64,000 bases of DNA from the human T2T-CHM13v2.0 reference genome, Homo sapiens. Within the stretch, counting starts at the first letter, position 1, and every line of letters starts with the position of its first letter. The stretch lies in NCBI RefSeq assembly GCF_009914755.1, contig NC_060947.1, one strand, 5' to 3'. Under the pieces are notes generated by a model. The model had not been told where the DNA came from. It made no database searches and saw only the letters and a program-made list of their open reading frames with translations. Of this stretch, positions 1-64,000 are shown in pieces. A program made the translations under genes and the position numbers.

Positions 1-142
1 CTTTTCCAAAGGAGGCAATCAGAATAAGCTTCTATCAGAGTGAGCAGAGGGATGACTTTGAATAGAATGGGAGGCAGATTTGCCCAGCTTGAGTGTTCCC
101 TTTAGCTAGGATTTTGAGGGCACAAGATATTTTCCTTTCACA
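1..142 (-). mobile_element. MER4-family ERV1 LTR, cut by the window edge
   Basis: Ends ...gatattttcctttcaca, the reverse complement of the MER4 start TGTGAAAGGAAAATA; similar to copies at 3716-4266 and 49347-49817. Confidence 0.75.
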
Positions 143-1279
143 CTTTTATCAGTGGCCTTTAACCAGCCTATATCCTTGTCTCCATGGCCTTATAGTGACT
201 CTCACTCAGAGGATTTTAGTAATAAAATAATTATCTTTTTTCTTAGAAGCCTGTTTCTCTGTTAACTGCCACAGCGGCTGGACTTCCCTCCCCACTCCCT
301 TAGAATATGACCTTGAAGGTCTTGATGCACATTGAGAAGGGCATGGAAGTAATTCGAGAAATGGCGGCTATAGGAGGAAGTGGAAAGAAGCAAGAGGAAT
401 ACTCATGGAAAGCCTTCATGTGCTCACAAAAACAGGAGCCCTTGTATTCAAGAGGGTAATATTTATTTGCCCTCTGAACATAAAGCCGTAACCTCTGAGG
501 ACTTGGGGCCTGGGGTAAGAATTTCTCCTCCTCCCAAAGTGGTGGTGGCTTAAAAAGCAAGAGGGTGGGATTCTTGAAGGACCAGAGTGAAGCACTATGC
601 AGGCAGACAAGCCGCTTTTAAAAGCCATCAGAAAACTTAGCGCTGGGGCATAATAGGAACAAAATGCACATGATGAGTTGTAAGAAACCGGCAGCACTGG
701 AGTTCCAATTAGTGTTCTGGCCACATGCCAGCAGACAGGGGAAAGATGGAATGTCACCCGAGATAGTAAAAACAAATATAAACCTCGGGGGATATCCACA
801 AGGGAGCCTGTGCCTTTGCTGCTGCAGAAATGCAGAGAGCCATGGGCGCATGAATAATAGGGAGTGTGTGTTTTAGAAGTCATGTGGCATGCAAAGTGAA
901 AGCAAAGAAGCAGACTTTCACCCAAGGCAGAAGGTCTGGTGGGCGTGAAAAGCCATTTTAGAACACACACACAGAAAACAGAAGAATGGGTGGTATACAT
1001 TTTTGGAAAAGAGCCAATTTTAGTTGGAAAGAAAAAGCAGAGGAAATCCCAGACATTGCATGGTTTTTAGGCCTCAGCCTCACCACTCTCATAAGCCTCC
1101 TATCTAGGAGGGCCATTTAATGCTTCTGACCTACTTGGTGTGGACCCTAAGGTCCTTCCCACCCCCGCAAGCCACCCATTAGGGTGAGCTGAGAAATCAA
1201 CCACAAAAAGCAGAGTCACTTATGGAGAGAGAGAGAGACTGACAGAGAGAGAGAGATCGATTGATTGATTGATTGGGAG

Positions 1280-1775
1280 AATGTAAAGGAAGAGAACAAG
1301 AGTCTCTGCCTGGTAATCCAGGGAATTCTTCCGAATCTTAACCAAGACCAACAAGTGTTACTTCCACTAGTCTGCAAGAACCACAGTGTTATAGAGCTTG
1401 GGGCCCAAGTCCCTTAAAATACCTGTAAAGCCTTCCCCAGATTGTGAAGAGTATAATAAATTCATAACTTTTCAATGTCCAAAAATCAACCAACATCAAC
1501 AAGCATCAAGAGCAGCCAGGGAAGCATAACCTCACCAGACAAACTAAATAAGGCACCAGGGACCAATCTTGGAAAAACAGAGATGTGTGACCTTTCAGAC
1601 AGAGAAGTTGAAATAGCTGTTTTGAGGAAACTTAATGAAATTCAGGATACCACAGAGAAGGAATTCAAAATTCTATCATAAATTTAACAAAGACATTGAA
1701 AATAATTAAAAAGAATCAGGCAGAAATTTTGGAGCTGCATACTAAAGAATGCATTAATAGCAGAATTGATCACAA
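1280..1775 (+). mobile_element. Old L1 (L1M-type) 5'UTR end and ORF1 start fragment
   Basis: ORF 1475-1681 (...MCDLSDREVEIAVLRKLNEIQDTTEKEFK) resembles L1M ORF1; homologous to the minus-strand copy at 44341-44530. Confidence 0.75.
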
Positions 1776-1862
1776 GAAAAAGAAAGAGAAGAAAAGAGAA
1801 AGGAAGGAAAGAAAGAAGAAAGAAAAGAAAAGAAAAAGAAAAGAAGAAAAGAAAAGAAAAAA
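1775..1862. repeat. (GAAA)n / GA-rich simple repeat
   Basis: Pure purine tract aagaaaaagaaagagaagaaaag... Confidence 0.9.
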
Positions 1863-1942
1863 CTGCACACGGGGGTCAGATGCCTCCAACCAAAGAAGGC
1901 AAGGCATAGATATCTCTTAACATCTGAGTCACATGGCCAATA

Positions 1943-2656
1943 TGTTACCGGTGGCAAATAACCGAGTCTCATGGTACCTAATATGTTAAGGGTAACAAGT
2001 GTCCGAGTTACCATTGGTGAATCTGTATGGGTCTGCAGCAACCTCAATTCTTGCCTCCTCAGAAGAAAGAATTTGACTGAGGGGCATAAGGCAGAAAAAG
2101 AGACCAAGGCAAGTTTCAGAGCAAGAGTGGAAGTTTATTTTAAAAGGCTTTAGAACAGGATAGAAATGAAAGCATGCTTGAAAGAGACCCAAGTGGGCGA
2201 CTTGAAGGACAAGTGCACTGTTTAATCTCGATCCTAGGACTTTATAGGCTGGCCCTTTTCCCATGATGCTTCCGTTAGTGTGGGCTGCCTGCATGCAAGG
2301 TGCCCTCCTTCTCCTTAGGAAGTGAGCATGCACAGTGTATTTAGAAAGTTATATGCATGCCCATCTGAGGCTTTCTTTCCTTTTCCAGTGGAGTGCTCCC
2401 AGAAGGTCATACTCTGCTATTTTGTCTCTTAATGCATATGCCTGGGAAGTTGCTTCACCCTCTTGCCTGCATTCAATTAACACTTTAGTGCAATAGGTGT
2501 GGGCCATTAGGAAATGGCCTCTCCCTGGCACCAACTGCCAATTTTTCAATTTTAGAGAGGCAATGCAATAATTGCTAAATCATCTTCTGACAGTCCTAGT
2601 GGGTGGGGGGAGAGCCCTCTTCTGCCCCAATCATGCCTGTCTAACTCCCTGTAACA
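1943..2656 (-). mobile_element. ERV1 solo LTR (MER50-like)
   Basis: TGTTAC...GTAACA termini; the reverse complement begins TGTTACAGGGAGTTAGACAGGCATG...GAGGGCTC, recalled as MER50-like. Subfamily uncertain. Confidence 0.6.
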
Positions 2657-3028
2657 TAGGCATATCATATGCAAACTGAAGAAAGACAAAGAGAAAATAC
2701 TGAAAAACAAAACAAAACAAAACCCCTTACTTACAGAGGAACAAGGATAAGAATTACAGTGCAGAAACCATGCAAGTAAAGAAGAGAGTGGGCTGTAATA
2801 TTTAAAATATTGAAAGAAATACTACCAACCTAGACCTCTGTGATTAGTAAAATTATCTTTAAACATGAAGGAGAAATAATTTCTCAGACAAACAAGAACT
2901 GAGGATATTCATCACCAGCAGACCTGCCCTGCAAGAGATGTTAAAAAGAATTTCTTCAGGGAAAAGGTACAATAATATAGGTCAGAAATTTATAGAAAGA
3001 AAGGGCATTGGAGAAGGAATAAATGAAG
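2657..3028 (+). mobile_element. Old L1 ORF1 C-terminal fragment
   Basis: Degenerate ORF1 motifs (aaattatctttaaacatgaaggagaaat...caccagcagacctgccctgcaagagatg). Confidence 0.65.
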
Positions 3029-3076
3029 GCATGCTTGCTATTGCCCTCATCATTCTTGTCCATCTCAGTGTGCTAA

Positions 3077-3478
3077 TGAAACCACCTTTGCAAAAATTAT
3101 AGCTGATGAAATTATGACAGTGAAAGAGATCAGACCTTACCAACTCCATCTTGCTTCTAAACTTTAAGCTGTCCTTGTTCATTCCTGGGTGTAGGCCAAA
3201 CTAACCTTGGGAAGGAATTTAGTTTATAGTTTAACTCTGAAACAAAATTGATAGTAGCCCTTTCCCAGTCGGGGGCGGGGTCGGGGGGGACCTTCTTGCC
3301 TGGGGACCAGTCTGCCTTTGTAGGCCTAACAAATTAGCTACAAGATTAAAAATTATGGTTTAGGGGCCACACAGCCTCCGGCTGCAAGAGTCTGAACCTC
3401 CCCAAATTGCTCCTGGGAATAACATCACTGTTGAAAAATCTAAGGTCAGTACTTGAGATACTTTGCAGACCCTGCCTT
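3077..3478 (+). mobile_element. LTR8-family LTR, 3'-truncated
   Basis: Starts TGAAACCACCTTTGCAAAAATTAT...AACTCCATCTTGCTTCTAA...GCTGTCCTTGTTCATTCCTGGG, as in the recalled LTR8 consensus. Confidence 0.75.
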
Positions 3479-4266
3479 CCTTGTTGGAAGCAAGTAAAAC
3501 TCCAAAAAAATAAAGGAGTTGTACAGCAAACTAAACTTTAGTTCTCAACCAAATTTTGGGAGATCAGGGATTCTCTGGAGGGGGGCTTCCAGGCCTCTGC
3601 AAGTTGTCCTATTGGTTTGAGCCATAAAGATAGCTCAAGCTGGTACCAAGCACCCATAGGAGATTCGTGAAGGTCAGGGGCACCTCCACTCAGAATCCCT
3701 TTGTGGTTACCAAAATATGAACCCCAAATATCTGAGACAAGTCTCAGTCAATTGAGGAAGTTTATTTTCTCAAGGTTAAGGATGCTTCTGTGACACAGCC
3801 TCAAGAGGTCTTGACAACATGTGCCCATTGTGGTCGGGGCACAGCTTGGTTTTGTAAATTTTAGGGAGAGATGAGACATCAATTAATACATGTAAGATGC
3901 ACATTGGTTCTGTCCAGAAAGGCAGGACAACTCCAAGAGGGGAAGGGGCTTCCAGGTCAAAGAAAGATAAGAGATAAATGGTTGTATTCTTTTGAGTTTC
4001 TGATTAGCCTCTCCAAAGGAGGCAATCACATATGCATTTATCTCAGTGAGCAGAGGGGTGACTTTGAGCTCTGTCTGTCCTTTGTCCACAGGGAATTTCC
4101 TTGTGGAAAAATGGTGAGGGATGTATGTAGCTTTTTTTTTTTTAATCTTATTAACTATCTTTTTTAGGAATAGAATGGGAGGCAGATTTGCCCTAAGCAG
4201 TTCCCAGCTTTACTTTTCTCTTTGGCTTAGCGATTTTAGGATCCTGAGATTTATTTTCCTTTCACA
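3479..4266 (-). mobile_element. MER4-family 5' LTR (3716-4266) with PBS-like site and internal leader (3479-3715)
   Basis: The LTR ends ...ttcctttcaca at 4266. On the minus strand it is followed by TTTTGGTAACCACAAAGGGA, a TGG-type primer-binding-site position. Confidence 0.7.
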
Positions 4267-4463
4267 ATAGATATATACTTATAATGCACACTTTCCATAA
4301 ACCATATGTATTATTGTACAACTTGCATTTTCACTTTGTATTTTGAGTTATTTCCATTTTGGTATATATAGAGCTACTTCTTTTTGATATCATAGTAGGG
4401 TAGAATAGTACTTTATAAATTTATCATACTTAGTTTAATCCTTTCCCTATTGATGGTCATTTA

Positions 4464-5192
4464 TGTAACCGCCCGATGGGTTCTTCCTGCCAGCTGCACA
4501 AACAAAATCAATTCAAGGAGACCATGGCATTGCAGTAAAGAAAGAGGTTAATTGATGTGGTGCTGGCCACGCCAAATGGGAGATGGAGTCCTGTCTTAAC
4601 TCAATCTCCTGAAGAATTTGGGGGCTAGGGTTTTTCAAAGGTAGTTTGGGGGAAATCATGGGGGTGGCTAGGCAATGGGTACTTGGTGCTGATTGGTTGG
4701 GGGTGCAATCATAGGGGTGTGGGAAATGGTCCTCCTATGTGCTGAGTCACTTCTGGATGGGGCCTCAGGAGCAGTTGGTGGGTCGAGGTGGAGCCAGACA
4801 TGCAAGAAATCTGAAAAGATACCTCAAAAGGCCAATCTTAGGTTCTACAATAGTGATGTTATCTGCAGGAATAATTGGGGACGTTGCATATGTTGTAACC
4901 TCCAGAATAACGGCTGTCAATCCTTTATGTCTACACCTTAGCAGGACTCAGCCTGCTCCATCCTCCTAGCCTGGTGGTTTCATTATTAGCTTTACAAAGG
5001 CATTTGGTTAAGTTTTGGGGAATGGCTATTATCATTTAAACTGTAAAGTAAATGTCTCCCAAAGTTAGCTTATAAGCCCAGGAATAATTAAGGGCAGCTT
5101 GAAGGCCAAAGGCAAGACAGGTGTTAGCCAGATCAGATCTCCTTCACTGCCATAATTTTCTCATTGTTATAATTTTTGCAAAGGTGGTTTCA
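4464..5192 (-). mobile_element. LTR8A/B-like solo LTR with 4-bp TSD
   Basis: TG...CA termini; the reverse complement starts TGAAACCACCTTTGCAAAAATTAT; TTTA duplicated at 4460-4463 and 5193-5196. Confidence 0.75.
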
Positions 5193-6599
5193 TTTACATT
5201 ATTTACAATTAATTGCTATTAAAAGAAATTATGCATTTTAATATTCTTGCATATATTTACTTAAAGCATTATACTAGAGAAATAAAACTCTCACATCAGA
5301 ATCTGCAGGCCTATGTCCTTCGTATTTAAGACAATGTGTTAAAGTTTTAATACTATTAAGCTTAAAGGACAAAGCCAATAAGAACACACAAATGTTAAGA
5401 ATCATAACCTAGAGTGATTCATCAAAAAGTAGTGTGACATGCAATTGAAACTCCTGTTTCTCTTAGTATGACTAGTATCTCCTAAGTCACATATATTGGT
5501 GTGTCTGATTGAGGCATCCACAAAGGGAATACAAATGACCAGGAAAATGATCATATTTTTCTGCCTCTTTGTGCTCTATATTTTAAAATGCAGGTATTGG
5601 TACTTTTAGGAATTGCTTCACAATCTCTGTCTTCCTCTCTTGCTCCTTCCAACACTGAAAAACCATACAGAAAGCAGCTGTGGGTGGCATACTCTGGGCT
5701 AAGCCCTGGGGTTACAGGCAGCAAAGACACACCTATGAATTAGCATTGATCTGCAAACCACAGAGGGTACCATGGAATTGTCATGATTCAGTAGCCCCTC
5801 ACCTCCTTCAACCCTTGACTGACTATACCGTCTACAATGTGCTGAGAATACAGTGGGGAACAATACCAAAAGGGTACTTTCATTCAGGAAACTTCCAGTC
5901 TAACAAGTCAAACTCCCCATCGCTTGGAAGGGAGAGTAAAAAAATATATATATATTCAGAAGAAAAAAGCACATGCATGCATTAGGCAGGGTGCAAGGCT
6001 GGGAGAAAAGGAGGAGTTGAGGAGCGCAGCTGGAATCTGGGATCTGCCTCGAGGAAGTGCGCGAATAGTGGTCCCCTCTCCTCCCAGAACAGTGGAGAGG
6101 CGCCAAGACCATCCCTACCTGGTGCCATCAAAGAGAGAGGACTGTTACGACCTCCTGCGAGTCCTGACAGGGAAAGGCCCTCTTTTGGGGTCAACTGTGG
6201 GGACGGCGCAATGCCAACCTGAGCCACCATTTGAAATGAGAAAAAGCGGCGTGGCAGAAAGAAATGAGTCTGGTACAGACCAGTGGTTGGTTTCCTAGGG
6301 TTAGAGGTCTAGGTCTACCTTCTGTTAGAAGAGGGGCAGTGGTGAGGCCTTGATGGGAGCCCCCTGCCCCAGAATTCACTTAAGAGCAGGTGTACCTTCC
6401 TCCCCTGCGTGGCTCCATGAAGCTGGGAAAGAAACGCACAAGAGGACCACCCTAGAGGCCCAGGCTTGTTTGGCCTGAAATCGCCTCACCCCTCCCAGAC
6501 TGCACTGCTGACACCCCCTCTCCCATTAGCTTCCAGGAAGGAGAGTGAGAGGGCTGGGGAGAGGGAAGGGGCAGACACCCAGCAGTCCCTGGTTGGGGA

Positions 6600-7680
6600 G
6601 TTGGGGCGGGGGTGCAGACACACCAAGGGGCGGTTTGGTATCCATCCGCTGCTCCCTCCAGCGCGGCTCTTCCCAACCTCCTGATCCTGTCCCCTGCCTG
6701 GGTCCCCAGCCGCCCGCCCGTCCCTATATTATAGCAACGCCAGAAATGTGGTGGTGGTGGTCGCCACGTTAGGGTCCGCGGGGGTCCTCCTGAGGCAGCC
6801 TGGTGCCAACCCGCAGGCCCAGGCTGGGGCTCGTCATGGCCCCGCCCACCTCTGGGTCGGAACTAAGGTGGGCCTGAGAGGGGGGCGTCGAGCACTTTCG
6901 CGCCGTATCCCTCCGCCCCCCTTCCCGACACCCTCGCGGAGAGAGCGGTTCTTGCAGCATCCTGCGCAGCCCCTGCCCAGTTTGGTGCAGAGGCGTGGGG
7001 GGCGGGACGCGTCTTTGCCATTCTGATAGCGGGGAAAGCGGTGAGAATCGAAGTGAGGAGCCGCCAGAGGAGAGCTGAGGAGAGGAGGGGGAGGTCGACG
7101 ACCTGGGCCCTGGGCCTCTGAAGGCAAGTGGGGGTGCGTGAGCTTGGGGTGGTCCGCCAGGGTGGACCGGCTGGCAGCCTGCCCCGCCGACCCTGACATC
7201 CTGGCAAGGAGGAGACGATCCGGTCGGAGCCGGTCGCCGGAGAGAGGTGCGCAGTGCTCGAGACCCCTGGCGATGGGGAGGCGGTGACCGGTGCAGGCCG
7301 AGCCAGGCCAAGGGCTGAGGGGCTGGCTTGAGAGGCACCGTCAGATCGTCTGGAGGAGAACCGCGCTGACCGCCTCCAAGCCAGCTTTGCAGGCGCCGGC
7401 GCCCCGCCCTCGACGGTGTCTGTGCCCGGAAAGGGCTGTGGGGGAGCTCCTGCGGGAGAAATGGCGGAGCGGGAGCCATTGTGGGGGGCTCCCGGGAAGG
7501 CCGGGGGGAGCCGGCGTCCCAGCTCTGTGCCCAGCCCACGAGAGGTGGGCCGCGTTCGCTACTCGGGGCCCTGATTCCGGAAAGGGGCCTGTGGGACCCC
7601 GTGTCTTGGGTGCTGTCCCTTCCCACAGGCTCCAGGTGGTTGTTAAAGTCTCCTGTCTGCGTGATAGGTCTGTTGGGTTC
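6600..7680 (+). promoter_or_regulatory. BHLHB9: CpG island / promoter and first exon of BHLHB9
   Basis: Sharply GC- and CpG-rich with GC boxes (GGGCGG), 2-3 kb upstream of the CDS; candidate exon-1 donor AAG|GCAAGT at 7123/7124. Confidence 0.85.
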
Positions 7681-8781
7681 TCCAAAAGTGGAACTTTGAG
7701 TGGGTGAATTATGAAGACACTAAAATGAAATGTTTAACCGCCTTTTATAATACCGCACTGTTTTATTGCCTTACATATTTAGATCCCCACATCCAGTTTT
7801 GTGCAAGCAAATAGGGTGTGGACTTAGTCGAATTTCACAACAGTGGTCCATGTAAATAACAGGGTAGTATTTTTCCACCTTTCTTGTTCAGGATCTGTTT
7901 TCTCAACATGCTGATCCACTTTAAGTAATGTAATGATGTGTGAGAATGTGGGTTCCGAGTAGAGGGGTAATCTTTTTGAAGGGTCAATTTAGAACATTTG
8001 AAGTCAATCTGCTTCTTCAGTTTATGGTTCTGGAAACCAAAACTCCATCTCCAGCCACTCCTCACAGACCCTCTCATTTTGGTGCAGAAATAGTCCCACA
8101 GAAGAATTCATGGCATTTCTGATGGTGGATATCTGAGGAGCTATGAGAGTTGGGAGACTTTATTTACTTAGTTTCTGATTCTCAAAAAGGAGGTGTTAGA
8201 ATCCGAATTCTGGGAATCTGTCCATTAACCTGCTATTTTTCTACCATTGTTAACATAGTCTCTTGGGGTTATTTTTTGCTAGTTGCTCCGCCTTCTTTTT
8301 GTAGGGCGTGACTCTTCTTTGGTGGGAAGGATAGCATCTCCTGAGAACTCCTGCTGTATAAGCAGGCTGACATAGGTGGTGAATAAAGTAGGATCTAGGT
8401 ATGCATGGGGAAGGGGAAGGACATGCACAGATGGTATTAAAATAACAGTCTCCATTATGTTCCCTGCCTGCCTTGTAAGTACAATTGCCTATGTTCCACT
8501 ACCTATTTCTGCACCTCATTTTTTTTGGTTCAGGAAAGGAGCTGTAACTTCTATTGGGAAAATGACTGACTTCAAAGTTGGCAGGAGGTGTAATCAGGCT
8601 GCAGGTCTTGGGGTGATTAGGGAATCATTGAGGAAGAGCAGACAGGTGGGAGACATTTAACATAGCCTTGAATATTCAAAAGCATATGTTATAATCCTTG
8701 TTATAGGCATTAGATCATCTTAGTCTCTTCTGTTTTCTTTCCTCTGCCTTCCTTTCTATCCTTAGGTCTGTTTCTTTCTAG

Positions 8782-8860
8782 GTTCCTGTAGAGATCTGTA
8801 TGTAGCTGTTCACTTGGAAGTTAATTAAGAAAGAACAAAAACTATTCATTTGGATTCAAG
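8782..8860 (+). other. BHLHB9: Probable non-coding 5'UTR exon of BHLHB9
   Basis: Long polypyrimidine tract with acceptor tttctttctag| (alternative ccttag| at 8765) and donor AAG|GTAGGT at 8861. Inferred from splice signals only. Confidence 0.6.
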
Positions 8861-9647
8861 GTAGGTTTATGTGTGAGCACCCCCGTTGATTGGGGTTATG
8901 GAAAGGCTGTTGCCAAGTGGGTTAGACCAGATCATATCTTGGTGCCACTGTCTTCCATCTTTCTAGTCACCTCTGACCTCACATTTGTGTACAAGTGATG
9001 GGGTGGGGTGAGCCAGGATTATGCCTATGAGGTAATTGGTAGATATTGGGGCAGGAAATGGGAAGATAAGCCACAAGGAGTACTAGGAGGCCAGAAGTGT
9101 TATATAACCAAAGCCCTAGATTTGGAAAGGCAGAAATTGGGTTTAGAGATTAGAGTGTAGGTCTGTCAACCAAATACTCAGAACTCCAATCCCATCTGTA
9201 TTTTTGTCCATAGGCCTGCCCATGAGTTAACTATAGGGCATATCAACACTGCAAACAGGGAAGGAGGAAAAATTGCACTAGATCAGTGCAGGTTGGTGTG
9301 AGTGCTGCCTGAATACACCTATGAGGTCTAGTGGTATATATTTTAGTGGTGGACCTACTAGCATGGGTCCAAAGAGACTGGGCACTCCTTTAGCCTTTCT
9401 CACTCTCAGCAAGCTTACCTGCCATCTTTGTTCCTGTTTGATGCAGAGTAAAAGAATGACAGTGCTTGGGCAGGACATTGTTGAGCATTAGTGGCAGTGT
9501 GCAAGGTATAAAATTAAGTAGCAGAGTTTTTTATTAATCCACTTCTACACAATTCATTTCTACTCTCCTATGTCCTTCTGTGTGGCTGTTTGCATAGAGA
9601 AGCACAGTTAGACAAGACTCAAAGCCAGTTTCTTTCTTCAACCTCAG

Positions 9648-9708
9648 GTCCATCTCCACTGGTGGCTGTGGTGGCTTTGGATTGTTGGAAGACCATCACC
9701 TTCAGCAG
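9648..9708 (+). other. BHLHB9: Possible small 5'UTR exon of BHLHB9
   Basis: Acceptor tttctttcttcaacctcag| and weak donor CAG|GTCTGC; further acceptors at 9775 and 9861 precede the ATG. Confidence 0.45.
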
Positions 9709-9944
9709 GTCTGCACTTGGGAACAATCATTCTCCCCCAGCCCGAGCGTGCCTCTGCCCTCTGTATCATTGACAGAGGCTGTATGTTTGGAAAGAGAACT
9801 TTGTGACTGCAGAACTGACAGTTGACTCTAATTCTTGCTACCAAGTTTTTCCCCGACCCAGTGAAAGAGTGTTAAGACTTCGACCTAGGACACATTGAGA
9901 ACCAAGGCCAAGACTGGACAGGGCCATATAACTGGGCTTCAACC

Positions 9945-11588
9945 ATGGCTGGGACTAAGAATAAGACAAGAGCCCAGGCCAAAACTGAAAAAAAGGCTGC
10001 TATACAAGCTAAAGCTGGAGCAGAGAGGGAGGCTACTGGTGTTGTTAGGCCTGTAGCCAAGACCAGGGCCAAAGCAAAAGCCAAGACAGGGTCTAAGACA
10101 GATGCAGTAGCAGAGATGAAGGCAGTGTCTAAGAACAAGGTTGTTGCTGAGACGAAGGAAGGAGCTCTGTCAGAGCCTAAGACTCTGGGCAAAGCCATGG
10201 GAGATTTCACTCCCAAGGCTGGGAATGAGTCCACCAGCTCCACATGTAAAAATGAGGCTGGTACTGATGCCTGGTTCTGGGCTGGGGAAGAGGCCACTAT
10301 CAATTCCTGGTTCTGGAATGGAGAAGAGGCTGGTAATAGTTTCAGCACTAAGAATGATAAACCTGAAATTGGTGCCCAGGTCTGTGCTGAGGAGTTGGAA
10401 CCTGCGGCTGGGGCCGATTGCAAACCTAGGTCAGGGGCTGAGGAGGAGGAGGAAGAGAATGTTATTGGGAACTGGTTTTGGGAAGGAGATGATACTAGTT
10501 TTGACCCTAATCCTAAACCTGTGAGCAGGATAGTTAAGCCTCAGCCTGTGTATGAAATTAATGAAAAAAATAGGCCCAAGGACTGGTCTGAGGTAACTAT
10601 CTGGCCCAATGCCCCTGCTGTAACTCCAGCTGTGTTAGGATTTAGATCCCAGGCACCATCTGAGGCAAGCCCTCCTTCATATATTGTTCTGGCCTCCGCT
10701 GAAGAAAATGCCTGTTCTTTGCCTGTGGCAACAGCTTGCCGCCCTTCTAGGAACACTCGCTCATGCTCACAGCCTATCCCTGAGTGTCGTTTTGATTCTG
10801 ACCCCTGCATCCAGACCATAGATGAGATTAGACGTCAAATCAGGATCAGGGAGGTAAATGGGATTAAGCCATTTGCTTGTCCTTGCAAAATGGAATGCTA
10901 TATGGATTCTGAGGAATTTGAAAAACTTGTTAGCTTACTTAAGTCAACTACTGATCCTCTTATTCATAAAATAGCACGGATTGCAATGGGTGTCCATAAT
11001 GTTCACCCATTTGCCCAAGAGTTTATTAACGAAGTAGGTGTAGTGACACTTATTGAAAGCTTGCTCAGTTTTCCTTCCCCTGAAATGAGAAAAAAGACTG
11101 TAATTACTCTGAATCCTCCTTCTGGGGATGAAAGACAACGCAAAATTGAATTACATGTTAAGCATATGTGTAAAGAAACCATGTCATTTCCTTTGAACTC
11201 ACCGGGACAGCAATCTGGATTAAAGATACTAGGACAACTGACTACTGATTTTGTCCATCACTACATTGTTGCCAATTACTTTTCAGAGCTTTTCCATTTG
11301 CTGTCCTCAGGAAATTGCAAAACCAGAAATCTTGTTTTGAAACTACTTTTAAATATGTCTGAAAATCCAACTGCAGCCAGAGACATGATCAATATGAAGG
11401 CATTGGCAGCATTAAAACTCATCTTTAACCAGAAAGAGGCAAAAGCCAATCTTGTTAGTGGTGTGGCCATATTTATTAACATAAAGGAGCATATCAGAAA
11501 AGGCTCAATTGTAGTTGTTGATCACTTGAGTTATAATACACTCATGGCCATTTTCAGGGAAGTTAAAGAGATTATTGAAACAATGTAA
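9945..11588 (+). CDS. BHLHB9: BHLHB9 / GPRASP3 (p60TRP), GASP/ARMCX-family protein, 547 aa, single coding exon
   Basis: Uninterrupted 547-aa ORF with Kozak ACCATGG; K/A-rich N-terminus MAGTKNKTRAQAK; three GASP WFW motifs; C-terminal armadillo-like region (PLNSPGQQSGLKILGQLT...LLLNMSENP). Confidence 0.96.
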   Translation: MAGTKNKTRAQAKTEKKAAIQAKAGAEREATGVVRPVAKTRAKAKAKTGSKTDAVAEMKAVSKNKVVAETKEGALSEPKTLGKAMGDFTPKAGNESTSSTCKNEAGTDAWFWAGEEATINSWFWNGEEAGNSFSTKNDKPEIGAQVCAEELEPAAGADCKPRSGAEEEEEENVIGNWFWEGDDTSFDPNPKPVSRIVKPQPVYEINEKNRPKDWSEVTIWPNAPAVTPAVLGFRSQAPSEASPPSYIVLASAEENACSLPVATACRPSRNTRSCSQPIPECRFDSDPCIQTIDEIRRQIRIREVNGIKPFACPCKMECYMDSEEFEKLVSLLKSTTDPLIHKIARIAMGVHNVHPFAQEFINEVGVVTLIESLLSFPSPEMRKKTVITLNPPSGDERQRKIELHVKHMCKETMSFPLNSPGQQSGLKILGQLTTDFVHHYIVANYFSELFHLLSSGNCKTRNLVLKLLLNMSENPTAARDMINMKALAALKLIFNQKEAKANLVSGVAIFINIKEHIRKGSIVVVDHLSYNTLMAIFREVKEIIETM

Positions 11589-11923
11589 AATGAGCCAGAG
11601 ATAGAACATTTTAAGCCATCTTCAAACTCTAGCAGGCTGTACATTACAGTGTACACATTATACACTGCATCTTTAACACAGAGTCACCTGTGACAGGCTC
11701 TAGGTTTGAGCTAGACTATTTTGGGGGTATCAAATGAATATTATACCTTGGGCTGAAAATGTTTGATTTTTATCTTGTCTAGATTGGCATATTTTTAACA
11801 TTTTACTTAAGATAGCAAACCAGTTCGTTTTAAGTAAGCTAACTTGTTCATTAGTATCTGTGGCTTAAAATGGCAAAAAAGAAAATATCCTTGAGTTTGT
11901 AATCTAGTTACAGAAGTAAGGCA

Positions 11924-12000
11924 TACACACACACAAAGATAACAGTACCTAGAGAGAGAGTGTGTGTGAGTGTGCGTGTCTCTGTGTGTGCACGTGCACG
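11924..12000. repeat. Mixed (CA)/(GA)/(TG) microsatellite in the 3'UTR
   Basis: acacacacaca...agagagagagtgtgtgtgagtgtgcgtg... Confidence 0.75.
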
Positions 12001-13367
12001 CTCATGGCCAAATGTGCGCACTCTACATAAAGGAGGCAGGAGTTCCTATAGGCTATTTAATGTAAGAGAAACTATTTTTCTCCTGTTCCAGCTGTATCAG
12101 ATACTCGTTCCGCAACACAGAAATGACTCAGAATCTCAGACAAAATGTATTATTTGTTCAATTTTAATTTTGCTACTACATTCATAACTCTTAAATTGTT
12201 AGGCTGTTTCATTTACATCAAAGTTATCTCACAAAAGAGAAGGCAGGAAACGTTTTGTGAGTGCCTATTCTATGTCAAACACTGTGTTGGCACCATATTT
12301 TACAAGTTTTTTTCCTCTTCTCACAGTGATCTTGTGAGTTAGTTACTTATATTTTTATTAGAACTCATTATTCTGGGTACCCTCCAATGAGAATTAGAGA
12401 GGTTAAATACCTTTTCCTAGATTCCCACAGCAGGAAGGTGGCATAGCTGTTTTGTCTGACACCAGAACCCATCTCACCACACTGCTTTACAGTCTTCCTG
12501 AAGGACATTTTGAGGTGGGGGGGCCTTCAAAGCTCAGAGACTGGTTTGAATGGTTTAATTTTGCAATGGATCATGTCCATGCCAGGTGTTACAATTCTTA
12601 ACTTCCTCCAAATTCGTGTGTCCATTAGACATTTGGCTACATCTGGCTGGAGGTCAGGAGAAAATTCTGAGGTAAATAGATGGATTTTATCTGGCAGTGT
12701 CGAAAATAGTAGGAGCCTAAAACTTTGTTCAATGAGTAAGATGTAGATTTGGAGTCATCAGCAGGGGAAACTTGTTAGATGTCCTTTGTATCTTTTTCTA
12801 TCCATTTGTATTTTTTCTTTCCCAAAGAGCTGAAATCATTTTATACCCTGAATTTAAAAGGTAATTGCTTTTTTCCTCCTTGCGAAATCATACCTTAATT
12901 TTTTTTTTTTTTTTTTTTACCATTTATGATTTATTCTCCTATGTGTCATATGAAAGGCCAAGGGGCTTTATCTTTTACTAGTAGGCAAGCCTGGGCATTT
13001 CTGCATTTGTGCCAGCTAACACTACAAAATAGACTTAATTAGAGAAATTTAGACCCAGAATTGCAGCTTCAACAACACAAAACAGGAAAGCTAGAAGAGG
13101 TTGCTGTGTCAACCTACAAGATAGTGATTCTTGGAAGTTGGTATGGACCAGAAAGCATTCCCAGGACATTTAGGCTATGGCTGAGTTCTCTAAGACTCAG
13201 GGTGGGAATTATAATCCCTGGTCTAAGCTGATATGAAAGTTTCTATGTGTGAAAATATGGAGTTATATGCTTTGAGATTTTCTGCCAGTTAAACTAAAAC
13301 AAGATCATACTGTAAATGTTTGTAACTTGCTTCCCCCCACTGTATACTGTAAACATCTTTGCATGTC

Positions 13368-13373
13368 AATAAA
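13368..13373 (+). terminator. BHLHB9: Probable polyadenylation signal of BHLHB9
   Basis: AATAAA about 1.8 kb after the stop, preceded by TGTA motifs and followed by T/GT-rich sequence. Confidence 0.6.
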
Positions 13374-13574
13374 TATGCCTCTACAACATATTTTTGAATC
13401 ACTTAATATTTTTCCCATGTTAACAGTTGGTATATAGTGTTGTAAACCTTTATTGCATATTCTCATAACATACAATATACACATTCTTTTGCAAAAATGG
13501 GAACACAGTATTGAGACTTGCCTTTTCCTCTTAACACTTATCTTTTCAATTTAGTATTATATAGATCTGTCACA

Positions 13575-14430
<856 letters not shown>

Positions 14431-16417
14431 TGGAATGACATCTAACAATATTGAATCTTCGACCCATGAATAAAATCTCTCTCCACTTATTTAAGTCTCC
14501 TTTATTTCTCTAAGCAGCATTGTGTAGTTTTCCTGCAACATGCTTTTTTAGCAGCTGCATATATTCTGTTATGTGGTGGTATTACATGTTATTTAATCTG
14601 TTCCCTGATGATGAACACTTACAGGATTTGGTAAGCATGAATAATTCTATGATTTGGTATTTAAATCTTATTCTATAGGTGAGGAAGACCAAAGTTGTGA
14701 TGGGTAAAGAAGCAGCAGTCACTAATATTAGCCAGAATGGGGGGGGGGGTATTTCATCATTTTTATAATTGGGACAATGATTTTCTGTGTTAATACATGA
14801 TTACAGAGTAGTCTTGCTTTTGTCTTGATACATGACATTCATGGAGTAGCCTGGTCTGATGTTAATGTTCTGTGAAATTGTTTCAATTCAATGAGAGAAC
14901 ATCAAGGCCTAGCTGTGAGTGCTGGGCCAGCTCTTAGATGTCAGACTGCTTTTCTTCTTGTCATGGATATTTACAAATATTTATGTATATTGCCTAACCT
15001 TCAAAATGAATCTCACCAGCCTCATCTCATGGATCATGAATGTCTGTTTCTTCATATACTTGCCAACACTTGGTATCACTGTTTTTAAGTTTTGCTACTC
15101 TCATAGACAAAATCATCTCATTGTTATTTTTATAACAACATTTTAAAGGTTACATAATACTACATATTATGGATGTGACAATTGAATCGCACCTTTATAT
15201 TCCATTGGGTTAATTGTAGGTATGTGAAGATGGACCCCATTACTTAGTGGGTGGAGGAGAGGAGTATATATACATCTGTGTCACTTTGCCTATTTTCTTT
15301 ATGCCTCCTCATTGCTGTCTTTCCCACGTGATCTGGAGGCCCTTGCAATTATCACCAACTGACAACTAGAAAAGTTGTATCACTTTATGCCTTGGGAACT
15401 AGATTTAAAACAAGAATGAAGAGTTTAGCTGTGCTGACATTCTGTTACAGAGTTCAGGCCCTGAACTCTGTTATGGACCAACACTCAGGCAACAGCCATA
15501 GTGACTAGACTTGCAAGTGATATGTACACACAACTACACCTCAAAACAAAATGGGGCTTATTAATGAGACAAGCAAAAATGCTTTCCAGTTACAGTTTTA
15601 TGAAGATAACATAAATGTACTTCTATTTCTTCAGAGTTGGTCATTTTATAAAATAAGCTTCAGAGAAGTATCATAATTAATTGTGAGTTGATAAAAGTCT
15701 TCAAGAGCAACATGCACTTTTTGCTTTAAGATTTTAGCTTATCTCTGGACACCTACTTTCAGCTCGACAGTGTGCTATCTTGTGTCAGCAGCTCTTCTGA
15801 AAGGAGCTCTGGCCACCTCTCTCCTAAAGGTGCCATGTGCCTCTCAATGGTCGTTGCTAGGGTTTCCCTGAAGGAGAAGAGAACTGCAGAAACTTGCAAA
15901 CTGGAACAGCTATTTGTTGTGTATGTTGAACACCTCATTTAGCAAACAAAACTAGGCTGTTCTCAGGTTGTGATATCCAAAATAAAGCAAAATATAAAAG
16001 ACTTCGGTAGAAATATTTTTCTTCTCCAGAAGATGTTAATATTCCATGTAGGAGGGAGAGACTGGCTACAACCTAAGGCCCAGTTAGGTCCTTTGTGGAA
16101 AGCTCTAAAATGTTAGGAACAAACAAAATGCCTAGTATGTTAGCAATGAACAGGAAAGAGGAGTAATGCAGAAAGCAATAATGTGTTTCCAGGTGCTCTG
16201 CTTTGAATTATGAAAGAGTGCTATTCCCTCTCCTTGTTGATAACAAAATGTCATTTTAATGGGAAATTGCACTGGAGAAAGTGTGCTCCACTAGGCCCAT
16301 GCTTTATTATGTAGCTTTTATGTGTAGCTGTGCTATTGTAGTTTAAGGATACAAAGAATTAATCTTTTATCAGAACCATCTTGATTCTACAAAATATGAT
16401 AATGTGATATGAGTTAA

Positions 16418-16864
<447 letters not shown>

Positions 16865-17956
16865 TAATTGTGTATATTTATGGGTACAGTATGATGTTTC
16901 AATGCATGGGTGCATTGCATAATGATCAAATCAGGATAATTACCATATCCATCACTATAACCACATTCAGAACCAGTTTGTGAGTTATACAAGGACACCA
17001 GGATCATCGCTTTATAGCCATGGCTATATATTGAATATTTTTGTACTCAAGATCAGTGCTTTTTCATCTTCATCATGTCCTAACACACTCAGAAAAAGAG
17101 TATTTGCATGGGACAAACAGACACATCTGTTCCCCCTTAAAGGCATCAGCCTCAAGGACTCCAGCTGCCCCATTCCCACCTGCAACTACTGTGAGCACTG
17201 AGGGAAGCAGTATCTTCAGCACACCTGTAACCTATTTCTAGCATGTGATTGGAATGCTCTACCCCAGGTCCATGGTTTTCAACTGCCTTTCTTGGAGTCT
17301 TAGGATTCCCAGGAAATGCTTCAAAAGGCACTACAGAGGTTCAGGGGAAGCTGAGTGGGTTGGATCTATGTGCTTCCCACTACTCTCAATCAAAACAACT
17401 TAGCTTTGGGATTATGTGTAAGAGTGTGTTTGGAAAAAAGTTCCCCCTGTTAAAAATTGCTGTGACCACTTCTATAAATATCCATTCATCCATCCATCTT
17501 TAAAAAGAATCTGCATCTAATGGTTGAGTTGCCCTTCTGCATATTCCTAACACTGACAGTATTACTATCTACTGATTTTTTTAGTTGATGGAAATCTATT
17601 CATGTTACTCAAAAGATTCCCGTGCTCAGGTTTCACATAATTTATTAAAAGCTCTAGCTAATACCTTCAAATAAAGTTTGTAAACTTTTGTAAATTCTAT
17701 TTTTGAAGAAGTGTGTCACACACATGGCAGTCAGGCAAGAGTAAATAGTAGTTTTGAATACAAGTCCCAAAGGTATCATTTTTTTATTTTGATGCCAGAG
17801 TTCTCAACTTCGTTGGCAGTATTTTCTGTCTGCCAAAAGCATAGGCCTCCACTGTACACATGTCCATTTGTGCAAAGGTTCCCCTAGGAAACACTTCTAG
17901 AATTTGAATTTCTAAGTCTGAATAGAACATTTTTCATCATTGGTGAAGGTGTAGAA

Positions 17957-18135
17957 CAGTGATTCTTAACCCTGGTTGCATTAGAATCACCTGGAGAGCT
18001 TTTAGAACCTAGTCATGCCCAGGATCCGCTCCCAAAGATGCTTATTTAATTGGTCTGGAGAGGAACTTGGGCCTTGATAATTTTTAAAACGTTCCCTAGG
18101 TAATACTAATGAGCAGTCAAATTTGAAAACCGCTG
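17957..18135. mobile_element. MER5-like hAT-Charlie MITE
   Basis: CAGTGATTCTTAA...TTTGAAAACCGCTG termini; degenerate 8-bp flanks gtgtagaa / ttgtagag. Confidence 0.75.
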
Positions 18136-18723
18136 TTGTAGAGAATCAGGCAATCTCATCAACTGCTGGAGGTAAAGGAGAATAATTTGGTGTAACCTCT
18201 TCTAATGGTCATTTACCAATATCTATTAAAATGTTCATATTTTTGAATGAGAAATTAATAGATATTTATCCTACAGAAAAAAATACATAAAAGTGGGCAC
18301 AAATATTGTATAAATATGTTAATTGTACCAATGTTTGTATTTTTGAAACTAGAAATATTCAATATATCCACAAATAGGAGATTAAATAGCTTACAGTAGT
18401 TCCGTAGTATGGGATATTCTGCATTAGTTTAAAGTAATCGAAGAGATCTATATGTACTAAAATATGATCTTCGTTTTGAAAATGCATGAAAAGAGAAAAA
18501 CTGGAATGACATATAAAATATCTAATAGGTTTATAGCTAGTGGAGGAACTAGAGTGTTTTATTATCTTTTTATCTTATTTCTCTAATTCTTCTTTGGTAA
18601 ACAAATACTACTTATGTAATAAAACATACAACCTTAAGGAGAAGATCTGATGAGGAAGCATTTGTTACACAAAAAGTTGAGCATATACCCATAAAGGAAA
18701 TATCAATTAAATGGAGCTTCTCG

Positions 18724-19010
18724 GGCCGGGTGTAGTGGCTCACGCCTGTAATCCCAGCACTTTGGGGGGCTGAGGTGGATCACTTGAGGCCAGGAGTTTG
18801 AGACCAGCTTGGCAACATAGCAAAACCCCTTTCTACTACAAATACAAAAATTAGCCAGGTGTGGTAGCGCATGACTGTAATCTCAACCACTCAGGTGGCT
18901 GAGGCACGAGAATCACTTGAACCCAGGAGGTGGAGGTTCCAGTGAGCCAAGATCGTGCCACTGCACTCCAGCCTAGGCAACAGAGTGAGACTTTCAAAAT
19001 AAAATGAGAT
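18724..19010 (+). mobile_element. Alu (J/S-type)
   Basis: GGCCGGGTGTAGTGGCTCACGCCTGTAATCCCAGC...; TSD aaatgga(g/a)cttct. Confidence 0.92.
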
Positions 19011-19306
19011 AAATGGAACTTCTGTAGGGGTGAATTATTGGGGCAAGATACAAAGTCGAATTTCATGAACGCATATTAGTCTAGGAATTACAAATTATCG
19101 TAAATGAGAAGATGTAAATATGAGCTAAAATTCACAGTAATCGCCCAAGTAAATGAGATATTTAAGCAATCCAGAACCTTTTCTCATCAAGTTGATTAAG
19201 GGAAATAATCTCCCAAGGTGTTGGGAGGCTGATAGGAAAGTGTGTGTTTCATAATCAGAACCTAAGAAATCTGACACACAAACTTTGAAAGTGTATAAGG
19301 GAATGA

Positions 19307-19588
<282 letters not shown>

Positions 19589-20357
19589 TTAAAAATGACT
19601 GCATCAAATAAGTCTTGTGAAAAGCAAAGAAAATAATAAAATTGTGTTTTTATCTTAAACTAGTAACAGAAGCAATCAGTTGCTGAATGGTCTGTCACTT
19701 TATATTCAGTAGGACCTCCCTAGACAGGATTATTCTGTGAAGTAGCATGGTTGGAACAAAAAGTAGCTAAGGAAGACATTTCTTCTTTTTTTCCTTTTAA
19801 TAGACATTCTGTGCACCCTTTAACACAATATGGTTGCAGCATCAAAGGACACAATTGATTAATAGTCATCATAAAACTTCACAACCATCCTACAATGTGA
19901 AAAACTGAGCGCTTAGCCTCTACTAAAGGTTTGTTTATTACATGAATGAAGGAATGAACGAATGAGCTATGAGGCACTGGATATTGATAAAAACAATTCT
20001 CTATCTTTAAAGTGGAAGTTGAGAAGAAAACATTAGTTCCTTGAACAGCCAACTACCTTTGCCACCAGTAGGTTTAGTCATACAAAAATCTCTTGAATGG
20101 AATCTATGGTCTTTGAGATATTTCAAACTGTGATAGAAACAATGCAATTAATTCAAGCAGGTCCTTTCTTTAGGACTGATCTACAAAATATGATAATGTG
20201 ATATGAGTTTAATTGCACTCCTCTACACTATAAAGGACATCTACACTGATCAGGCAAACCTCACAATTCAAATGAACCAATTCAAACTGCACATGTGAGC
20301 TTCTCAAATGTTTTGTAGGTATAGGCTCAATAGAGGGTTGTTTGCTATTAAATATTG

Positions 20358-20441
20358 GAAAGTTTACAAATTTGTGTTGGGCAGCATTCAAAGCCATCCT
20401 GGGCCACATGAGGCCTGCGGGTCACAGATTGGACAAGCTTG
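20358..20441 (+). mobile_element. MER30 terminal fragment
   Basis: aaatttgtgttgggcagcattcaaagccatcctgggccacatg...ttggacaagcttg. Confidence 0.7.
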
Positions 20442-20542
20442 CTTTAACTCATAATTTGATTTTTTAATGTTTCTCTGATGCATGTGAAAATATTATGAGT
20501 AAAAAGACAATGTTTGGGCTCTGCTTTAAAATACTCTAGAAA

Positions 20543-20581
<39 letters not shown>
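20543..20581. repeat. (CA)n microsatellite
   Basis: About 18 CA units with one interruption. Confidence 0.92.
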
Positions 20582-21639
20582 AAAGGGTTGGAGAGAGTTT
20601 TAAAAATGGCAGAATGTTACTAGATGTTGCAACTTGCTGGTGGGCATATGGGTGTTCATTAAGCTATCTTTTCTACCTTTGTATATGCTAGAAATTAAAA
20701 TTTTAATCCAAAAATAAATAAATATTGGAATCTTAATATACAATTTTAATACTTTTATCATTTGACATGTCCTATGTAATATGCTGTGAGGATGAAAATA
20801 CAACTCCATTTTCTTTTGAATATGTGTTAAAAATAATAATAAAAATTATTTTTCTTTGCCCAGTGATTTGAAAATGCCACTTTTATCATCATAAACATTT
20901 ATAAATGCTTTGGTCACTCTCTCAGTGGGCTTTCTATTTTATTTCATTAAATTATATATTGTTATATTGGTTTTAATTGTTCTTGCCTTGTAATTTGTTT
21001 TAGTATAAAACAGAGAAAGAGTCTCTTCATTATGCTTCTTCTGAATGGCCATCATTCTTGTTTTATTTTATTTTATTTATTATTCCTGTTTCTAATGGAA
21101 GTAAGGAAGGGTAGAGTGACTTACTCAGTGTTATAAAGTAAGAATGTTGTTGATATAGCCCCGGGACCCAGATTTCATGCCTCCCATTACAGTATTCTGT
21201 TTGTCAGCATCGTTATTTTGCTTTATTCTTTTGTGGGATCTTGTCTCTCTGTACCTTGAAGGATATAACCAACATCAAGTTCTCTTGCTTCTCTGCTGCT
21301 GACAGGGAAAAAAAAAAAAGGAAGCAGGAATGTACACACACCAGTTACATATAAATGGGTGGTCTTTCATCCCTATCTCAATTATATCATCCTAAACATT
21401 CTATAATACAAAAATGATGCTTAAGGTAATATATAATGTAATATGTGCTTATTTCTCTGTCTGATTCTTAAAAAATTTCTGATGTATTTAACAGTCATGC
21501 TGCAATCTCACCAGAATTCTTACACTCAGTCACTACATTCAGTTCAATTAGTTAAACAAAAACTCCCAGAGTGTTTGGCCCTGGCTGAGGCTCTACAGAT
21601 ATATGTTGCTGTGTGGTAGGATACCATTGTGGTTAATAC

Positions 21640-21835
21640 CAATGTGCTTTGACACCATACAGTCTGGGCTAGGGTACTGCCTCTGCCCCCTACTAGCCAT
21701 GTGGTCCTGGACAAGTTTCTTAACCTTTCTATACCTTGAGGTCCTGATCCATAAATGGGGATAATACCTTAAAGAGCTGTTACGAAGCTCAAATACATTA
21801 ATGTCATTAAAGTACTGAACATGGTGTCCAGCATA
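21640..21835 (+). mobile_element. MIR
   Basis: Degenerate MIR core (tgtggtcctggacaagtttcttaacctttct...ataaatggggataata). Confidence 0.6.
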
Positions 21836-22251
21836 GAAATGTAGGCTAGGGTGGACCTTCATGCTTTTTGTTCATCTGTCTTGACGTTGAAACTCCTTTT
21901 GGGTCTGGCTTTACTTGCTGCTCATATAACCAATTTCTACATGTTTTACCATTTAAAACATGCGTTTAATAAAGGGGAACAAAAGCTAAGCTCTAAATTT
22001 TGGTTGAAACTGCAGATTTTGATACAGTTTATAAAAACGACTATACTTCAGTTTGAGAAACTCATGTAAGGATGAAAAAAGACTGGAGACTCTCAATTCT
22101 GTATGCCATATGCATTTATTTAACAAATATGTATGGAATGTCTATTATATGCCAGGCTCCAGAAGCCCTCAAACCATATCTTTATTACAGAAATTTCTTC
22201 AGGGGTCCAGACCCATGAATTCAAATACCTATGAGCAATTTATATCTAAAG

Positions 22252-22465
22252 CAGTGATTCCCATTCAGGAGCAATTATGCTCCTTAGCTCCAGGGACATG
22301 GAAATGTCTGGAGACATTTTTGGTAGTCACACCTGGGGGTGCTACTGGAATCTTATGATTAGTGGCCAAGGAGGCTGCTGAACATCCCCCAATGCCTAGG
22401 ACAGCCCCCACAGCAAAGAACTCTCCAGCCCAAAATGTCAATAGTGCTGAGGTTGAGAAAACCTG
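22252..22465 (+). mobile_element. MER20 hAT-Charlie MITE
   Basis: aatgtctggagacatttttgg...gcccaaaatgtcaatagtgctgaggttgagaaaacctg. Confidence 0.85.
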
Positions 22466-22509
22466 CTCTAGAACAGGGCAAATGTTACTACCCACACCTA
22501 TCTGCAAAG

Positions 22510-22765
22510 GTTCATGGTGGAACCCAAGGTTGGGGTCTGACCACCCTGGATTCAAATAACCATGCTGCCTCTTATTGGGCGTGTGTCCTTGTAAAATATA
22601 TTTAACCTCCATTAGCCTTAGGAGAGCCTGCTTCTGGGGAGGAATAAGTTTAAGCAGGGAATATTGATACCTAACTTACAGAACAGTTGTAAGGACTTAG
22701 AGAAACAGTATGTGAAGTGCCTAACACAGTGTCTGGCCCATTGTAGGCCCTTGAAATGTTAGTTT
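22510..22765 (+). mobile_element. MIR
   Basis: cctggattcaaat...gtgtgtccttg...aagtgcctaacacagtgtctggccca. Confidence 0.55.
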
Positions 22766-23557
22766 TCTTTCCATCCCCCTTTCTAACTTCTGCTTCTGAG
22801 ATGACTTTAACCTAAACTACATAGTGCTAAGCAGCATAATTGTGTTCTAAAGAGCTTCTGAAAGCAAGGCAACAGAAAGAAAAATAAACTCACACAGACC
22901 CACATTATGTGTAAGAGTTGGTGCCTCTTCTGTGTTGTGGCATCGTGCATTGTAGGTGGCATGGGGAAATGTCACCCCATTTCTTTAGAATCAGTGTACC
23001 TTTCCTGACCTCTTTGGGCCCCCCTTGGAGAGTGAACATCAGGAGTGGCCATTGACTGGTTATCTGGGTTGTTCCTGTGGCTCCATAAAGACACATGCCC
23101 AGGGAAGAGCAGAGCATGAGGATGGGTCTTCTGGAGAGAGCAATGGAGTGAAAGGCAGAAGATGTCGCTTCCAGAGCCTGACAAACTGCTTTCTGTGTGA
23201 TGTGGGTAAAACATATACCTTCTCCTGGCTACAGACTTGGTGTTAGGGCATGTGAGTTGAGGGGATCTTCTAGCAGGCCAATTTTGGGTATAAATCATTT
23301 GGCTTGTCTCTTTCCAAGCATTTCTGCCATCATATAAGTTCTCATATTCTAGTGCTGCTGAAGGATTAAATGAATTAAACTATCTCATAGGAAATCTGGG
23401 ACATTGCTGAGGCAGAAGGTCAAAGTGTGCTGGTGGGACTCCTAGATGGCCCTTATCACTTCTGCTTGGGAGGGGCACACTCCATTTCCCCTCATAGCTC
23501 ACTGGCCACATCTAGTCACATGCCCAGGTCTGATGTCAGTGGAGTGGGGTCAGTGGG

Positions 23558-23890
23558 TGCCTCAGTGCACTTGAGCTGCCATAACAAAATACCTGAAAGT
23601 GGGTAATTTGTAAACAACAGAAATGTATTACTCAAAGTTCTGGAGGCTAGGAAGTCCAAGATCAAGATGCCAGAATATTTGTAGTGTGGTAAAGACTCCG
23701 TCTGCATCATAAATGACACCTTCTTGCTGCATGCTCACATGGTGAAGTGGCAAACAGGTTCTCTCAGGCCTCTGATAAGGACACTAATCCCATTTATGAG
23801 GGCTCTGCCTTCATGGCCTAACTACCTCCTAAAGATTATTAGGTTTCAACATATAAATGTGTGGGAGACACAAACATTCAGACAAAAGAA
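23558..23890 (-). mobile_element. MLT1A-like MaLR LTR
   Basis: gctgccataacaaaatacc...ttctggaggctaggaagtccaagatcaag...acacaaacattcagac. Confidence 0.75.
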
Positions 23891-24639
23891 GTGGGCCTAA
23901 GAGGGACCCTAAGGACCTGCCGGTACATGTAACTTCACAGCTAGGTTTCATGGGCCAGAAAACAAGATTTCATCTCCACTATCATCTTCCTCAACATGAG
24001 GGGTTATTGAGTGAGTACCTTTAGGGGACAATACTAGGGAAATGTAAAACTTCCAAATGGGAAGCTGCTGGTTTTATTGTGGGGAGGGAAAGAATGGAAT
24101 CACATTCCATTTCTGCCACTTCTCTGGAGAGGGTCTTAGTCCCTTTGAGAAGGAGCTTGGTCATCTGTGAAATAAGACGCACCACATTATCTTCTTCAGA
24201 GTACTGTCCTGAGGGATAAATGAGAAAACCTGTCAAGTGCCTATGGGAGATAGTAGGACTTCAGCACATAACAGGTCTGGCTATTTGCCCCCTCCCTCCC
24301 AGAGAGTAGATGACATTGACCTAAACCAAAGGGCATTACTGCTATTGAGACCTTGTGGAAAGGTAGCAGCAAGAGCTGAAATATATCCCCATAACCTATG
24401 AGCTTTGGGCCAGTTCTGAGTTGTGGGATGAGTTACATGTGAGAGCTGGGGAAAAGGAAAAATAAATCACCATACCATTTCCTATAACTGCATCTGCCTT
24501 CCTATCCTCTTAATTTATCATTCAGTTTGACACTGGAGGAGCAGTTTCCCATTAACTTTAAGGTAGAAGGGACACCACAGGGCAATATGACAAGAATACT
24601 GGACGGAAGACTAGAGTCATAAGACCAGACACATTATGA

Positions 24640-25141
24640 TCCACGATTATGTTCTGTTATATGGCAAAAGGGAGATGATCAGCATAGGCCTGACCTAATT
24701 AGTCAAGCCCTGTAAAATCAGAGAATTTTCTCCTGCTGTTTAGAGTAGGGCAAGTCAGAGATTCAAAGCACAGGAAGCCTTCAATGTGCCATTGCTGGAT
24801 GGAAGAAGGAGGCCACATGGCAGGCAAGTGGACTAGCCCCCAGGAGCTAAGAATATCCCCAACTGACAGTCATCAAGGAAATGGGGACTGCGGTTCAATG
24901 GCCACAAGGAAATGACTTCTGCCAGCAGCAAGAATGATCTTGGAAGCAGATTTTTATCTAGATCATCCGCGTGAGACCTCAGTGGAGCCAACATGGGCAC
25001 CTTGATTCTAGCTTTGTGAGACCTTGAGCAGAGAATAAGGTCATGCTGGACCAGTCTTCTGACCTACAGACCTGTGAGCTACTAGATGGATGTAGCTTTC
25101 AGACACTAAGTCTGGTTACACACCTACAATAAATTAATACA
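24640..25141 (+). mobile_element. MLT1D/E-like MaLR LTR
   Basis: gattatgtt...atggcaaaagggaga...gaccttgagcagagaa...ttctgacctacaga...taataca. Confidence 0.6.
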
Positions 25142-27447
25142 TTCCAGTTAAGTTAAATCTATTCAATGCATACACAGTATTTTTGTTTACATGTACACAT
25201 GTGTATAGATGATAATTGGTGGAAACATAATTACAGTTTTTATTAGTGCATGGTGGGGTTAGATATTATCAATATTCATATTGGTATTTGAATGCACTTT
25301 CCACATTTTTTAAATAGACAGTGGGTTACTTATTAATCAGAGATAAAACACATTAGAGCTTTGTTCATGTCAAATTTGATAGATTTCAGACTTTTCAAAA
25401 GGTATTGTAAATATGATAGTAGGCAAACACGTACACAACCAAGGTTATGAAGCAAAACATTACAGAGTGGACTCTCCTGTGTGAGTTCCCTGATTGCCTC
25501 AGCGCCCTCAGAAGGAACCACTATCCAAAATTTCTTGTTTAGTCATGAATACATCCCTAAACTAAACACATAATTGCTTTGCATATTTTTATCTCTATAT
25601 AAGTAACATATTTATATATCTATTATCGAAATGTTTTCTTCTGAAAATAGTGTTTCTGAGATGTTTCTAACCAGGTGACTTTGGGACTATTTTGATATTT
25701 ACCCATGCTCCTGTGAACAGGTTTGCTATGTACCGAGACTCTGCAATGCACATCTGAGAGGGCAGCAGATGACAGAGCCTCACATGCTTCTATTGTGGGT
25801 GCTGCTCAATATCTCCACAAAGAAGTTGTACCAATTTGTCCGCTCCAAGCTATGTATGGGCTTCTCGTGGCCCCAACATTTCAATTCAAACAGGATGCAA
25901 CATAAACACAAATTCGATGATTGGGTTTTCTTTTCAAACTCTAGAATTATTCCAAGACATATTCTAAGGTATAATATGGAACCATTAGCTAAGCATTTTT
26001 AATGCACCTGTGAAATACACTATTTAAAACATAATACGATAGGGAAAAATAAAGAAAATCTAATGTACCAATAACAGGATCTCAGAATAAAAAATATTAA
26101 AAATCTGTGAAACCTATTTTTGCACAGATCAGGAAAAACAGATGTTTTCAAATTGTTGGATGGAATATAAGAACTATTAAAGAAATTTTAAAGTTCAACT
26201 ATATAGGAAGCATTAAAAATATTAAATGGTCATGCTCTTTGACAAAACAGTTCCACTTCTGGGAATGTATCCTCCTGATATGGCCTCAAGAGTCTCCTGC
26301 TGTAACCACTCGTGTCCACACTGCTCAGGGCTGAGATGACCATTTCCTTAGTTGGCCCAGTGCCTTCATGTCCCAGATCCTGAGTCATCTACCCCTGGAT
26401 CAAAACAGGAAAATCAAATCTGAATCATGGATGGATGCCCAGACTCGAAGGACCATCCACTAATTCACCACAAACATTGATACAGAGCAATGCTCAGGTC
26501 CCAACTCCTGGAGAGATTTGTAGACCTCAGGCCTCATCCCTGTCTGGGAGAAATCTTCCTTCCTCTCCCATCTTTGTGTCCTGAGAGGCCCCCACATCCC
26601 TACCAGGTACAAGCAGCCCGGTCCTTTCAACAAATTAAGTTTTCATAAAGGATGAAAGAAAAACTGGCTCCAGAAGGCTTCTGCTGTCAGCCCTCTCACA
26701 AACCTCCCCTGAAGTAAGGAGAGGGGGCACCAACCTTACTGCAGGGAGGGTAAGCAAGGAGAACAGAGATTAACCTCCTTAACAGTACATGTCCAGATAC
26801 ATTTGCTAAAGGTCTACCACTAGCAACTCAAGGTGCCCAGGCTGGCAGGTTCTATCCCTGGCTCTGGCAGTGGGCCTGGTGAGTAACCTCCTTGCCATTC
26901 AGCTCTGTGTTTAGGAGCACGTGCTTTATAGTCACTGACATCCATGAGGAAGAGAGGATACTGGTACCTCACCAGCACGGCTGTCATGAGATTAAATCCA
27001 GACACTAATGTGAAGAAACTGGAGCTGGGCCCAGCTAAACCATCTGCCTTACAAAATAGTAGCTGTCTTTTCCTCCTCCAAGCAGGGAACTCATGTTACT
27101 CTGAGCTGCCACCTCAGCCAGGGCCCCTTAAGAGGGCGCACATCGTAGTCACCTTGATGAGTCTTTTCTAAACCCTCAGCTGAAACTCCCTTGTTGGTGG
27201 AAAAATAGGACTTTGGCATCAAAGATCATTAATGTCTTAAGTTATAATATGAGCCTTGGAAAACAGATATATCCACTTGGCACCAACAGTATATGTGAGC
27301 GTCTGCTGGCTTTTCATTCCACCAACACCAAGTATTACCAACTTTTGTCCTTATTGCCAATCCAATCTGCTCATTTTCCCCAGACCTGTCCCATTGGAAG
27401 AATCAGCTCAGATGGTCATTAAACTTAGAGATTCACAGGGTCATCCC

Positions 27448-27651
27448 CTGCAATTGCCAGATTTAGCAAATAATAAGACGATTTAAAATTTTTATTTTGT
27501 TATTTATTTCATTTACTTTTATTTATTTAATTAAAATCCAGTTGGATTTTAATTTTAAATAAACTAATATTGCATGCCACATAAACTAAAAAATATTCCT
27601 ATTAATCCGGAATTTAAAGTTAACTGAGTTGATTTTAATCTGGTAACTGTA
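27448..27651. mobile_element. MER53-like hAT MITE inside an old MLT1-like LTR (about 27200-27920)
   Basis: Inverted termini ttgccagatttagcaaataa ... ttttaatctggtaac. Confidence 0.6.
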
Positions 27652-28971
27652 CACGTGGAGGGCTCTGTGGAGAGCCAAGATGCTCAGGTCAACAGCCTTA
27701 ACTGAGCTCCCAGCAGACGCCAACACCAGTCATCATTCATGTGAGTGAGCTCTCTCAGATGTCCCAGATGAGTGGAACCTCCAGATGACTGCAGCCCCAG
27801 GTGACAGACATCATATAGAGCAGAAAACATCCAGCTGGGCCCAGTTAACACACAAAATACTGAGAGAAAATAAATGGCTATTAATTAAGGGTGCTTGTTA
27901 AGAAGGAACGGATATCTAAAACATTATGGTTTTGGTGAACTTTTCCTCATTTTCTGTGTTGTGTTATCATTGGGTAAGAAAGGAATTTTCTTATCCTTGA
28001 AGGCTTAGTGAAACTTGGTTATAATTGTATCATCTGAGTGTTGGCTTACATGTGGGTACAGATTTCTGAACATGTCATCAATTCCTTCTTGAAGGGATTC
28101 CCAAGGGCAATTTACATGATATCTATTTTTCATGCTAGTCTTAAAATTTGAAACCTAACTCCTTAAGAAGAATTCCCACTGCAATCATGTGAATTAAGAT
28201 ACTGAGAGGGCATTGCTACAAACCATTCTATGAGGAAACCTGAGAGGTTGTCTTAGTGAGTATTCATTCTGAACAATTTTAGAAGTGTTTCTCAAAGAAA
28301 GTGTCCTGAAACACTTTCTCCTGCTATAGTGATAACCCTTGGCAAGGAAGTAACTTTCCTTGGGCACACATAGACAGGGCTCCTTTAGGAGACAGCAGAT
28401 AGATATACATTGCAGTCCTTGGTCTTTATGACTGTCCCAATGCAGCACTGCTGGGTGGATAAGTCAATTCTAGAACTTACTCATAGTAAGCCCACGTGAC
28501 AGCAAATCTAAGTCACATTCTCCAATATCACCTTATAAGAGATAAAGTCAATATATGTTTCTCCTTATTCTTTTCCTATGTTTCTCAGTTGGTTTAGAGC
28601 TCAGACTAGAAGCAGAAGAGTATTTTGGGGGCCCCTTAAAGAATTAAGCATTGTGAATCAAGAACTATAGGAATAATTGTAGAGTCAGTGAGACACAGTT
28701 AGAGGAGTAAACCTGTGGGCCTATTTTAAGTCCCATCCCTGAAGGCAAAGCTGAACAAGTGCCTCCTGAAGGGCAGCTTACTACCAAGAAGTTGAAGGGA
28801 GAGGGCTTGGGCAGAGTATCATGTGTCTCCTTCCAGATTCTCCAATCGGATAAGTCATTCCTGCCGTAGAGAGGAGTGAGTGTGTAGAGGCTACATGTAT
28901 TTTTGTCATGGATGTATTTTCCACATGGAAAAACATACCAGGAATGAAGGATAAGAATTTCCTTAAGGCAG

Positions 28972-29277
<306 letters not shown>

Positions 29278-29570
29278 TTAAGGCAAACTACTGTGTGTTT
29301 TAATTGACTGGATTCCTGCCTACTAAATGATTATATTATTCTAGTCCGGCCTCCCTGAAATAACTGTATTATTACTCAAATGACAGTTTTTGTGTTTCTA
29401 GATCATTCAGTCACTTGATTATAAACAATCTGTTTTCTGCCACAGAAAACCAACTGCCTAGTATAGTGTGTGAGTTGTACATGTTCCTCCTCAGAGGGCT
29501 AGCTCATCTCCCAGAGTCCTAGGACACCTCTCTGGGCTTCTGTGTACTGATGATACTCCTCTAAGGTCAC

Positions 29571-29828
29571 TTTTTTTTTTTTTTTTTTTGAGAATCTCGG
29601 CTCACTGCAAGCTCCGCCTCCCGGGTTCACACCGTTCTACTGCCTCAGTCTCCTGAGTAGCTGGGACTACAGGCGCTCGCCACCACGCCCGGCTAATTTT
29701 TTGTATTTTTAGTAGAGATGGGGTTTCACCGTGTTAGTCAGGATGGTGTCGATCTTCTGACCTCGTGATCCTCCCGCCTCGCCCTCCCAAAGTACTGGGA
29801 TTACAGGCATGAGCCACCGCGCCCGGCC
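29571..29828 (-). mobile_element. AluY with an internal deletion of about 40 bp near its tail
   Basis: AluY diagnostics (gcaagctccgcc, ccgtgttag); tttgagaatctcggc junction; TSD ct(a/t)aggtcactttt. Confidence 0.9.
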
Positions 29829-30039
29829 CCCTTAGGTCACTTTTAAAGCAAAATTCCTGACAACATGGACTTCCTTTCCTCTACCATAATGAGTAGAGAG
29901 TCTTGAAAATTGCCCGGATCCCAGCCTCTAATTGGTATGTTTTCTCAGGGAGTTATCTGAAGAATGAAGGTGTTTTGCTTTAAGGGATAGGCTGGGGATG
30001 GAGGAGCGGGTTGTGCATAGTCATTTTCAGGTGTGGAAG

Positions 30040-30390
30040 ACAAGCCAGTGCTACGCGGTTGCCATAGTAACCTGACGTCATATTAGCGACGGTGACGACT
30101 TTTTATTGAGACCAATTTGGCCTGGGGAGAACCGCCTTCAGGCGTTTGGACTCAGTGGAGGTTGTGAGTGCCCAGCAGTGTGGCCTGAATCTCCGTGGGG
30201 TTTAGGGAGACGAAAGGACCCCAGATCGACGTCCCCTCGTTCCCACTTTGGGGATCGGCGCTCTGGCTGTTTCGTGAAGGAGAGAGAGGTGGGTCTCTTC
30301 TGGCCCCAGTGAGTGTGGTGTCCTGCTCCAGGGTGTCCCGGGGCTACTTTCCCTGTAAAGGCGGGACGCGGGAGGATGAGACAGGTAAAG
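30040..30390 (+). promoter_or_regulatory. LINC00630: CpG-rich promoter and first exon of a + strand non-coding transcript (probably LINC00630)
   Basis: X-box GTTGCCATAGTAAC 30058-30071, CRE TGACGTCA 30073-30080, CCAAT 30112-30116, donors GTGAGT 30309 and GTAAAG 30385, no credible ORF. The gene name rests on recalled gene order downstream of BHLHB9. Confidence 0.6.
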
Positions 30391-30759
30391 ACCCTCTCTG
30401 AGCCCAGTTTCCCACTCTGTAAAATGGAAATAAAAATGCTCACCCACAGGATTGCTGAAACCTTCAGTGATAACATAGGTGCAAGACGATAGCCCTGTGG
30501 TTATTGCAGGATCAGGAATGCCTGTATGAAGTCAGGCCTCTTCTTGTTCTGTTTCAAACTTTCTTACAGTATAGACAAGGGAGAAACTTTATGTTTAACA
30601 TGCATTTATGATAAGTTTATATATATATTTCTGACTGCATAAATAATAACCAGTGATTCCCATCAACACTATCAAATGAATGTTGAAATATAAAGTTAGT
30701 TAGAAGGCCTTCCTACCAATTTGAGATTATAATATGCATTCTCCCATATCTGTTGTATA

Positions 30760-31950
30760 ATAAATTTGTTTATGAACTATAACTTATAAAGTGTCAATTA
30801 AAAAGTCATATGATGTTTTGATATATTTTATACATTGTAGAATGGCTGAATCAAGCTAATAAACCTATGCATTACCTAATGTACTTTTTTTTGTGGTGAA
30901 CACTTAAAATCTACCCTTTTAGCAGTTTTCAAGTGTACAATATATTTTTATTAACCATGGTCACTATGATGTACAATAGATCCCTTGAATTTATCCCTCC
31001 TCTCTAACTGAAATTTTGTATCCATTGACCAACATCTCCCCAAACCCCTCCCCAGCCTCTGTCTGGTAATTACTGTTCTACTCTCTGCTTCTATGAGTTC
31101 AACTTATTTAGATTCCATATACAAGTGAGATTACGTGGTATTTGTCTTGCTGTGCCTGGCTTATTTCACTTAATGTCCTCCAGGTTCATCCATGTTGTCA
31201 CAAATGACAGGATTTCCTTCTTTTTTCAAAAAGCTGAATAGTACGCCATTGTGTGCATGTATGACATTTTCTTTATTCATCTGTTGGTGGATACTTAGGT
31301 TGATTCCATACCCTGGCTATTGTGAATAATGCTGCAGTGAACATGGGAGTACATACATCTGTTTGAGGTACTAATTTCATTTCCTTTGGATATATACTCA
31401 GAAGGGGGACTGCTGGATCATTTGGTAATTCTATTTTTAGTTTTTTTCAGGAATGACCATACTGTTTCTGTAATATCTGTATAAATTTACATTCCCAGTA
31501 TTGTACAAGGGTTCCATTTTTTTCCACATCCTTGTGAACACTTACCATCTTCTGTTTTTTTAAATAATGGCCATCCTAACAAGTGTGAGGTGATATCTTG
31601 TTATGGTTTTAATGTGCATTTCCCTGACAATTAGTGATATTGAGAATTTTTTCACATATCTGTTGGCCACTTGTATGTCTTACTTTGAAAAATGTATATT
31701 TTATTATATATGGACACATGATTATTGTACATATTTATGGGGGTACACTGTGATATTTCAATATATGTATACAATGTGTAGTGATAAAATCAGGGTAGTT
31801 AGCATATCCATCATCTCAAATCTTTATCATTTATATGTGCTGGTAACATTCAACATTTTCTCTTCTAGCTATTTGAAAAAATACATTAAATTATTGTTTG
31901 ATAATTTAGTATAATGCTATAGAACACTAGAGATTATTCTTCCTATCCAG
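30760..31950 (-). mobile_element. L1MA-type 3' end fragments (at least two)
   Basis: Classic L1MA 3' motifs (ctactctctgcttctatgagttc, caggttcatccatgttgtcacaaatgacagga); a second 3' end starts near 31700. Confidence 0.75.
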
Positions 31951-32699
31951 GGTCTGGAGTATGGGCTAGCCTTCAATGGATGTTAATCTAGTGTCTGGAG
32001 TACAGACATGTGCAAAGTGACCTTGGCTTAGGGGCCCGGATCCCAGCCTAGTTCCTCTAATTGGTATGTTTTCTCAGGGAGTTATCTGAAGAGTGAAGGT
32101 GTTTTGCTAGGTCTCTATGGCAGTGGCTCTGGTGTCTGAGGCATGGGCAGGCACAGTCAGGCACAGAGCTGGGGTCTGGAGTATGGGTATTTACAGAGTA
32201 GTTGTAGCTTGGGGGGGTCAGTGACACATGCAGCATTGGGACAGGTGGCACCTCTGGTCCCAGAGTGGTATAATAGCTGCTGCTTCTTGAGATGAGAAGT
32301 GTGTAGCCACTTCTCCCTCTCTGGGGTTCCTTGGGCAGGAATGGCTGTTGGTTATCTCAGTGGCGAAAGATGCCAGTGTCCTCTCCAGAGCAGACTGCTG
32401 GGGACCATGGTGATTCCTGCCACATGGCTAATAGCAATAGCCTTTGCCTTTCTTCTTTGCTCCTAGACATCTCCTGGCACCTCAAGTATACTGATCTCAC
32501 CAGCAATATTTTCTGTGTGGATATTCCCCATTTTTTTTTCTACTGTGTTGCTGCAGATTCTTAAATGGGCCCCTGAGCCCTCCCATGAATACTTTAGTTT
32601 GTGGATAGCTGTCTACACTTGTTTTTTTGTGGCAGGGGGTGATGAAGGCTGATATCTCCTACTCTGCCCTCTTGGTCCTTCAGTATCTAGTTTGCCCTA

Positions 32700-33316
32700 T
32701 TCTAATGATACCCTGCCATGTCCCCTAAAGGAACCGTATAGGCTTATATATCATTGTTATTATTTTCAAGGACATAACATTTTCAGTTCTGTTGTACCCA
32801 GCCTACCCATTCCTCCCACTGTCCTGTCTCCAGACAAATACAGCACTTTTGTCATTATAGATTAGATTTCATTTATTTAAAAATAATCATAGAGGTTTTT
32901 TTTTTATTTTTTTTTTTTAGGGATCTGGCTTCTTTCATTCACTCTATGTATTTTTAGATTTGTCCATTTTATTGCCTATTTCAATAGTTTTTTTTTTTTA
33001 TTACAGAGTAGCATTACAGTATAGGATATACTACAATTCGTTTTGTCCATTCACTTGCTAATGGATATTTGGGTTGTATTCAATTTAGGGGATCTTGTGT
33101 ATGAGTCTTTACAGAGAAATGTGCTTTCTTTCTCTAGGGTAAATACTTAGGATTGCAGTGGCTGGAACATGTTATAGATGTAAGACTAACATTGTAAGAA
33201 ACTGCCAAACTGTTTTCAAAGTGGTTGTACCATTTTTCATTGTCTCAGCAGAGCTTCATCCTCCACAACCTCGTCAGTGCTTGGTATGGTCAGTCTCTAA
33301 CTTTAGTGATTCTCAT
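32700..33316 (-). mobile_element. Very old L1M(E)-like fragment forming the left flank of the NUMT
   Basis: Degenerate L1M 3' motifs (gaaactgccaaactgttttcaaagtggttgtaccattt) that end abruptly at the 16S-like sequence. Confidence 0.6.
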
Positions 33317-34146
<830 letters not shown>

Positions 34147-34218
34147 GTTAAGATGGTAGAGCCTGGTAATTGCATAAAACTTGAAATTTTATAATCAGAG
34201 GTTCAATTACTCTTCTTT
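34147..34218 (+). pseudogene. mt tRNA-Leu(UUR) pseudogene; its 3' end is displaced to 46597-46613 by an L1
   Basis: gttaagatggtagagcctggtaattgcataaaactt...gaggttcaattactcttctt versus human GTTAAGATGGCAGAGCCCGGTAATCGCATAAAACTT... Confidence 0.9.
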
Positions 34219-35137
34219 TTAAAATAATTGTTTATTTTATTTTTATTTTTTGTGGGTATACAGTAGGTGTATGTATTTATGGGGTACATGGGACGTTTTG
34301 ATACAGGCATGTAATGCATATCAATCACATCGTGGAAAATGGGTATCTCCTCAAGAATTTATCCTTTCTGTTACAAAAAAATCCAATTATACTCTTTTAG
34401 TTGTTTTAAAATATACAATTAAGTTATTATTGACTATAGTCACCCTGTTGTGCTATCAAATACTAGGTCCGTTTCATTCTATTTTTTGTACTGGTTAACC
34501 ATCCCCCATCTCTCCCCAACCCTCCCCAATTCCTTTCCCAGCCTCTGGTAACCATCCTTCTACTCTCTATCTCCACAGGTTAAATTGTTTTGATTTTTAG
34601 ACCCCACAAATAAATAAGAACATGCAAGGTTTCTCCTTCTATGTCTGGCTTACTTCACTTAACATAATGATCGCCAGTTCCATCCATGTTTTTGCAAATG
34701 ACTGGATCTCATTATTTTTTATGGCTGAGTAGTACTCCATCGTGTATAAGTACCACATTTTCTTTATCCATTCATCTGTTGATGGACACAGGCTTCTTCC
34801 AACTCTTGTCTATTGTGAACAGAGTGGCAACAAACATGGGAGTGCAGATGTCTCTTCAATATACTGATTTCCTTTCTTTTGGGTATATATCCAGAGTAGG
34901 ATTGCTGGATCACATGGGTAGCTCTATTTTCAGTTTTCTGAGGAACCTCCAAACTGTTCTCTACAATGGTTGTAGTAATTTACGTTCCCACCAACAGTGT
35001 ACGAGGGTTCTTTTTTCTCCACATCTTCACCTGCAATTGTTATTGCCCGTCTTTTGGACATAAGCCATTTTAACTGAGAAGGGATGATATCTCATTGTAG
35101 TTTTGATTTGCATTTCTCTGATGATTCATTACGTTGA

Positions 35138-35510
<373 letters not shown>

Positions 35511-37318
35511 TGCCCATTTTAAATTCAGATTATTATATTTTTTCCTATAGAACTATTTGAGATACTTATACATCTGGTTATTAATTCCTTGTCAGATGGG
35601 TAGTTTGCAAACATTTTTACCCATTCTGTGGTTGTTTCTTAACTTTGTTGATTGTTTCCTCTGCTGTGCAGAAGCCTTTTAACTTGATGTGATGCTATTT
35701 GTCCATTTTTGCTCTGGTTGCCTGTGCTTGTGGGGTATTACTCAAGAAATTTTTGCCCAGACTGATGTTCTGGAGAGTTTTCCCAAAGTTTTCTTGTAGT
35801 AGTTTTATAGTTTGAGGTCTTAGATTTAATTCTTTAATCCATTTTGATTTGATTTTTGTACATGATGAGAGATAGGGGTCTAGTTTCATTCTTCTGCATA
35901 TAGGTATCCAGTTTTCCCAGGACCATTTATTGAAGGTACTGTCTTTACAGTATATGTTCTTGGCACCTTTATCAAAAATGATTTCACTGTAGGCGTATGC
36001 ATTTCTTTCCGGGATCTCTATTCTGTTCCATTCATCTATGTGTCTGTTTTTATGACAGTAGTATGCTGTTTTGGTTACTATAGCTCTGCAGTATAATTTG
36101 AAGTCAGGTAATGTGATTCCTCCACTTTTATTCTTATTGCTCAGGATCGCTTTAGCTATTCTGGGTCTTTTGTGGTTCTATATCCCTTTTAGGGTACTTT
36201 TTTTCTATTTCTATGAAGATTGTCATTGGTATTTTGATAGGAATTGCATTGAATCTGTAGATTGCTTTGGGTAGTATGGGCATTTTAACAATATTGATTT
36301 TTCCAGTGCCTGAACGAGGGATATTTTTCCATCTTCTGGTGTCCCCTTCAATTTATTTCATCAGTCCTTTGTGGTTTTCATTATAGAGGTCTTTCACTTC
36401 TTTGGTTAATTCCTAGGTATTTTATTTCGTTTGTGGCTATTGTAAATGGGATTACATTTTTATTTTTTTTTTCAGATTGCTCACTGTTGGCATATAGAAA
36501 TGCTACTGATTTTTCCATGTTGATTTTGTATCCTGCAACTTTACTGAATTTATTTATTAGTATGAATAGTTTTTTGGTGGAGTCTAGGTTTTTCCAAATA
36601 TAAGATAATGTCATCTGCAAACAAGGATGATTTTAATTCTTCCTTTCCAACTTGGAGGCACTTTATAGCTTTCTCTTCTTTGGATGCTCTAGCTAAGAGC
36701 TCCAGTACTGTATTAAATAACAGTGGTGAAAGTGGCCGGCCATATTATGTTCCAGATCTTAGAGAAAAGGCTTTCAATTTTTTTTCCCATTCAGTATGAT
36801 ACTAGCTGTGGGTCTGTCAATATGGGTTTTATTATGTTGAGGTATGTTCCTTCTACCCCAGTTTTTTAGGGTTTTTATCAAGAAAGAGATGTTGAATTTT
36901 ATCAAATGCTTTTCCAGCATCAATTGAAATGATCATATGGTTTTTGTCTTTCTGTTGACATGATATATCACATTGATTGATTTGCATATGTTAAACTGTC
37001 CTTGCATCCCAAAGATAAATCCCACTTGGTCATGATGAATGATCTTTTTGATGTATCATTGAATTGGGTTTTGCTGGTATTTTGCTGAAGATTTTTGCAT
37101 CAATATTCATCATAGAAATTGGCCTATAGTTTTTTTTTAGTGTGTTTTTGTCTGGTTTTGGTATCAAAATAATACTGTCCTCATAGAATGAGTTTGGCAG
37201 TATTCCTTCCTTCTGTTTTTTGGAATAGTTTGAGTAGGATTTGGGTATTAGTTCTCTTTAAATGTTTGGTAGAATTTAGCAGTAAAGCCATGGGGTCCTG
37301 GACTTTTTCGTTACTGGG

Positions 37319-37699
37319 TGTATTAGTCTGTTTTCACACTGCTGATAAAGACATACCCCAGACTGAGACTGGGCAATTTACAAAAGAAAGAGGTTTAATT
37401 GGACTTAACAGTTCCACATGGCTGGGGAAACCTCACAATAATGGTGGAAGGCAAGGAGATACAAGTCACACCTTATATGAATGGCAGCAGGCAAACAGAG
37501 AGAGAGAGCTTGTGCAGAGAAACTCCCATCTTTAAAACCATCAGATCTCATGAGACCGGTTCACTATGACAAGAACAGCATGAGAAAGACCTATCCCCAT
37601 AATTCAAACATCTTCCCCCAGGTCCCTCGCACAACATGTGGGAATTATGGGAGCTACAAGATGAGATTTGCGTGGGGACAAAGAGCCAAACCGTTATCA
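37319..37699 (-). mobile_element. THE1 (MaLR) solo LTR inside L1MA ORF2
   Basis: tgtattagtctgttttcacactgctgataaagacatacc...gccaaaccgttatca; 5-bp TSD CTGGG at 37314-37318 and 37700-37704. Confidence 0.9.
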
Positions 37700-37741
37700 C
37701 TGGGGAGACTTTTTACTATGGCTTTAATCTCATTACTTGTT

Positions 37742-43111
<5,370 letters not shown>

Positions 43112-46100
43112 TTAATCTCATTACTTGTTATGTGTCGGTTCAGGTTTTGGATTTCTTCCTGGTTCAATCTTGGTAGGTTGTATGTGTCTAAAATCCGTTC
43201 ATTTCTTTTAGATTTTCAAATTTATTGGCATATTGTTACTCATATTAGCCACTAATGATCATTTGCTTTTCTGTGCTATCAGCTGTAATGTCTCCTTTTT
43301 CATCTCTTATTTTATTTATTTGTGTCTTCTTTTATTTTCTTAGTCTGGATACAGGTTTGTCAATTTCATTTAACTTTGCAAAAACCCAAGTTTTTGTTTC
43401 GGTGATCTTTTGTGTTGTTTTCTTCATTTTTATTTCATTTATATCTGCTCTGATCTTCATTTATTTTCTTCTAATTTGGGGTTTGAGATTTATTCTTGCT
43501 TTTGTAGTTCTTTAAGATGCATCATTAAGTTGTTTATTTGAAGGTTTTTACATTTGATGTAGACATTTATACCTATAAACTTCCCTCTGAGTACTGCTTT
43601 TGCTGTATCCCATAGGTTTTAGTGTTTCCATTATTATTTGTTTCAATAACTTTTTCAACTTCCTTCTTAATTTCTTTCTTTTCATACAGGTCATTCAGGA
43701 ACATAATGTTTAATTTCCACATTTTTGCATAGTTTCCAAAATTCCTCTTGTTATTGATTTTTAGTTTCATTCCATTGTGGTCAGAGAAGATGCTTGATAT
43801 TATTTTAGTTTTTTGAATGTTTTCAGACTTGTTTTGTGACCTGCCATATGGTCTATCCTTGAGAATGAGCCCTGTGCTGAGGAAAAGAATGTGTGTTCTA
43901 CAGCCATTGAATAAAATATTCTGTAAATTTCTATTTGGTCCATTTGATCCATAGTTTTGATTAAGTCCAAAATTTCTTTGTTAATTTTCTGTCTGGGAGA
44001 TCTTTCCAATGCTGACAGTGAGGTGTTGACGTCTCCAGCTATTATTACATTGGAATCTATATATCTCTTTAGCTCTAGTAATATTTGCTTTATATACCTG
44101 GGTGCTCCAGTGTTGGGTATATATATATTCTTAAAATTGTTATTTCCTCTTGCTGAATTGATCCTTTCATCATTATATAGTGACCTTCTTTGTCTCTTCT
44201 TATAGTTTTTGTCTTGAAATCTATTTTGTCTCATATGAGTATAGATATTCATGCTCTTTTTTGGTTGCTGTTGACATGGAATATCTTTTTTCATTGCTTT
44301 ATTTTCAGCTTATATGTGCCTTTATAGGTGAAGTGTGTTTCCAGGGACCAATCCTGGAGAAATAGAGATATGTGACCTTATTTAGTTCATTTGGTGAGGT
44401 CATGTTTTCCTGGCTGGTCTTGATACTTGTAGATGTTTGTCTGTGTCTGGGCATAATGGAGTTAGGTATTTATTGTACTCTTCAGTCTGGGCTTGTTTTT
44501 ACCCATCCTTTTTGGGAAGGCTTTCCAAAAGGACTTGAATGTTGTGATCTAAACTGTATCTGCTTTAGGTGGGACCGCAAGCCTAGGATTGTGCTGGGCC
44601 TGACCTGAAGCCAGCACATCACTGGGTCTCACCCAAGGCCTGCTGTAACCACTTCCTGGCTACCACCTATGTTTGCTTAAAGCCCTGGGGCTCTACAATC
44701 TTCAGGTGGCAAAGCTAGCTAGGCCCATGTCCTTCCCTTCAGGGAAGCAAGTTCCCTCAGGGCCTTGGTGGATCCAGAGGTGTCATCCAGAATCTAGGGA
44801 CTAGAGTCAAAAACCTTAGAAGTCTGCCTGGCGTTCTAGTGCACTGTGGATGAGCTGGCACTCAAACCACAAGATGCAGTCTTTCCCACTCTTTTCTCCC
44901 CTTTCCAAAGGCAGAGGAGCCTCACCTCATGGCCAATGCCACCTCAGGCCCACAGGAATATTGCCAGATTACTTCTGATCCTCCCTTAAGGCCCAAAGTC
45001 TCTTCAGTCAGCTTGTGGTGAATAGTGACTCACCTGGGGTTCACCATTCAGGGAAGTGGACTCCCCTCTGGCCCAGGGCAGGTTAAGAAATACTATCGAA
45101 GAATGAAGTCCTGGAATTAGTCCCACCAAGTGGGATCCCAGGAGCCCACTTGGTGCTCTACCCCCCTGTGGCTGAGCTGGTACCTAAAGTGTAAGACAAA
45201 GTTCCTTTTACTTTTCCCTCTATTTTTCTCAAGCAGAAGGAGTCTCATTCCATAGCCAACACAGTTGGGAATGTGCTGAGTGTCACCTGAAGCCAGTAAG
45301 TCTCAGAGTCTCACCCAAGGCCCTCAACATATTACCTGGGTATCACCACTGGTTATTCTGGGCTCAAGGGCTCTTCAGTTAGCAGGTGATAAATTCTGCC
45401 AGGAGCAGGACTAGGTCCTTCCCTTCAAGCAGTGGGTTCCCTTCTGGCCCAGGGTTTGTGTAGAAATGTCATCTGGGAGCTAGGGCCTGGAAAGGGGACC
45501 TCATGACTCTAATTGGTCCTCTATCCTGCTGTGGCTGAGCTGATATCCAAGATGCAAGACAAAGTCCTCCCACTGTTCTTTGTCCTCAAGTGGAAGCAAG
45601 AGATCTCTTTTGGAGCCGAGAGCTTTGCAACCTGGGTTTAGGGGATGTGTGATACCAGCACTCCCTTAGTTGTGCAGGCTGATGTCTTAGTAGGTCAAGT
45701 GCCCCTCTAGTCCACTGGCAGTGGGCCCAGTTTAGCACTAGGACTCGTCAGGTGTTGCAATCCTTGTGGCCTAGACTGCCTTTCAGATTTATTCGGAGAC
45801 CCCAAGCACTTTAGGTCACAGTGGTGAGGCCTGTGGAAACTCAAGTTCGGACCACTGGGATCAGCAATTCTGCTTTGGCTAGGTCTGGTTTAAATTCTCC
45901 CTCCATGGGTAGGCATTAGGTGGGTTTGGTCCGGTTTTGCTTTCTGCTGTAACAAGGGCAGTGCTGAGTTCAATGCCTCACAATTGCTGGCCCTCCCTCT
46001 CTCCAGCACACAGAAACTCTCAGCACCAGGTTGCTGCTGCTGGGCAATGGGGGCGACAGGGAAGGGGTGGTGTTCAGTATTCAAGACTGTTTTTCCTGCC

Positions 46101-46196
46101 TCTTCAGTGCCTCCTTCAGTGATATGAAATTCAAACCTGGTACTGTGAGTGGTTAACGGGCGTTTGGCTTTTATGAAGGTGCTTTTTTGTGTGTAG

Positions 46197-46596
<400 letters not shown>

Positions 46597-46615
46597 AACT
46601 ATTCTTCTTAACAGT

Positions 46616-47553
46616 GTGTTTATAATTGATCTTAACCTACTCATTACCCCTGCCATTCTCTCTATAGCATTCTTAACATTAGTTGAACAAAATGTATTAG
46701 CCTATATGCAGCTTCTCAAAGGGCCTAACAGTATAGGCCCCTGTGGCCTACTTCAACCCTTTGTAGGCACAATAAAACTGTTAAAGAGCCACTGTGACCA
46801 CTGACATCTTCTATACTCTTATACAGTATTGCACCTACCCTAGCCCTACCCCTTGTACTTACTATATGAATCCCATTACCTATACCACATCCATTAATTA
46901 GCCTAAACATAGGAATGCTATTCATCTTAGGTACATCAAGCCTAGCCATATCTTCTATCCTATGATCAGGATGAGCATCAAATTCAAATTATGCATTAAT
47001 TGGTACACTATGAGCAGCAGCACAAACAATTTCATATGAAGTCACCCTAGCCATTATCCTATTACCAGTTCTCCTAATAAACAGATCATTTACACTGTCA
47101 ATATTCTAATTATTACCATAGAATATATATGACTAGTTCTTCCATCATGACCCTTGTTCATAATAAAATTTATTTCAACACTAACAGAAACTACTTGAGC
47201 TCTATTCATTCTGACAGAGGATGAGTCAGAACTGGTAACAGGCTTTAAAGTTGACTATGCTGCAGGCCTATTTGCCCAAATGTTTTAAATAGCAGAATAC
47301 ACCAACATCAATATAATAAGCACTAAACACTATCATTTTTCTAGGGGCACTCCATGACATTCACATACAGGAAATTTATGTAATCAATTCTATCATTAAA
47401 ACACTCCTCTTATGAGTTCATGCATCATATCCACAATTCCAATATGATCAACTCACGCACCTGTTTGAAAATTTTTTTTTAGCATTTGCACTAGCATTAT
47501 GCATGACACATCTATATGCCCATTTTACTATCTAGTATTCTACCAAAAACATT
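46616..47553 (+). pseudogene. MT-ND1 pseudogene (NUMT)
   Basis: [32 protein letters not shown] resembles ND1 [31 protein letters not shown]; gcacaaacaatttcatatgaagtcacc = AQTISYEVT; multiple frameshifts. Confidence 0.93.
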
Positions 47554-47618
47554 TTAAAAAGTCTAATAAAAATTATTTTCATAGAGTAAATAAAAGAGGT
47601 TTAAATCCTCTATTTACA
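47553..47618 (+). pseudogene. mt tRNA-Ile pseudogene
   Basis: gtctaataaaaattattttcatagagtaaataaaagaggtttaaatcctc, directly after ND1. Confidence 0.75.
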
Positions 47619-47689
47619 GGATTATAGGAATTGAACCTACTCTCTTAAGAATTCAAAAATCTTTGTGCTACCTGATACACTATATTCTA
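47617..47689 (-). pseudogene. mt tRNA-Gln pseudogene
   Basis: aggattataggaattgaacctac...aagaattcaaaaatctttgtgctacc...; position in the IQM cluster. Confidence 0.8.
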
Positions 47690-47690
47690 T

Positions 47691-47759
47691 AGTAAGGGCA
47701 GCTTAATAAGCTGTTCTGTCCATACCCTGAAAATTTTGGTTTATATCCTTTTTGTACTA
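47691..47759 (+). pseudogene. mt tRNA-Met pseudogene
   Basis: agtaagggcagcttaataagct...ccataccctgaaaattttggtt...gtacta; CAT anticodon retained. Confidence 0.85.
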
Positions 47760-49346
47760 ATTAATCCCTTAATCTTTTCTACCATCCCATCTACTCTGTT
47801 CATAGGAACCATAATCACTTATTCAGCTCACAGTGATTAATAATCTGAATAGGACTAGAAATAAATATATATCATTACCCCCATTTTAATCAAATAAGCA
47901 AACCCATGATCCACAGAAGTAGCTACATATTAACACAAGCACCTCTATCTATACTCCTAACAATGCTCATTATCATTATATATTGTACTCTGGACAATGA
48001 AGAGTTGTAAAAATTTCCAGCCAAACAGCATCCCTAATAATTATTATAGCACTAGTTATGAGATTTGGATTATCACCCTTCCATTTTGAAGTGCCAGTAG
48101 TTACACAAGAAATCTCAGTAACATCAGTTGTAATTCTACTAACATGATGACAATGTGAAAGGAAAATAAATCTTGGGACCCCAAGCTCATTAAGCCAAAG
48201 GGAAAAGTTAAGCCGGGAACTGGGTCACTCAAAACTGTCTCCCCCTTTTGATTCCTAAATAAGATGACTACAAGATGAAAAGCTACATGCTTCCCCCATA
48301 TTTTGCCCACAAGGAAATTCCTAGTGAGCTCCAAGATCTTTACCCTAAGGTGTTTCTGTTAAAATTTCACCATGACAATGTAACTCCATAGCTCATTGAC
48401 AGGTGCAATCACTCCCCTGCCCACGTGACACAAATGCATATCTGATTGTTCCCCTGCCCCATTTTGCCTATGTTATCTTATGTAAAAATACAGATTCCCT
48501 GCATTTTTCCTCTGCCCCATTTGTCTGTGTCATCCTAAGTAAAAATGCAGATTCACTGAGCCAGACAAAGACATGAATCACTATTTTTCCTTATCCCCCT
48601 CTTACATGAAAATTGTGTACTTCTCAATACCCTGCCCTTTTCCCTTTAAATTTGGAGCCCTCAAAATCATCTTAGGAGAAAGGCATAGACCTGTTTCCTG
48701 GGTGCACATCCTTAACTTTGGCAAATAAACCTCCTAAAATAATTGAGACTTGTCTCCTCATTTTTCTTGATTGACAACAACTAGCACCAATTTCAATTAT
48801 GTTTCAGGTATCATCATCAGTTGATCTAAATATAATGCTAAAAATTGCTATGTTGTCTGTTCTAGTAAGAGGGTGAGGAGGACTTAATCAGACAAAACTT
48901 TGAAAAATCTTAGCCTACACATCAATTGCACACATAGGCTGAAAAACAACTACCTTCTTTTATAGCCCTTCCACAATAATTCTAAATTTACTAATTTATG
49001 TAATCCTAATACTCACCATATTCATAATATTTAGCTTAAATACAAACACCACAACCCTATCACTATCACACATATGGAATAAGTTACCATTAATAATTTC
49101 CATAATCCTTATTACCCTTTTATCCTTAGGTCTACCCCCACTTACAGGATTTCTTCTCAAATGAATTATTATTCAAGAACTAACAAAAACCACACCATCA
49201 TCATGGCAACATTTAAAGCTATTATAGTGTTACTCAACCCATACTTTTATATACGATTAATCTATCCTACATCATTAACCGTGTTTCCAACAAACATTAA
49301 CATAAAAACAAAATGACAGCTCACAAATTTAAAACATTCTTTCTAC
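47760..49346 (+). pseudogene. MT-ND2 pseudogene (NUMT), split by an LTR and 3'-truncated
   Basis: attaatccc start; atctgaataggactagaaataaat (IWMGLEMN); tgaggaggacttaatcagaca (WGGLNQT); ggtctacccccacttacagga (GLPPLTG). Confidence 0.9.
48154..48776 (+). mobile_element. MER4-family solo LTR inside ND2
   Basis: TGTGAAAGGAAAATAAATCTTGGGACCCC...TTGACA; 4-bp TSD ACAA at 48150-48153 and 48777-48780. Confidence 0.88.
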
Positions 49347-52300
49347 TGTGAATCCCCAAAATTTGAGACAAATCTCAGCTAATTTAGAAAGTTTATTTTG
49401 CCAAGGTTGAGGATATGTGCTCATGACACAGCCTCAGGAGGTCCTGATGACATGTGCCCAGGGTGGTCAGAGCACAGCTTGGTTTTATACAATTTAGGGA
49501 GACATGAACCATCGATCAACATATGTAAAATGAACATTAGTTTGGTCTGGAAAGATGGGACAACTCTAAACAAAAGCAGGACAATTTGAAGCAGGGAAGG
49601 GGCTTCCAGGTCACAGGTAGGTGAGAGAAACTTGGTTGCATTTTTTTTGAGTTTCTGATTTGCCTTTCCAAAGGGAGCAATCAGGTATGCATTTATCTCA
49701 GTGAGCAGAGGGATGACTTTGAATAGAATGGGAGGCAGGTTTACCCCAGGCAGTTCCCAGATTGAATTTTCCCTTTAGCTTAGTGATTTTGGGGGCCCAA
49801 GATATTTTCCTTTCACATTCCCCCCCACATCCCCAACCTTTTATTTTTAAAAATCTTTTGGAGAAAGCATTTTAGAAGAAAATGAGTCTCTGGTCCCAGG
49901 TTTTATCTGATCTCTCATGGCTAGGATGGTTTTTTCCTAGACAGGTAGGTCCTGATTTATTAGGAAAAGCTCATTTTTAGCAGGTTGTTAAGTCTCATGT
50001 CCTATGAAGAAAAAATAGGGGAAGGAAGGGAGAAAAACAACAACAAACAAAAGAACGAACCTGGAAAATCAATATAGGCAACGTTACTCTGAAGTCCATA
50101 CATCAGTAGGCAGGTATGAAGGTGGCTTATGTATGTAAATAGGTTGCTCTTATTTTTGCTGTAGTTTAAATTGTCTAGCTTCAGTTCACAGGGCTATATG
50201 AAAACACAGCTTAGTTTCAGTGACTTAAAATTAGGAAAAATGGGGAAAAAAGGAAAAGAAAGTTGAAAACATTATTTTGCAGGCTTGTAGCCAAGAAAAA
50301 TTAGAATTCGATCCAAACAGTAGAAAATAATAAAATGGAAAAATGTTAGGCAAGATTAGAATCTAACAACAGGTGTACTATAGTTTTGAAACCATTTTTC
50401 TCTCTCCAGTTTCCCATTTTTACTAAAGACAAATTATGGTAGGACTGGTTTGCTTTATTCTACTTGGCCTAATTATTTGTATACAATGCAGCAAGAATAA
50501 TTATTTTTTACATAGGCTTTTAAATTGGCTTCAATGGTACTTTGTTCCATAGAAGGAATCTCAGATAAGACTTTTTTAAAGCCGAGCCCAGCCATGGATT
50601 TGTGCCATCAAATTCCTGTGAGTTGGGTGAATTTCCTCTTCTCTTGAGGTTCCAAGATAAACTTGGGGCTCCTGGGCCTGTCAGAAAGTGACATTCTTTA
50701 CTTGCCACCGGTTAGGAACCCTGTACAGAGCTGTGCAGACAAAGGTAAGAGGCTACTTTTTCCAAGGGGCTGTTATTGGCTCCGTAAATTAGGTTTGATA
50801 CCTTAAAGGATAGCACACCATTCCAGTCAAAGCCTTGGTAAAATAACCAGTTTCTTCAATTGTGTCCTGTTACACATGAAAACAGATTCTTATTGCACTT
50901 ACGCAAATAACTATATTGTCATAAGTTAAGAATACTCACAAATAGTTTCCAAATTCTGGAGAAATTAGGTAGAGAGAAATATGCTTCAAATTTTGTTCAC
51001 AGGAGTATAGTTTACTCAATTGTTACAAGCTGTAACTAGCTTGAAAGTTTTCCTGACTCTGAAAAACAAAACAAAGGATTAGCAAGGTTTTAACCAAAAA
51101 GTTAAAAAGATTACTTTAGTCTTCTATTAGTTCAGTTCACACAGTTAACTCCTGTTCTGCTTGATATTCATGAACATTTCAGCTCTTCATGAGAGTCCTG
51201 AAAGTTTTTTCCTCTATTCTAATGTCACAAACTCCAAAGTTATCAGAAACCTGCGTTTAACAACGCCTGTTACACAGTTCTATGGCTGATTATAAAACCA
51301 CCTTCTAAGGAGGATCAAACAAGACAATTGTCTGTGAATGACAAAAGCTTTTAGGGCAACCATAGTCAAAGACACAATTGACAAGGAAATTTGTTACCTC
51401 TGTGGCATACAATAATTTAACATAACAATTATAATTATTACTAATAATGTACACTAAGTCATATCAGAATTATAGGAGTTTCCCGTGATTTTGGAACACA
51501 TACCAATAACATTTATACAAATACATCCTAAAGAAAACCAAATACCTTTTCATATTTGACACTGTTTCCTGTATAATTTTTATACCAAATAAGCCAAATT
51601 ATTTCATTTTTGGACTTTAGGGAAACTAATATCTCAAAGGATTAATTAGATCAGAAAAAGATATAATTTGTAATTTGATTTTGGAAAGTTTGTCAAATAT
51701 CAAAGGGTTAAAACACTTGATATCACAGGTCATTGTAAAATAAGTCATTCATTTGATCAAAATGATAACTCAAGGATTTCAAAAAAAAGGTGAAAACCTT
51801 CATTCTTTGATAGAAGAGACTTGATTTTCCAAACAGTCAGCCCTAATAAAAAGAGCATGAAGCCAATTAAGTGTTTTTCAAAATTTTGTAGTCTATAAAA
51901 TTTTAATTTTGACCATAAGATAATAGCTTCCATAAGCCTTTCATAACCTTTATAACCTCTATTTAGGAGTCAGTTAATGCTTCAAGAAAACCTTGTTAAT
52001 CTGACATGGGCGCATATGCTGGTCTTGCATCAGTGTGCCTTTGACATTAATGATTAATTTATAGGGAAACTGAATTTATTTTATGTCTCAAAATTGGCCC
52101 TTATAATCTCATATGCCCACCTCTTCTGCGATAGTCCCTGGGCCTTGAGGAGTTGAATAGCTCTAATTTCTGGCCCTGTGTTTCAGGAATGCAGTTTATT
52201 TTGATTGGCATCTTCTACCAGGCCTGAAGATGGGGCTTTAACTGCTGTCAGTGTTTAAAATTTAGCAGGACTTGGTGTCCTTTTTAGACCCAGGAGTCAA

Positions 52301-52370
52301 ACCCCTGTAACTCAATGTCACAAGTACTTTAAAAGTGCATACAGAGAGAAACACAGATGTTAATAATGTT
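49347..52370 (-). mobile_element. MER4A1-like provirus remnant: 3' LTR (49347-49817), polypurine tract and internal sequence
   Basis: LTR termini tgtgaa...tttcaca; on the minus strand a G-rich purine tract (49818-49834) sits immediately before the LTR; the internal region is non-coding. Confidence 0.8.
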
Positions 52371-58038
<5,668 letters not shown>

Positions 58039-58039
58039 A

Positions 58040-58475
<436 letters not shown>

Positions 58476-59114
58476 ATGGTGTACCCATTCTAACTGGGCT
58501 TTCTCAATGCAATATCAACTCTTATAGACGTTCTCCATTTCCACCACCACACATTAATAACCATTTTCTTAATTATAGAGGACTAATACTATTAATGTTT
58601 TATTAATACTAACAACTAAATTAACTTATACACATATACAGATGCTCAAGAAGTAGACAGTATGAACTATTCTACCCACTATTATTTTGAACCTAATTGC
58701 CTAACTGTAAACACTATAGGCCACCAATGATTAACATGAAACCCCTTGAGAAAAAAAAATGAACCTTGATTATTGTATAATTCATACAACAGATCTTAAA
58801 CCAGGGGAGCTACGATTACTTGAAGTTGATAATTGAGTAGTTTTACCCATAGAAATATCAATTTGCATACTAATCTCATTTGAAAATGTATTACATCCAT
58901 GAACTGTTCCATCATTAGGCTTAAAAACAGACAGAATTACAGGGTGTTTAAATCAAACAACCCCAACATCCACATGACTAGGCCTATATTATGGTCAGTG
59001 CTCAGAAATTTTTGGATCAAATCAGGGCTTCATACCTATTATACCTGAATTAGTTCCTCTAAATCATTTAAAAAACTGATTAACATTTTGAAACTATTAA
59101 CATCTATGTTATAA
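58476..59114 (+). pseudogene. MT-CO2 pseudogene (NUMT)
   Basis: ATG at 58476; gatcttaaaccaggggagctacgattacttgaagttgataat = [14 protein letters not shown]; tatggtcagtgctcagaaatt (YGQCSEI); TAA at 59112-59114. Confidence 0.93.
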
Positions 59115-59117
59115 TAT

Positions 59118-59179
59118 CACTGTTAAATAGCATTAACCTTTTAAGTTAAAGACTGAAAGTACTCATCTTTCTGCAATGA
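59118..59179 (+). pseudogene. mt tRNA-Lys pseudogene
   Basis: cactg...tagcattaaccttttaagttaaagactga...gcaatga. Confidence 0.85.
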
Positions 59180-59180
59180 A

Positions 59181-59385
59181 ATGCCACAACTAGCTACGTC
59201 AACATGATTTATCACTATGGTTTTAATAATTCTTATACTATTTATCTTATTTCAATTAAAAACTTCAAAATATATCTACTGTTTAAGCCCAATACCAAAA
59301 AATATTGAAGCATTATAACATGAAACCCCTTGAGAAAAAAAGTAAACAAAAATGTATTGGCATCTTTCATTATCCTTACAATAGT
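59181..59385 (+). pseudogene. MT-ATP8 pseudogene
   Basis: atgccacaactagctacgtcaacatgattt = MPQLATSTWF in the mt code; ccttgagaa (PWE) near the end. Confidence 0.88.
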
Positions 59386-59909
59386 AGAATTACCCTTGAT
59401 ATTCTAATCATTTCATTCCCAAACATTATATTCCCTACCCCAATCACCTAATCAATAATCAACTAATCACCATACAATGATTAGTGCAACTCATATTAAA
59501 ACAAATTATAATAATATACAATGTCAAAGGGTGAACTTTATCCCTCATATTAATTTCACTTATTCTATTTATTACCTCAACAAACATCAGGATGACTAAC
59601 CCACTCATTTATGCCAATAACTCAGTTATCAATAAATCTAAATATAGATATCCCACTATAACCAAGAGCAGTTATCACTGACTTCCACCACAAAACAAAA
59701 GAGTCATTGGCTTGTTTGCTACCACAAGGATCACCCATTCCACTAACCTCTATACTTGTACTTATTAAAATTAACCTTTTTATTCAACACTTAGCCCTGG
59801 CTGAACAACTAACAGCCAATATTATAGCCATCCATCTACTCATACACTTAATCAGTAATGCCACACTAGTGATAATATCCATTAGTTTTGCAACAGCTTG
59901 AATGTATTT

Positions 59910-60418
<509 letters not shown>

Positions 60419-60508
60419 TAATTATATTTACCATCTTTGAATTTGCTGCAGCCCAAATTCAAACATACCTCTTCACTATACTAGTCTTTACTTGCACAAC
60501 AATACTTA

Positions 60509-60837
60509 ATGACCTACCAAATACATAGCTATCATGTATTTGACCCTTGACCCTGACCACTTACAGGAGCTCTATCAGCCCTGCTAATAATATCTGACTT
60601 AGTAATATGATTTCACTTTAACCTAGCTATCTTATTATCTTTAGGTCTGCAAACCAATAGATTAATGATATACCAGGGATGATGAGATATTGTCCGAGAA
60701 AGCAGATTTTCAAGGTCATCACATATTAATTGTTCAAAAAGGCCTATGTTTCTATTTATCATGTCAGAAATCTTCTTCAAAGGCTTCTTCTGAACTTTCT
60801 ACCACTTCAGTCTGCCCCCAACCCCAGAAGTATGAGG
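60509..60837 (+). pseudogene. MT-CO3 pseudogene, 5' part only
   Basis: ccctgaccacttacaggagctctatcagccctgcta (PWPLTGALSALL); tgatgagatattgtccgagaaagc (W-DIVRES); ggcttcttctga...gccccaaccccagaa. Confidence 0.88.
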
Positions 60838-60879
60838 TATCCTACTTGCTATAATTATTAACCAATTAACTAATTAACT

Positions 60880-62346
60880 AATTTATTTTCATTAGCTTAT
60901 GCCTCTTAAGCCAATCTAATGAAAATAGCCTAAGTTTTTCATTAGTCTTTTTCTTTGATTCAAAATCAGCCCCCCTTTTTATATTAACGTGATTGCTCTG
61001 CTTAATAATTATAGCCAGTCAGCATCATCTCTGCAAAGAATCATATATATGAAAAAATTACATATTTCTCTATTAATCTTTCTACAAATGTTTTTAATGA
61101 TAAAATTTACTGCTACAGAATTCTATTTTATATGCTCTTTGAAGCAACACTAATAGCAACACTAATCGTCATTACCTGATGAGGAAATCAAACAGAATGA
61201 TTAAATACAGGACTCTTATTTCCTGTTCTATACACTGGCTCCCTGCTCCTACTCATAGCACTAATTTATATCCAAAACTCCATAGGCTTATTAAACTTCT
61301 TAGTAGCCTCCTACTGAATTCAAGCACTACTACCAAGCCCCTGATCTAATAGCCTTTTATGGTTAGCATATATAATAGCATTTATAGTAAACATACCCCT
61401 TTAGGCCTTCACCTCTGATTACCAAAAGCACAGGTACAAGCCCCAGTTGCTGTGCCCATGGTTCTTGCAGTCATATTATGAAAATTAGGGGACTATGGCA
61501 TAATACAAATTACTGTGATTTAAAATCCACTAACAGAATTTATAGCTTACCCATTTCTTATACTATCCTTGTGAGAAATAGCAAACTGTATTTGTTTATG
61601 CCAAACGGACTTAAAGTCACTCATGGTATATTCATCCAAAAGTCATATGGCACTCGTAGTTGTAGTTGTTCTTATCCGAACACCATGAAGTTTTATAGGA
61701 GCAATAGCCCCAATAATTGCCCATGGCCTCACCTCATCCATATTATTCTGCATCAAGTTATGAATGAATTCATAGCTGAACCATGCTATTAGCTCGAGGA
61801 CTACAGACACTATTACCTCTCGTAGCTAACATGAGTACTAGCTAGCCTAACTAACCTAGCCCTATCACCAGCCATCAACTTAGAGAGTTATTTGTAGTTA
61901 TAGCATCATTCTCATTATCTCATTTTACCATTGCCGTAGTAAAATTTAGTATATTTATTATGGCCTTATATTCTCTCTATATGTTAATCATAACATAATT
62001 AGGAAAATTTATGTATCACATTAATAATATCAAACCATGCCAGTCACAGTCATGCATGCCTGTAATCCCAGCACTTTGGGAGGCTGAGGCAGGAGGATTA
62101 CTGGAGTCCTTTCTACAAAAAATAAAAATAGCTGCACATGGTGGCATGTGCTTGTAGTCCAGCTACTTGGGAGGCTAAAGAGGAAAGATTGCTTGAGCCC
62201 AGGAGTTTAAGTCTGCAGCAAGCTATGATTGCACCACTGCACTGCAGCCTGGGTGACAGAGTGAGATCCTATCTATATCTATATCTATTTGCAAAATAAT
62301 ATACTCTTCTCACTTAACCCAAAAATCATTCTAGGACCCATATACT
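60880..62346 (+). pseudogene. MT-ND4 pseudogene (NUMT), split by an Alu
   Basis: tttgaagcaacactaata (FEATL); tgaggaaatcaaacagaa (WGNQTE); cacctctgattaccaaaagca (HLWLPKA); ataattgcccatggcctcacctcatcc (MIAHGLTSS). Confidence 0.9.
62039..62275 (+). mobile_element. AluJ-like with internal deletion, inside ND4
   Basis: catgcctgtaatcccagcactttgggaggctgagg...gcttgagcccaggag...gcctgggtgacagagtgaga. Confidence 0.85.
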
Positions 62347-62415
62347 GTAAATATAGTTTGAATGAAACATTAGGTTATAAATGTAACAGCAGAAAATTAA
62401 AACTTCTTATTTTTT
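62347..62415 (+). pseudogene. mt tRNA-His pseudogene
   Basis: gtaaatatagttt...aacattag...cttcttattt, directly after ND4. Confidence 0.8.
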
Positions 62416-63916
<1,501 letters not shown>

Positions 63917-63986
63917 ACTTTTAAAGGGTAGAAGTAATCTGTTGGCCTTAGGAGCCAAAAAATCGATACAACTCCAAATAAAAGTA
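63917..63986 (+). pseudogene. mt tRNA-Leu(CUN) pseudogene, followed by the ND5 start (ATA AAT ATA TTT at 63988)
   Basis: acttttaaagg...ttggccttaggagccaaaaaat...caactccaaataaaagta; TAG anticodon. Confidence 0.88.
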
Positions 63987-64000
63987 AATAAATATATTTT

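What the first reader, a model, noticed from the sequence alone, without database searches (positions are those of the whole stretch)
58476..59400. NUMT proteins look pre-anthropoid, closer to mouse/cow than human
Seen (mt code): COX2 starts MVYPF*LGF and contains [28 protein letters not shown]; ATP8 starts MPQLATSTWFIT; ND5 starts MNMF; COX2 and tRNA-Lys are only 3 nt apart. Recalled: human has [51 protein letters not shown] and a longer spacer with the 9-bp repeat, while mouse/bovine have MAYP(F/M)QLG, (D/E)[20 protein letters not shown] and MPQLDTSTW. Inference: the insertion predates the accelerated anthropoid evolution of COX2 and samples an ancestral primate mtDNA.
Basis: partly seen in the sequence, partly recalled or inferred. 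Interest (0 to 1): 0.8.

Follow-up and report, generated by a model that had tools for sequence, protein, structure and literature searches.

The report
Ancient mitochondrial DNA insert on X
This is a very old, decayed copy of mitochondrial DNA in the human X chromosome that still carries the generic mammalian versions of the mitochondrial proteins; such old copies are common in our genome and this one is already catalogued.

Summary
Under the mitochondrial code the window reads COX2 as MVYPF*LGF, then [30 protein letters not shown]. ATP8 starts MPQLATSTWFIT and ND5 starts MNMF. The gap between COX2 and tRNA-Lys is 3 nt.

- **Closer to non-primates.** The COX2 pseudogene is 72% identical to a consensus of 201 non-anthropoid mammals and 56% to a hominoid-type copy. 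At 35 sites where the hominoid type is derived, it is ancestral at 20 and hominoid-like at 3.
- **Not special.** Many other human NUMT copies of COX2 show the same pre-anthropoid look.
- **Twin copy.** A colinear copy lies at chr2:202.03 Mb. The two differ at 23% of sites, almost evenly over codon positions, so both came from the same mtDNA.
- **Age.** Decay at conserved COX2 sites is about 0.12-0.14 per site, twice that of the large intermediate class (0.06). This is as diverged as the oldest Alus sampled.

The insertion therefore predates the COX2 acceleration and probably lies near the base of primates. It cannot be placed before or after the lemur or tarsier splits: no New World monkey or tarsier sequence and no orthologous locus could be examined. 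The NUMT is annotated in RefSeq and listed in a published catalogue. Low interest.

The parts
33950..34222 (+). 16S rRNA 3' end and tRNA-Leu(UUR) of the same NUMT, 12.4 kb upstream of ND1. The anticodon is mutated, so ARAGORN calls it Ser(tga).
   Evidence: Rfam tRNA hit at 34147-34221. ARAGORN places it at 34146-34222. Sequence read. Naming it 16S / tRNA-Leu rests on recall of the human mtDNA sequence. 16S fragments upstream of ND1 are listed for this locus in the Uvizl 2023 supplement.
46625..47551 (+). ND1 pseudogene (MTND1P32)
   Evidence: RefSeq table supplied with the finding. Not re-derived here.
47615..47690 (-). tRNA-Gln, on the opposite strand as in mtDNA
   Evidence: ARAGORN. Rfam tRNA hit at 47616-47689.
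47761..49382 (+). ND2 pseudogene (MTND2P2). Its last open stretch ends at 49382.
   Evidence: RefSeq table. Table 2 ORF list.
57097..58167 (+). COX1 3' part with tRNA-Ser and tRNA-Asp, interrupted by an Alu at 57427-57746
   Evidence: blastn to the chr5 NUMT: 57190-57426 and 57780-58166. blastn to the chr2 copy: 57834-58181. Alu confirmed.
58168..58457 (-). Alu, S-like, 0.049 non-CpG divergence, inserted just upstream of COX2. Absent from the chr2 twin.
58476..59114 (+). COX2 pseudogene, 639 nt in place of 684. It has a stop at codon 6, a 17-codon deletion (aa 77-93), frameshifts, and further stop codons downstream.
58732..58757 (+). 26-nt patch copied from the ATP8 3' end (59316-59341). It replaces part of the COX2 segment aa 105-116, which no longer reads as COX2.
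   Evidence: Exact direct repeat. The chr2 twin keeps normal COX2 sequence at this place.
59118..59180 (+). tRNA-Lys pseudogene, 3 nt after the COX2 stop
   Evidence: Alignment to the chr5 and chr2 NUMTs.
59181..59384 (+). ATP8 pseudogene (67 codons, 2 internal stops). It overlaps the ATP6 start at 59342 by 43 nt.
   Evidence: The overlap was counted by hand from those two outputs.
59342..59955 (+). ATP6 pseudogene, 5' part
   Evidence: blastn to the chr5 and chr2 NUMTs. RefSeq MTATP6P19.
59956..60415 (-). Two Alu-type insertions: a partial one at 59956-60100, and a full one at 60105-60405 with 0.112 non-CpG divergence, the oldest Alu inside the NUMT
60405..60838 (+). ATP6 3' end and COX3 5' part. 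About 1.3 kb that should follow (COX3 3', ND3, ND4L) is deleted here but present in the chr2 twin.
60877..62037 (+). ND4 pseudogene
   Evidence: 76% identity to the chr2 twin. RefSeq MTND4P32.
63859..63987 (+). tRNA-His / Ser / Leu(CUN) cluster
   Evidence: 82% identity to the chr5 NUMT. Sequence read.
63988..64000 (+). ND5 start (ATA AAT ATA TTT = MNMF). ND5, ND6 and CYTB continue beyond the window.
   Evidence: blastn of 65580-68063 to the chr5 NUMT.

Best explanation
Window 58476-59400 is the COX2 / tRNA-Lys / ATP8 / ATP6 stretch of one large nuclear copy of mitochondrial DNA (a NUMT). The NUMT runs from 16S rRNA to CYTB and beyond, and is now spread over more than 35 kb by later L1 and Alu insertions.

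It entered the nuclear genome of a human ancestor before the burst of amino-acid replacements that reshaped COX2 in monkeys and apes. The time was probably close to the origin of crown primates, very roughly 60-90 million years ago. At that time the lineage's mtDNA still encoded the generic placental versions of COX2, ATP8 and ND5.

Since insertion it has had no function. It has changed at the nuclear neutral rate, about 0.12 substitutions per site, equally at all codon positions. It has also collected stops, frameshifts, deletions, Alus and a small templated patch.

A second copy at chr2:202.03 Mb comes from the same or a nearly identical mtDNA. Either both were integrated in the same episode, or one was duplicated from the other right after insertion.

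- **Shown:** identity as a NUMT, lack of hominoid-type residues, greater decay than other NUMT classes, and the twin relationship.
- **Inferred:** the absolute date and the position relative to the lemur and tarsier splits.
For: **It is a NUMT.**
- It is colinear with mtDNA gene order and with two other NUMTs.
- The frames read only under table 2 and are broken.

**Pre-acceleration state.**
- Over 187 scorable residues, identity is 72.2% to the consensus of 201 non-anthropoid mammals, 70.1% to pig, 63.6% to Lemur catta and 56.1% to the hominoid-type copy L024.
- L024 itself differs from PDB chain 5z62_B at 8 of 227 residues.
- At 35 sites derived in L024, X is ancestral at 20, L024-like at 3, other at 6 and missing at 6. 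The catarrhine-like copy L021 is derived at 27 of the 35.
- The PDB bit scores favour non-primate chains.
- All named primates among the listed database hits are lemuriforms, with no anthropoid, in three searches listing 119, 120 and 120 proteins.

**Tree** (mtMAM+F+G4, 59 rows by 227 columns).
- The human NUMTs form a ladder.
- X plus the chr2 copy (92.8/89) fall outside the clade of L008, the intermediate classes and the hominoid-like copies (93.3/99).

**Decay at 233 first and second codon sites that stayed constant in mammals and in L024**.
- X: 23/194 = 0.119 (CI 0.080-0.172).
- chr2 copy: 33/233 = 0.142.
- Eight class-B copies: 110/1829 = 0.060.
- L021: 10/233 = 0.043.

**Twin copy.**
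- 4180 aligned sites, 23.0% different, K2P 0.284, 644 transitions and 318 transversions.
- Differences per codon position are 0.215 / 0.200 / 0.258. Against the chr5 copy they are 0.299 / 0.184 / 0.541.

**Later insertions.**
- None of the Alus is shared between X and chr2.
- The Alus inside X show 0.049, 0.054 and 0.112 non-CpG divergence.
- The chr2 copy hosts a J-like Alu.
Against: **Missing taxa.** No labelled New World monkey, tarsier, loris, colugo or treeshrew sequence could be obtained. 'Outside crown anthropoids' therefore rests on human NUMT proxies plus recalled literature, not on a labelled tree.

**Weak backbone.** The placental backbone of the COX2 tree is unresolved. All NUMTs together get 43.2/60 and sit next to rodents rather than lemurs. 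Nothing shows a specifically primate origin.

**Possible tree artefact.** X and the chr2 copy are the two longest branches in that tree (0.42 and 0.38), so their pairing there could be partly long-branch attraction. The DNA evidence is independent of it.

**Overlapping intervals.** The decay intervals of X (0.080-0.172) overlap those of L004, L005 and L007 (0.06-0.15).

**Shaky absolute date.** The dating uses recalled branch lengths and Alu ages. In addition, the X chromosome mutates more slowly than autosomes.

**L024-like residues.** Three L024-like residues (positions 31, 70, 225) are present in X. I read them as chance changes, because the twin is ancestral at two of them.
Confidence: 0.85

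Rival explanations
1. The insertion is on the anthropoid stem. It came after the tarsier split but before most COX2 replacements, so it belongs to the well-known haplorrhine burst of NUMTs and is not older than primates' deep splits.
For: Uvizl 2023 places a burst of NUMT insertions in Haplorhini, after the split from Strepsirrhini (passages). Gherman 2007 dates about 75% of human NUMTs longer than 500 bp to within 10 My of 54 Mya (passages). The lower confidence limit of X decay (0.080) approaches the class-B value of 0.060. Even class-B copies carry only 2-7 of the 35 hominoid-type residues, so 'looks generic' does not by itself mean pre-haplorrhine.
Against: Point estimates of decay are twice those of class B in both twins (0.119 and 0.142 against 0.060), and about 0.12 per copy from 1598 first and second codon sites. 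In the tree, X and the chr2 copy branch below L003 and L008, which already carry H3 and L9. The twin hosts a J-like Alu, and divergence of the NUMT equals that of the J-like Alu group (0.125 to own consensus).
Confidence: 0.25
2. The insertion predates primates altogether, in a euarchontogliran or boreoeutherian ancestor. The sampled mtDNA would then be that of an earlier placental, not of an ancestral primate.
For: COX2 of X is closest to the all-mammal consensus and closer to pig and bison than to lemurs. The NUMT clade does not join lemurs in the tree. K2P/2 over all sites is 0.142 per copy, near the human-lineage distance to the rodent split as I recall it. Uvizl 2023 reports a few NUMTs ancestral to deeper nodes, including Eutheria (passages).
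Against: Decay from first and second codon sites is nearer 0.12. Very few NUMTs of that age are reported (11 blocks ancestral to Primates). Lemur COX2 has its own lineage changes, which lower identity without bearing on the date. No test of orthologous loci was possible.
Confidence: 0.2
3. The copy is young (crown anthropoid or later). Its resemblance to mouse and cow would be produced by random decay, or by the reader's selective choice of motifs.
For: None beyond the 3 of 29 scorable diagnostic sites that carry the hominoid-type residue.
Against: 20 of 29 scorable diagnostic sites are ancestral; random decay does not restore specific ancestral residues. DNA identity to the hominoid-like chr5 copy is only 65.5% over 4238 sites, with 54% difference at third positions. 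Decay is 2.8 times that of the catarrhine-like copy. S-type Alus have inserted into it.
Confidence: 0.01

Closest known systems
This same NUMT as already catalogued: RefSeq pseudogenes MTND1P32 ... MTND4P32, and Hsap_numt753-764 in the supplement of Uvizl et al. 2023 (Mol Biol Evol 41:msad278)
   Same: Same locus. The supplement lists hg38 chrX:102,772,561-102,809,983 with pieces from 16S, ND1, COX1, COX2 (71% identity to human mtDNA), ATP6/COX3, ND4, ND5 and CYTB (supplement passages).
   Different: In the passages I saw, the catalogue gives coordinates and identities only. I saw no age, no link to the chr2 copy and no orthology statement for this block. The rest of the 3-million-character supplement was not read.
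The large class of old human NUMTs dated to about 54 Mya (Gherman et al. 2007, PLoS Genet 3:e119)
   Same: Long, decayed, repeat-interrupted NUMTs that branch below monkeys and apes in mtDNA trees. In my sample 22 of 25 other COX2-bearing copies also lack the hominoid-type residues.
   Different: The X copy and its chr2 twin show about twice the decay of the most numerous class (0.119 and 0.142 against 0.060), and they branch below it. I read passages only; their per-NUMT table is a PDF or old .xls and was not seen.
The NUMT at chr2:202,030,051-202,039,045 (T2T-CHM13)
   Same: Colinear from the COX1 3' end to ND5. It is the best genome-wide match of the X copy at 77% identity (the next best are 72%). 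Differences are nearly even over codon positions.
   Different: It is shorter. It keeps the 1.3 kb from COX3 to ND4L that X lost. It lacks the 17-codon COX2 deletion, the ATP8 patch and every Alu of X, and it has its own Alus.
NUMTs used as 'molecular fossils' of ancestral mtDNA (concept reviewed in Hazkani-Covo et al. 2010, PLoS Genet 6:e1000834; seen in a search listing only)
   Same: A frozen sample of mtDNA evolving at the slow nuclear rate, usable as an outgroup-like sequence.
   Different: Nothing new in principle. Here two copies of one source allow the decay to be separated from the source sequence.

Membership tests
NUMT (nuclear copy of mitochondrial DNA) | Colinear with vertebrate mtDNA gene order, including strand of tRNAs | tested here: met
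   Order found: 16S end / tRNA-Leu, ND1, tRNA-Gln(-), ND2 ... COX1 3', COX2, tRNA-Lys, ATP8, ATP6, COX3, ND4, tRNA cluster, ND5.
NUMT (nuclear copy of mitochondrial DNA) | Readable as mt proteins only under the mitochondrial code, and disabled by stops and frameshifts | tested here: met
   Table 2 translations match COX2 and ATP8. They carry stops, frameshifts and a 17-codon deletion.
NUMT (nuclear copy of mitochondrial DNA) | Lies in a nuclear chromosome and evolves without coding constraint after insertion | tested here: met
   The window is chrX of the assembly. Alus are inserted in it. X-chr2 differences are 0.215 / 0.200 / 0.258 over codon positions, with ts/tv 2.0.
Pre-anthropoid NUMT (inserted before crown Anthropoidea) | Lacks the amino-acid states derived in catarrhine / hominoid mtDNA | tested here: met
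   20 ancestral, 3 derived-like, 6 other and 6 missing of 35 sites. The catarrhine-like L021 has 27 derived.
Pre-anthropoid NUMT (inserted before crown Anthropoidea) | Branches outside a clade of New World monkey plus catarrhine mtDNA in a tree | tested here: inconclusive
   It is outside the clade of hominoid-like, catarrhine-like and intermediate human NUMTs (93.3/99). No labelled anthropoid or tarsier sequence was obtainable.
Pre-anthropoid NUMT (inserted before crown Anthropoidea) | Present at the orthologous locus in New World monkeys (and tarsier or lemur if older) | not testable with these tools
   Only the human assembly and prokaryote genomes are held.
Post-insertion nuclear duplicate (X and chr2 from one integration) | Shared disabling mutations or shared flanking or inserted nuclear sequence | tested here: inconclusive
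   No shared Alu or flank. Apparent shared 1-nt indels dissolve on inspection. At 202 constant sites, 3 identical changes are shared, all CpG C-to-T, no more than X shares with unrelated copies. Two shared changes at invariant Ser codons 156 and 162, and 3-nt deletions nearby, remain ambiguous.

The most novel reading that the evidence does not exclude
The X copy and its chr2 twin are the oldest COX2-bearing NUMTs in the human genome and predate the strepsirrhine-haplorrhine split, or primates altogether.

Two independently decaying copies of one source molecule survive. Together with the roughly 14 kb of mtDNA covered by the X copy alone, they would allow several kilobases of the mitochondrial genome of a stem primate or euarchontan to be read back. 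That would give a fixed point for timing the later anthropoid acceleration.

The ladder of human NUMTs seen here already suggests that most hominoid-type COX2 replacements arose in the short interval between decay levels 0.060 and 0.043.
Probability: 0.4. Interest if true: 0.35.

Novelty: already known. Interest (0 to 1): 0.15.

Why it matters
It matters little in itself. Old NUMTs that predate the anthropoid changes are a known and numerous class, and this one is annotated and catalogued.

Its modest value is as a well-preserved, long sample of mtDNA from about the time primates arose, with a twin copy that lets decay be told apart from the original sequence. That could help to root primate mitochondrial trees and to time the acceleration of COX2 and other respiratory-chain genes.

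Practically, it is also a reminder that such copies attract mis-mapped mitochondrial reads. Metagenome gene callers also pick them up: a database protein with no listed source, represented on 175 contigs, has exactly the letters of this pseudogene read with TGA as W.

Tried and rejected
- a 64-aa X piece, 119 proteins listed.
- class-B NUMT L018, aa 1-186, best 120 of 7992 listed.
- profile of the N-termini of L003 and L008, best 120 of 2557 listed.

Stem-like queries are always closer to slowly evolving mammals than to the long-branched anthropoids. A hominoid-like query was not tried, because within-species variants are kept as separate entries and human variants would probably have filled the list.

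**3. One integration followed by a long shared nuclear history for X and chr2.** This was not supported.
- The apparent shared 1-nt indels in ND4, ND5 and ATP8 are a homopolymer-run ambiguity or alignment artefacts.
- The 3-nt COX2 deletions sit at different places in the two copies.
- Shared point changes at constant sites (3, all CpG) are no more than X shares with unrelated copies: 4 with L004 and 3 with L003.

**4. COX1 5' half and the WANCY tRNAs in 49383-52400.** No mt-like open stretch was found among 26 table-2 ORFs. The stretch 49383-57096 appears to be non-mitochondrial.

**5. Confirming the upstream 16S pieces by self-search of the genome.** The search returned only an interspersed repeat family. 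The 16S end and tRNA-Leu were then found by Rfam, ARAGORN and reading.

**6. Literature search for the pseudogene names.** It returned expression studies only, 62 papers, none about origin in the 10 listed.

**7. Gene names near the locus in the Uvizl supplement.** No occurrences. Coordinates worked instead.
Full report
**What is there.** The stretch 58476-59400 is part of a NUMT.
- Under the vertebrate mitochondrial code it reads a COX2 pseudogene from 58476: MVYPF, a stop, then LGF.
- It is followed by a tRNA-Lys pseudogene from 59118, ATP8 from 59181 (MPQLATSTWFIT...), and ATP6 from 59342.
- The last 12 bases before the window's end read ATA AAT ATA TTT, which is MNMF, the start of ND5.
- COX2 ends ...SML-TAA at 59103-59114 in a shifted frame. 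Three bases separate it from tRNA-Lys. A hominoid-like NUMT on chr5 has 26 bases at the same place.

**Comparators.**
- A 64-residue stop-free piece of COX2 scores 77.5, 77.0, 75.2 and 72.3 bits against PDB chains 8ugi_4B, 1occ_B, 7o37_b and 5j4z_BO. It scores 52.6 bits against 5z62_B. That these are pig, cattle, mouse, sheep and human is my recall of the entries.
- ATP8 scores 45.1 bits (6j5i_8) and 32.8-34.7 bits (9w2t_8, 6j54_8, 6tt7_Q, 6zbb_8) against 22.4 bits (8h9f_Q).
- In the large protein database the same COX2 piece found 119 proteins. The named ones are rodents, xenarthrans, bats, carnivores, ungulates, afrotherians and lemuriforms, and none is an anthropoid.

**A proxy for present-day human mtDNA and a ladder of fossils.** The assembly holds no chrM: it has 24 contigs. 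It does hold many other NUMTs.
- I fetched 26 loci matching this stretch.
- I projected the COX2 part of 25 of them, plus the window copy, on the frame of L024 (chr5:100.56 Mb). L024 has an intact COX2 frame that differs from 5z62_B at 8 of 227 residues.
- The copies fall into a graded series:
  - L024 and the partial L026 (hominoid-like);
  - L021 (catarrhine-like);
  - L010 and L012;
  - a numerous class B of nine copies;
  - L008 and L003;
  - an oldest-looking group with the generic placental sequence: L007, L005, L004, L002 and the window copy, plus partial copies.

The 'closer to cow than to human' look is thus shared by most human COX2 NUMTs, 22 of the 25 others.

**Counts.** A consensus was built from 201 labelled non-anthropoid mammalian COX2 proteins.
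- L024 differs from a residue held by at least 80% of them at 35 positions.
- The window copy is ancestral at 20, L024-like at 3, something else at 6 and unreadable at 6.
- L021 is derived at 27. Class-B copies are derived at 2-7.
- Over 187 scorable residues the window copy is 72.2% identical to the mammal consensus, 70.1% to pig, 68.4% to bison, 63.6% to Lemur catta and 56.1% to L024.

**Tree.** IQ-TREE (mtMAM+F+G4) was run on 59 rows by 227 columns: 40 labelled proteins chosen by hand to cover orders, out of 201, plus 19 NUMT rows. Seven partial NUMT copies were left out.
- The tree reproduces the ladder.
- Class B plus L010/L012 plus L024/L021 form a clade (95.3/100).
- L008 joins it (93.3/99), then L003 (89.8/82).
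- The window copy pairs with L002 (92.8/89) below these.
- All NUMTs together are only weakly one group (43.2/60). They sit next to rodents rather than lemurs, and the backbone is unresolved.
- The tree therefore shows 'outside the derived human lineage' but says nothing reliable about 'inside primates'.

**The twin on chr2.** L002 was by far the best match in the genome: 77% identity, with 72% for the next two.
- Fetching 40 kb around it showed a NUMT at chr2:202,030,051-202,039,045 that is colinear with the window copy from the COX1 3' end to ND5.
- Over 4180 aligned sites the two differ at 23.0% (K2P 0.284), with 644 transitions and 318 transversions. Each differs from the hominoid-like chr5 copy at 34-35%.
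- In COX2, ND4 and ND5 the X-chr2 differences are 0.215, 0.200 and 0.258 at codon positions 1, 2 and 3. Against the chr5 copy they are 0.299, 0.184 and 0.541.
- Nearly all divergence between the twins therefore arose without coding constraint, after both had left the mitochondrion. Their sources were the same or almost the same mtDNA.
- The small third-position excess leaves room for very little mitochondrial evolution between them.
- None of their Alus is shared.
- The apparent shared 1-nt indels are a homopolymer-run ambiguity or alignment artefacts.
- Shared point changes at constant sites are no more frequent than with unrelated copies.
- Two shared changes at invariant serine codons and neighbouring 3-nt deletions stay ambiguous.
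- Whether this was one integration followed by immediate duplication, or two integrations in one episode, is open.

**Age.** The measure used 233 first and second codon sites of COX2. Their base is fixed by an amino acid conserved in at least 97% of the 201 mammals and is unchanged in L024.

| Copy | Mismatches | Decay |
|---|---|---|
| Window copy | 23 of 194 | 0.119 (CI 0.080-0.172) |
| chr2 twin | 33 of 233 | 0.142 |
| L004 / L005 / L007 | - | 0.103 / 0.100 / 0.089 |
| L003 | - | 0.064 |
| L008 | - | 0.047 |
| Eight class-B copies, pooled | 110 of 1829 | 0.060 |
| L021 | 10 of 233 | 0.043 |

- The twin comparison gives the same figure independently: 0.2075 raw at first and second positions, about 0.12 per copy after correction.
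- As an internal yardstick, 39 full-length Alus from the fetched DNA split into an S-like group and a J-like group of 7. Mean non-CpG divergence from own consensus is 0.070 and 0.125.
- The Alus inside the window NUMT are at 0.049, 0.054 and 0.112. The chr2 twin hosts a J-like Alu.
- The NUMT is thus about as diverged as the oldest Alus sampled, and about twice as diverged as the class-B NUMTs and S-like Alus.
- I converted this with human-lineage neutral branch lengths and Alu ages that I recall, which are not from any call. That places the insertion near the base of crown primates, very roughly 60-90 Mya.
- On this evidence it cannot be placed before or after the tarsier, lemur or even rodent splits.

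**Literature.**
- Gherman et al. 2007 (passages) date about 75% of human NUMTs longer than 500 bp to within 10 My of 54 Mya, around the prosimian-anthropoid split.
- Uvizl et al. 2023 (passages) report a burst in Haplorhini and 11 NUMT blocks ancestral to Primates.
- Their supplement lists this very locus as Hsap_numt753-764 at hg38 chrX:102,772,561-102,809,983. The COX2 piece is 71% identical to human mtDNA (supplement passages). I saw no age or orthology for it there.
- Brand et al. 2022 (passages) summarise that cytochrome c, and its binding site on cytochrome oxidase, evolved fast from the anthropoid stem to humans.
- The pseudogenes are named in RefSeq (table supplied with the finding). 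A search for those names found only expression studies among the 10 of 62 papers listed.

**Verdict.** The insertion predates the anthropoid reshaping of COX2 and is among the oldest of the COX2-bearing NUMTs sampled.
- 'Ancestral primate' is plausible but unproven.
- The thing belongs to a known, abundant class and is itself catalogued, so interest is low.

- The twin copy on chr2.
- A decay-based relative age.
- The upstream extension of the NUMT to the 16S end and tRNA-Leu at 33950-34222.
- A 26-nt patch copied from ATP8 into COX2.

Noticed in passing
window 58732-58757 and 59316-59341: An exact 26-nt direct repeat. The downstream copy is the normal 3' end of ATP8 (...HETPWEKK...). The upstream copy replaces part of a COX2 segment (codons 105-116) that no longer reads as COX2. 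The chr2 twin has normal COX2 sequence there, so this is a later, X-specific templated patch copied from 584 bp away. Being still identical, it is much younger than the NUMT.
   Followed up: partly
G000 C2:202030051-202039045 (loci L033-L034): A twin NUMT, from the COX1 3' end to ND5, that comes from the same source mtDNA as the X copy. It is 77% identical, with differences nearly even over codon positions. It has its own Alus, including a J-like one at 202,032,780-202,033,050.
   Followed up: yes
window 33950-34222, then 34223-46624: The NUMT starts well upstream of the annotated ND1 pseudogene. The 16S 3' end and tRNA-Leu(UUR), with a mutated anticodon, lie at 33950-34222. L1-like sequence begins directly after, and 12.4 kb of repeats separate it from ND1 at 46625. 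RefSeq rows in the supplied table do not cover this part.
   Followed up: partly
window 49383-57096: No mitochondrial-like reading frame follows the end of ND2. The WANCY tRNAs and the 5' part of COX1 (about 1.3 kb of mtDNA) are missing. They are replaced by about 3 kb of unmasked sequence plus a 4-kb repeat block. The origin of the unmasked 3 kb was not examined.
   Followed up: partly
window 60838-60877, against C2:202033960-202035266: The X copy has lost about 1.3 kb (COX3 3' part, tRNA-Gly, ND3, tRNA-Arg, ND4L) that the chr2 twin keeps. The 17-codon deletion in COX2 (aa 77-93) is also specific to X.
   Followed up: partly
loci L002-L027 (human COX2 NUMTs): The NUMT copies form a time series. 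Class-B copies (decay 0.060) carry only 2-7 of the 35 hominoid-type COX2 residues, while the catarrhine-like L021 (decay 0.043) carries 27. Most of the COX2 replacement therefore seems packed into a short interval. L010 and L012 (chr2:130.7 and 131.8 Mb) share 7 decay changes and are evidently nuclear duplicates.
   Followed up: partly
protein P0001: A 113-aa database protein with no listed source, represented on 175 contigs. It has exactly the letters of this COX2 pseudogene read with TGA=W, ATA=I and AGA=R. It may be this window's own reading (the tool lists such proteins without a source), or human DNA in metagenome assemblies called as a gene.
   Followed up: no
window 33758-33809, 38250-38301, 58279-58330 and others: Rfam matches to mir-1268, mir-3135 and Metazoa_SRP, all below the gathering scores, all fall inside Alu elements. 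They are Alu-derived, not separate RNA genes.
   Followed up: no
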